Virus record (IMG/VR): IMGVR_UViG_3300029183_000019
Location: 1 to 34,794 of that record
Length of the DNA stretch: 34,794 nucleotides
Strand: one strand, 5' to 3'
Source of the DNA: a virus
Part shown: positions 1 to 34,794 of the stretch, in pieces
Layout: each line of letters begins with the position of its first letter
Numbering within the stretch: the stretch's first letter is position 1
Translations under genes and position numbers: made by a program
The notes under the pieces: model-generated
Databases searched by the model: none
What the model saw: only the letters and a program-made list of their open reading frames with translations
What the model was told of the DNA's origin: nothing

Positions 1-99
1 ACCTTCTTGATTAAGCATCTCAACAGCCTCCATGACCTTCGCTCGAGCTTTATCGCGGACCTTCGCATCCACTTCCATAAGAGACGACATCTTCTCACC
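1..99. repeat. Terminal direct repeat. Bases 1-99 are identical to 34696-34794, a contig-end overlap typical of a circularly closed assembly.
   Basis: Read directly. The same 99-nt string (accttcttgattaagcatctc...gacgacatcttctcacc) is at both ends, and it lies inside a coding frame. Confidence 0.97.
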
Positions 100-132
100 A
101 CCCATTTCAAGATCTGACAATAAGGGACACAT
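1..132 (-). CDS. N-terminal part of the junction-spanning small acidic protein. It is the same gene as 34549-34794, and bases 1-99 are the duplicated copy.
   Basis: ATG at 132-130 is preceded by AGGAG (143-139, spacer 6). It is in frame with ATGs at 105 and 90. The reading continues across the junction into 34549-34794. Confidence 0.55.
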   Translation of the reverse strand, partial: MCPLLSDLEMGGEKMSSLMEVDAKVRDKARAKVMEAVEMLNQEG

Positions 133-133
133 A

Positions 134-424
134 TTATACTCCTAACGCTCTTCCGAAATTACCCACTAAATTCGAAAGCGCTGATTGCTGATCTCGACTG
201 AGCTGCGAAATACCCTTTGATTGCAATTGTTGCCCTTGAGCTTGTTGTTGCGCTGCTAAGGCTTCTTGTTGACGTTTCTTCTCAGCTGCTGCCGAAAACA
301 ACCCTCCCAAGAGCCCAGCTCCTGCTTGGATTCCAGCCGCCGCTAAGGGCGCTCCTGCTGCCATACCTGATCCTCCTTGTTGTGCGACTCCTAACTGAGA
401 GCCTGCTAATACATTTGCTGCCAT
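134..424 (-). CDS. Small Ala/Gly/Gln-rich protein, a probable virion-internal or membrane-active component
   Basis: 96-aa ORF. Its composition resembles the internal-protein genes at 26173-30224. It is tightly coupled to its neighbours. Confidence 0.6.
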   Translation of the reverse strand: MAANVLAGSQLGVAQQGGSGMAAGAPLAAAGIQAGAGLLGGLFSAAAEKKRQQEALAAQQQAQGQQLQSKGISQLSRDQQSALSNLVGNFGRALGV

Positions 425-949
425 TTAACTAATGTTTAAATCCCAACCTAATACATTGTAATCCGTACCGTCGTACTGCATCCACACAAAATCTTTTTCG
501 TTATTACCTGTGCTCAAAATAATCGCTTGCCCTTGTGGCCATTTTACCGCTGCCGGCCAAGTCAGCGTTCTGGCTGTAGCCGATTGAATCACGTAAACCA
601 AGTAATACGCTCCGGTAGCCGGATTCGATAAGGTGAGAGTTACATTCCCACTGGCAGATCCAAGATCAAGCGTTTGAATCACGCCATTTGCAAAATCAAT
701 CGTTTCAGTCGTCCCAGTAGGAGTCAGTGTTGCTGCAGCTGTAAACCCGATGTTTTTAGCAAGCTTAGCTGTTGTTACCGCATTTGCTGCAATTCCAGCT
801 GTAGCAATCTGATTCCCATCTCCTGATCCTGTATGACCATGCTGAGAAATCTTCGTCCAAGTGGTGTTTTTAAGTGTCGTCCCCCAGTTCACAGTACCGT
901 TCGTTGGGAGCGTTAATGTCAATCCTAAGCTTAACGTTTCAAATGCCAT
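425..949 (-). CDS. Short tail-fibre-like protein
   Basis: 174 aa. The N-terminus (LTLPTNGTVNWGTTLKNTTWTKISQHGHTGSGDGNQI...AVTTAKLA) matches a motif common at phage fibre N-termini. There is a 1-nt TAATG overlap with the upstream fibre gene. Confidence 0.7.
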   Translation of the reverse strand: MAFETLSLGLTLTLPTNGTVNWGTTLKNTTWTKISQHGHTGSGDGNQIATAGIAANAVTTAKLAKNIGFTAAATLTPTGTTETIDFANGVIQTLDLGSASGNVTLTLSNPATGAYYLVYVIQSATARTLTWPAAVKWPQGQAIILSTGNNEKDFVWMQYDGTDYNVLGWDLNIS

Positions 950-3084
950 TATCGTGATACCTGCGTAATAATGAACCGCGCATTAGCGTCTGCAGCGTCT
1001 TGGTTAAGATTTCCATGTGGACGAATCACATCTCCTCTACTTAAAAAGACAGAGCATCCTGTATTAGCAAACACACTAGCCCCTGCGTCCGTTCCAATTA
1101 ATTTATGAGCTGATGTGATGCTTTCAAATGCAGTTGTTAACTGATTGCTGTTTTTTGAAATACCAAAAAAACTTGTCGCTGAGGATCTTCGGTCCGTATA
1201 AGACACGCTATAAACACCATCCTCATTAATAGTGTAAGAATCCCCATCTGCTGCAGAAGTCGCTCTTGTAATCGCTGTTCCGATATTATCAATGACATTC
1301 GTAAATATTCTGATCGCAGTATTTGTCGAACCAAATCCATTTGGAGTCTCAACATGAATCATTGACTTCACTGGAGAGTTATTGGCTACAGTGACTTCAG
1401 TGCCGACTTTCTCAATGCATATGTAAATTTCTGTTGCATCTGACAGTAACGTTAATGCTCCACCTGTGTTTTGAGTCGTATCAACCGCTAGCGTGTCGCC
1501 TGAGGATAGATCAACCAAAACTGTTCCGCCAAGTGACGCGATTAGCTCCGTGGTTCCATCTTGAATTTCAATAAAATCCAAAACCCTATGGCCAGATGCG
1601 TTTTTCAACAGCCTTAAGCTGCACGACTCGCCTGCATCCCATGCCGTTGTACTCGTATAAGCTGCCTTGGCGCTCACCCTATACTGACCTGCTACAGGAG
1701 CTGTAAATACCCAGCTTGCTCCAGTCGTTACAGCATTATGTGAGTCAACTATCTTGTCTTCAAAATCAATAACGTCATTTGATCCATTTGATATAGATTG
1801 ACCGGCATCAGATTCATAGATCGCCACGACATTAGGCTGGCTTGAGCTAAACGCAAAGTTAGAAGACCATCCTGATATTGGAACTATAGCTTTGAATCCG
1901 TACTTAATATTCGCCGTAGTCATTGGGAAATCTGACGACGAAATAAACGTCATTTCTTTAGGATTGGTTGAACTTGACGGGATAATCAGCATTAAACTAG
2001 TAGAATCATAGGCGTTCACTGTTCCCCATAATTCATCACTAGCCGTAGCCGATCTAGAATACGTATGACCTACTGTGTTTGAATCATTGATTGATGTGGA
2101 TACTGCTAACTTAGTCGTATCAATTGTGTACCCAGTAGGGAGCTTAAACAAATAAATACCTGACCCGTCCGCAGCCCCTGTTGATGAGGAGTGCCGGTAC
2201 TCATACATGATCTCCATTGAGTCACCGACACGACGCCACAGTGCTTTATCAACATCTGGCGATGTGGCTTTCGTCGGCGCAGTCGTTGCCCCGTCAATCG
2301 TCATCGTAAATTCTTTCCAGTCATCGGTATTAGCGACAACTGCTATTTTGTCTGGGGTCACTCGAACGTTATCAAACTCAAGCGTGTAAGCACTTGCTGA
2401 TGTAGATGCCACGTGCAAGATTAAACGATAAGACGTCGAATCTGTTGCAGCAAAGGTCGTCGTATACCTGCCTTGATTGGCAACGTTATTTAGTCCACTT
2501 TGATCAGGAGTAATGAGTGTCGTATTTGTTACATCGTAAATAAATATGGCTACATCATCATCTGCATAAGTACCTGAGCCAATCTCGTAATCAAACGACA
2601 CATTAAGCGTATGAAATCGATCTGCTCGATCGATAGTAAAATCAGAACTAACACCTTCTCCTTGACGATTTGCAGCATCTTTTGTGAGTAAAAACGATCC
2701 TGTCCCACGAAGAGGTGTTGTGGTTGATCGCGTGATTGTAACAGTTGGCGAGCCGCCCGTTCCGTCTACAGGAGTCGAAGCTGCAGCATCGGCATAAGCG
2801 GCCCATCCAGTAGTACCGCCGTCAGCATTCTCATTTGTAATATGATTAATGCCCGATCCGCCGGTGCCTAAAATTTCCCAGTTCGTCGTAGATCCAGCGT
2901 CGAGCTTTTTGTAGATATCCCCACCGCTTGCTCCAGTGCGAAGATAAATAGAGCCAATAGGCGCATCCTTGGCTACTGAGGTAGGGTCATCAGTGCCTTG
3001 TAATATCTTAGCGTTATCGTTAAGATTTAAATCGTTTCTGAGAGTTTTTAGCTCGGTTCCTGAGCCAAAAATAACTGCTGCCAC
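949..3084 (-). CDS. Tail fibre / receptor-binding protein with a CBM4/9-like beta-sandwich and two C-terminal C1q/TNF-like domains
   Basis: 711 aa, with a GTG start after AAGGGGG. The CBM-like stretch runs NENADGGTTGWAAY...YTLEFDNVRVTP. The C1q-like signatures are IDFEDKIVDSHNAV..FTAPVAGQYRVSA...DLSSGDTLAV...IYICIEKV and IRIFTNVIDNIG...EDGVYSVSY...LSRGDVIRPH...RFIITQV. Confidence 0.8.
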   Translation of the reverse strand: MAAVIFGSGTELKTLRNDLNLNDNAKILQGTDDPTSVAKDAPIGSIYLRTGASGGDIYKKLDAGSTTNWEILGTGGSGINHITNENADGGTTGWAAYADAAASTPVDGTGGSPTVTITRSTTTPLRGTGSFLLTKDAANRQGEGVSSDFTIDRADRFHTLNVSFDYEIGSGTYADDDVAIFIYDVTNTTLITPDQSGLNNVANQGRYTTTFAATDSTSYRLILHVASTSASAYTLEFDNVRVTPDKIAVVANTDDWKEFTMTIDGATTAPTKATSPDVDKALWRRVGDSMEIMYEYRHSSSTGAADGSGIYLFKLPTGYTIDTTKLAVSTSINDSNTVGHTYSRSATASDELWGTVNAYDSTSLMLIIPSSSTNPKEMTFISSSDFPMTTANIKYGFKAIVPISGWSSNFAFSSSQPNVVAIYESDAGQSISNGSNDVIDFEDKIVDSHNAVTTGASWVFTAPVAGQYRVSAKAAYTSTTAWDAGESCSLRLLKNASGHRVLDFIEIQDGTTELIASLGGTVLVDLSSGDTLAVDTTQNTGGALTLLSDATEIYICIEKVGTEVTVANNSPVKSMIHVETPNGFGSTNTAIRIFTNVIDNIGTAITRATSAADGDSYTINEDGVYSVSYTDRRSSATSFFGISKNSNQLTTAFESITSAHKLIGTDAGASVFANTGCSVFLSRGDVIRPHGNLNQDAADANARFIITQVSR

Positions 3085-3104
3085 TTTGCCCCCTTAGGAC
3101 TAAT

Positions 3105-3290
3105 TTACGCCTTAACGTCCTTATTTTCTACTGCTTCTTGCTTATCACTGATTGCCTTAACAAAAAAGTCAGCAACTAGCTTCGCATCTTTTTGTAGCTC
3201 AGTATGGTACTCGGCTGTTCCTAAGCTCTTACCAGCAGCGTGCAATACTCGATTGAAGGCGTCTATCAATTTTTTACTCTCTTGAGACAT
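3105..3290 (-). CDS. Hypothetical small protein (61 aa)
   Basis: ORF with an ATG at 3290. The ORF track's first M is the TTG at 3293. It is coupled to the upstream small ORF by a TGATG overlap. Confidence 0.6.
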   Translation of the reverse strand: MSQESKKLIDAFNRVLHAAGKSLGTAEYHTELQKDAKLVADFFVKAISDKQEAVENKDVKA

Positions 3291-3463
3291 CAAACTTCCT
3301 TAAATTCAATGAGTATCTGAGATGGATCATTTGGATCAATCCCGATGCTTTCAATATCTAAAAACGTTCTGGTTTTAATAATAGAAGAAAACACCCGCTT
3401 CATCTCGTTAAAAAATTCAAGCTTGGTAATCCGAACTATTTGCTTTGTCGTTCCTGTAGCCAC
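3290..3463 (-). CDS. Hypothetical small protein (57 aa, GTG start), missing from the ORF track because it is under 60 aa
   Basis: TAGGAGGGCGAA-GTG at 3463. The reading is VATGTTKQIVRITKLEFFNEMKRVFSSIIKTRTFLDIESIGIDPNDPSQILIEFKEV. Its stop overlaps the next ATG by 1 nt. It fills an otherwise empty 180-nt gap. Confidence 0.5.
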   Translation of the reverse strand: MATGTTKQIVRITKLEFFNEMKRVFSSIIKTRTFLDIESIGIDPNDPSQILIEFKEV

Positions 3464-3472
3464 TTCGCCCTC

Positions 3473-4168
3473 CTAAGATGGGGCCAGAACCAAAAGCTGC
3501 CTGCCATCCGTAGTTATTCCCGTTGGACTTGTTAACCCATGCAAAAAGCCCCATTTACGCGGCTGGAAGTCATCTGGATCATAAACCCGAATAGCCGACC
3601 CATCAACAATCCAATAATCTTGACCGTCAAACGCCATGTCATTAATCGCTGCATTAGAGCCGTATCCCGCTACCTGTACGCCATTGCCCTGATTGCCCAC
3701 ATCATAAAGCCGATAAGTATGCGTGCTGACGACTACGACTTTGCACATCAAATTCATCCCATTCCAAGCCAAAGCATGAGGAATAGCTGTTCCTAGTGCT
3801 ACCGTTTGCTTCACTATTTTAGGAGTAGGATTTAAATCAAACAAATAAATTGCATTTGTTAACTGCTCGCCTACTAAAACTTGTGCAGCAACATAAAATT
3901 GCTGGCCATTAAATTCAGGATCGTGCCTGCCGTGATTAATGGCAACACCATAAGCATTTTGGATTGTGTCGTCTCCAGTATCAAAGTCATAAATATTCTT
4001 AATAAAAAGCTTTTGATCAAGATCAATTAAGGCAATGTTTGCGTTAGTGACTAATAATATTTGACCATTACCAACGTAGTCAATTTCTCCAGATGTGACT
4101 TCTGATCCTATGTTGGCAGACCAAAGCTGTGATCCGCTCAGTTTGTCAAACCCGTAAAGAGTAGCCAT
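3473..4168 (-). CDS. Structural protein with beta-propeller-like repeats
   Basis: 231 aa. It has repeated strand motifs (ILLVTNANIALIDL, IYLFDLNP, YRLYDVGN, YWIVDGSAIRVYDP, QLLVLAP). There is a 1-nt overlap with the upstream gene. Confidence 0.6.
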   Translation of the reverse strand: MATLYGFDKLSGSQLWSANIGSEVTSGEIDYVGNGQILLVTNANIALIDLDQKLFIKNIYDFDTGDDTIQNAYGVAINHGRHDPEFNGQQFYVAAQVLVGEQLTNAIYLFDLNPTPKIVKQTVALGTAIPHALAWNGMNLMCKVVVVSTHTYRLYDVGNQGNGVQVAGYGSNAAINDMAFDGQDYWIVDGSAIRVYDPDDFQPRKWGFLHGLTSPTGITTDGRQLLVLAPS

Positions 4169-5487
4169 TAATTCCTCAAGTAAAGCTGGCCATTTGTAAG
4201 CGTGAATGTATTACTTGCACTTGTGCCTGTTGCTGTAACCTTAATTCGGATGATCTGAGCGGCTATTGGGAAGATGTAATTACGTTCAATTCCTCCAGAT
4301 CCCACAACCGTGTCATCATAAATCCATGCTCCTAAAGCAGCATTCATTTGCTTTGAGAAATTAGTTCCATCAAGTGATGTCTCGACTTCAATAGTAATAT
4401 CCGTAGGCGTGTTTGCTTTAGTCATCTCAAACGAAAAGCAAGCATATCGGTAGTTCCAGCACTCCACCTCATCGCTCGTCGCTGTGGTCGTCGTATTATT
4501 ATACGTCGTGCTGATGTTGCTTAAGACATGATATCGGCTGTTAACGCCTTCAATTTGCTCACCACGAAGATTAACTGCGTTTTGAGCTCTTTGGCTTGCG
4601 GTGACTTCTGTTGAGCCTTGCTCAGCATCTGTGTCTGGCTCATAATCAACCGCTAAAGATCCCACCTTAACGACAGGATTAGCGTTTGCATCCGTTACAC
4701 CATGAGCAGCATCCCCAGTAATTGACAGCCTGCCAGTAGCATTAACAGACACAACCCCAACGGTTGTCCCAGTAACAGGGTCAACAATGACTGTCCCTGG
4801 AACTTCAAACACACTTGCAATGTTTGCGTAAAAATTAGGCAGCCCTGCTGTATGGCCATACTCGGTGACACGCCAACCAGAGCCTGAGCCAAGCTTAGTG
4901 CCCTGGTCGGCGGTTACCGTGCCATCGATAGTCAATGAGCTGCCGCCATCATCAATGGATAACGTAGCTCCTGCATCATCTACTGAAATAACATTACCGC
5001 CATCTTGGATGTTTACAGCCGATCCGCCTGATGCATTATCTACGGTTACATTATGTCCATCAGGGAGCTGATTAGCTGCTGTTGCTGCTCCAGTAGGTAG
5101 GCTCACAGTCCCTGTGATGTTGTTGATGTTCCACGTGCCAGATTGAGTGGACGCCACCGTGCCATCAACCGTTAAAGATCCGGATCCATCATCTACTGAA
5201 ATACTTGATTGATCGCTTGCAATGACAACAGGAAAGCTAGACGCCATCGCTTTTTGGCCAAGGGTGACCAAGCTTGTGCCATCGCCAATACTCACTGAGT
5301 CTTGTGTATGACTTAAATCACGAATATCTAAATCAGTTGCGGTGACGGTCACTGAACCAGTAATCGTCACCGAACCCGAAATAATAGCTACGTCAAGACC
5401 TACTTTGGATCCTGAGTCCGTAGATGTAATGCTTCTTGCATCAGCAGGCGAACTATCCGTCTGCGGATACGCCTTAATTATGCTCAT
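4168..5487 (-). CDS. Virion surface protein (head fibre or decoration type) with beta-helix-like repeats and a C-terminal beta-sandwich
   Basis: 439 aa. It has internal repeats SVDDGSGSLTVDGTV / SVDDAGATLSIDDGGSSLTIDGTV. The C-terminal module contains SLDGTNF. There is an ATGA overlap with the upstream gene. Confidence 0.65.
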   Translation of the reverse strand: MSIIKAYPQTDSSPADARSITSTDSGSKVGLDVAIISGSVTITGSVTVTATDLDIRDLSHTQDSVSIGDGTSLVTLGQKAMASSFPVVIASDQSSISVDDGSGSLTVDGTVASTQSGTWNINNITGTVSLPTGAATAANQLPDGHNVTVDNASGGSAVNIQDGGNVISVDDAGATLSIDDGGSSLTIDGTVTADQGTKLGSGSGWRVTEYGHTAGLPNFYANIASVFEVPGTVIVDPVTGTTVGVVSVNATGRLSITGDAAHGVTDANANPVVKVGSLAVDYEPDTDAEQGSTEVTASQRAQNAVNLRGEQIEGVNSRYHVLSNISTTYNNTTTTATSDEVECWNYRYACFSFEMTKANTPTDITIEVETSLDGTNFSKQMNAALGAWIYDDTVVGSGGIERNYIFPIAAQIIRIKVTATGTSASNTFTLTNGQLYLRN

Positions 5488-5816
5488 TTATCTGGATCGA
5501 AATGTAGCCTTACATCTAAATCAACCGTTCCACCAGTACGAGTCACATCCACCCTGACATTGGGCAAAACTGGAGCTGCCAAAGATTGCAGCTGCACTGT
5601 GTCTGAGTTCACAGTGACTGCTGTCCCAAGGTCAATCCAGTTAGTCCCATCAGATGAATGCTGCGCTTGCACACTGAAGTTAGCCGATGACTGGTTTTCT
5701 GATAACACAACCAAAGCAAGATTCTTTGATCGTTGATCTACTGAAAACCCATCTCCAGTCTGAGAAGCCGCTAAGGCGGACACATCCAGTAGCTGTATAA
5801 AAGATACACTAGCCAT
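5484..5816 (-). CDS. Small beta-sandwich protein related to the C-terminus of the 439-aa protein
   Basis: 110 aa. SSDGTNWIDLGTAV...VRVDVTRTGG parallels SLDGTNFSKQMNAA...IRIKVTATGT in the downstream gene. Confidence 0.6.
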   Translation of the reverse strand: MASVSFIQLLDVSALAASQTGDGFSVDQRSKNLALVVLSENQSSANFSVQAQHSSDGTNWIDLGTAVTVNSDTVQLQSLAAPVLPNVRVDVTRTGGTVDLDVRLHFDPDK

Positions 5817-5825
5817 GGATACTCC

Positions 5826-6182
5826 TTAGATCTCGTCTGCTGCGTCAGATACGGCGATCATTACGAATGCATCAGACTCTTTAGCTGTCGTTCCGTCTGT
5901 TGCATCGAAAAACAAACACTGAACACTTGATGCTGATCTTGTGCCTACTTGAGCGATCACATCAGCAGTAGCTGGAGTAATCTGTACGTTAACAAGACGT
6001 GTCCCTGGATCTGTAATGGTGAGCGTATAATCCCCTGTGCCGTTATCCGTAATTGATACATCCTGAGCTCCAGTAAGAAGCTGAGGTGATCCCGTGTTTT
6101 CATCAATCTCTACTAAAATAAGTCGTGTCAGTCTCTGAGAGCTTTTGAGGGCTCTGACTGTTCTACTCGTTCCCCAAGGCAT
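5826..6182 (-). CDS. Hypothetical capsid-proximal protein, a possible decoration protein
   Basis: 118-aa ORF immediately downstream of the major capsid gene, with AAGGAG upstream of its ATG. Confidence 0.6.
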   Translation of the reverse strand: MPWGTSRTVRALKSSQRLTRLILVEIDENTGSPQLLTGAQDVSITDNGTGDYTLTITDPGTRLVNVQITPATADVIAQVGTRSASSVQCLFFDATDGTTAKESDAFVMIAVSDAADEI

Positions 6183-6201
6183 TTGATTCTCCTTTGTTTA
6201 G

Positions 6202-6241
6202 AGTCTTGAGCCCCATGCACCGTGACATGAAGCTCAAGACT
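6202..6241 (-). terminator. 10-bp perfect-stem hairpin just after the major capsid gene
   Basis: agtcttgagc (6202-6211) pairs with gctcaagact (6232-6241). The loop holds an inner CATG...CATG pair. The T-run follows the stem on the plus strand, not on the minus (mRNA) strand. Confidence 0.4.
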
Positions 6242-6263
6242 TTTGTGGTCGTTTATGGATACG

Positions 6264-7469
6264 TTATGTAGCTAATCCACCAATATAACCGTGGAAGTTA
6301 GGAGTGATGTACACCTCTAAGTATCCACCGTATCTGGCTTCATAAGCATCAGTAGATGCTTTTCTCAAAAAGACCGTACCATCATCTTCAAACCAACCAA
6401 AATCAGGTCGGTGAAATGCCGTCACGAAGTTATCGTTAAGAAGATAAACTCTGTCATCTTCAACGAAACGCTCAGGCATGATGGGGATAGCTCCAGCTGA
6501 ACTCATGAACTCAAGACCCTTAAAGGAAATCTTCCCTTTAAGCTCAGGAGATCGTGGCTCAACAATGTACTGCTTTTGGTCTTCCAAAATGTTTTGAAGC
6601 TTACGAAACTGAGTGAAACTCGTAACAATCAAGTTAGGAACTTTCCCTGATTTCCGCTGAATCTCAAGCATCCCTTCGTTAAGAAGATCAACCGAAATAG
6701 CAGCTCCACCAGCAGCCTTTTGATGGCTTGCTTGCCACCTACGAGCTACAGAGATGCTGTATTGCGTACCTGAGGTTGCTTCCAATACTCCTTTAAGGCC
6801 AGATGGATCGTTGTCCTTTGAGTTTTGCATGTACACAGTATGAGTACCTGCACCAATCGATGTAAGGTCATCCGATCCTGAGATCCGGCTAAGCGTTACA
6901 ACTCGAGTCGATGGGACCAAAGAAACCACCTCAAACACAGACGACAAAGTATTGACGTTGACGTAATCTTTGTCTTCCCAGTTTGCTTCTTTGAATCCAT
7001 ATGTACCGGTGTTCAAAATGGTGATCGTTGGATCAGTAGCTGTTCCACCTGCGTTACCACTGAACTGCCCCAAAGCACCTGTTCCGTCGTTAAAGAGCAC
7101 TCGAGACATGTTTCTCATCCATGACTCAACACCTTTTTGTACGACGTGCTTAGTGCCTTGAACAAATGCACCTTCGTTGTTCATAGAAGCTTTGATGGCC
7201 TCTCGGTCGATCTCAACAACGGAGTACATTTTCTTAGCCGAGATTTGTGCATCGCCATAAGTAGCTGCGTTTGGAGTCGGGAGTGATCCTGATCCAACAC
7301 CACCAGCAAAACTTTGTGGCACTGCGATATCTAAACGCTTACCAGTAAAGGTAAAGTCTTTTTTAATACGAGCAAGTGTAACGTTAAACGAGTTGTATAC
7401 GTTTTCCGAGAGCTTGCCGTACTTAATCTTAAACAGGTTGGTTGCACCTGTTAGGTTAAAGTTAGCCAT
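6264..7469 (-). CDS. Major capsid protein (HK97-fold type)
   Basis: 401 aa. It follows the portal and scaffold genes and has a strong SD (GGAGGGG). The sequence pattern (KKMYSVVEIDREAIKAS...GAFV...RVLFNDGTGALG) is typical of HK97-like capsid proteins. Confidence 0.9.
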   Translation of the reverse strand: MANFNLTGATNLFKIKYGKLSENVYNSFNVTLARIKKDFTFTGKRLDIAVPQSFAGGVGSGSLPTPNAATYGDAQISAKKMYSVVEIDREAIKASMNNEGAFVQGTKHVVQKGVESWMRNMSRVLFNDGTGALGQFSGNAGGTATDPTITILNTGTYGFKEANWEDKDYVNVNTLSSVFEVVSLVPSTRVVTLSRISGSDDLTSIGAGTHTVYMQNSKDNDPSGLKGVLEATSGTQYSISVARRWQASHQKAAGGAAISVDLLNEGMLEIQRKSGKVPNLIVTSFTQFRKLQNILEDQKQYIVEPRSPELKGKISFKGLEFMSSAGAIPIMPERFVEDDRVYLLNDNFVTAFHRPDFGWFEDDGTVFLRKASTDAYEARYGGYLEVYITPNFHGYIGGLAT

Positions 7470-7526
7470 TATCCCCTCCGAGGAATTTAGTGTTATTTAT
7501 GTAATTTTATGTATTTAGAGTTTCGC

Positions 7527-8720
7527 CTAAATATCGTCGAAGGAAAGTGGAGCGTTGTCGTTGTCCACGTTCTTTATTCGAGCCGTATTCGTAGGCATGC
7601 TCGCTCGTTTTAATTTCTTGGATAGCGTCTTGGCTTTTTTATTGCCCCAAACCTCTATCGCTACGTCACGCAAGTCTTTTTCGCTTAATGTTTCGTCAAA
7701 TTGCTTGACTGCTTTAAGCTGATCAATTGCGCTCGCTTTACTTGTCTCATCAAGGCCAGGATTAATGTCCTCAAGTATCTTTAGGATATTCTCTTGAGTC
7801 TTTCCAGCTTCTTGCTCTACAAGCTTATTGCTATGATACTCGGCTACTGCTTCAGGAGTCAAGTTTTCTGATTGAATGTTGTTTTTCTCCATGACCTCTT
7901 TAGCCAGCTCTCGGTACTCCTCTTCGCTTAAGCCTTTTTGTTGCATGTACTCATGAGCTTTTTTAAGCATCTCAGCTTCATGGCGAGACGTCGCTTGGGC
8001 TTGTTGCTGTCGCTGTTGAGTTTCTTCTAACGCTTTGAGTTTAGCGTCTCGTAATGAGATCGCTCTTTGGTTTTCGTCTTGCTCAGACCACTCTTTGAAT
8101 TTTGATTGCATCATCTCTTGAGCAATATCTACTGCTTGAGCTGGATCCGCTCCCATCACCTCAGAAATAGAAGTGATAAACTTCTGCATGTCTTTTTCAA
8201 CTAATAGGCTATTGGTGATTTCGTTGATGTATCCTTGAAGAGTATCAGCCGTCTTACCGAATGCTTGTTGCTCTTGACGAAGCTTGCTTAGCTCTTGAGC
8301 AATATGCTTTTTGCCTGAGTAATTATTAATGACATCCCTAAGTGGGACCTTTTCAATTTGACCATTTACTTTTACTTCAAGCTCAGTTGATCCATCTAAA
8401 TCAACTTCTTGATCAGTCCCGTATTGCTTTACCTTAATTGCTTTGCCTTGAGGCTTAACTTTTTCGACTGCCTTTTTTAGCTTTTCTTGGTCATCTGATT
8501 TTTCTTGCTCCTGATCAGCTGCATCATCTTTTTTATCTTCAGTCTCATCAGGTTCTTCTTTTTGCTCTGTGTCTTGAGTTTCTTGTTTTTCATCTTTCGG
8601 CAAGCGGCTTGATAGCTGATCCAATTCATCAAAGCTAACAGCCCCATCACCTGCAGTGAATCCTGCGTCTTCTTGGATTTGTGGCGTGACGTTTGTGACA
8701 ACCTCTGCTGTTTCACTCAA
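7527..8720 (-). CDS. Scaffolding protein
   Basis: 397 aa, highly charged and predicted helical, lying between the portal and capsid genes. It has a TTG start 6-7 nt after an AAGGAG that overlaps the portal stop. Confidence 0.75.
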   Translation of the reverse strand: MSETAEVVTNVTPQIQEDAGFTAGDGAVSFDELDQLSSRLPKDEKQETQDTEQKEEPDETEDKKDDAADQEQEKSDDQEKLKKAVEKVKPQGKAIKVKQYGTDQEVDLDGSTELEVKVNGQIEKVPLRDVINNYSGKKHIAQELSKLRQEQQAFGKTADTLQGYINEITNSLLVEKDMQKFITSISEVMGADPAQAVDIAQEMMQSKFKEWSEQDENQRAISLRDAKLKALEETQQRQQQAQATSRHEAEMLKKAHEYMQQKGLSEEEYRELAKEVMEKNNIQSENLTPEAVAEYHSNKLVEQEAGKTQENILKILEDINPGLDETSKASAIDQLKAVKQFDETLSEKDLRDVAIEVWGNKKAKTLSKKLKRASMPTNTARIKNVDNDNAPLSFDDI

Positions 8721-8731
8721 TTTGTTTCTCC

Positions 8732-10951
8732 TTAGATGGCACTAGTTGGCGCAACAGGAGGAGGCTCTGGGGTCCCAGGCTGAGAAGCATCGAGTGGAGG
8801 TAAGTCTTCTTGAACTGGAAGTTGTGGTTCTCCACCAAGTTCCGGATTAACAGGAATTTGCGGTGCTTCAGCCAAAGGTCCCTGAGTTAAGGCCCCTTCT
8901 TGCTGCGGTTCTTCCAATTCAGCTGTTTCAGGCATTGCTTGGCCGACAAAGAAAATCGGAAATAACGCTTCGTTACCAAGCTGCTCTTGTAATTTGGGTG
9001 AAAACTTCGCTTTGCGAGATAAATAATACTCGTGCACAAGTATGTGATCTTTTAGTTTCTTTTGAATTCTTAACGGAGTCGCTTCTTTGAAAGCATAGCT
9101 TTGCAGTGTGCGAACATGAATCTGCCAGTGAGTCAGATGATCTTCAAACTCTTTTACTCCGGCAGTCTTATCTCCATTTAAAATCATTTCATCTTCAGCT
9201 TCAGCTGACCTAACCGCCTGAGTGGCTGCATTGATAAACTTGTCACTTTGAGCCAGATCAAGCATGTCAAGCACCTGAGCGCTTGAGAACATGTCTGGGA
9301 ATTTATCGCTAAGATCAATGAGTGTTTGAGTTCTGGCAGCTTTGGACTGCGGTAGGGCAGATGAGTTTTGAACTCGAATGTCGTAAGCTTTAGACAAATG
9401 AGCTGAATCAAAAAACCTTGTTTGCCATTGCTCATTTTTGCCTAAAATACGCACAATTCTTTTGTCAGTAGAATCGTAATAATCCCCAGCTATAGCTAGC
9501 GTCTTAATCGCTGTTCGTCTAATGAAGCTATTAAACTTCTTGATGGATTCATTAAATCGTTCTGATTCTTGTTCATTTAAAAACTGAAGGGCTACTCCAG
9601 ATTCAATGCCTTGGGGTGGCTCCCCGCGGGATACTCCAAAGACTCCAGCGATTTGCTGAAACTCCTCTTTGAGAGCCGCTCTAAAAGTGAAAACTTCCGG
9701 TGGTGTAGGCGATGCCTGAACGAGCTGAGGGGGCTGAGGGCCTTTGTATTGAACAATCGTGATGTCGTTTCCAAGGGATTTAATCGAAGCCGACCCAGCC
9801 GGCATGACCCACTTTGGATGTGAGCACATGAACTGATTGCGCTGGACCATATTAGTAAGATTATTGTACGTGCTTGTGAGCGCTTTAACCGTTTCAAAAA
9901 ACGACCATCCATGAACTGACCCTGGAATATCGATATCAGTGAAGCGCTCAAACGGTAGCTCCATATGAGAATAAGGAAACTCAGTGTTTAAAAGAACTTC
10001 GTCTTTGGTGAAAACCATCATGCGTCCACGTGGCATAGCCGGCGTTCGCCTGTGGTAAAACTCCCAAATAACAACTTCATTAACGAGCTTGCGCGCTTCT
10101 AGTGTGTCGAAATCAAACTCTTCGAAGTCTTTGGAGTTTTTTATCTTATCCGCTGCATCAGGATACTTTCGTCTTGCCTCTTCAACTTGCATGACCTTGC
10201 GACGAAAGCAGTACTCTACCTTAGCGAATCGCTCCCTTTTTTGAAGGTACATGTCCCAAGGCATGACGACTTCATAATCAACATCACCAATCTTAACGGG
10301 CTTCTCAACGAAGATGGCATTGCCTAGTTCGTCTTTTTCTTGTTTGCCGTCTTCACCAAGCAGTGGAATTTTCTCTCCTTCTTCAGGAGAATCCGGATGG
10401 TTGTCTCCGAGATCAGGATTCCACGTAATAAATAGGTATGCTTCCCCTAAAATCTTGGCGATTTTTGTGACTTCAGACGTGATATCTCCGTCAAAATCCT
10501 TGATGTACCAAATATGCTTTAGTAATGAGTCCGTAATCTTAGCACTAACTTTATCCTCAAATTCATCGCTGGTCGGCAGGACTGCGACTGCAGGCTTGAA
10601 TTTGACAAGTCGTGAGACCAGATTTTGGGTGAGATCAAAGAGGTGATTGACCACGATTTTGGGAAAGGCTCGCGATCGGTTTACGCCTTCTTCGCGTCTG
10701 TCCTGCCGAACATCTTGAGTCTCGTACTGAATCCCTCGATACAAAGCGAGGTTACGCTTCATACGTCTGATTCTTTCAGTAGAGATCTCTTTTAAGAAAT
10801 TCAGCTCACCAGTGAGCCACTTATGGACAGACTGCTCGTTGTTCTTGTCATCAAGGTCAAACGACCAAAGGGCTTTACTTGGCCTTGCAATATCAGCGGT
10901 CGCATCGAGCGACTCAAACGGGTCGAACGCTCCGGAAGCCAATCCCCCCAC
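8732..10951 (-). CDS. Portal protein
   Basis: 739 aa. Its size and position fit a portal (downstream of terL, upstream of scaffold and MCP), and it has an acidic, Pro-rich C-terminal tail. The start is ambiguous: GTG at 10951 or TTG at 10942. Confidence 0.88.
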   Translation of the reverse strand: MGGLASGAFDPFESLDATADIARPSKALWSFDLDDKNNEQSVHKWLTGELNFLKEISTERIRRMKRNLALYRGIQYETQDVRQDRREEGVNRSRAFPKIVVNHLFDLTQNLVSRLVKFKPAVAVLPTSDEFEDKVSAKITDSLLKHIWYIKDFDGDITSEVTKIAKILGEAYLFITWNPDLGDNHPDSPEEGEKIPLLGEDGKQEKDELGNAIFVEKPVKIGDVDYEVVMPWDMYLQKRERFAKVEYCFRRKVMQVEEARRKYPDAADKIKNSKDFEEFDFDTLEARKLVNEVVIWEFYHRRTPAMPRGRMMVFTKDEVLLNTEFPYSHMELPFERFTDIDIPGSVHGWSFFETVKALTSTYNNLTNMVQRNQFMCSHPKWVMPAGSASIKSLGNDITIVQYKGPQPPQLVQASPTPPEVFTFRAALKEEFQQIAGVFGVSRGEPPQGIESGVALQFLNEQESERFNESIKKFNSFIRRTAIKTLAIAGDYYDSTDKRIVRILGKNEQWQTRFFDSAHLSKAYDIRVQNSSALPQSKAARTQTLIDLSDKFPDMFSSAQVLDMLDLAQSDKFINAATQAVRSAEAEDEMILNGDKTAGVKEFEDHLTHWQIHVRTLQSYAFKEATPLRIQKKLKDHILVHEYYLSRKAKFSPKLQEQLGNEALFPIFFVGQAMPETAELEEPQQEGALTQGPLAEAPQIPVNPELGGEPQLPVQEDLPPLDASQPGTPEPPPVAPTSAI

Positions 10952-10957
10952 ACTCCT

Positions 10958-11188
10958 TTAAGCTATGTTATCGAACGGATCTTTTTTTAAAGCTTTTACC
11001 GTTTCTTCATTAAGCGACTCAAAGTCTTGCTCATGTTTCTTGAGTTCTTTACTCCAAGGGTCAACATAAGAAACTTGATGTGTCGATTTTTGCATAGCCT
11101 TTAATTCAATGTACAGATACACCAATGCGCCAGTCAAGATAACAATGAGTAGATAGCTTAACGATAATAAGAAAACAATACTATCCAT
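10958..11188 (-). CDS. Small membrane protein with an N-terminal TM helix and a charged C-terminus
   Basis: MDSIVFLLSLSYLLIVILTGALVYLYI is followed by a charged tail. ATG at 11188 (the track's first M is a GTG at 11194). Confidence 0.6.
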   Translation of the reverse strand: MDSIVFLLSLSYLLIVILTGALVYLYIELKAMQKSTHQVSYVDPWSKELKKHEQDFESLNEETVKALKKDPFDNIA

Positions 11189-11226
11189 ACACACTTTGTA
11201 GCATAGCTTAATAGTATTTGTATTTG

Positions 11227-11463
11227 CTAATCTAAAGAAACGCCAGACTCACCAACGGTCTGATGCCACATCTCTCTGACGTCACACCAATCAGTCGCTG
11301 TATTATCTGAGTATTTGTATTTGGATCTGAGAGTGTTCGTCCATTCTTCGAACAAAAGCCGCAGTTTTTGCGCTTGCATTATATTGTCGTAGTCGTATCT
11401 GTCCTCTTCCTCGTTAAGGTTGAGCTCAATCGTCACTTTCATTTTACCTTTGGTCACCCTCAT
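11227..11463 (-). CDS. Hypothetical small acidic protein
   Basis: 78-aa ORF. An alternative ATG lies 21 nt downstream, after AAAGG. Confidence 0.6.
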   Translation of the reverse strand: MRVTKGKMKVTIELNLNEEEDRYDYDNIMQAQKLRLLFEEWTNTLRSKYKYSDNTATDWCDVREMWHQTVGESGVSLD

Positions 11464-11490
11464 AAAGAACTGATAGGATTACCAAAGATT

Positions 11491-11622
11491 ATGCCACTCA
11501 AACCAGGAAAATCCAAAAAGACAGTGAGTAAAAATATCCGCTCTGAGTTAGGTGCGGGCAAGCCTTTAAAGCAAGCCATTGCGATTGCTTTAGCGAAAGC
11601 TAAGATAAAAAAGAAAAAATAG
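11491..11622 (+). CDS. 43-aa very basic protein on the opposite strand (MPLKPGKSKKTVSKNIRSELGAGKPLKQAIAIALAKAKIKKKK)
   Basis: The ORF fits almost exactly into the only sizeable minus-strand gap (11464-11632). From memory, the KQAIAIALxKA core recalls a widespread family of small basic bacterial and phage proteins. The SD is weak. Confidence 0.45.
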   Translation: MPLKPGKSKKTVSKNIRSELGAGKPLKQAIAIALAKAKIKKKK

Positions 11623-11632
11623 TTTTACTTCT

Positions 11633-11788
11633 TTAATGCTCGAGCTTTTCAAGCTCATCAATCTTGTTTTGTAAATACATGCTGATGTTAGCTAATTCAG
11701 TAGCGAGCTCGCTTTCAACACCCGGGACTGCTCCTGCAAACTCTATAGCTCGATGAGCATTTGCCATATTATCAATTAGTGTTTTCAT
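11633..11788 (-). CDS. Hypothetical 51-aa coiled-coil-like protein, below the ORF-track cutoff
   Basis: My hand translation gives MKTLIDNMANAHRAIEFAGAVPGVESELATELANISMYLQNKIDELEKLEH. It overlaps the upstream gene by 17 nt. Confidence 0.4.
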   Translation of the reverse strand: MKTLIDNMANAHRAIEFAGAVPGVESELATELANISMYLQNKIDELEKLEH

Positions 11789-11987
11789 TTGCTCTTTTGT
11801 CATATTGCTTTTCCCTTACTCTAGACGATTGATAAAGCGTGCGCTTACGCTTCTCTGCCTTAAGCTCTTGCAGCAACTCATCCATAAACCTGCCACGCAT
11901 TTTGTAATAACAATCACAACAAAGAGGGATCTCCCAATCTTCGGTGTCAGCTAAAATTACGTGGCCACAAGGGCAGCTATTCCCCAT
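11772..11987 (-). CDS. Small zinc-ribbon-like protein
   Basis: CPCGH...CCDC cysteine pattern. ATG at 11987 lies 7 nt after AGGTGAG (the track's first M is a GTG at 11999). Confidence 0.6.
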   Translation of the reverse strand: MGNSCPCGHVILADTEDWEIPLCCDCYYKMRGRFMDELLQELKAEKRKRTLYQSSRVREKQYDKRANENTN

Positions 11988-12042
11988 GCTTAAACTCACC
12001 TGCAGATTGCTAACGAACTCACTGATAACACAATAGGTAAGG

Positions 12043-12432
12043 TCATTTTAAGGTCTCCTTGTTTCCTAAAACAATTTTCTCCAGAGTGTTTTTTTGCTTT
12101 ATTTCAGATTCACTCATTGCTTCAACAATTCTTTTTCTTGCTATTTCAATGCATTTGATAAGATCTCTGTGAGAGGCAACTATATTTTTATCTTTTCTTA
12201 CAACAAATCCCCAATTTTCATACGCTCCTCCAGCTTCAAATTCACATCCTATTGTTACGTTACTTGGGAATCCTGTTGGTGGGTTTTTGTATAGAAAGTT
12301 TAAAACTTCATTGTCTGTATTAGTTACTTTAATCAATTCTGATTCTTGAATGCCCTCATCCATTGCCACTCGTTTGTCCTGATAAGCTAAACAGGGCTCT
12401 TCACCGTTTTCATAAATATAATAAGACTTCAT
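12043..12432 (-). CDS. Hypothetical protein in an AT-rich island, a moron candidate
   Basis: 129 aa with its own AGGAGG SD. It is flanked by non-coding gaps of 90 nt and 55 nt. My hand count gives about 31-33% GC, against about 42% in a capsid-gene sample. Confidence 0.7.
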   Translation of the reverse strand: MKSYYIYENGEEPCLAYQDKRVAMDEGIQESELIKVTNTDNEVLNFLYKNPPTGFPSNVTIGCEFEAGGAYENWGFVVRKDKNIVASHRDLIKCIEIARKRIVEAMSESEIKQKNTLEKIVLGNKETLK

Positions 12433-12522
12433 AATTTTACAAGCCTCCTACGTCGCCAAGTCCTTTTCCCCAACGTAAATTGAACAACTAAAACTCATAG
12501 CCCATATCGGTTTTTCTTGTTT

Positions 12523-13986
12523 CTAATCGCTTATCCACAACTCGCTCTCATCATCTATATCGAATAAGTCTTTAGGTTCACCCATCTCATCAAGACTACG
12601 AAAGTCATCACTGATTCTCGCTGATCTAAATGATTCATCTTTACTTTCTAGATATTCTTTTTCTGGCTTCACTGAGTAGTACGCAGCATGCAATGTGTAA
12701 CGTAAGCAGTCAACCAAATGATCATCCTTTTTAGGGATTTTACCCTGTTTATCTTTATAAAGATTGTCCATCTCCCAAAACAATTTCTCACATCTGTTAG
12801 AGATTCTTAACTTTCCTTGCAACAAGGTATCTTTAATCAGACTAATCCCGTGCTCCTTTTTGTTTGTGGACTTATGTGTGGGTTGCCAGAAGTCTTGGAA
12901 CCGATCCATCATCTCTGAGCTAAACCATTTCTCTGCCTCATCATAAGTCTTGGTCCATTCGTATCTATCATTGAGTTCATCTAGCTTGCTGATGATCTTT
13001 AAACCCATTTGGTTGACACTCATCTTGGATTGATCTGATTCATAGAGCTCATCGAGGACGTACCACACCTTAGTATAAGGATTGAGCGCCATAAAGATCA
13101 CTGCGAATACGGTAGCCGCTGCGGGGTCAGCGGTAACATACCAGTGAAGTTTCTTTTGGTCTCGAGCAATCTCTCGTAAGATGTCTGCATGCTTAAATAC
13201 ATGTTTGTCTCTATCTAACATCCCGAATATCTTCGTAATCCCGCCTGGTACGAACTCAGCCATGTATTCACGCTGCCATTCGTCTTCTTCCCCTCTAAGG
13301 ATGAGTCTTTCTTCTTCAGCATCTAACCACTCCTTAGCAATAAATGGGTTGTGATTCGTTGGAGCTCGGTAAAAATACTTCTTGGGGTCTTCTTTATGCT
13401 CTTTTGCAAGTAAGGTGTAATCACATTCTCGATCAGGTGGGGACCCCATGAATAACTCCACACCATCTAACACTGCTGCATTAGGGCGCATGGCTTTACG
13501 AAACTCAGGGCGATGATCTTTATACTCATCATAAATACAAAGCTTAAACTTTACTCCACGATAAGCATCGAAGTTATCTGAACCATCCACTTTAATGAAT
13601 GACCCGTTTTTAAAATTAAGCCTTAACTCTGAGTTATTAATCCCTTTGTTTCCATCAAGCAGCCACTTGCGCGGTCCGAATGTTTGAAGCCTTGGATCTG
13701 CCCACAAGATCTCTTTAGCTTGTTTGGCATAAGGACCGATGTAGTAGCAAGGAACACCTGGGAACCAGTAAGCGAAATGCCAAAGCAAATCGATAGCTAT
13801 TTCTGTCTTACCCCACTTACGTCCACACTGAAGGAATACGGATGTGTATCCGTCATTGAGAATTGCTTTGCCGACTATCTTTTGATCTAAGTGCGGCTTC
13901 CACTTCTTTCTTAATTGTTTCGTCAATTCGTGAAAGCGTAACTGGCTCTCGGTTAACGAAGAGCTTGATGACTTCGAGGAGGGCAT
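12523..13986 (-). CDS. terL: Terminase large subunit
   Basis: 487 aa with Walker A-like QCGRKWGKTE, Walker B-like LCIYDEY, and a C-terminal nuclease-type region (HWYVTADPA ... DDHLVDCLRY). Confidence 0.93.
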   Translation of the reverse strand: MPSSKSSSSSLTESQLRFHELTKQLRKKWKPHLDQKIVGKAILNDGYTSVFLQCGRKWGKTEIAIDLLWHFAYWFPGVPCYYIGPYAKQAKEILWADPRLQTFGPRKWLLDGNKGINNSELRLNFKNGSFIKVDGSDNFDAYRGVKFKLCIYDEYKDHRPEFRKAMRPNAAVLDGVELFMGSPPDRECDYTLLAKEHKEDPKKYFYRAPTNHNPFIAKEWLDAEEERLILRGEEDEWQREYMAEFVPGGITKIFGMLDRDKHVFKHADILREIARDQKKLHWYVTADPAAATVFAVIFMALNPYTKVWYVLDELYESDQSKMSVNQMGLKIISKLDELNDRYEWTKTYDEAEKWFSSEMMDRFQDFWQPTHKSTNKKEHGISLIKDTLLQGKLRISNRCEKLFWEMDNLYKDKQGKIPKKDDHLVDCLRYTLHAAYYSVKPEKEYLESKDESFRSARISDDFRSLDEMGEPKDLFDIDDESELWISD

Positions 13987-13997
13987 CTCTATGTGCC

Positions 13998-14273
13998 TCA
14001 GCTATCATGAGCTTGAGTTCTATTTCTTTCACGATCACCAACTTCTCTAAAAAAATATCCTGCCAGGACTCCGCAGAAAAACATATGTTTTTTCGATCCG
14101 GTCTCAAGGCTAGAAGCCTTTAGTAACGCTTCATCAAATATAGTTTCGGCTCTTTTAAGGTCTTCTTTGAGCTCACATAAAAACTTTTCGCCAACCGAAA
14201 TATTTTTCTTTTCTAAATGTTCAAAAAATTGATCAAATAGCGTTTTACGCTGCTTTTCCACTCTTTTTGTCAT
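13998..14273 (-). CDS. Hypothetical protein between terS and terL. The C-terminal third is doubtful (see the frameshift finding).
   Basis: 91-aa ORF. The N-terminal 60 aa look helical and charged. After an A6 run (14088-14093) the sequence becomes unprotein-like, while a second frame stays protein-like. Confidence 0.4.
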   Translation of the reverse strand: MTKRVEKQRKTLFDQFFEHLEKKNISVGEKFLCELKEDLKRAETIFDEALLKASSLETGSKKHMFFCGVLAGYFFREVGDRERNRTQAHDS

Positions 14274-14637
14274 CCTTCTTTTTATCTGGCACTAATTCAA
14301 TATATCCACTCTCTTTAAGCGACGTTTTAAAGTCTTTAAATGTAGGAGGCCTGTTATCGTAGATCGCTACTGCTTCTACTTTATCTGTGAATCCAAGGAT
14401 ATTCTTTGATAACCAAATCATCATCGCCACGTTTCCATTATCAACAGCGGATCGAAACATGGCTCTACGTAAGCTGAGTTTGCCTTCTTCTTTTCCTTTA
14501 GCGACTAAATCCGAAAATCGGTTTTCAATGGTTTGCGGGTCACAATCAACAATTCTTGCAATTTCTACATTAGTGCAATGAAGCTTCGCCAACTCGAATA
14601 CTAGGTTTTCGTCTATTTTAAGCTTTTGTCGTGGCAT
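14245..14637 (-). CDS. terS: Terminase small subunit (HTH type)
   Basis: 130 aa. It has an N-terminal HTH (LAKLHCTNVEIARIVDCDPQTIENRF) and the motif NGNVAMMIWLSKNILGFTDK, typical of small terminases. It lies upstream of terL. Confidence 0.8.
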   Translation of the reverse strand: MPRQKLKIDENLVFELAKLHCTNVEIARIVDCDPQTIENRFSDLVAKGKEEGKLSLRRAMFRSAVDNGNVAMMIWLSKNILGFTDKVEAVAIYDNRPPTFKDFKTSLKESGYIELVPDKKKDDKKSGKAA

Positions 14638-14806
14638 CCTTCACCCAGATTTCAAAGTCATCGTTTTTTTGTTCAATCCTCACATGAGGCGTATCGATAA
14701 CTGTCCAACTAGAACGCATGAATCCCATCATCGCAGCACTCATACTCATTGAGTCGTCTGGATTTAAAATGTAGGCACTTAGCATGACTGCATCATTATC
14801 AACCAC
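14618..14806 (-). CDS. Small early protein, tandem paralog A
   Basis: 62 aa. Its C-terminus SSWTVIDTPHVRIEQKNDDFEIWVKD matches the neighbouring ORF. Confidence 0.6.
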   Translation of the reverse strand: MVDNDAVMLSAYILNPDDSMSMSAAMMGFMRSSWTVIDTPHVRIEQKNDDFEIWVKDATTKA

Positions 14807-15002
14807 TCTTAACCCAAACCCCGAATTCTTCGTCTTGTTTTTCCATCCTGATATTTTTCGTATCGAGCATGACCCAGTTTGATTGAAACAATTCCATTAA
14901 ACCTACATTCATCATGTGTTTTACGTTTGATTTATTGACGTATTTTAGGGGGTCGTCCTCGTTTTCGTTTGGGTGGTTCGATGTTGATTTTTGTTGGCTC
15001 AT
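14799..15002 (-). CDS. Small early protein, tandem paralog B
   Basis: 67 aa. SNWVMLDTKNIRMEKQDEEFGVWVKS parallels paralog A. GGAG lies 7 nt upstream of the ATG at 15002. Confidence 0.6.
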   Translation of the reverse strand: MSQQKSTSNHPNENEDDPLKYVNKSNVKHMMNVGLMELFQSNWVMLDTKNIRMEKQDEEFGVWVKSG

Positions 15003-15267
15003 TATCGACTCCGTTTGGCATGGGCTTTGGGGTATTGCCTCCTGCTTTCATTTCTTGGCATTTATATTTTATCTTAAGAAGCGTTTCGATGGAGAGGCTT
15101 TCTAGTCTTGCGTCGATGTCTTTTTTGATTTTACGAATGGCTTCTTCTTCAGCGGCTGTAGCAATCGCGTCATAGGTCATATCGACTTTGTGGACTTGTT
15201 TAGCGACGACGATTGCGTTTGTGATAAAATCGAAGATCTGTGCGTCATCAAGCGATCTGAATATCAT
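14932..15267 (-). CDS. Early protein with a C-terminal AT-hook-like motif (PKRKRGRPPK)
   Basis: ATG at 15267 (the track's first M is a TTG at 15276). The GRP core is flanked by Lys/Arg. The last 71 nt overlap the next gene. Confidence 0.55.
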   Translation of the reverse strand: MIFRSLDDAQIFDFITNAIVVAKQVHKVDMTYDAIATAAEEEAIRKIKKDIDARLESLSIETLLKIKYKCQEMKAGGNTPKPMPNGVDNEPTKINIEPPKRKRGRPPKIRQ

Positions 15268-15325
15268 ATAAAACAATTACAAATGTTATTACTAATTGTA
15301 AATGACGAAAGCTCTAACTCTCTTC

Positions 15326-15496
15326 TTATTTCATCTCGTGTACGCGTTTACGAGATTCGTTATTGAGCACGCTTGCGTAGTTGTTGGTCGCCCGGGCGTC
15401 ACCGACCCCAATTGGCTTTTTACGAGGAGTAAGCTGCTTGACTTTCTTTGTTGGGAATCCAGCATTTGACGGCATTTTAGGTTTTTGAGCTGCCAT
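15326..15496 (-). CDS. Possible 56-aa basic protein (MAAQKPKMPSNAGFPTKKVKQLTPRKKPIGVGDARATNNYASVLNNESRKRVHEMK)
   Basis: Hand-translated ORF in the 315-nt divergent control region. It has no SD and would need leaderless or unusual initiation. Confidence 0.3.
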   Translation of the reverse strand: MAAQKPKMPSNAGFPTKKVKQLTPRKKPIGVGDARATNNYASVLNNESRKRVHEMK

Positions 15497-15550
15497 GATT
15501 TGACGTTAACAGATTTGATTGAGTGGTCAAGCTTAAGAATTGAATTTATA

Positions 15551-15580
15551 TTGACGCGCAACGCAATTAACAATTACAAT
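15551..15580 (+). promoter_or_regulatory. Sigma70-like promoter candidate, TTGACG-N18-TACAAT
   Basis: Read directly. The -10 element overlaps an AACAATTACAA motif that recurs at 15272-15282. Confidence 0.4.
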
Positions 15581-15591
15581 ACTTATTGACA

Positions 15592-15864
15592 ATGAATATT
15601 TATAATTCTAATCCCATACTCATGTCAAACCACAAGAGAATTTTACTCAAGATAAAGCAACAGGCCAAACGACGAGTATTACAAGCCAAGGTGAACAAGG
15701 ATTTGTACGACCAAGTTACTGCGAGATTGCGTGAGCACAAGATCCCTTTGACTGTGTGGCTTGAGGCTCAACTGACTAATTTTCTTGAAGAAACCAAAGA
15801 AATGCCCTCCGACGAGGAAAAATCCGCATCAGCATCTAAATCTAAAAAATCAACTAAATCTTAG
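15592..15864 (+). CDS. Ribbon-helix-helix (Arc/MetJ/CopG-like) transcriptional regulator
   Basis: RVLQAKVNKDLYDQVTARLREHKIPLTVWLEAQLTNFLEE fits a strand-helix-helix pattern. The start is uncertain: ATG at 15592 (nearly leaderless) or ATG at 15622. The track's M is a TTG at 15586. Confidence 0.65.
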   Translation: MNIYNSNPILMSNHKRILLKIKQQAKRRVLQAKVNKDLYDQVTARLREHKIPLTVWLEAQLTNFLEETKEMPSDEEKSASASKSKKSTKS

Positions 15865-15941
15865 TTCCATCTGAACACTGTTATCACTCTAAAACAGTAT
15901 GACAATTTATAATCACAATTAACATGTCTTCACAGACACAG

Positions 15942-15970
15942 TTGATTAAAACACTTTCATTTAGTAAACT
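15942..15970 (+). promoter_or_regulatory. Promoter candidate, TTGATT-N17-TAAACT
   Basis: Read directly. It lies upstream of the small lipoprotein gene. Confidence 0.35.
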
Positions 15971-15992
15971 AAAATCATAGGAGATGATAACG

Positions 15993-16370
15993 ATGAGAAA
16001 ATGTATTATGCCGATATTAATACTTCTTGCTTCGTGTGGCTCTGAGGAGTCTGCGATGATGGAATCTCAGAATGCAGCCTCACCTGCTTGTGAGGGCCTG
16101 AGTGTAGTAGGCAGGTGGGACAACCAGCTTGCTGTAGAAATCATGGAAATTGCCAATGACTGTACAGGCGTATCAGATACTTGTTCTGTTAAGTTTAGTT
16201 TTACTCCTCCTGATGCGTCAAACATGACCACGGTCACGGTGACAGAGTCAGCTGGGACTGCTGGGTGTTTGCCAGTTGGGACACACACCTGTGGGATAGC
16301 AACGAGCAACAACGACAACTTACTGACTGTTGATTGCCTAGGTAACCTTGCGTTTTACGATCGTATCTAA
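15993..16370 (+). CDS. Small Cys-rich lipoprotein
   Basis: MRKCIMPILILLASC|GSEE is a signal peptide plus lipobox. ATG at 15993 lies 9 nt after AGGAG. Beyond the lipidated Cys, the mature part has 6 further Cys. Confidence 0.75.
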   Translation: MRKCIMPILILLASCGSEESAMMESQNAASPACEGLSVVGRWDNQLAVEIMEIANDCTGVSDTCSVKFSFTPPDASNMTTVTVTESAGTAGCLPVGTHTCGIATSNNDNLLTVDCLGNLAFYDRI

Positions 16371-16375
16371 AGCTT

Positions 16376-16454
16376 ACGCCTTCCCAATAGGCGTGAGATA
16401 GGGCATAATCATGGCTGAAGCGTTTGGGTGTTGTGAGTCACTTGAATGCTTCAG
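16376..16454. terminator. Two weak hairpins between convergent genes
   Basis: acgcct/aggcgt (16376-16394) and ctgaagc/gcttcag (16415-16454). Neither has a convincing U-tract. Confidence 0.25.
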
Positions 16455-16508
16455 TCTTGATTAATCCCAAAAACCTCTCAGATCCAAAATAACACCGCGT
16501 TAACCGAC

Positions 16509-16964
16509 TTAGGCCCCTTGGGGGTGGGGTGACCCATCAAAATCGATTCTAGGGGGTATTTTGAGCTTCCTGAGGGCTTTCTTGAAATAGAACTCAGCCG
16601 GATCCTCCACTGCTTTGGATCCAAGCGCTCTTAGGCACTCGTCGTTTTGATCCAAAACACCCAAGGCTTGGAATTTGTAAAACTGGTCCACTCTCTCCCA
16701 GAGGAGTTTTGTCACTTGCTCCAAAATCTCTTCTCTCCCATCGGCATCTAAAAATACTAAATCCTCGATGGTGTCGATGATGTATTTCCCTGCAAAATCG
16801 TCAAACTTATCGAGATAATTATAAAACTCGATTTGCAGATTTAAAGTCATGGTGTCTTCGAGGCGGTAAAGGGTCTGGCGCATGACTTTGTTTCGCCAGT
16901 GGATCATCCTCGATGTATCTTCCTCCGTCTTTGCTGAAGAAATAAATTCGTTTTCCAACTCCAC
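16509..16964 (-). CDS. Hypothetical protein, last gene of the replication operon
   Basis: GTG at 16964 lies 6-7 nt after GCAGGAGGA. This start puts 146 nt of overlap with the helicase gene. The later in-frame ATGs (16907, 16883, 16850) have no SD. Confidence 0.55.
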   Translation of the reverse strand: MELENEFISSAKTEEDTSRMIHWRNKVMRQTLYRLEDTMTLNLQIEFYNYLDKFDDFAGKYIIDTIEDLVFLDADGREEILEQVTKLLWERVDQFYKFQALGVLDQNDECLRALGSKAVEDPAEFYFKKALRKLKIPPRIDFDGSPHPQGA

Positions 16965-17766
16965 GACCAATCCTCCTGCATTTAGCTATTTTTAATTCTC
17001 GGTAATTCTTCCAATTAAACTCTGGGTACTTGTCTTTGAGATCTCTGGAGATTCTGTTAAACAACAGCACGTTATGTGCTTCCTGAACACTTGTCGAGCT
17101 GCCTTTGATATCAAACTCACTCTCCACTCGACCATGCTCAGTCTTGCGTGGATGACAAACCATGATCACGTGAGCTGGGAGCTCTTTGCATAAAATTATC
17201 CACTCATGCGTCACCCGGTCTAACTCAATCACGCTTTGCTGATGATTCGTCACTTCCAAGAAAAAGTTAAGATTATCTAACACTACGAGTTCACATCCCT
17301 CCTCGTGCACGGCCTTTTTCACCTGCTGCATCATCTCCTTGTTTTTTACTCGGTCGTCGTAGGTGGTGATGTGAACGGGTATATTTTCAAAATCCGCGTT
17401 CTTCGCTCTAAATTCCGTGACGAGCTTTTGCTCGATGACTTGCCCCTCGTTCCAGTTCTCCCCAGCCCGAGATGAAATCATGCGCCTCACGAAATCCACG
17501 GGCCCGTTTTCAACCGAGGCCGTGAAGCACTTCGTCCCTGCTGTTGCACACTGCTCAACGAGAGACGCCAGCCAGGCCGACTTGCCTGCCCCTGTTGGCC
17601 CGCAAAACAGCGTGTACTCATACGGCCTAAGCCCACCCACCAACTCCGCAAAACCCTTCCACGAGGGCACACAGACCGACTCAGGCGGCTTGAGCAACGA
17701 ATCATAGGCTCTTTGAACAAACTCCTTGGCAGGATGGTATTTCTTCTCAGCAGGGATATCAGTCAT
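16819..17766 (-). CDS. DnaB / T7 gp4-like replicative helicase (RecA-fold NTPase)
   Basis: Walker A GPTGAGKS, Walker B LVVLDNLNFF, and MVCHPRK...IKGSSTSVQEAHNVLLFNR. ATG at 17766 follows AAGGAGAGAGG. An alternative ATG at 17793 follows GAGGGTGG. Confidence 0.85.
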   Translation of the reverse strand: MTDIPAEKKYHPAKEFVQRAYDSLLKPPESVCVPSWKGFAELVGGLRPYEYTLFCGPTGAGKSAWLASLVEQCATAGTKCFTASVENGPVDFVRRMISSRAGENWNEGQVIEQKLVTEFRAKNADFENIPVHITTYDDRVKNKEMMQQVKKAVHEEGCELVVLDNLNFFLEVTNHQQSVIELDRVTHEWIILCKELPAHVIMVCHPRKTEHGRVESEFDIKGSSTSVQEAHNVLLFNRISRDLKDKYPEFNWKNYRELKIAKCRRIGRGVGKRIYFFSKDGGRYIEDDPLAKQSHAPDPLPPRRHHDFKSANRVL

Positions 17767-18535
17767 CCTCTCTCCTTTGCCGGTCTCTGTCATACCCACC
17801 CTCGACTATGCGTATATACTGCTCCTTGGCAAAAAAGGTATCGAAATTAGTTGGAACCGGGGTCTTACCGCTCACTCCCAAAAGCCACGCCGTTTGATTC
17901 ATCCTCACCACCAGCGCTTTGAAAAAGCTTACCAAATCCATATTGTACTGCGAGGCCAATTGTTTCAACGAGGGCAAGTGCTCCCGGATGAGTCTCTCTC
18001 GCTTGGGAGTCAACCCATAAACCTCAGGTATTCTCTTGTCCCTGTTGGTATTCCAAAGCTCAACGAAAACAGTTGATGCTGCCTTCTCTTCTTCATCTTC
18101 TTCTTTTCTTATATTCTCTCTTTCTCCATTAAGTGACCGGTTGAGTTTCAGTTGAGTTTCAGTTGAGTTCCATTTGAGTTTCACCTGATCGTTTTGGTCT
18201 TGATTATTTTCCTGATATTCTTCCCAATTACAAATAGTTACAACGGTCCCTTTTCGAATTTTGCGTTTCACTAGCGTTTCATTTGAAATCAACTTGAGTA
18301 TCACCCTGTGAACGGACGCTCTGCTCATTTCAGTCAGCTCTGAGAGCTCTTCTAGGGAGGTAATCACCGTCCCTGCTGGGAACTCAACAAGCTTTCCATC
18401 TATGAGTTTTTTTATCGGGTACCTGCTTGCAAGCAGAAGTAAGTACATAAGCAGATGCCGCTCTTTTGGGGCATGACTTAAGCTCCCATCGAGCATTGAT
18501 CGGTGTAATTTAATCCAGCCTTTATTGAATCGCAT
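17759..18535 (-). CDS. Replication initiator / replisome organiser with an N-terminal winged HTH
   Basis: 258 aa. The N-terminus WIKLHRSML...ITSLEELSELTEMSRASVHRVILKLISNETL is wHTH-like. From memory, the C-terminus ...TNFDTFFAKEQYIRIVEGGYD resembles the conserved C-terminus of phage replisome organisers. Iterons lie inside the gene, and it sits upstream of the helicase. Confidence 0.72.
   Translation of the reverse strand: MRFNKGWIKLHRSMLDGSLSHAPKERHLLMYLLLLASRYPIKKLIDGKLVEFPAGTVITSLEELSELTEMSRASVHRVILKLISNETLVKRKIRKGTVVTICNWEEYQENNQDQNDQVKLKWNSTETQLKLNRSLNGERENIRKEEDEEEKAASTVFVELWNTNRDKRIPEVYGLTPKRERLIREHLPSLKQLASQYNMDLVSFFKALVVRMNQTAWLLGVSGKTPVPTNFDTFFAKEQYIRIVEGGYDRDRQRREDD
18140..18183. 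repeat. Four tandem 11-bp iterons (gttgagtttca x2, gttgagttcca, tttgagtttca), a candidate origin of replication
   Basis: Read directly. The 11-bp period equals one helical turn. The repeats are located in the linker region of the initiator gene. Confidence 0.75.
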
Positions 18536-18566
18536 ACGGTCCCCACTTCATAGTTGTTGCAAAAAG

Positions 18567-18594
18567 GACCGCTTAGCTGTAGCTTTTGGCGGTC
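18567..18594 (-). promoter_or_regulatory. Terminator-like hairpin in the leader of the replication operon
   Basis: On the minus strand the sequence reads GACCGC-CAAAAGCTACAGCTAA-GCGGTC followed by CTTTTTGC. It lies about 25 nt upstream of the initiator ATG. Confidence 0.35.
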
Positions 18595-18697
18595 ATTTCT
18601 ATTTTTAAGTATTGTGAGTCTGCCTCGATCTTGTTGTCTTAGGCAATAGGGTTGAGGCAGATATCTCATCACTTCACCGTGTCATTCCTGACGCATC

Positions 18698-18726
18698 TTG
18701 CAATCACTATTGCTATTTAGTATTGT
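18698..18726 (+). promoter_or_regulatory. Sigma70-like promoter candidate, TTGCAA-N17-TATTGT
   Basis: Read directly. It overlaps a GCAAT-cact-ATTGC dyad. An AAGGAG SD and the ATG at 18749 follow. Confidence 0.4.
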
Positions 18727-18748
18727 TAATAAGTAAGGAGATACTCAC

Positions 18749-19051
18749 ATGGAAACCGTTCCAACTCACAATGCCCCTACGTTTAAAAAGACCTCAATCA
18801 AAGACGAAATCGAAATGCAAAAAGAAAACCTACTCATGGCTGTTCAGCTCGGCGTCATCACCTGGCCGCAGTTTTTTGAGCGATGGAATAATCTTCCAGA
18901 AGAATGTCCCATGACGGCTTCTGCTTTGCGTCGTAAATACATCGATATTTTAACTCGGCTTGAATCCGCTTACGATGACGAAAAAGTAGCTTTAATTGCA
19001 TTACTTAATGACATTAAGGAAAAGCTCCAAGAGCTCGTGCAAAATAATTAA
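18749..19051 (+). CDS. Hypothetical protein, first gene of the plus-strand operon
   Basis: 100-aa ORF with an AAGGAG SD. Confidence 0.7.
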   Translation: METVPTHNAPTFKKTSIKDEIEMQKENLLMAVQLGVITWPQFFERWNNLPEECPMTASALRRKYIDILTRLESAYDDEKVALIALLNDIKEKLQELVQNN

Positions 19052-19101
19052 TCATTTATTTCCTAAGTATTTTTTTTATTGCTGATTTTATTCGTGTTTA
19101 T

Positions 19102-19136
19102 GGCATAGCGTTCCCTCAATAAGGGGGCGTTATGCC
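19102..19136 (+). promoter_or_regulatory. RNA hairpin that sequesters the SD and start codon of ORF 19132
   Basis: ggcatagcgttccct (19102-19116), loop caata, agggggcgttatgcc (19122-19136). Of 15 stem positions, 12 are Watson-Crick pairs, 2 are G-U pairs and 1 is a mismatch. The 3' arm contains the AGGGGG SD and the ATG at 19132. Confidence 0.45.
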
Positions 19137-19380
19137 TTTGCGTAAAGAAAATTTCTCGCAAATTAATCTCTATAATACTTGGTGGCTAAACGATGAACGT
19201 AAAGTATCCACCACTCCTGTTACAGCCGTTTTAAATGTTGATGCTGTTGAATTTATTTCAGACTTAGGCCATTCCGAGAGGAATTTAAAAAGCATCATCC
19301 GCCTTACATCAGGCGCTGAATTTATCTCTCACCTCACTCCTACTGAAGTTTCTGCCCATTTATTTGAAGGAAAATATTAA
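19132..19380 (+). CDS. Hypothetical protein
   Basis: 82-aa ORF with SD AAGGGGG. Confidence 0.6.
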   Translation: MPLRKENFSQINLYNTWWLNDERKVSTTPVTAVLNVDAVEFISDLGHSERNLKSIIRLTSGAEFISHLTPTEVSAHLFEGKY

Positions 19381-19401
19381 TATTAATTCCAAGGGGGATT
19401 T

Positions 19402-21654
19402 ATGAAACTCGCTATTGCGTTTTTATTAACACTGCTCGCGTGCTCAGATTCTAAAGAATCATCACCATCACCTGCAAAAGCCCCACCTAAAAATCCTATG
19501 ATGTTTATGGCTAAAATGGGCTCTCCTGCAGGCAAACAAAAAATCGCCACAATTACAGTCGAAAATAAAGCATCTGAGAGAATTCAATGGGTCAAAACAT
19601 CCATCCCATTAGAAAGCGGTAAATTTAAATCCCAAAAAGATTTAAATGAACTCTCACTTGGTCACGGCGAAGTGGCCGCATTTCCAATAAAATGGAATTT
19701 TAAAAATGGCAAACAAGACAGCATCGCCATCGCGGGTCTTGAATTTCCTGTTTATTTTAATGGCGCTTCTACCGGTACTTACACCGTTAATCGAGATCCT
19801 AAGCCTAGGACAATCCCTTTTGAGTATGGCCCCAACCTAAAAGCACTCATGGGGATGACCTCATTAAATGATTCGCTCGTTTTAATTGCTAAAATAAAAG
19901 GCGACCCTAAGCTTTATTCGGCTTCGATGCTTGCTAACCCTCGCGTGATTCGAAACACAGCTCAGTGTCAAAATATTAGCTCTCGATCTCAATTTATTTC
20001 CAATGACATGCTAAGGTCCACTCATGCTCTTTCGGCTACCTTTTATTTTGAGTTTTGTAACCGTCAGGATTTTGGCTCTCTTATTATTGAAGTGGGTAAT
20101 AATACTTTTGAAAATCCTCATTCCGGTGGACTCGAAGTCGAGTTCGTAAAGCTTTTTGCGAAAACTCCATTTTTTGCTGAAATTAGAAACGCTTCAGATT
20201 ACGGAGCGTCCTCACCTACTCCAGATCTCTACGGGCTCGTTCGTATTGATTTAATGAGCCAAGATACGATTGCAGACGGTTCTGCTCGAGCCTTTAGAGG
20301 GCTATGGGGAGTTATCATTGAGAAAGACTCGCTGACTCATCGAAGCTTTCGGGCTTCGCTCGCTCACCCGCTTTTTGGTGTCGCAGACACTGCTTCATGG
20401 GTTACATCTAAATCCGGCGGTATCGTCGGGACTGTGATGCCGCCTAGAGCATCCATCCCCGATCTTAAAGCAAGTATCTCTAATCTCTGTACTGATTCTT
20501 ATAACGTTAGGGTGAATGCATCATCTACACATCAATACCTAAATAAAGCTCCAGGCATCACAGGCGATCAACCTAACTTCTCAGCCAATATGCCACTCAT
20601 GCAACACCAAGTTATCTTAACAGGAAGCCATTGTCCTATTGTGCACCTCATGCATGGGGTTCAAAGCGAAGTGAATCGTCCGTCTTATTTCTTTACTCAG
20701 GACCGCCGCATGGTTTGGCATGATACTCCGAGAACGTGCTTTTGGTGGTCAGGGCGTCCTCATTGGCACGCTGGTCAAAATGTAAATCACTGCAACGAAT
20801 GGCATACGCGCTCCACCTCTCAAGGTTTTGCCATTGGTGAAACGCATGGTTGGACAGGCGAAGACGACCAGCACTTCGGCAATCCGCATTTACGCGCTTT
20901 TTACGAGTTAACAGGCGATGCATGGGCTAAAGACCTCATAGAATATCGTCAGACATTAACTTTATGGAATAAGCTAGGTGAACACGATTGGCAACTAAAT
21001 CGCATAGGCTCAGAACGTTCTGTACGTCTCATGGAAGATGCGCTACAAAATTTACTTCTTTTACCAAACGCGATCACAGCCGCCGATTTAGCCTCGCAAC
21101 TTGATCGGCGGCTTAAGCTTCGGCGTGACGGCGCTTGCTTTGCTGGAGGCAGATACTGCTCCCAAGGCGTCAAACAAGCCAAAGCCACTTGGGGCGCAGC
21201 ACACCTTGAATCTGTTCATGATGACCCAAGACATTCTCAGTGCATGGGTCAAACGCCAGGCGGCACATGTAAACAAGGACAACCCTGCCCAGATAACCGT
21301 TGCGGTATTACCTGGTGGAGCGGCATGCATCTTGGCTGGGTTACAGCTATGCATCGTGCTGGGTTTGATCAAAATATGGCTCAAGAGTTAGCTGAAATTT
21401 ATTTTGATGACGCTGATTTTTTCTTTCAGCCAAACGGAATGAATGCCGGGAAACGAAGATTCAATGACTGGTCTACTCCAGTCTCCCCCTTTACTCAAAG
21501 CTGGCATGCAGGATGGATCACAACCATTGAGACCCTTTCAAGTGGCCACCCAAAGGAAGCTTTTCTTAACATTATTAAACAGTCTTTGAAAACGAGCTTT
21601 CAGTGCAATTCTCCTGGATGCAAGTGGTCAACTAATGATAAATGGTATCAATGA
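19402..21654 (+). CDS. Large (750 aa) lipoprotein of unknown family with a Trp/His/Cys-rich C-terminal half
   Basis: MKLAIAFLLTLLAC|SDSKE is a signal peptide plus lipobox. The SD is AAGGGGG. I recognise no catalytic motif. The gene is a GC mosaic by hand counts: about 38% GC at 19501-19600 against about 52-58% at 20701-20800 and 21121-21220. Confidence 0.85.
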   Translation: MKLAIAFLLTLLACSDSKESSPSPAKAPPKNPMMFMAKMGSPAGKQKIATITVENKASERIQWVKTSIPLESGKFKSQKDLNELSLGHGEVAAFPIKWNFKNGKQDSIAIAGLEFPVYFNGASTGTYTVNRDPKPRTIPFEYGPNLKALMGMTSLNDSLVLIAKIKGDPKLYSASMLANPRVIRNTAQCQNISSRSQFISNDMLRSTHALSATFYFEFCNRQDFGSLIIEVGNNTFENPHSGGLEVEFVKLFAKTPFFAEIRNASDYGASSPTPDLYGLVRIDLMSQDTIADGSARAFRGLWGVIIEKDSLTHRSFRASLAHPLFGVADTASWVTSKSGGIVGTVMPPRASIPDLKASISNLCTDSYNVRVNASSTHQYLNKAPGITGDQPNFSANMPLMQHQVILTGSHCPIVHLMHGVQSEVNRPSYFFTQDRRMVWHDTPRTCFWWSGRPHWHAGQNVNHCNEWHTRSTSQGFAIGETHGWTGEDDQHFGNPHLRAFYELTGDAWAKDLIEYRQTLTLWNKLGEHDWQLNRIGSERSVRLMEDALQNLLLLPNAITAADLASQLDRRLKLRRDGACFAGGRYCSQGVKQAKATWGAAHLESVHDDPRHSQCMGQTPGGTCKQGQPCPDNRCGITWWSGMHLGWVTAMHRAGFDQNMAQELAEIYFDDADFFFQPNGMNAGKRRFNDWSTPVSPFTQSWHAGWITTIETLSSGHPKEAFLNIIKQSLKTSFQCNSPGCKWSTNDKWYQ

Positions 21655-21848
21655 AATATTGGATACCAAAAAACGAACCAGGAACTATTTTTAACACTTT
21701 AGAAGACGCGAAATCTAAAGGCTTCACTAAAGACGATTTGGTGGAATTTATTCCAGCTCCAGCTACTTGGGTAAAACCAACGTTAATTATGCTAGCCGTA
21801 GTATGGACTTGCTTAATGATCACCAAAATATGCATCAAATATGGCTAA
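21642..21848 (+). CDS. Small C-tail-anchored membrane protein, translationally coupled to the lipoprotein
   Basis: C-terminal TM segment PTLIMLAVVWTCLMITKICI. The start is ATG 21642 (13-nt overlap) or ATG 21651 (ATGA overlap with the lipoprotein stop). Confidence 0.6.
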   Translation: MVSMKYWIPKNEPGTIFNTLEDAKSKGFTKDDLVEFIPAPATWVKPTLIMLAVVWTCLMITKICIKYG

Positions 21849-22044
21849 TGCTTTCAGAGAGCTCTTGTTAAAATATAAGCTCAACCAACGAGAGCTCTCT
21901 GATTTATTGGGCGTAACACCCTCAGCCGTCAGCTCTTGTGTGAACGAAAAAATACCGCTGCCTAGAAAATACTTAGACAAAACAGCGCAAATCTTTAAAG
22001 TAGAATCTAAACGTCTAGAGAAATTCTTTAACGATCACCCATGA
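21841..22044 (+). CDS. XRE/Cro-type helix-turn-helix regulator
   Basis: LNQRELSDLLGVTPSAVSSCVNEK is a classic HTH. It overlaps the upstream gene by 8 nt. Confidence 0.8.
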   Translation: MANAFRELLLKYKLNQRELSDLLGVTPSAVSSCVNEKIPLPRKYLDKTAQIFKVESKRLEKFFNDHP

Positions 22045-22328
22045 TTTCTTCTTGCTCAGATTGCACGAACAAATGCTGTAAATTAGGCCCTGGACCCTGG
22101 AAACCACTGCCCTTTAAAACTTGGTACAAACGCGGGTTTAGTGCCTTTGGGTGGAACACAAAATGTGAAAACTGGGATGAGGTGTCAGGAAATTGTTCCA
22201 TATGGAACACCGATGAGCTCCCTATTGAATGCAAAATCTTCGTATGCCATAATCGTAGCTACTCTGATGAAGAGTTAAGAAATATTAAAACTCTATCGTT
22301 TCAGATGATGATGAAACCAAATGGCTAA
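22041..22328 (+). CDS. Cys-rich YkgJ/UPF0153-like (CxxCxxCC-type) putative metal-binding protein
   Basis: It has CSDCTNKCC near the N-terminus and C...GNCSIW...PIECKIFVC later. There is an ATGA overlap with the HTH gene. Confidence 0.6.
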   Translation: MISSCSDCTNKCCKLGPGPWKPLPFKTWYKRGFSAFGWNTKCENWDEVSGNCSIWNTDELPIECKIFVCHNRSYSDEELRNIKTLSFQMMMKPNG

Positions 22329-22449
22329 ATTCTCTATTAAAACAGCATCTGCTTTGTTTAAGGTTAAAACCCGTAAAGCAAAAAAACCTCGCAAAACAAA
22401 ACGTAACCCTAAATCCAAAACAGTAAAGAATTCTAAAACTAATTACTAA
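22321..22449 (+). CDS. Possible 42-aa extremely basic peptide (MAKFSIKTASALFKVKTRKAKKPRKTKRNPKSKTVKNSKTNY)
   Basis: Hand-translated. It overlaps the previous stop and has no SD. Confidence 0.25.
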   Translation: MAKFSIKTASALFKVKTRKAKKPRKTKRNPKSKTVKNSKTNY

Positions 22450-22453
22450 TGCG

Positions 22454-22483
22454 TTGACACAATAGCGCCATCATGTTTATTAG
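22454..22483 (+). promoter_or_regulatory. Promoter candidate, TTGACA-N17/18-TTATTA/TATTAG
   Basis: Perfect -35 hexamer and a weak -10, in the 120-nt gap upstream of the recombinase gene. Confidence 0.35.
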
Positions 22484-22526
22484 TATTTTGTTTTAGCAAT
22501 GGTATTTACTACTAGCTTTTAAAAGA

Positions 22527-22562
22527 AAGGCCGGAGCGTCATCGACAAAACACACCGGCCTT
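22527..22562 (+). promoter_or_regulatory. GC-rich 8-bp stem hairpin (aaggccgg ... ccggcctt, 20-nt loop) abutting the SD of the recombinase gene
   Basis: Read directly. There is no U-tract on the plus strand. A T-rich run follows the stem on the minus strand. Confidence 0.4.
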
Positions 22563-22578
22563 AAAGGAGATGCTCACT

Positions 22579-23400
22579 ATGCCCCAAACTGACACAATGA
22601 GTACGCCTGCTCGATTATCACATTCTGACACCATACAGCAAGTCTTAATTCAAGGTGACCTCAGCCGGCTCACTCAAACGCAACAATTAGAGTACTATAA
22701 AACCGTCTGCCAAACTCTTAAACTCAATCCGTTTACTAAGCCGTTCGCGTTTATTAAGCTCAACGGCCAACTCAGGCTCTACGCTCTTAAAGATTGTACT
22801 GAACAATTAAGAAAGCTTCATAATGTATCTTTGGAGATTAAATCTTCTGAGATTATTAAAGACGTTTATCAGGTCTCTGTAAAGTGCTCCATGGGAGATC
22901 GCACTGATGGAGCAACAGGAGCAGTTTTTGTAGGGAACTTAAAGGGTGAGGCACTCGCAAATGCTTTCATGAAAGCCGAAACGAAAGCAAAACGAAGAGC
23001 AACATTGAGCATCTGTGGATTGGGTATGCTCGATGAAGCAGAAGTGGACTCAACTCCACTTCAAAAGCCAGTGATGGCAGGTCCTGCTTTGGTGGATACG
23101 CATCTGTCCCCTAACTCCTCAGATCGTTCCTCGATTCCTCCTAAGCAGGACCACCCCACACACTCAGGATATAGTTTAACCCAAAAACAACTCAAACGCC
23201 TGTTCGCTATCTCTAAACAAAACGGATGGAGCAACGACGCTGTCGCTCAAATACTTCAGTCTAAATTTGGAGTTGAATCCTCATCTGATCTATCTAGAGA
23301 ACAATACGACGAGATGTGTGATCAGATACTGCCTAACCCTCCCAAGCAAACTCCATTAAGTGCAGTTGATGATGTAGATGAATTCGAAAACTTTAAGTGA
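22579..23400 (+). CDS. Single-strand annealing protein, RecT/Redbeta-superfamily-like
   Basis: ATG at 22579 lies 9 nt after AAGGAG. FMKAETKAKRRATLSICGLGMLDEAE parallels lambda Bet KAMIQCARLAFGFAGIYDKDEAE. LNPFTKPFAFI parallels Bet LNPWTKEIYAF. Confidence 0.65.
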   Translation: MPQTDTMSTPARLSHSDTIQQVLIQGDLSRLTQTQQLEYYKTVCQTLKLNPFTKPFAFIKLNGQLRLYALKDCTEQLRKLHNVSLEIKSSEIIKDVYQVSVKCSMGDRTDGATGAVFVGNLKGEALANAFMKAETKAKRRATLSICGLGMLDEAEVDSTPLQKPVMAGPALVDTHLSPNSSDRSSIPPKQDHPTHSGYSLTQKQLKRLFAISKQNGWSNDAVAQILQSKFGVESSSDLSREQYDEMCDQILPNPPKQTPLSAVDDVDEFENFK

Positions 23401-23605
23401 GCTGATGCTTATGAAGGGGATCGAAAAACAAAAAAAACAAGACCTCATCAACACATTTGAACACATTGTATCTGATTCCCTTTTGCAGCTAGGATGCTCT
23501 CATAACTCAAAAAACGTTGCCGCTGTCACTGCTAGACATTTTGTCAACCATCTCGAGCTCATCACTAAATACCTATCCGATCTAGAGTGCTTTAAAGATG
23601 AGTGA
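23378..23605 (+). CDS. Hypothetical protein
   Basis: 75-aa ORF. The start is uncertain, with alternative ATGs at 23405 and 23411. Confidence 0.5.
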   Translation: MNSKTLSELMLMKGIEKQKKQDLINTFEHIVSDSLLQLGCSHNSKNVAAVTARHFVNHLELITKYLSDLECFKDE

Positions 23606-23810
23606 ACGATACGGTCCATGTAATGCTTGTGGCGGGTCAGGATTTCGTAAAGTCTTAAATAAAGACAAAAAACTCATTGAGGTTCAATGCAGTGCATGCA
23701 TGACGACGGGCTTTAGTGGGAATGCTATGTTAAAATATCAACAAGAACTAGATGATGAATGGCATTTAAATCAATGCTTTGAAAGGAACTATTTCGACTA
23801 CGACTATTAA
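23598..23810 (+). CDS. Small DnaJ-type zinc-finger protein (two CxxCxGxG-like repeats)
   Basis: CNACGGSGF and CSACMTTGF. Confidence 0.65.
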   Translation: MSERYGPCNACGGSGFRKVLNKDKKLIEVQCSACMTTGFSGNAMLKYQQELDDEWHLNQCFERNYFDYDY

Positions 23811-23825
23811 CCAAGGAGGCTAATT

Positions 23826-24005
23826 ATGCTTACAAGGTCTAAGTTTTTTGATCGAAATCGCGAAGGTAATTTTTCACATCTTCAATGGAACGAGCCACCA
23901 AAGCTAACCCCCCGGCGTTCTCAATCTTTTGTAATGCCTGTTGTTGTGGTGTGGTTAATTTGCCTTTTGGCCGCTTTATTTCTATTGCTAGAAATTTTCC
24001 CTTAA
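23826..24005 (+). CDS. Possible 59-aa tail-anchored membrane peptide, encoded antisense to the 3' half of the VRR-NUC gene
   Basis: AAGGAGG, 6 nt, then ATG at 23826. My hand translation is MLTRSKFFDRNREGNFSHLQWNEPPKLTPRRSQSFVMPVVVVWLICLLAALFLLLEIFP. The hydrophobic run could simply mirror the Lys/Glu codons of the opposite strand. Confidence 0.3.
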   Translation: MLTRSKFFDRNREGNFSHLQWNEPPKLTPRRSQSFVMPVVVVWLICLLAALFLLLEIFP

Positions 24006-24171
24006 AACAACAAAGAAGATCTGGCGTTCCAGCTTTCGTCATCGTCGGACGATAAGCGCCTGTTTTTGGATTATACATCCCTCCAGTGAGAGTGGGGAAT
24101 ACCTCGCACTGAGGGTGATATTCTAAAAACTCAACGATTGCTTTTTTGATATCCTTTTCGAGGACTTTCAT
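23839..24171 (-). CDS. VRR-NUC domain (PD-(D/E)xK) nuclease
   Basis: GTPDLLCCFKGKFLAIEIKRPKGKLTTPQQQ carries the D...ExK core. 110 aa. Confidence 0.8.
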   Translation of the reverse strand: MKVLEKDIKKAIVEFLEYHPQCEVFPTLTGGMYNPKTGAYRPTMTKAGTPDLLCCFKGKFLAIEIKRPKGKLTTPQQQALQKIENAGGLALVARSIEDVKNYLRDFDQKT

Positions 24172-24404
24172 TAATGAGAATGCTTATTGAGAATCTGAAT
24201 TATAAAAAAGATTGCTCCAGGAATCAACCCAGCAATTGCCCCCCATATAGATGCCTTTGCCTTAAGTGTCACTAAATCTACATGAAGCTTGTTGAGTTTT
24301 TCATCTAAAGCTTCATATTGATGGTTCAACCGCTCAAGTTCTTTTAAAATGAACTTTGACCATTCTCGCCAACTATTTGTATCTTGGTTGGAAGGAGGCT
24401 CCAT
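24171..24404 (-). CDS. Coiled-coil protein with a C-terminal TM helix
   Basis: LKELERLNHQYEALDEKLNKLHVDLVTLKA is followed by IWGAIAGLIPGAIFFIIQIL. It is TAATG-coupled on both sides. Confidence 0.65.
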   Translation of the reverse strand: MEPPSNQDTNSWREWSKFILKELERLNHQYEALDEKLNKLHVDLVTLKAKASIWGAIAGLIPGAIFFIIQILNKHSH

Positions 24405-24757
24405 TATTGGAGTCTATCATCGTATCTACGCTTAGATAACCCTGATTTATTAGCAAGCCACTGAAAATTAGGGCCTTTTGATTTAACAAACTGTTCTTGA
24501 TGATGTTGTTTGATCTTACACGCACTTACTAGAGCTTGAAAATCATGAGGTGAAAAACATACATAATTTTCTGTCTTAGCACTTGGAATCCAATTGCCTT
24601 CACAATCACCAAATTCCTTGTAGATTATTTGGTCCTCTGGATCGACACACTGAAGGCCAAGTGCTCTTGGATCTGAAATGCAAGACGTCACCTTTGGTCC
24701 TGAGCCCCCACAGCTAAATACGGTGAATAAGCTTATTAATGCGCCGAGCCGCTTCAA
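24404..24757 (-). CDS. Cys-rich lipoprotein with a TTG start
   Basis: GGAGGA-tcgaa-TTG at 24757 gives (M)KRLGALISLFTVFSC|GGSGPK, a signal peptide plus lipobox. This is in frame with, but shorter than, the track's 152-aa ORF. Confidence 0.65.
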   Translation of the reverse strand: MKRLGALISLFTVFSCGGSGPKVTSCISDPRALGLQCVDPEDQIIYKEFGDCEGNWIPSAKTENYVCFSPHDFQALVSACKIKQHHQEQFVKSKGPNFQWLANKSGLSKRRYDDRLQ

Positions 24758-24929
24758 TTCGATCCTCCGTTGACTTTGCCTCGTTGAGCTTTTTGAAAGT
24801 CTCATTGGCATCTTTGAAAAACTTCTGAGGCGTATCACCAAAGATATTACGTATGAACCCATAGACTTGTCTCAAAAACTTGAGCATCTCTGGGATGGCG
24901 ATGATCGCCTCAAGTACTTTTAAAATCAT
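24714..24929 (-). CDS. Small protein with a hydrophobic/amphipathic N-terminus, possibly membrane-active
   Basis: 71 aa, MILKVLEAIIAIPEMLKFL... followed by a charged helix. It overlaps the neighbours by 20 nt and 44 nt. Confidence 0.5.
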   Translation of the reverse strand: MILKVLEAIIAIPEMLKFLRQVYGFIRNIFGDTPQKFFKDANETFKKLNEAKSTEDRIEAARRINKLIHRI

Positions 24930-25398
24930 TAATTTCTTTCAATATTTGACAAACTCTTCCTTCAGTAATGCAAAAAATGAAAGCAATCTCTTTTTGGGTA
25001 AATCCATATAGTGTTGAAAGCAAATACACTGCGCGTTTCATCGGTTTTACTCTTTTAAAATAGTCTTCAATGTGAATATTGATTCCGAAAGCTCTTGAGT
25101 AAGACTCAGTAGCTCTTCTATAAGAACTTGATCGTTGTGTAAAAGAAGAGTTGGTCCTCGCCTCGGCAGACAATACTTGTCCGCAATTACTGCCACTATT
25201 CCTTGAGCGACCGAGGCGTTTTCTAATGAAATCAATAGCAGCTTGTTCAGCTGTTTGTCTCCATTTTTTTTCATGAAGCATCAATAAGTAGTCTTGAGAA
25301 AACTCAAGAGCAATTTGATAAGGAAATTTGTACTTTTTAGCAACAAATAAGGCCCTTCTCCGGTATTTCTTTATATTCTTCTCAGTTAAAAAATCCAT
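24910..25398 (-). CDS. Small sigma-factor-like protein (region 2-like N-terminus and region 4 HTH)
   Basis: The C-terminus RAVYLLSTLYGFTQKEIAFIFCITEGRVCQILKEI is a region-4.2-type HTH. The N-terminus ALFVAKKYKFPYQIALEFSQDYLLML is region-2-like. Confidence 0.55.
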   Translation of the reverse strand: MDFLTEKNIKKYRRRALFVAKKYKFPYQIALEFSQDYLLMLHEKKWRQTAEQAAIDFIRKRLGRSRNSGSNCGQVLSAEARTNSSFTQRSSSYRRATESYSRAFGINIHIEDYFKRVKPMKRAVYLLSTLYGFTQKEIAFIFCITEGRVCQILKEINDFKST

Positions 25399-25416
25399 AT
25401 AATACTTTTATGAACA

Positions 25417-25695
25417 TTACTTCAGTGCAGTGATCATTTTAGGAATGTATTGAGTGATAACAGTCACCAAATCAACAACTTCTAACATGTCCAAATCAGA
25501 TACTTCTCCAGGAATCTTCTTTACTCCTTCAATTCCTTGCTGGAGTTTTTGCTGCAACTGAGGATCAGATTGAAGCTTTGCGATAAGTCCAGCAACGTCT
25601 GAAAATTGAACACCATCTTTTACTAAAGACATAATGATAATGCTGAGCTCAAGAGAGCCCACTATAAATTCTTTGGTTTCTTTATTCGATGCCAT
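25417..25695 (-). CDS. Hypothetical protein with a weak N-terminal hydrophobic segment, a holin candidate at best
   Basis: 92-aa ORF with a GGGGGG SD, immediately downstream of the NlpC/P60 gene. Confidence 0.55.
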   Translation of the reverse strand: MASNKETKEFIVGSLELSIIIMSLVKDGVQFSDVAGLIAKLQSDPQLQQKLQQGIEGVKKIPGEVSDLDMLEVVDLVTVITQYIPKMITALK

Positions 25696-25727
25696 TTATT
25701 CCCCCCAAAAAAGTTCGTTTTTGCGAT

Positions 25728-25743
25728 TTTTTCGTACGAAAAA
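25728..25743. promoter_or_regulatory. Perfect 16-bp palindrome tttttcgtacgaaaaa in an intergenic gap
   Basis: Read directly. It sits in one of the few non-coding gaps (25696-25746) of the late array. Confidence 0.3.
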
Positions 25744-25746
25744 TTC

Positions 25747-26172
25747 TCAGATCAGTCTTAACCTAGTATACTGAGGCTTCAGTATCACTACAAGATCATT
25801 TCGGTAATCAATAGGACTGATTCTCACATAAGCCTTATCTCTTACTGCGTCATGAACTGTAAGCGTACTTCTTCCGCCTCCAGCGGCTTCAATCACACGA
25901 TACGAATCAATTGCAAAAGCAACATGCCTAATATTCGTCACACTTGAGCCATAAAACACTAACGACCCTGCTTGAGTCGTTCCATGAGAAGATTTGTTCT
26001 CAAAATAATCATAAAGAGTTTGTGCTGTTTGATCGCCCGGAGGATCCGCTCCAGCAGAGCGTAAAATGGCTTGCACAAGACCTGAACAGTCGAACCCATC
26101 CATGGGTGACTCGCCACCCCACTTGTAGGGGACTCCTACAAATTGCATGGCGTAAAGCACCATTAAATCCAT
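25747..26172 (-). CDS. NlpC/P60-family cell-wall peptidase (endolysin or virion-associated lysin)
   Basis: VGVPYKWGGESPMDGFDCSGLVQ carries the catalytic Cys motif. The downstream HVAFAI supplies the His. Confidence 0.88.
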   Translation of the reverse strand: MDLMVLYAMQFVGVPYKWGGESPMDGFDCSGLVQAILRSAGADPPGDQTAQTLYDYFENKSSHGTTQAGSLVFYGSSVTNIRHVAFAIDSYRVIEAAGGGRSTLTVHDAVRDKAYVRISPIDYRNDLVVILKPQYTRLRLI

Positions 26173-28428
26173 TTAAAAGTCCTGCTTGCGTCTGAACTCT
26201 ATAAACTCAGCAGCGTTTTGCACACTGCGCGCAGGCTGAGGCTTTTTGCGTCTAGCGGCCTCCAGGGCAGCTGTGATGCCAGGAGGTTTAGGTGTTCTAA
26301 CAGATGCATCCCCTAGCGCAAGCTTTCTTAGGTTTTGCACCTCACCTTTTTGATTCAAGCTTGTGAGCATCTGGGCTTTTTCTAAATCATCCAAATGATC
26401 CGCAAGTTGAATCTCGTTCATCACGTCTTGTCGCTGATTCATGGGGATAAACGTAGGTAACACATCATCCTCATCACTTGTCCCAATCAGCATGGATCTC
26501 ACAAACGAATCTCTGACGTCTGTTTTGACTTTTTCTGGCAGATCTAATGCTTGGTTAATCTTACGAACCGTTGGCATGCCTTTGATGTTTCCAACTTGTT
26601 GTAAAATGGATCTTGCCATTCGAGGGCCGTGCGTATCAATCAAAGCACCAAAAGCAGCGCCCGCTAGTGCTCCTGCGGGTCCACCTAAGAAAAACCCAAC
26701 ACCACCTCCACCAGCTACTCTCCCTGCTGATGATGCGCCACCAATCACTGCCCAAAGGTTGACGTTTCGTGATCCTCGTAAAAACTCATTTTCAAACTGC
26801 GTTGCGACTTGAAGCTTCTCCACTGCTTGCTGAAAGTCAGTATCTGATTGCTTAGATAAGAAGTTAAACGCTTGCTTGACCTCGTCTGTCACGCCTTTGG
26901 TAGAAAGCGATCTTAGCTTTGATCCAATGTTTCCACCATTCCAGTTTTTAAATAAATCCGCACTTTGTTGCGCTCGTCTGAATCGATCAAGATCAACGTT
27001 CGTTTCTTTAGCTAGGTTTTGTAACGCTTGATCCTTAATCTCTTTATTGGGCCGACCCAAAGAACTTAAAGCGCTGAGTGCTTTTTCTTGGCCACCAAAA
27101 CGCTTAGAGGACTCTTTGCTAAGCTGAGATAAAATCTGAAGCTCTTTGTTTTTTTCAGCTAGCCCAGGGACCTTATCTTTAAGTTCTTCGTTGATTTCCC
27201 GACGGATATTCTTAAGTGCGACCTGACCTAAGTTGTCATCAAAGCTTCCAGGAATTTGTAAAAAGCTCACATCCTTATCGATTTGACGAATGATGTTTTT
27301 TACATCAGTTGCATCAATCTCATCAGGAAGACCTTGAATGCCCTTTTCAAAGTTCTCAATCTTACGTACAGCTTGCTTGGCACTTTGACCAATAGGGGCT
27401 TTGCCAGCAATAAAGAGCTTTGCCTTAGCTGCCTTGGTGGCTCGCTGCAAAACCTTACGATCAATCTTGGCATTACTATTGCCAATAAGCTCAAACGCTT
27501 CTTCTGATTTAGTAATGATTCTTTCTTTAATCGTCTCAAGAGCAGCTTGGATCTCATCAGCTGTATCAAGCTTTGATTCTTGTGCATTTCGCTTCACATC
27601 ATCAACTAAATTCGTTGCTTGCTCTTTAAGAGTCTCCCTAAACTTCTCAGTGTCCCCCACTTCTTTAGCAAGTTTTGGGTTTTTTAAAACACTCTCAATT
27701 GCCTTATCAGTCACACCAAAGGTGGATCGAAATCCTGCCTTAATGCCTGCTTTGATTCCTCTTCCTGTAGCACCGAGCACCCCAGGCGCAGCTCCTAATG
27801 CCCCACCAAGTGCCGCTGCTTCGCCTGCATCAACAGGTTCACTTAATCCTGTTCCTTGTTGTAAAGGTGCCCTTGCAGCTTCAAACGCAGCTCCTCCGCC
27901 AGCAGCTTGAGCAGCACCTGAGGCGATACGAGATCCAGCCACCTGCGCTGGCAACAAGCCTTTGGCTGCTTTGGCGCCTAATCTAAATACTCCTGCAGCA
28001 GGACCAACAGGTGATAGCGCTCCAGCGATTTCTCCAGTCGTTGTAGCAACAGGAGAGGCTTGTCTTTCAGCGAGTAAGCGTTGTCTTTCAGATTCGGCAA
28101 ACTGAGGTGCAAGCTCACTTACTCTTTGATCAAACTCAGGATTAATTTGAGGGATTCGTCGATTCACATCACTCGGTGTGAGCCCTTCTGAAATAGCCTG
28201 CTCTCTTGCTTGTTGATTGGCTAAAAACTGAATCCTTGCTTCGTCAGTGAGTCCTAAAGTAGCGCTTGATAAAGCAGCTTCAGCTCCTACCGCTAAAGGG
28301 CTTGCTTGCTCCGCTTGAACCTCAACAGACGCTTGTCTGAGCTCATCCTCACTAGGAGGAGCAAGTAAATCTTGCTGAGCAGTTCTGATCTCATCCTCGC
28401 TAGGAGGGGCTAACGCTTGTGCTGACAT
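26173..28428 (-). CDS. Large internal virion / ejection protein with Gly/Ala-rich hydrophobic segments
   Basis: 751 aa. Its position after the nozzle gene and smaller internal proteins mirrors T7 gp14-16. It has the TM-like stretch WAVIGGASSAGRVAGGGGVGFFLGGPAGALAGAAFGALI and an N-terminal APPSEDE[IL]R duplication. Confidence 0.65.
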   Translation of the reverse strand: MSAQALAPPSEDEIRTAQQDLLAPPSEDELRQASVEVQAEQASPLAVGAEAALSSATLGLTDEARIQFLANQQAREQAISEGLTPSDVNRRIPQINPEFDQRVSELAPQFAESERQRLLAERQASPVATTTGEIAGALSPVGPAAGVFRLGAKAAKGLLPAQVAGSRIASGAAQAAGGGAAFEAARAPLQQGTGLSEPVDAGEAAALGGALGAAPGVLGATGRGIKAGIKAGFRSTFGVTDKAIESVLKNPKLAKEVGDTEKFRETLKEQATNLVDDVKRNAQESKLDTADEIQAALETIKERIITKSEEAFELIGNSNAKIDRKVLQRATKAAKAKLFIAGKAPIGQSAKQAVRKIENFEKGIQGLPDEIDATDVKNIIRQIDKDVSFLQIPGSFDDNLGQVALKNIRREINEELKDKVPGLAEKNKELQILSQLSKESSKRFGGQEKALSALSSLGRPNKEIKDQALQNLAKETNVDLDRFRRAQQSADLFKNWNGGNIGSKLRSLSTKGVTDEVKQAFNFLSKQSDTDFQQAVEKLQVATQFENEFLRGSRNVNLWAVIGGASSAGRVAGGGGVGFFLGGPAGALAGAAFGALIDTHGPRMARSILQQVGNIKGMPTVRKINQALDLPEKVKTDVRDSFVRSMLIGTSDEDDVLPTFIPMNQRQDVMNEIQLADHLDDLEKAQMLTSLNQKGEVQNLRKLALGDASVRTPKPPGITAALEAARRKKPQPARSVQNAAEFIEFRRKQDF

Positions 28429-29547
28429 TTACCTAATCGCTCCACGTCGTCTTAAAATCTTCTCAGCTACTGCTGGGTCTAAATTGTTTTGCTGAGCAAA
28501 CTGTGCCGCTAAAGGATTAATTTCAACTTGAGTCCCTGCCTCAACAGGGGTTGTTCCAAAACTCAGTGATGATGCTGGAATTTGTCTGCCCGTAGCTTGC
28601 GCTGAGATAATCCCCTGTGGGATGGGCGCTTGCTCTAATTCAACCAAAGCTCTTTCGCCTGCTTCAGCTCGTAATCCTTGTAGCGCAATGATTCTGTTTA
28701 GTTTCTTTTGTTTTAACACTTGAGGCGTGTCTCCAGGCCTAGGGAAATACTGCCTTTCTGCTGATTCAAATTCACTATCAGCAATCGACGCTCCAGATTC
28801 TCGACGAAGAACTGCGTTTACGAAGTTTCTCTCAGCTTGTTTTTGTACCTTGAATTCTTCGCTTTCTAAAAACTCAGGTACAAACTTGTTACGAGCCACA
28901 AACGCTACGCTGGTTCGATCTACCCCCGCCTGATCAAGTTGGTTAAATACTCCTTCAGCTTGCTCCATTCGTTTCGCAAATGTAGCCGCCTTTCTTTGAT
29001 CGCCTTTTGGTTGCTTGCCTTTGGTGCCTTGTAATTTTGCAAGCTGCGTCTTATTTGCCTGCTTTAACATCTCAAGATCTTTTGCGTTGGCAGCTTGTAA
29101 ATTAATTTCAGCCAGCCGCTGCTTTCTTTGGTTGTCTCGCTCAATTTGTTTTTGCTGAGCTAGCTGCCGGTTCTCTTCAGCTTGCGCTTCTTCAGCATCT
29201 TGTCTTTGAAACTGATCCATTAACGTCTTAAGAGACTGGCTCGATGCCCTGCTTGTCGCTGCTCCAGCTTCAACCCCACCAATAGCTCCCGCTAAAGCTG
29301 TAGGGACAAGCCCTATTAACGCACTTGCAATAGCTCGCTCTTTGTCTCGTGTTACCTTGTTTTTAGTTTGTGGATCCTCACCACGAATAATCTTTTGTGC
29401 ATTAACTACATTTTTATTCTCAACTTCACGAGGGTCTGTCCCACTTATCGTTGCTAAGTCTTGCTTGGACTCAACCGCCTTTTTTTTAATCCGAGTTGCT
29501 AACTGATCCGGACGAAGACTGACCTTTTGTATTGCTTGAGCTGCCAT
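28429..29547 (-). CDS. Internal virion protein (charged, Gln/Ala-rich)
   Basis: 372 aa. The call rests on position and composition. It is stop/start coupled on both sides. Confidence 0.6.
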   Translation of the reverse strand: MAAQAIQKVSLRPDQLATRIKKKAVESKQDLATISGTDPREVENKNVVNAQKIIRGEDPQTKNKVTRDKERAIASALIGLVPTALAGAIGGVEAGAATSRASSQSLKTLMDQFQRQDAEEAQAEENRQLAQQKQIERDNQRKQRLAEINLQAANAKDLEMLKQANKTQLAKLQGTKGKQPKGDQRKAATFAKRMEQAEGVFNQLDQAGVDRTSVAFVARNKFVPEFLESEEFKVQKQAERNFVNAVLRRESGASIADSEFESAERQYFPRPGDTPQVLKQKKLNRIIALQGLRAEAGERALVELEQAPIPQGIISAQATGRQIPASSLSFGTTPVEAGTQVEINPLAAQFAQQNNLDPAVAEKILRRRGAIR

Positions 29548-30224
29548 TACTTCTTACCGCCTTGTGGCTGGTTTTGTGCTTGTTGAGCAATCGACTCCCC
29601 TAAGGCAAGTTGTCGCACACCACCTCGTGATGCCACTCCAAGCTGAGCGGTTCCAAACTCTGTCGCGAGTTGACCAAATTTCTCTTGTTGCGCTCTTTGT
29701 TGCTCTGCGCCTACTGATCTTTCAAATTCACCTAAAGCCTGACGTCTGGCTGCGATGTTTTGTAAAAATATGTCTCTTTGGGCCTCAGCAGCTGATCTTT
29801 GGCCTTGCTGAAGTGCCCCTAGCTGCTGGGCTGCTGCTAGTCCTCCACGCACTCCTGAGGCGCCTTGGATGCCTCGTAATTGTCGTAGTGACGTTTGTGT
29901 TTGCTGGCCAATGCGAGCAAGTGCATCGCTTTCAAGTAAGTTTCTTTCTTCAGGAGTAAGCCCCTCAAGATTGGCTCGCCTCCTTGCAATAATCTCTTGT
30001 AAATCACCTGAGATGGCTCCTTGTTGACGCGTCCCTAAAGACCCGCTTCCAAAGAGCTCCTGACCGCGTTGTCTCCCTTGCGCTAAGCTTTGCTGGAGTG
30101 CTTGATTTTCTTGAGCAAGTAATTGCTGTGTGCGCTGTTGTCTTTGTTGCGCAGCTTGTTGCGCCGCCTTTTGTTGCGCAGCTTGTTGTGCTGCCTGTAA
30201 AGCCGCCCGATTTGGTGGAGCCAT
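29547..30224 (-). CDS. Gln/Ala-rich internal virion protein
   Basis: 225 aa. It starts with AAQQAAQQ(K/R) repeats encoded by an 18-nt direct repeat (30144-30161 and 30171-30188). Confidence 0.6.
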   Translation of the reverse strand: MAPPNRAALQAAQQAAQQKAAQQAAQQRQQRTQQLLAQENQALQQSLAQGRQRGQELFGSGSLGTRQQGAISGDLQEIIARRRANLEGLTPEERNLLESDALARIGQQTQTSLRQLRGIQGASGVRGGLAAAQQLGALQQGQRSAAEAQRDIFLQNIAARRQALGEFERSVGAEQQRAQQEKFGQLATEFGTAQLGVASRGGVRQLALGESIAQQAQNQPQGGKK

Positions 30225-30776
30225 TTAACGAACCTCCCATCGCATCTGCCATGTCTTTAACTTTTCATCCTCGCCGACTAACCGTCTATACCTTTCGGTC
30301 ATCTTAAGCATCTGAGCGGGCGGCTTCTCATTACGAGTCTGAAACAGGATTAAATTGATACCCTCTATACTATTGATTAAACGATACCCTATTCTTTTGC
30401 AATAGTACTTAGGTGCCGTATACATCCCCCTTATAATTAATATACAATCAAAAACCCGATGATACAGCATAAAGCCAACAATTTCTCCCTGCGCCACCGC
30501 TACTTGAACCTGCCCGCCTAATTTGACAAATCCTAAGTACTCTGCCTCAAGTGCCGTTGTCTTTATATTCTCGTTAGGACCGATCGGGTATTCGATCTCA
30601 AAGTTCAGATCCTCTCCAGTAACCTTGAAATTAAATTCCCAATAAAGACCTAAGAAATCGTAAAATTCATTTGCGTTTTCTAAATTAAGATCTCGAAATT
30701 CTACCGAAAGAAGATCACGGTCACTGTCGTTGATGCTGACCCGTTGTTCTTCAGATACACAAAGTCCTTGGTCCAT
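30225..30776 (-). CDS. GNAT-fold-like N-acetyltransferase candidate
   Basis: EIVGFMLYHRVFDCILIIRGMYTAPKYYCKRIGYRLINSI aligns by eye to GNAT beta4/motif A (..V.PeYrGkGIG..Ll). GGAG lies 7-8 nt before the ATG at 30776. I found no alternative start downstream of the overlap. Confidence 0.5.
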   Translation of the reverse strand: MDQGLCVSEEQRVSINDSDRDLLSVEFRDLNLENANEFYDFLGLYWEFNFKVTGEDLNFEIEYPIGPNENIKTTALEAEYLGFVKLGGQVQVAVAQGEIVGFMLYHRVFDCILIIRGMYTAPKYYCKRIGYRLINSIEGINLILFQTRNEKPPAQMLKMTERYRRLVGEDEKLKTWQMRWEVR

Positions 30777-31054
30777 TCAGTGTCTCCATCCACTACGTTA
30801 TTAGCATCCGTTTGCCCCCGAACAATTATCTTGGCAGTTGGAATCGCGCCCGACCTAAGCTGGTTTCGTATCGCAACCTCTGTCGCATTAGCAATGGTTA
30901 CTTCTGTCTTAAATGCCTCAAAGTTTTCGGTAAACTTAAGCCGAGTCAGACCTACTGCAAGTTCTCTCAGAGTCTTCGTTAAATCAACACGCAAAAACTT
31001 CTCCATGGCTTGAGATACGCCACCTCGAAACTCTTTAAAGGCGCTAAACTTCAT
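30701..31054 (-). CDS. Hypothetical virion protein
   Basis: 117 aa with an ATGA overlap to the nozzle gene. Its 3' end overlaps the next gene by 76 nt. Confidence 0.6.
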   Translation of the reverse strand: MKFSAFKEFRGGVSQAMEKFLRVDLTKTLRELAVGLTRLKFTENFEAFKTEVTIANATEVAIRNQLRSGAIPTAKIIVRGQTDANNVVDGDTEWTKDFVYLKNNGSASTTVTVIFFR

Positions 31055-33591
31055 GACTTATATCCAAGACGGTGAGTAGGCGCTGCTTCCACTTCCCAGC
31101 CTGTTAAAATCACGTTTTCTTGTTCTCTGTTATTTGAAAACCGCAAACGATGCGATCTCACTCGTCCATGACTCAGTTTATGCTTAAGCGTTGCCTCTAA
31201 TGGATTTCCATATTGAGATGTGCTGTAAGCTGCTACACCATAACCTGATGCGCTAAAGGTAAGTGTAAACTCCCCTTGCGTCACGTCTCTGACATAGTTG
31301 TGCTCTTCTTTGACAGTCACTACTAGGTCGTTGTTTGCAAGCTCTTCAAGACCAAAGAATCTGAGCCTGAGCATTTTCTTTAAAACACTAGGCTCTCCAA
31401 GGGTCTCCCATTGCGAATCATAAGAAAAATCAACAGCAATATTGTTGTCTTGATAATCAAAAGCATCACCGATATTGAGACGTCGGTATAAAATGTGATC
31501 CACGGATGAATTAAACGTAGAATATCTTCTTTCAGAGAAATAAAATTCATCTCCATTAACAGCTACCCCCCCAGCCATATTCATGTTCGTCCAAATTAAA
31601 AACGCATCCCTGTTGTAATCAAGCACGAAGATTTTGGAATTGGCATTTGCATGCCGATTTGTGCTCGTCACTGTTTCAGTCGGAACATAAAGAATATATC
31701 TCTCATTATCTCGATCATTAACCGCAACAGATCGCTTAAGTCTAAATGTATGAGCGTCTGTTAAAATCTGCGTGCTAAACAACAGCACTTTGACTTCTTC
31801 AGCCAAGCCTGACGCATCAAACACAGGCTCAATGCGATTACCCCCAGCAGGAGCAGGGATTTGACCGCCGGTCATAATATAAGGACCGCGGTCTGATAAG
31901 AATATTAGAGAGCCTCTTAGTTCTTGAATGGTTGCGTGCGCAGCACATCCAATATCACTTGTGAGCTGATCGATTCGGATCGTTCCATCTGCGATGTTTC
32001 CTGAAACAATGTGAATAGACTTTGTTTTAAATACCGCAAATACTTCATTGTTTGGTGAAATCCCTGTGATGATATCTCCAGCAACAGTATCAATATTAAA
32101 TGAATTGCTCCCAGCAGGGAAATACTCCGGACTATCAACATCAGAGTAATAAACCGTAGTTTGAGCTGATTGATTCCCAGCTGTTACCATCTGGTTTCTA
32201 AATTGACTTATGTACTTGCCTTTTTGAGGTGGGGATCTGTCTACAACAGGCTCAATGAGCTGAGCCCCTAGTGAAGCATCAGGTAGCGCATCAGTAAACT
32301 GAACTGACGCAGTGTATGAATCATTTGGAACTTCGGCTACTAAGAAAAACACAGTAGGGGTAGCTGATGCTGATGTTTTATTCCTATAAATGCCAATCCT
32401 AAGATTGTTAGATATCGCGTCGTTGTTGTTAACATCAACAGCAGCGCCTGCTATATCAATCGTCGTAGTCGTTCTGGCTGTTACTTCTCGTTCAACGTAA
32501 GCGCTTGTCGATCTGTCTAAAAAATACGCCGTATCACCCACTTGTAAACTGTGATCCCCACCTGAGCCATCATCAACCGCTATGGTGGTTACACCTACTT
32601 GATTACTCGTTGCTAAAGCACAGTTTGTATTAAATCCAGACGACTGAGCTAACGCTCCAATGGTTACTAAAAAGTCATCCCCTGCAGCAGTTAGTGGTCC
32701 AGATGCTGATGTTGTAAGATTTCCTTCGATTATATTTCCTACGGCATCTTTTTGTATAAACTGAGCTTTGTGGAGGTAATTACTACCTGTAATCGATCCG
32801 CTGCCAACTAATGAAACTATAACGGACGGAGGAGCCGTCAGACCTGCTCGATAGATAGTCTGACCATCGTATTTTTGAACTTCGTCATACCCATTAGCAA
32901 AATAAATCACATTGTTAATCTGAGTAGCTGATACGTTCTCAAAATCTAAACTGTTTTTATTTGTCTCAGATCCTGCAAAAGGGGCTGTTACAGTCTTATT
33001 GACATCGGACCAATAACTGGCAATCCCATCATAAGCTTCAGCAGTTAAATCATGGTTTCTCACTACTTTAATAAATGCAGCAGGAGTCGTTGTCGCTCCT
33101 GTCACACTTGCTGTGAAGTTAGTTAACGCATTCACGTTTGTTTGAAGCGTGCCAATCGTTACAGGAGACGCCTCATCAAACCCAATCCCAAGAGATTGAT
33201 CTAATACTGTTGAAGCGCCTTCTAATATCTGACACCGAAACTCGTCATTTGATGTATCGTAAAACACACTAATCAGTGCTGTTGGATCAGATCCTGTGTA
33301 AGTAACCGTTAACGTAGACTCGAGTAATTTATGAAGCTTGTTGCTGATGGATAACGTTTCAGGCTCTTCGGCGTTTGATGTGGGGTTTACACGGTTATAT
33401 ACAAACAACCCATGCCCGCCTTCTGAAGCAGCGTGCCCTTGGTAGCCCTTTCGTTTTTCAATAGATCCTGATTTGCGATACTGCGCATTCATCATGCCTG
33501 ATGCAAATTGCTCAGGCCTGACTAGGTCAGTTGACTTTAAATCAACCCCGAAGAAATTCTCATAGCGCTTGCGAAGGATTCTTTGTGCCAT
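31051..33591 (-). CDS. Tail tubular protein B / nozzle-like protein
   Basis: 846 aa. The N-terminus (...GMMNAQYRKSGSIEKRKGYQ...) resembles the T7 gp12-type start (VNGWSSETEGLQKRPP). Its size and position, before the internal proteins, also fit. Confidence 0.65.
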   Translation of the reverse strand: MAQRILRKRYENFFGVDLKSTDLVRPEQFASGMMNAQYRKSGSIEKRKGYQGHAASEGGHGLFVYNRVNPTSNAEEPETLSISNKLHKLLESTLTVTYTGSDPTALISVFYDTSNDEFRCQILEGASTVLDQSLGIGFDEASPVTIGTLQTNVNALTNFTASVTGATTTPAAFIKVVRNHDLTAEAYDGIASYWSDVNKTVTAPFAGSETNKNSLDFENVSATQINNVIYFANGYDEVQKYDGQTIYRAGLTAPPSVIVSLVGSGSITGSNYLHKAQFIQKDAVGNIIEGNLTTSASGPLTAAGDDFLVTIGALAQSSGFNTNCALATSNQVGVTTIAVDDGSGGDHSLQVGDTAYFLDRSTSAYVEREVTARTTTTIDIAGAAVDVNNNDAISNNLRIGIYRNKTSASATPTVFFLVAEVPNDSYTASVQFTDALPDASLGAQLIEPVVDRSPPQKGKYISQFRNQMVTAGNQSAQTTVYYSDVDSPEYFPAGSNSFNIDTVAGDIITGISPNNEVFAVFKTKSIHIVSGNIADGTIRIDQLTSDIGCAAHATIQELRGSLIFLSDRGPYIMTGGQIPAPAGGNRIEPVFDASGLAEEVKVLLFSTQILTDAHTFRLKRSVAVNDRDNERYILYVPTETVTSTNRHANANSKIFVLDYNRDAFLIWTNMNMAGGVAVNGDEFYFSERRYSTFNSSVDHILYRRLNIGDAFDYQDNNIAVDFSYDSQWETLGEPSVLKKMLRLRFFGLEELANNDLVVTVKEEHNYVRDVTQGEFTLTFSASGYGVAAYSTSQYGNPLEATLKHKLSHGRVRSHRLRFSNNREQENVILTGWEVEAAPTHRLGYKS

Positions 33592-34548
33592 CTAAAATAA
33601 GAAATCCTCCGGCATCAAAAACTGATCATCTAAAACAGCTACTCGATCTACCGTTGTGTCAGGAGGAGAAAACGCACTCACAATACTGCGTTGCAGCTGG
33701 ATCACTTCTTGTCCTGCCTCTGCTGCATCATTGGAACTGTCTCGCTTTAAAATCTTCCAGTTAGTGTAGCCAAGTAAGAACCTCTCACACACTTGAGGGA
33801 GAGTTGAGTGAGTGGTTGAATCATTGCCTCTGAGTAAGAAGTTCCCTACTGCTATCGTTTCGCCTGATTGATAAACAAACCCAGGCTCTACAGTCACTGT
33901 GCCAGTAGCTGTGTCTACATCTGTAATAGGAATATCACGCATATTTTGTGTGCCATTTTTATCACAAACAGTGATGAATCCTTCTTCCTCAAGCTCGGTC
34001 TCATCAATCTGCAAAGACGTATCCACAGTGAGGGACGTAATCGTCCTAGCTCCGGTATCTAACGTGACTGCCGATACCGTCGCACGCCTTAAATCAAGCA
34101 CTGGCACTCTTGCTTGGTAAGTCAGTCGAATGAGGCTTGCTGATGATTGAGGCTTTGGCTGAAGTAAGATCTCCTTACCACGCCTTATAAAAAAACTAGG
34201 ATTATTGCTACCAGAGCCGCTAATACGCTCAGGCAAGTAACCTTGCTGTAATTCATAATAATCATTCGCATTTCCTGATGTGGAGAATTCAACTAAATCT
34301 ATCTTTGTGCTTAAAAACGTATCCGACGGGAGCTCGTAGGCTTCTTGTCCTGAGACAACTGAAATGTTCGTTTCCTTTTGGCCTACGACGGGGTTAACGT
34401 CTGAAATAGCGCCTTGGATTTGGACTTGGGCATCGTTAAAATAACGTAGGAATTCCTCATCTTGTATACCAGTAGAGGTAGTAAACTCTTCGTTTTCCGT
34501 TTCTCGTCTACTTGCAGCAAGTAAAATCGAGACGTTTCTGATTCCCAT
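33592..34548 (-). CDS. Adaptor / tail tubular protein A-like protein
   Basis: 318 aa, directly upstream of the nozzle gene. The N-terminal FLRYFNDAQVQIQGAI is reminiscent of T7 gp11 ARRILNKINRQIQS. Confidence 0.5.
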   Translation of the reverse strand: MGIRNVSILLAASRRETENEEFTTSTGIQDEEFLRYFNDAQVQIQGAISDVNPVVGQKETNISVVSGQEAYELPSDTFLSTKIDLVEFSTSGNANDYYELQQGYLPERISGSGSNNPSFFIRRGKEILLQPKPQSSASLIRLTYQARVPVLDLRRATVSAVTLDTGARTITSLTVDTSLQIDETELEEEGFITVCDKNGTQNMRDIPITDVDTATGTVTVEPGFVYQSGETIAVGNFLLRGNDSTTHSTLPQVCERFLLGYTNWKILKRDSSNDAAEAGQEVIQLQRSIVSAFSPPDTTVDRVAVLDDQFLMPEDFLF

Positions 34549-34794
34549 TTATGCCGCTTCACCGTTTTTCTTTTTCAAAGCGATGATGATCATGGCTTTT
34601 TTCCTTTCCATATCATCATCTCCAGCCATTTCCTTTTCGCCCATAGGATCGCCTGTTGAACTCATCATTTCCATAACTGCTTGAGTGCCATCAACACCTT
34701 CTTGATTAAGCATCTCAACAGCCTCCATGACCTTCGCTCGAGCTTTATCGCGGACCTTCGCATCCACTTCCATAAGAGACGACATCTTCTCACC
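34549..34794 (-). CDS. Small acidic Met-rich protein. The gene is cut by the contig junction and its N-terminus continues at 132-100.
   Basis: The ORF stays open to the window end. The full reading across the junction is MCPLLSDLEMGGEKMSSLMEVDAK...KKKNGEAA (92 aa). Confidence 0.6.
   Translation of the reverse strand, partial: GEKMSSLMEVDAKVRDKARAKVMEAVEMLNQEGVDGTQAVMEMMSSTGDPMGEKEMAGDDDMERKKAMIIIALKKKNGEAA
34696..34794. repeat. Second copy of the 99-bp terminal overlap (identical to 1-99)
   Basis: Read directly. Confidence 0.97.

Follow-up and report, generated by a model that had tools for sequence, protein, structure and literature searches.

A predicted lipoprotein with a polysaccharide-lyase-like fold recurs as a single gene in phage and bacterial genomes

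The window, that is, the whole stretch of 34,794 nucleotides that was analysed, is the complete ~34.7-kb genome of an SU10/P22-like podophage, whose host is likely a member of the Oligoflexia/Bdellovibrionota. A 750-aa ORF (19402-21654; 2,253 nt, 6.5% of the 34,794) stands at the head of its rightward block, among replication and recombination genes and on the strand opposite to the head and tail genes. Judged from gene position, this block would be early; no promoter for it was identified in the window. An 82-aa ORF (19132-19380) precedes the large gene, which is followed by a membrane-protein ORF with two alternative starts (21642/21651-21848, 68/65 aa) and by ORFs of 67 aa (21841-22044) and 95 aa (22041-22328); these and all features below lie on the plus strand unless stated otherwise. 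The large gene and the membrane-protein gene overlap by ATGA at 21651, or by 13 nt if the start at 21642 is used; the 67-aa gene starts at 21841, overlapping its predecessor by 8 nt, and the 95-aa ORF starts at 22041 in another ATGA overlap. The ORF list and the junctions read in the sequence agree with the original prediction, made from the DNA alone, which had seen in the large gene and the three genes after it a candidate module directed at the cell envelope.

Upstream, a hairpin with a 15-bp stem (19102-19136; dG -26.6 kcal/mol, z = -4.99, none of 200 shuffles as stable) sequesters both the Shine-Dalgarno sequence and the ATG of the 82-aa ORF. The hairpin proposed to gate this ORF is therefore real, and may act as an attenuator, or as a terminator after the ORF at 18749-19051.

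A strong Shine-Dalgarno sequence, AAGGGGGA (19391-19398), stands 3 nt before the start codon of the large gene, which argues that 19402 is the true start and that the signal peptide is translated; in the related phage L069, the orthologue is preceded by the same AAGGGG motif. The first 14 residues (19402-19443) form a lipoprotein signal peptide, MKLAIAFLLTLLA, with lipobox Cys14 (L-L-A-C, Ser at +2). Using as criteria a short basic n-region, a hydrophobic h-region and, no further than ~35 residues into the protein, a lipobox [LVI][ASTVIL][GAS]C, all three are found in residues 1-14 (MK-LAIAFLLTL-LAC), and lipidation is predicted; the earlier reading of MKLAIAFLLTLLAC followed by Ser-Asp as a lipobox for signal peptidase II is plausible. 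Lipoboxes occur likewise in the phage-borne homologues P0004, P0081 and, once their starts were corrected, P0005 and P0074, so that five of the six phage-borne copies, the window's included, are predicted lipoproteins. The bacterial copies P0002, P0003 and P0018 carry Sec signals, and most family members have one or the other signal, as expected if the protein is targeted to the envelope. In the closest related phage, the orthologous protein (P0009) lacks a signal peptide, which suggests that lipid anchoring is not obligatory for the phage function. A disordered tether rich in Ser, Pro, Ala and Lys (residues 15-44, 19444-19533) separates the lipid anchor from the folded domains; it is unconserved in the family alignment A1, and residues 1-44 have pLDDT below 50 in both AlphaFold models.

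The small downstream ORFs are of uneven standing. The ATGA-coupled ORF at 21651-21848 encodes a C-terminally anchored single-pass membrane protein of 65 aa (68 aa from 21642), the shorter form being that of an independent gene caller; a single strongly hydrophobic segment, spanning positions 44-62 of the 65, bears out its description as tail-anchored. A spanin/holin cassette was rejected as a reading of the locus, given a lipoprotein of 750 aa, a transmembrane segment at 44-62, a distant lysin candidate and no PHROG lysis match. The 67-aa product (21841-22044) is an XRE/Cro-type helix-turn-helix (HTH) protein, above the gathering threshold of Pfam HTH_3 (25 bits against a cutoff of 23, E = 1.9e-5) and matching PHROG transcriptional regulators (E = 3e-6); it is an ordinary phage early regulator. 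The Cys-rich 95-aa ORF (22041-22328; CSDCTNKCC...) does not sustain its earlier label of 'YkgJ-like': its motif, CxxCxxxCC, is one residue longer than CxxCxxCC, and it scores 11.3 bits against a cutoff of 23 with the Pfam CxxCxxCC family (PF03692, E = 0.6). None of the databases searched yielded a homologue of it, it and the antisense frame have equal codon-usage scores, and an independent gene call on the window phage (L066) places a 57-aa antisense ORF there instead, which leaves it doubtful whether this is a real gene.

The tight coupling of these genes had been taken as the sign of one functional unit. However, 19 of the 36 same-strand neighbour pairs in the window genome abut or overlap, and the chain runs on beyond the four genes into a fifth, basic 42-aa ORF (22321-22449); start/stop overlaps at the large gene are the genome norm and nothing special.

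Five other phage-like contigs (L005, L064, L068, L069/70 and L072) carry homologues of the large gene, as do Oligoflexia and other bacterial chromosomes (L001-4, L050 and L071). We compared the window with eight other contexts, five of them phage-like genomes and three of them types of bacterial chromosome, and found the neighbours of the gene to be unrelated from one context to the next. In tblastn and blastp searches of all window proteins against these eight contexts, no homologue of the 82-aa, 65-aa membrane, HTH, CxxC or 42-aa proteins was detected; nor has the 65-aa protein a homologue in phages. Among these contexts is podophage L069/L070, a true relative of the window phage (portal proteins 70% identical), which has backbone genes in common with it, and the small ORFs not: in L069 the large gene sits at the same position, and the genes downstream are entirely different. 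Lack of co-occurrence had itself been named beforehand as an outcome that would speak against the module. On this sequence comparison, the large gene moves singly, without conserved partners, among phage and bacterial genomes, and the supposed module is therefore better read as ordinary tight packing of phage genes.

That the lipoprotein, the tail-anchored protein, the XRE protein and the CxxC protein form one envelope system with its own regulator, serving superinfection exclusion or defence/anti-defence, is accordingly very improbable indeed. Four consecutive start/stop overlaps speak for it, as do the envelope character of the lipoprotein and of the 65-aa protein and the recurrence of a small envelope ORF beside the gene in all four phage contexts inspected at ORF level (the window, L005, L064 and L069). 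Yet the three partner genes lack homologues beside all eight other copies of the large gene, the one at the same locus of the related phage included; one partner is doubtful as a gene, and the overlaps follow the genome-wide pattern described above. The flanking envelope ORFs elsewhere (a 50-aa transmembrane protein in L064, a 61-aa lipoprotein ORF in L005, a 143-aa lipoprotein in L069) also share no homology with one another, except for the L068/L069 pair, which the window lacks. As to defence, the PADLOC search returned only generic HTH models for the 67-aa protein (E ~0.002) and no system match. These data leave room for a loose functional pairing with a small envelope ORF, of a kind invisible to homology tests.

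What, then, is the 750-aa protein? As the original prediction had it, no known family is recognisable at the sequence level in Pfam, PHROGs, NCBIfam, PADLOC or the PDB; no PDB chain was retrieved at E <= 10 by phmmer or by a 52-sequence profile, and the GenBank phage collection holds no relatives by sequence. The family is rare, with 69 representatives among 1.84 billion proteins. Structure prediction, which had been suggested as a check, proved more informative. The AlphaFold2 model, built on a 52-sequence alignment, is confident (pLDDT 91.2, pTM 0.91) and comprises two beta domains (residues 45-305, 19534-20316), namely a small N-terminal barrel-like domain (~45-135) and a beta-sandwich of ~10 strands (~159-305), followed by a C-terminal alpha/alpha toroid (residues 310-750, with the stop codon 20329-21654). 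Foldseek searches against the PDB with this model placed 13 chains of PcRGLX, the PL26 exo-rhamnogalacturonan lyase of Penicillium chrysogenum (5XQ3, 5XQG, 5XQJ, 5XQO), at the top (prob 1.0, E = 2.5e-8 to 3.5e-6, TMq 0.44-0.53). This nearest solved structure matches over nearly the whole chain and by a wide margin, the next family standing at E = 3.6e-4 with TM < 0.25; all remaining matches are carbohydrate-active enzymes (dextran dextrinase, GH38, GH94, GH116, GH63 and GH48).

The model has the same predicted N-to-C order as PcRGLX, small barrel, beta-sandwich and alpha/alpha toroid, where domains two and three of PcRGLX are presumably in that order (Pfam). The structural match is nevertheless a distant one, at 8-10% identity and an RMSD of 8-12 A. 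Against Pfam, the window protein has no PcRGLX domain match and the toroid segments of six family members retrieved nothing; three distant members give sub-threshold matches to PcRGLX_1st, the N-terminal RIFT barrel (E = 0.008-0.013; 16.4 bits against a gathering cutoff of 22.1), and these fall where the N-terminal domain of the 750-aa protein would be. The protein thus has the three-domain architecture of PL26 and lacks its sequence similarity, and because neither sequence nor profile searches gave a significant match to PL26, CAZy or a Pfam toroid family, the link is one of fold only. PcRGLX is moreover ~130-150 residues longer, fungal, secreted and not lipidated, in contrast to the predicted lipoprotein, and its substrate, plant rhamnogalacturonan-I, is implausible for an Oligoflexia phage. 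A polysaccharide-lyase-like fold is therefore what is predicted, and it fits the modification of a polysaccharide or receptor that had been listed among the possible roles. A depolymerase-type match had also been named as an outcome that would speak against the module; such a match is now found at the level of the predicted fold, but the gene is neither a tailspike gene nor any other structural gene.

The invariant residues of the family lie in the toroid. D488, H491, R539, R542, W638 and W701 are invariant in all 52 aligned sequences, and N55, D292, G388, Q390, F393, R426, W449, H454, Q490, G679 and W748 are kept in at least 47 of the 52. While N55 and D292 sit in the beta domains, the toroid residues D488, H491, R539, R542, W638, W701, Q390, R426, W449, H454 and Q490 are placed by the AlphaFold model at loops and helix N-termini, where they form a putative active site. 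The mature protein also contains 14 cysteines, which co-vary in pairs (363/411 in 15 of 16, 446/464 in 6/7, 579/586 in 3/3 and 623/629 in 5/6); such pairwise gain and loss indicates disulfides rather than a metal site, the Cys richness behaving unlike a metal cluster.

The conserved toroid residues bear on whether the protein is an enzyme at all. It could instead be a non-catalytic surface lipoprotein with a degenerate enzyme fold that binds and masks a receptor or glycan, since the known phage exclusion lipoproteins T5 Llp and phi80 Cor act by binding, and the case for catalysis draws on a predicted fold and on conservation. We regard this as very unlikely: D488, H491, R539, R542, Q390, R426 and H454 are invariant or nearly so in 52 phage and bacterial members that are 16-46% identical, a retention of polar residues typical of a preserved active site, and 750 aa is ten times the size of the known blockers.

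The closest homologues (44-46% identity) are Oligoflexia chromosomal genes at a conserved, non-prophage locus, where the gene lies between PilZ and HD genes, and in a neighbour-joining tree the phage and bacterial copies are interleaved, which also bears out the mobility of the single gene. A distant bacterial member, P0018, lies among genes for GH43, a sulfatase and an MR_MLE sugar-acid-type enzyme, a neighbourhood resembling those of polysaccharide utilisation that also agrees with the predicted fold. All three observations would suit a host-derived auxiliary gene that boosts a host function, for instance one by which Bdellovibrionota break down polysaccharide, of their prey or of the environment, in predation or nutrition, rather than a gene for interactions with other phage or with receptors. 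We nonetheless consider this role quite unlikely, because the shift from secreted bacterial copies to mostly lipid-anchored phage copies argues for a cell-autonomous surface function rather than foraging, and because the gene is found in at least six phages with small genomes, in which purely metabolic genes are rare.

Another role would be that of a lysis accessory enzyme, degrading an outer polysaccharide layer late in infection with the small membrane protein as a holin- or spanin-like partner, a logic analogous to that of mycobacteriophage LysB in late degradation of an outer layer. Its appeal lies in the order seen in the four phage contexts, an exported enzyme-like protein and then a small membrane protein or lipoprotein, in the L005 copy directly following a patatin-like lipase, and in the failure to identify a holin or spanin elsewhere in the window. 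However, the large gene heads the replication/recombination block, away from the candidate lysin, an NlpC/P60 gene 4 kb off on the other strand (25747-26172). The 65-aa protein ends 3 residues past its transmembrane segment, with neither the charged C-terminal tail of a holin nor the N-terminal transmembrane segment of an i-spanin, and a lysis role sits poorly with chromosomal orthologues outside prophages. This role is unlikely.

On balance, and with somewhat more confidence than doubt, we favour a self-contained single-gene cassette for an envelope-anchored, probably glycan-cleaving enzyme acting on host surface polysaccharide; the anatomy of the gene, its family, the predicted fold, the covariation of disulfide type, the mobility of the single gene and the lack of conserved partners are shown by the data, while enzymatic activity, substrate, membrane location and role are what we infer here. 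The product would be exported through Sec and signal peptidase II and lipid-anchored at Cys14 on a tether of ~30 residues. Lipoproteins are sorted in E. coli according to the residue at +2, and by this rule Ser at +2 would direct the protein to the outer membrane. The mature protein, with disulfides to stabilise it, would consist of the small barrel, beta-sandwich and alpha/alpha toroid. At the N-termini of the toroid helices, the invariant cluster of Asp, His, two Arg, two Trp and Gln reads most simply as a glycan-binding catalytic site, in which the two invariant Arg and the His suggest a lyase on an acidic, uronate-containing polysaccharide. By their predicted signals, phage copies are nearly always lipid-anchored, whereas the closest bacterial copies are merely secreted, which makes cleavage of surface polysaccharide on the infected cell itself the most likely role. 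The target may be a capsule, an EPS or an O-antigen-like receptor or barrier. If so, further phage would be kept from adsorbing to the infected cell and debris, or progeny would be freed.

Llp of T5 and Cor of phi80/N15 are superinfection-exclusion lipoproteins of ~60-80 aa and work by binding a protein receptor, which is thereby blocked. They too are phage lipoproteins from a non-structural region, and share the proposed benefit that further phage and the phage's own progeny are not wasted on infected cells or debris; they differ from the 750-aa protein in that the latter is enzyme-like, has no homology to them and would act enzymatically. Similar in predicted activity are the non-virion (soluble) phage depolymerases of polysaccharide or capsule, PghP of Bacillus phage phiNIT1 among them, which are likewise encoded outside the tail module and act outside the cytoplasm. 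These are released, in contrast to the present family, which is predicted to be lipid-anchored to the producing cell in most of its phage copies. With tailspike and tail-fibre depolymerases the protein has in common a predicted polysaccharide-degrading fold; a tailspike depolymerase itself was ruled out by the opposite strand, the distance from structural genes, a signal peptide in place of a virion-attachment domain, and the predicted toroid, which is neither beta-helix nor beta-propeller. In the DepoScope survey, an alpha/alpha toroid was found in 11 of 984 phage proteins with polysaccharide-degrading folds (1.1%; PMC11326577), which makes this fold class known in phages, but rare.

All the ORFs on which the original prediction was built are present in the genome, and their junctions and overlaps are as it had described. 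The gene of the 750-aa protein (19402-21654, plus strand) is preceded by a strong Shine-Dalgarno sequence, AAGGGGGA, at 19391-19398, and its product opens with MKLAIAFLLTLLAC followed by SD, a plausible signal-peptidase-II lipobox in agreement with the lipoprotein start that had been proposed. Similarly, the 65/68-aa product (21651/21642-21848) has its one strongly hydrophobic segment right at the C-terminal end, as expected for the predicted tail-anchored protein, and the 67-aa product (21841-22044) scores above the Pfam HTH_3 threshold, consistent with an HTH regulator. The hairpin ahead of the 82-aa ORF (19132-19380) was also recovered at 19102-19136 on the plus strand (15 bp, dG -26.6 kcal/mol, z = -5), where it buries the Shine-Dalgarno sequence and ATG of this ORF, with just a short U run behind it. 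Possible roles are attenuation or termination downstream of the ORF at 18749-19051, or translational gating.

Other elements of the predicted four-gene envelope module fared less well. The 'YkgJ-like' label of the 95-aa CxxC ORF (22041-22328, plus strand) is weaker than claimed, being based on a Pfam E-value of 0.6, and no homologue of this ORF was found in any database searched. Codon usage scores the ORF and its antisense frame equally and cannot tell the two apart, and in L066, a separate gene call on this phage, a 57-aa antisense ORF (22028-22201, minus strand) takes the place of the 95-aa one. A 42-aa, extremely Lys-rich and basic ORF, MAKFSIKTASALFKVKTRKAKKPRKTKRNPKSKTVKNSKTNY (22321-22449, plus strand; positive codon score, 0.10), overlaps the CxxC ORF by 8 nt, and the chain of overlaps thus runs past the four genes. 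Nor is the tight coupling distinctive, as 19 of the 36 same-strand neighbour pairs of the genome abut or overlap; in a phage genome this compact, start/stop overlap is by itself a poor sign that genes work as a unit. Two further candidates were dropped: a shared early-promoter motif, TATTTAGTATTGT, whose frequency is not above chance, and a terminator in 22445-22572, whose fold is no better than those of shuffled sequences.

The rival model of a four-gene unit was then set against nine genomic contexts, out of 69 family representatives. In addition to the window, a podophage, these comprise a related podophage (L069/L070, homologue P0009) with 70% identity to the window in the portal, 62% in the terminase, 60% in the NlpC/P60 protein and 59% in the VRR-NUC protein; a phage-like contig where the homologue follows a patatin-like lipase gene (L005, P0004); a siphovirus-like contig where it lies in a plus-strand island (L068, P0005); another SU10-portal phage (L072, P0081); a Mu-like phage (L064, P0074); Oligoflexia chromosomes with a conserved PilZ - gene - HD locus (L001/2 and L003/4/L050, with P0002 and P0003), near which GlmS is 90% identical to that of an Oligoflexia MAG; and a 3.09-Mb bacterial chromosome with GH43, sulfatase and MR_MLE neighbours (L071, P0018). 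Every window protein was compared by tblastn and blastp with all the other homologue loci read. The big protein was found at every one of them and the backbone genes in L069/L070, and the 82-aa, 65-aa, HTH, CxxC and 42-aa ORFs had no homologue at any. The big gene of L069 likewise opens the rightward early block and is likewise preceded by an AAGGGG Shine-Dalgarno sequence, but wholly different genes lie downstream of it. Because the small ORFs never occur in the other contexts read and the genes downstream differ in L069, the four genes do not form a conserved unit, and the big gene travels by itself; the four-gene system, as proposed, is not real.

In a neighbour-joining tree, copies from phages and from bacteria are intermingled, a distribution that speaks for the rival reading of an auxiliary gene that benefits the host. 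The window copy is nearer to the Oligoflexia chromosomal genes (44-46% identity) than to that of L069/L070 (35%). The latter value, against 70% for the portal and 95% for the N-terminal 118 residues of the major capsid protein, points to rapid turnover or replacement, and sequence comparison suggests either allele replacement or fast evolution of the big gene between the two phages.

Some neighbouring genes deserve mention in their own right. A 143-aa lipoprotein beside the homologue in L069 (MKVLILTVVFLATLPSLAGC..., 12312-12743, plus strand) resembles a 172-aa ORF beside the homologue in L068 (12870-13388, minus strand; 37% identity over 91 aa, E = 4e-11). This pair is the sole recurrent neighbour found in the contexts read, though L068 is unrelated and siphovirus-like, and the window lacks it. 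A small envelope ORF lies directly downstream of the big gene in 4/4 phage contexts inspected at the ORF level. These ORFs are mutually non-homologous and comprise the 65-aa tail-anchored protein of the window (21651-21848), a 50-aa protein with an N-terminal transmembrane segment in L064 (10354-10506, overlapping the big-gene stop by 4 nt), an uncalled 61-aa lipoprotein ORF in L005 (6072-6257) and the 143-aa lipoprotein of L069; they could reflect coincidence or a loose functional pairing. In L005 (2874-3674 and 12753-15999), the patatin-like phospholipase gene preceding the homologue is accompanied on the contig by NeuB, methyltransferase and UDP-glucose/GDP-mannose dehydrogenase genes, a set that suggests sugar-modifying auxiliary functions.

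The 750-aa protein had no sequence match in Pfam, PHROGs, NCBIfam, PADLOC, PDB (phmmer) or GenBank phages (tblastn), and its family is genuinely uncharacterised. A word-indexed search of 5.8 billion clusters gave three relatives at 39-46% identity, a second one with the alignment as query added P0074 only, and an HMM scan of all 1.84 billion representatives brought the family to 69 members. Pattern-based scans of genome contigs and IMG/VR gave no relatives, and the sole result of that of metagenomes was one more copy of the bacterial locus of P0003. Two members are unusual fusions: P0073 (1407 aa) has a C-terminal DnaT_2 domain (E = 1e-29), and P0060 (879 aa) an N-terminal sigma-70 region-4 segment followed by a PcRGLX_1st-like domain.

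The AlphaFold model built from four sequences was unusable (pLDDT 47), and that from a 52-sequence alignment is confident (pLDDT 91.2, pTM 0.91). It predicts a disordered stretch comprising the signal peptide and a Ser/Pro-rich tether (residues 1-44), a small beta-barrel-like domain (~45-135), a beta-sandwich (~159-305) and a toroid built from about 12 main helices (310-750). The top 13 Foldseek matches in PDB are all chains of PcRGLX, the PL26 exo-rhamnogalacturonan lyase of Penicillium chrysogenum (prob 1.0, E to 2.5e-8, TMq to 0.53); the remaining families are far behind (E >= 3.6e-4, TM < 0.25) and are all carbohydrate-active enzymes of (alpha/alpha)6 or beta-sandwich fold. PcRGLX is thus the nearest known structure, sharing the predicted architecture and not the sequence. 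Weak sequence support comes from sub-threshold matches to Pfam PcRGLX_1st ('N-terminal RIFT barrel domain') at the equivalent position in three distant members, and one member matches GH88 (E = 9e-4). The 52-sequence profile had no match in PDB at E <= 10, and Pfam had none to the isolated toroid segments of six members. The tie to PL26 is therefore one of fold only. Two unnamed viral proteins in BFVD, A0A516M318 (738 aa) and A0A6J5SAL0 (430 aa), have the same fold (Foldseek E = 3.7e-16 and 7e-5) with no detectable sequence similarity, so that other phages have this fold in different sequence families. Among phage depolymerase candidates, alpha/alpha-toroid folds have been described but are uncommon (11/984; PMC11326577).

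Six residues are invariant in all 52 aligned members, at 16-46% identity (D488, H491, R539, R542, W638 and W701), and eleven more are kept in at least 47 (N55, D292, G388, Q390, F393, R426, W449, H454, Q490, G679 and W748). Toroid enzymes build their active sites from loops and helix N-termini, and the conserved residues of the toroid map to such positions in the model. The two invariant Arg, in company with His, Asp, Gln and a number of Trp, suggest that an acidic sugar chain is bound and cleaved. Conservation of this kind is typical of a retained active site and speaks against the rival reading of a non-catalytic blocker. The mature protein has 14 Cys, and these are gained or lost pairwise across the family (363/411 in 15/16 cases, 446/464 in 6/7, 579/586 in 3/3 and 623/629 in 5/6). 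This covariation indicates disulfides in an exported protein rather than a metal cluster. The idea that the Cys/His-rich C-terminal half binds metal was discarded, since the Cys come and go in pairs and none is family-invariant.

A lipobox is present in 5/6 phage-borne copies (the window, P0004, P0081 and, after start correction, P0005 and P0074), and P0009 of the related phage has no signal sequence; in the close bacterial copies, the signal is of the ordinary Sec type. This pattern favours an exported, envelope-tethered enzyme, and the lipid anchoring is of interest in itself. The product would be exported and tethered to the envelope, probably at the outer membrane if the E. coli rule for Ser at +2 applies. 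In the reading favoured here, the PL26-like enzyme would cleave the infected cell's own surface polysaccharide, which would destroy a receptor or barrier, or free the progeny; a lysis accessory role is a rival reading of such an envelope protein. In function, it would come closest to non-virion phage depolymerases and to phage exclusion lipoproteins; known exclusion lipoproteins block the receptor, whereas enzymatic stripping of the surface glycan is proposed here. In its full form, our proposal is of a new polysaccharide-lyase/glycosidase family, kin to PL26 by fold only, repeatedly captured from hosts by Oligoflexia/Bdellovibrionota phages, converted from secreted to lipid-anchored and serving as a 'receptor-destroying enzyme' for superinfection exclusion and progeny protection by stripping the infected cell's surface glycan; we consider it rather unlikely to hold in its entirety. 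If true, a sequence-orphan family would gain a testable PL26-like glycan-cleaving assignment and become a candidate new CAZy family, and tethering a host secreted enzyme to the infected cell's envelope would be a recurrent phage strategy that mirrors, by enzymatic means, the blocking lipoproteins of superinfection exclusion. To our knowledge, Oligoflexia/Bdellovibrionota phages have almost no characterised genes, and this would be a first functional handle on them.

As for the phage itself, the contig ends share an exact 99-bp overlap (1-99 and 34696-34794), and the genome is therefore circularly closed and complete at ~34,695 bp. It encodes an SU10/P22-like portal, an SU10-type major capsid protein and adaptor, a large terminase, a DnaB-like helicase, a DnaD-like loader, a VRR-NUC nuclease, an NlpC/P60 peptidase and a sigma-like factor; no integrase was detected. 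No relatives were found in IMG/VR through its helicase. The 276-aa protein at 22570-23400 (plus strand) has the look of a mosaic single-strand annealing protein: about 90 residues at its C-terminus are 45% identical to the Pfam-ERF protein of L069, and the N-terminal 160-250 residues are matched at 43-56% identity by 13 IMG/VR contigs that have nothing else in common with the window. Finally, the 162-aa protein at 24910-25398 (minus strand) has a sigma-70 region-4-like C-terminus (Pfam E = 2.5e-4) and may be a phage sigma factor for late genes.
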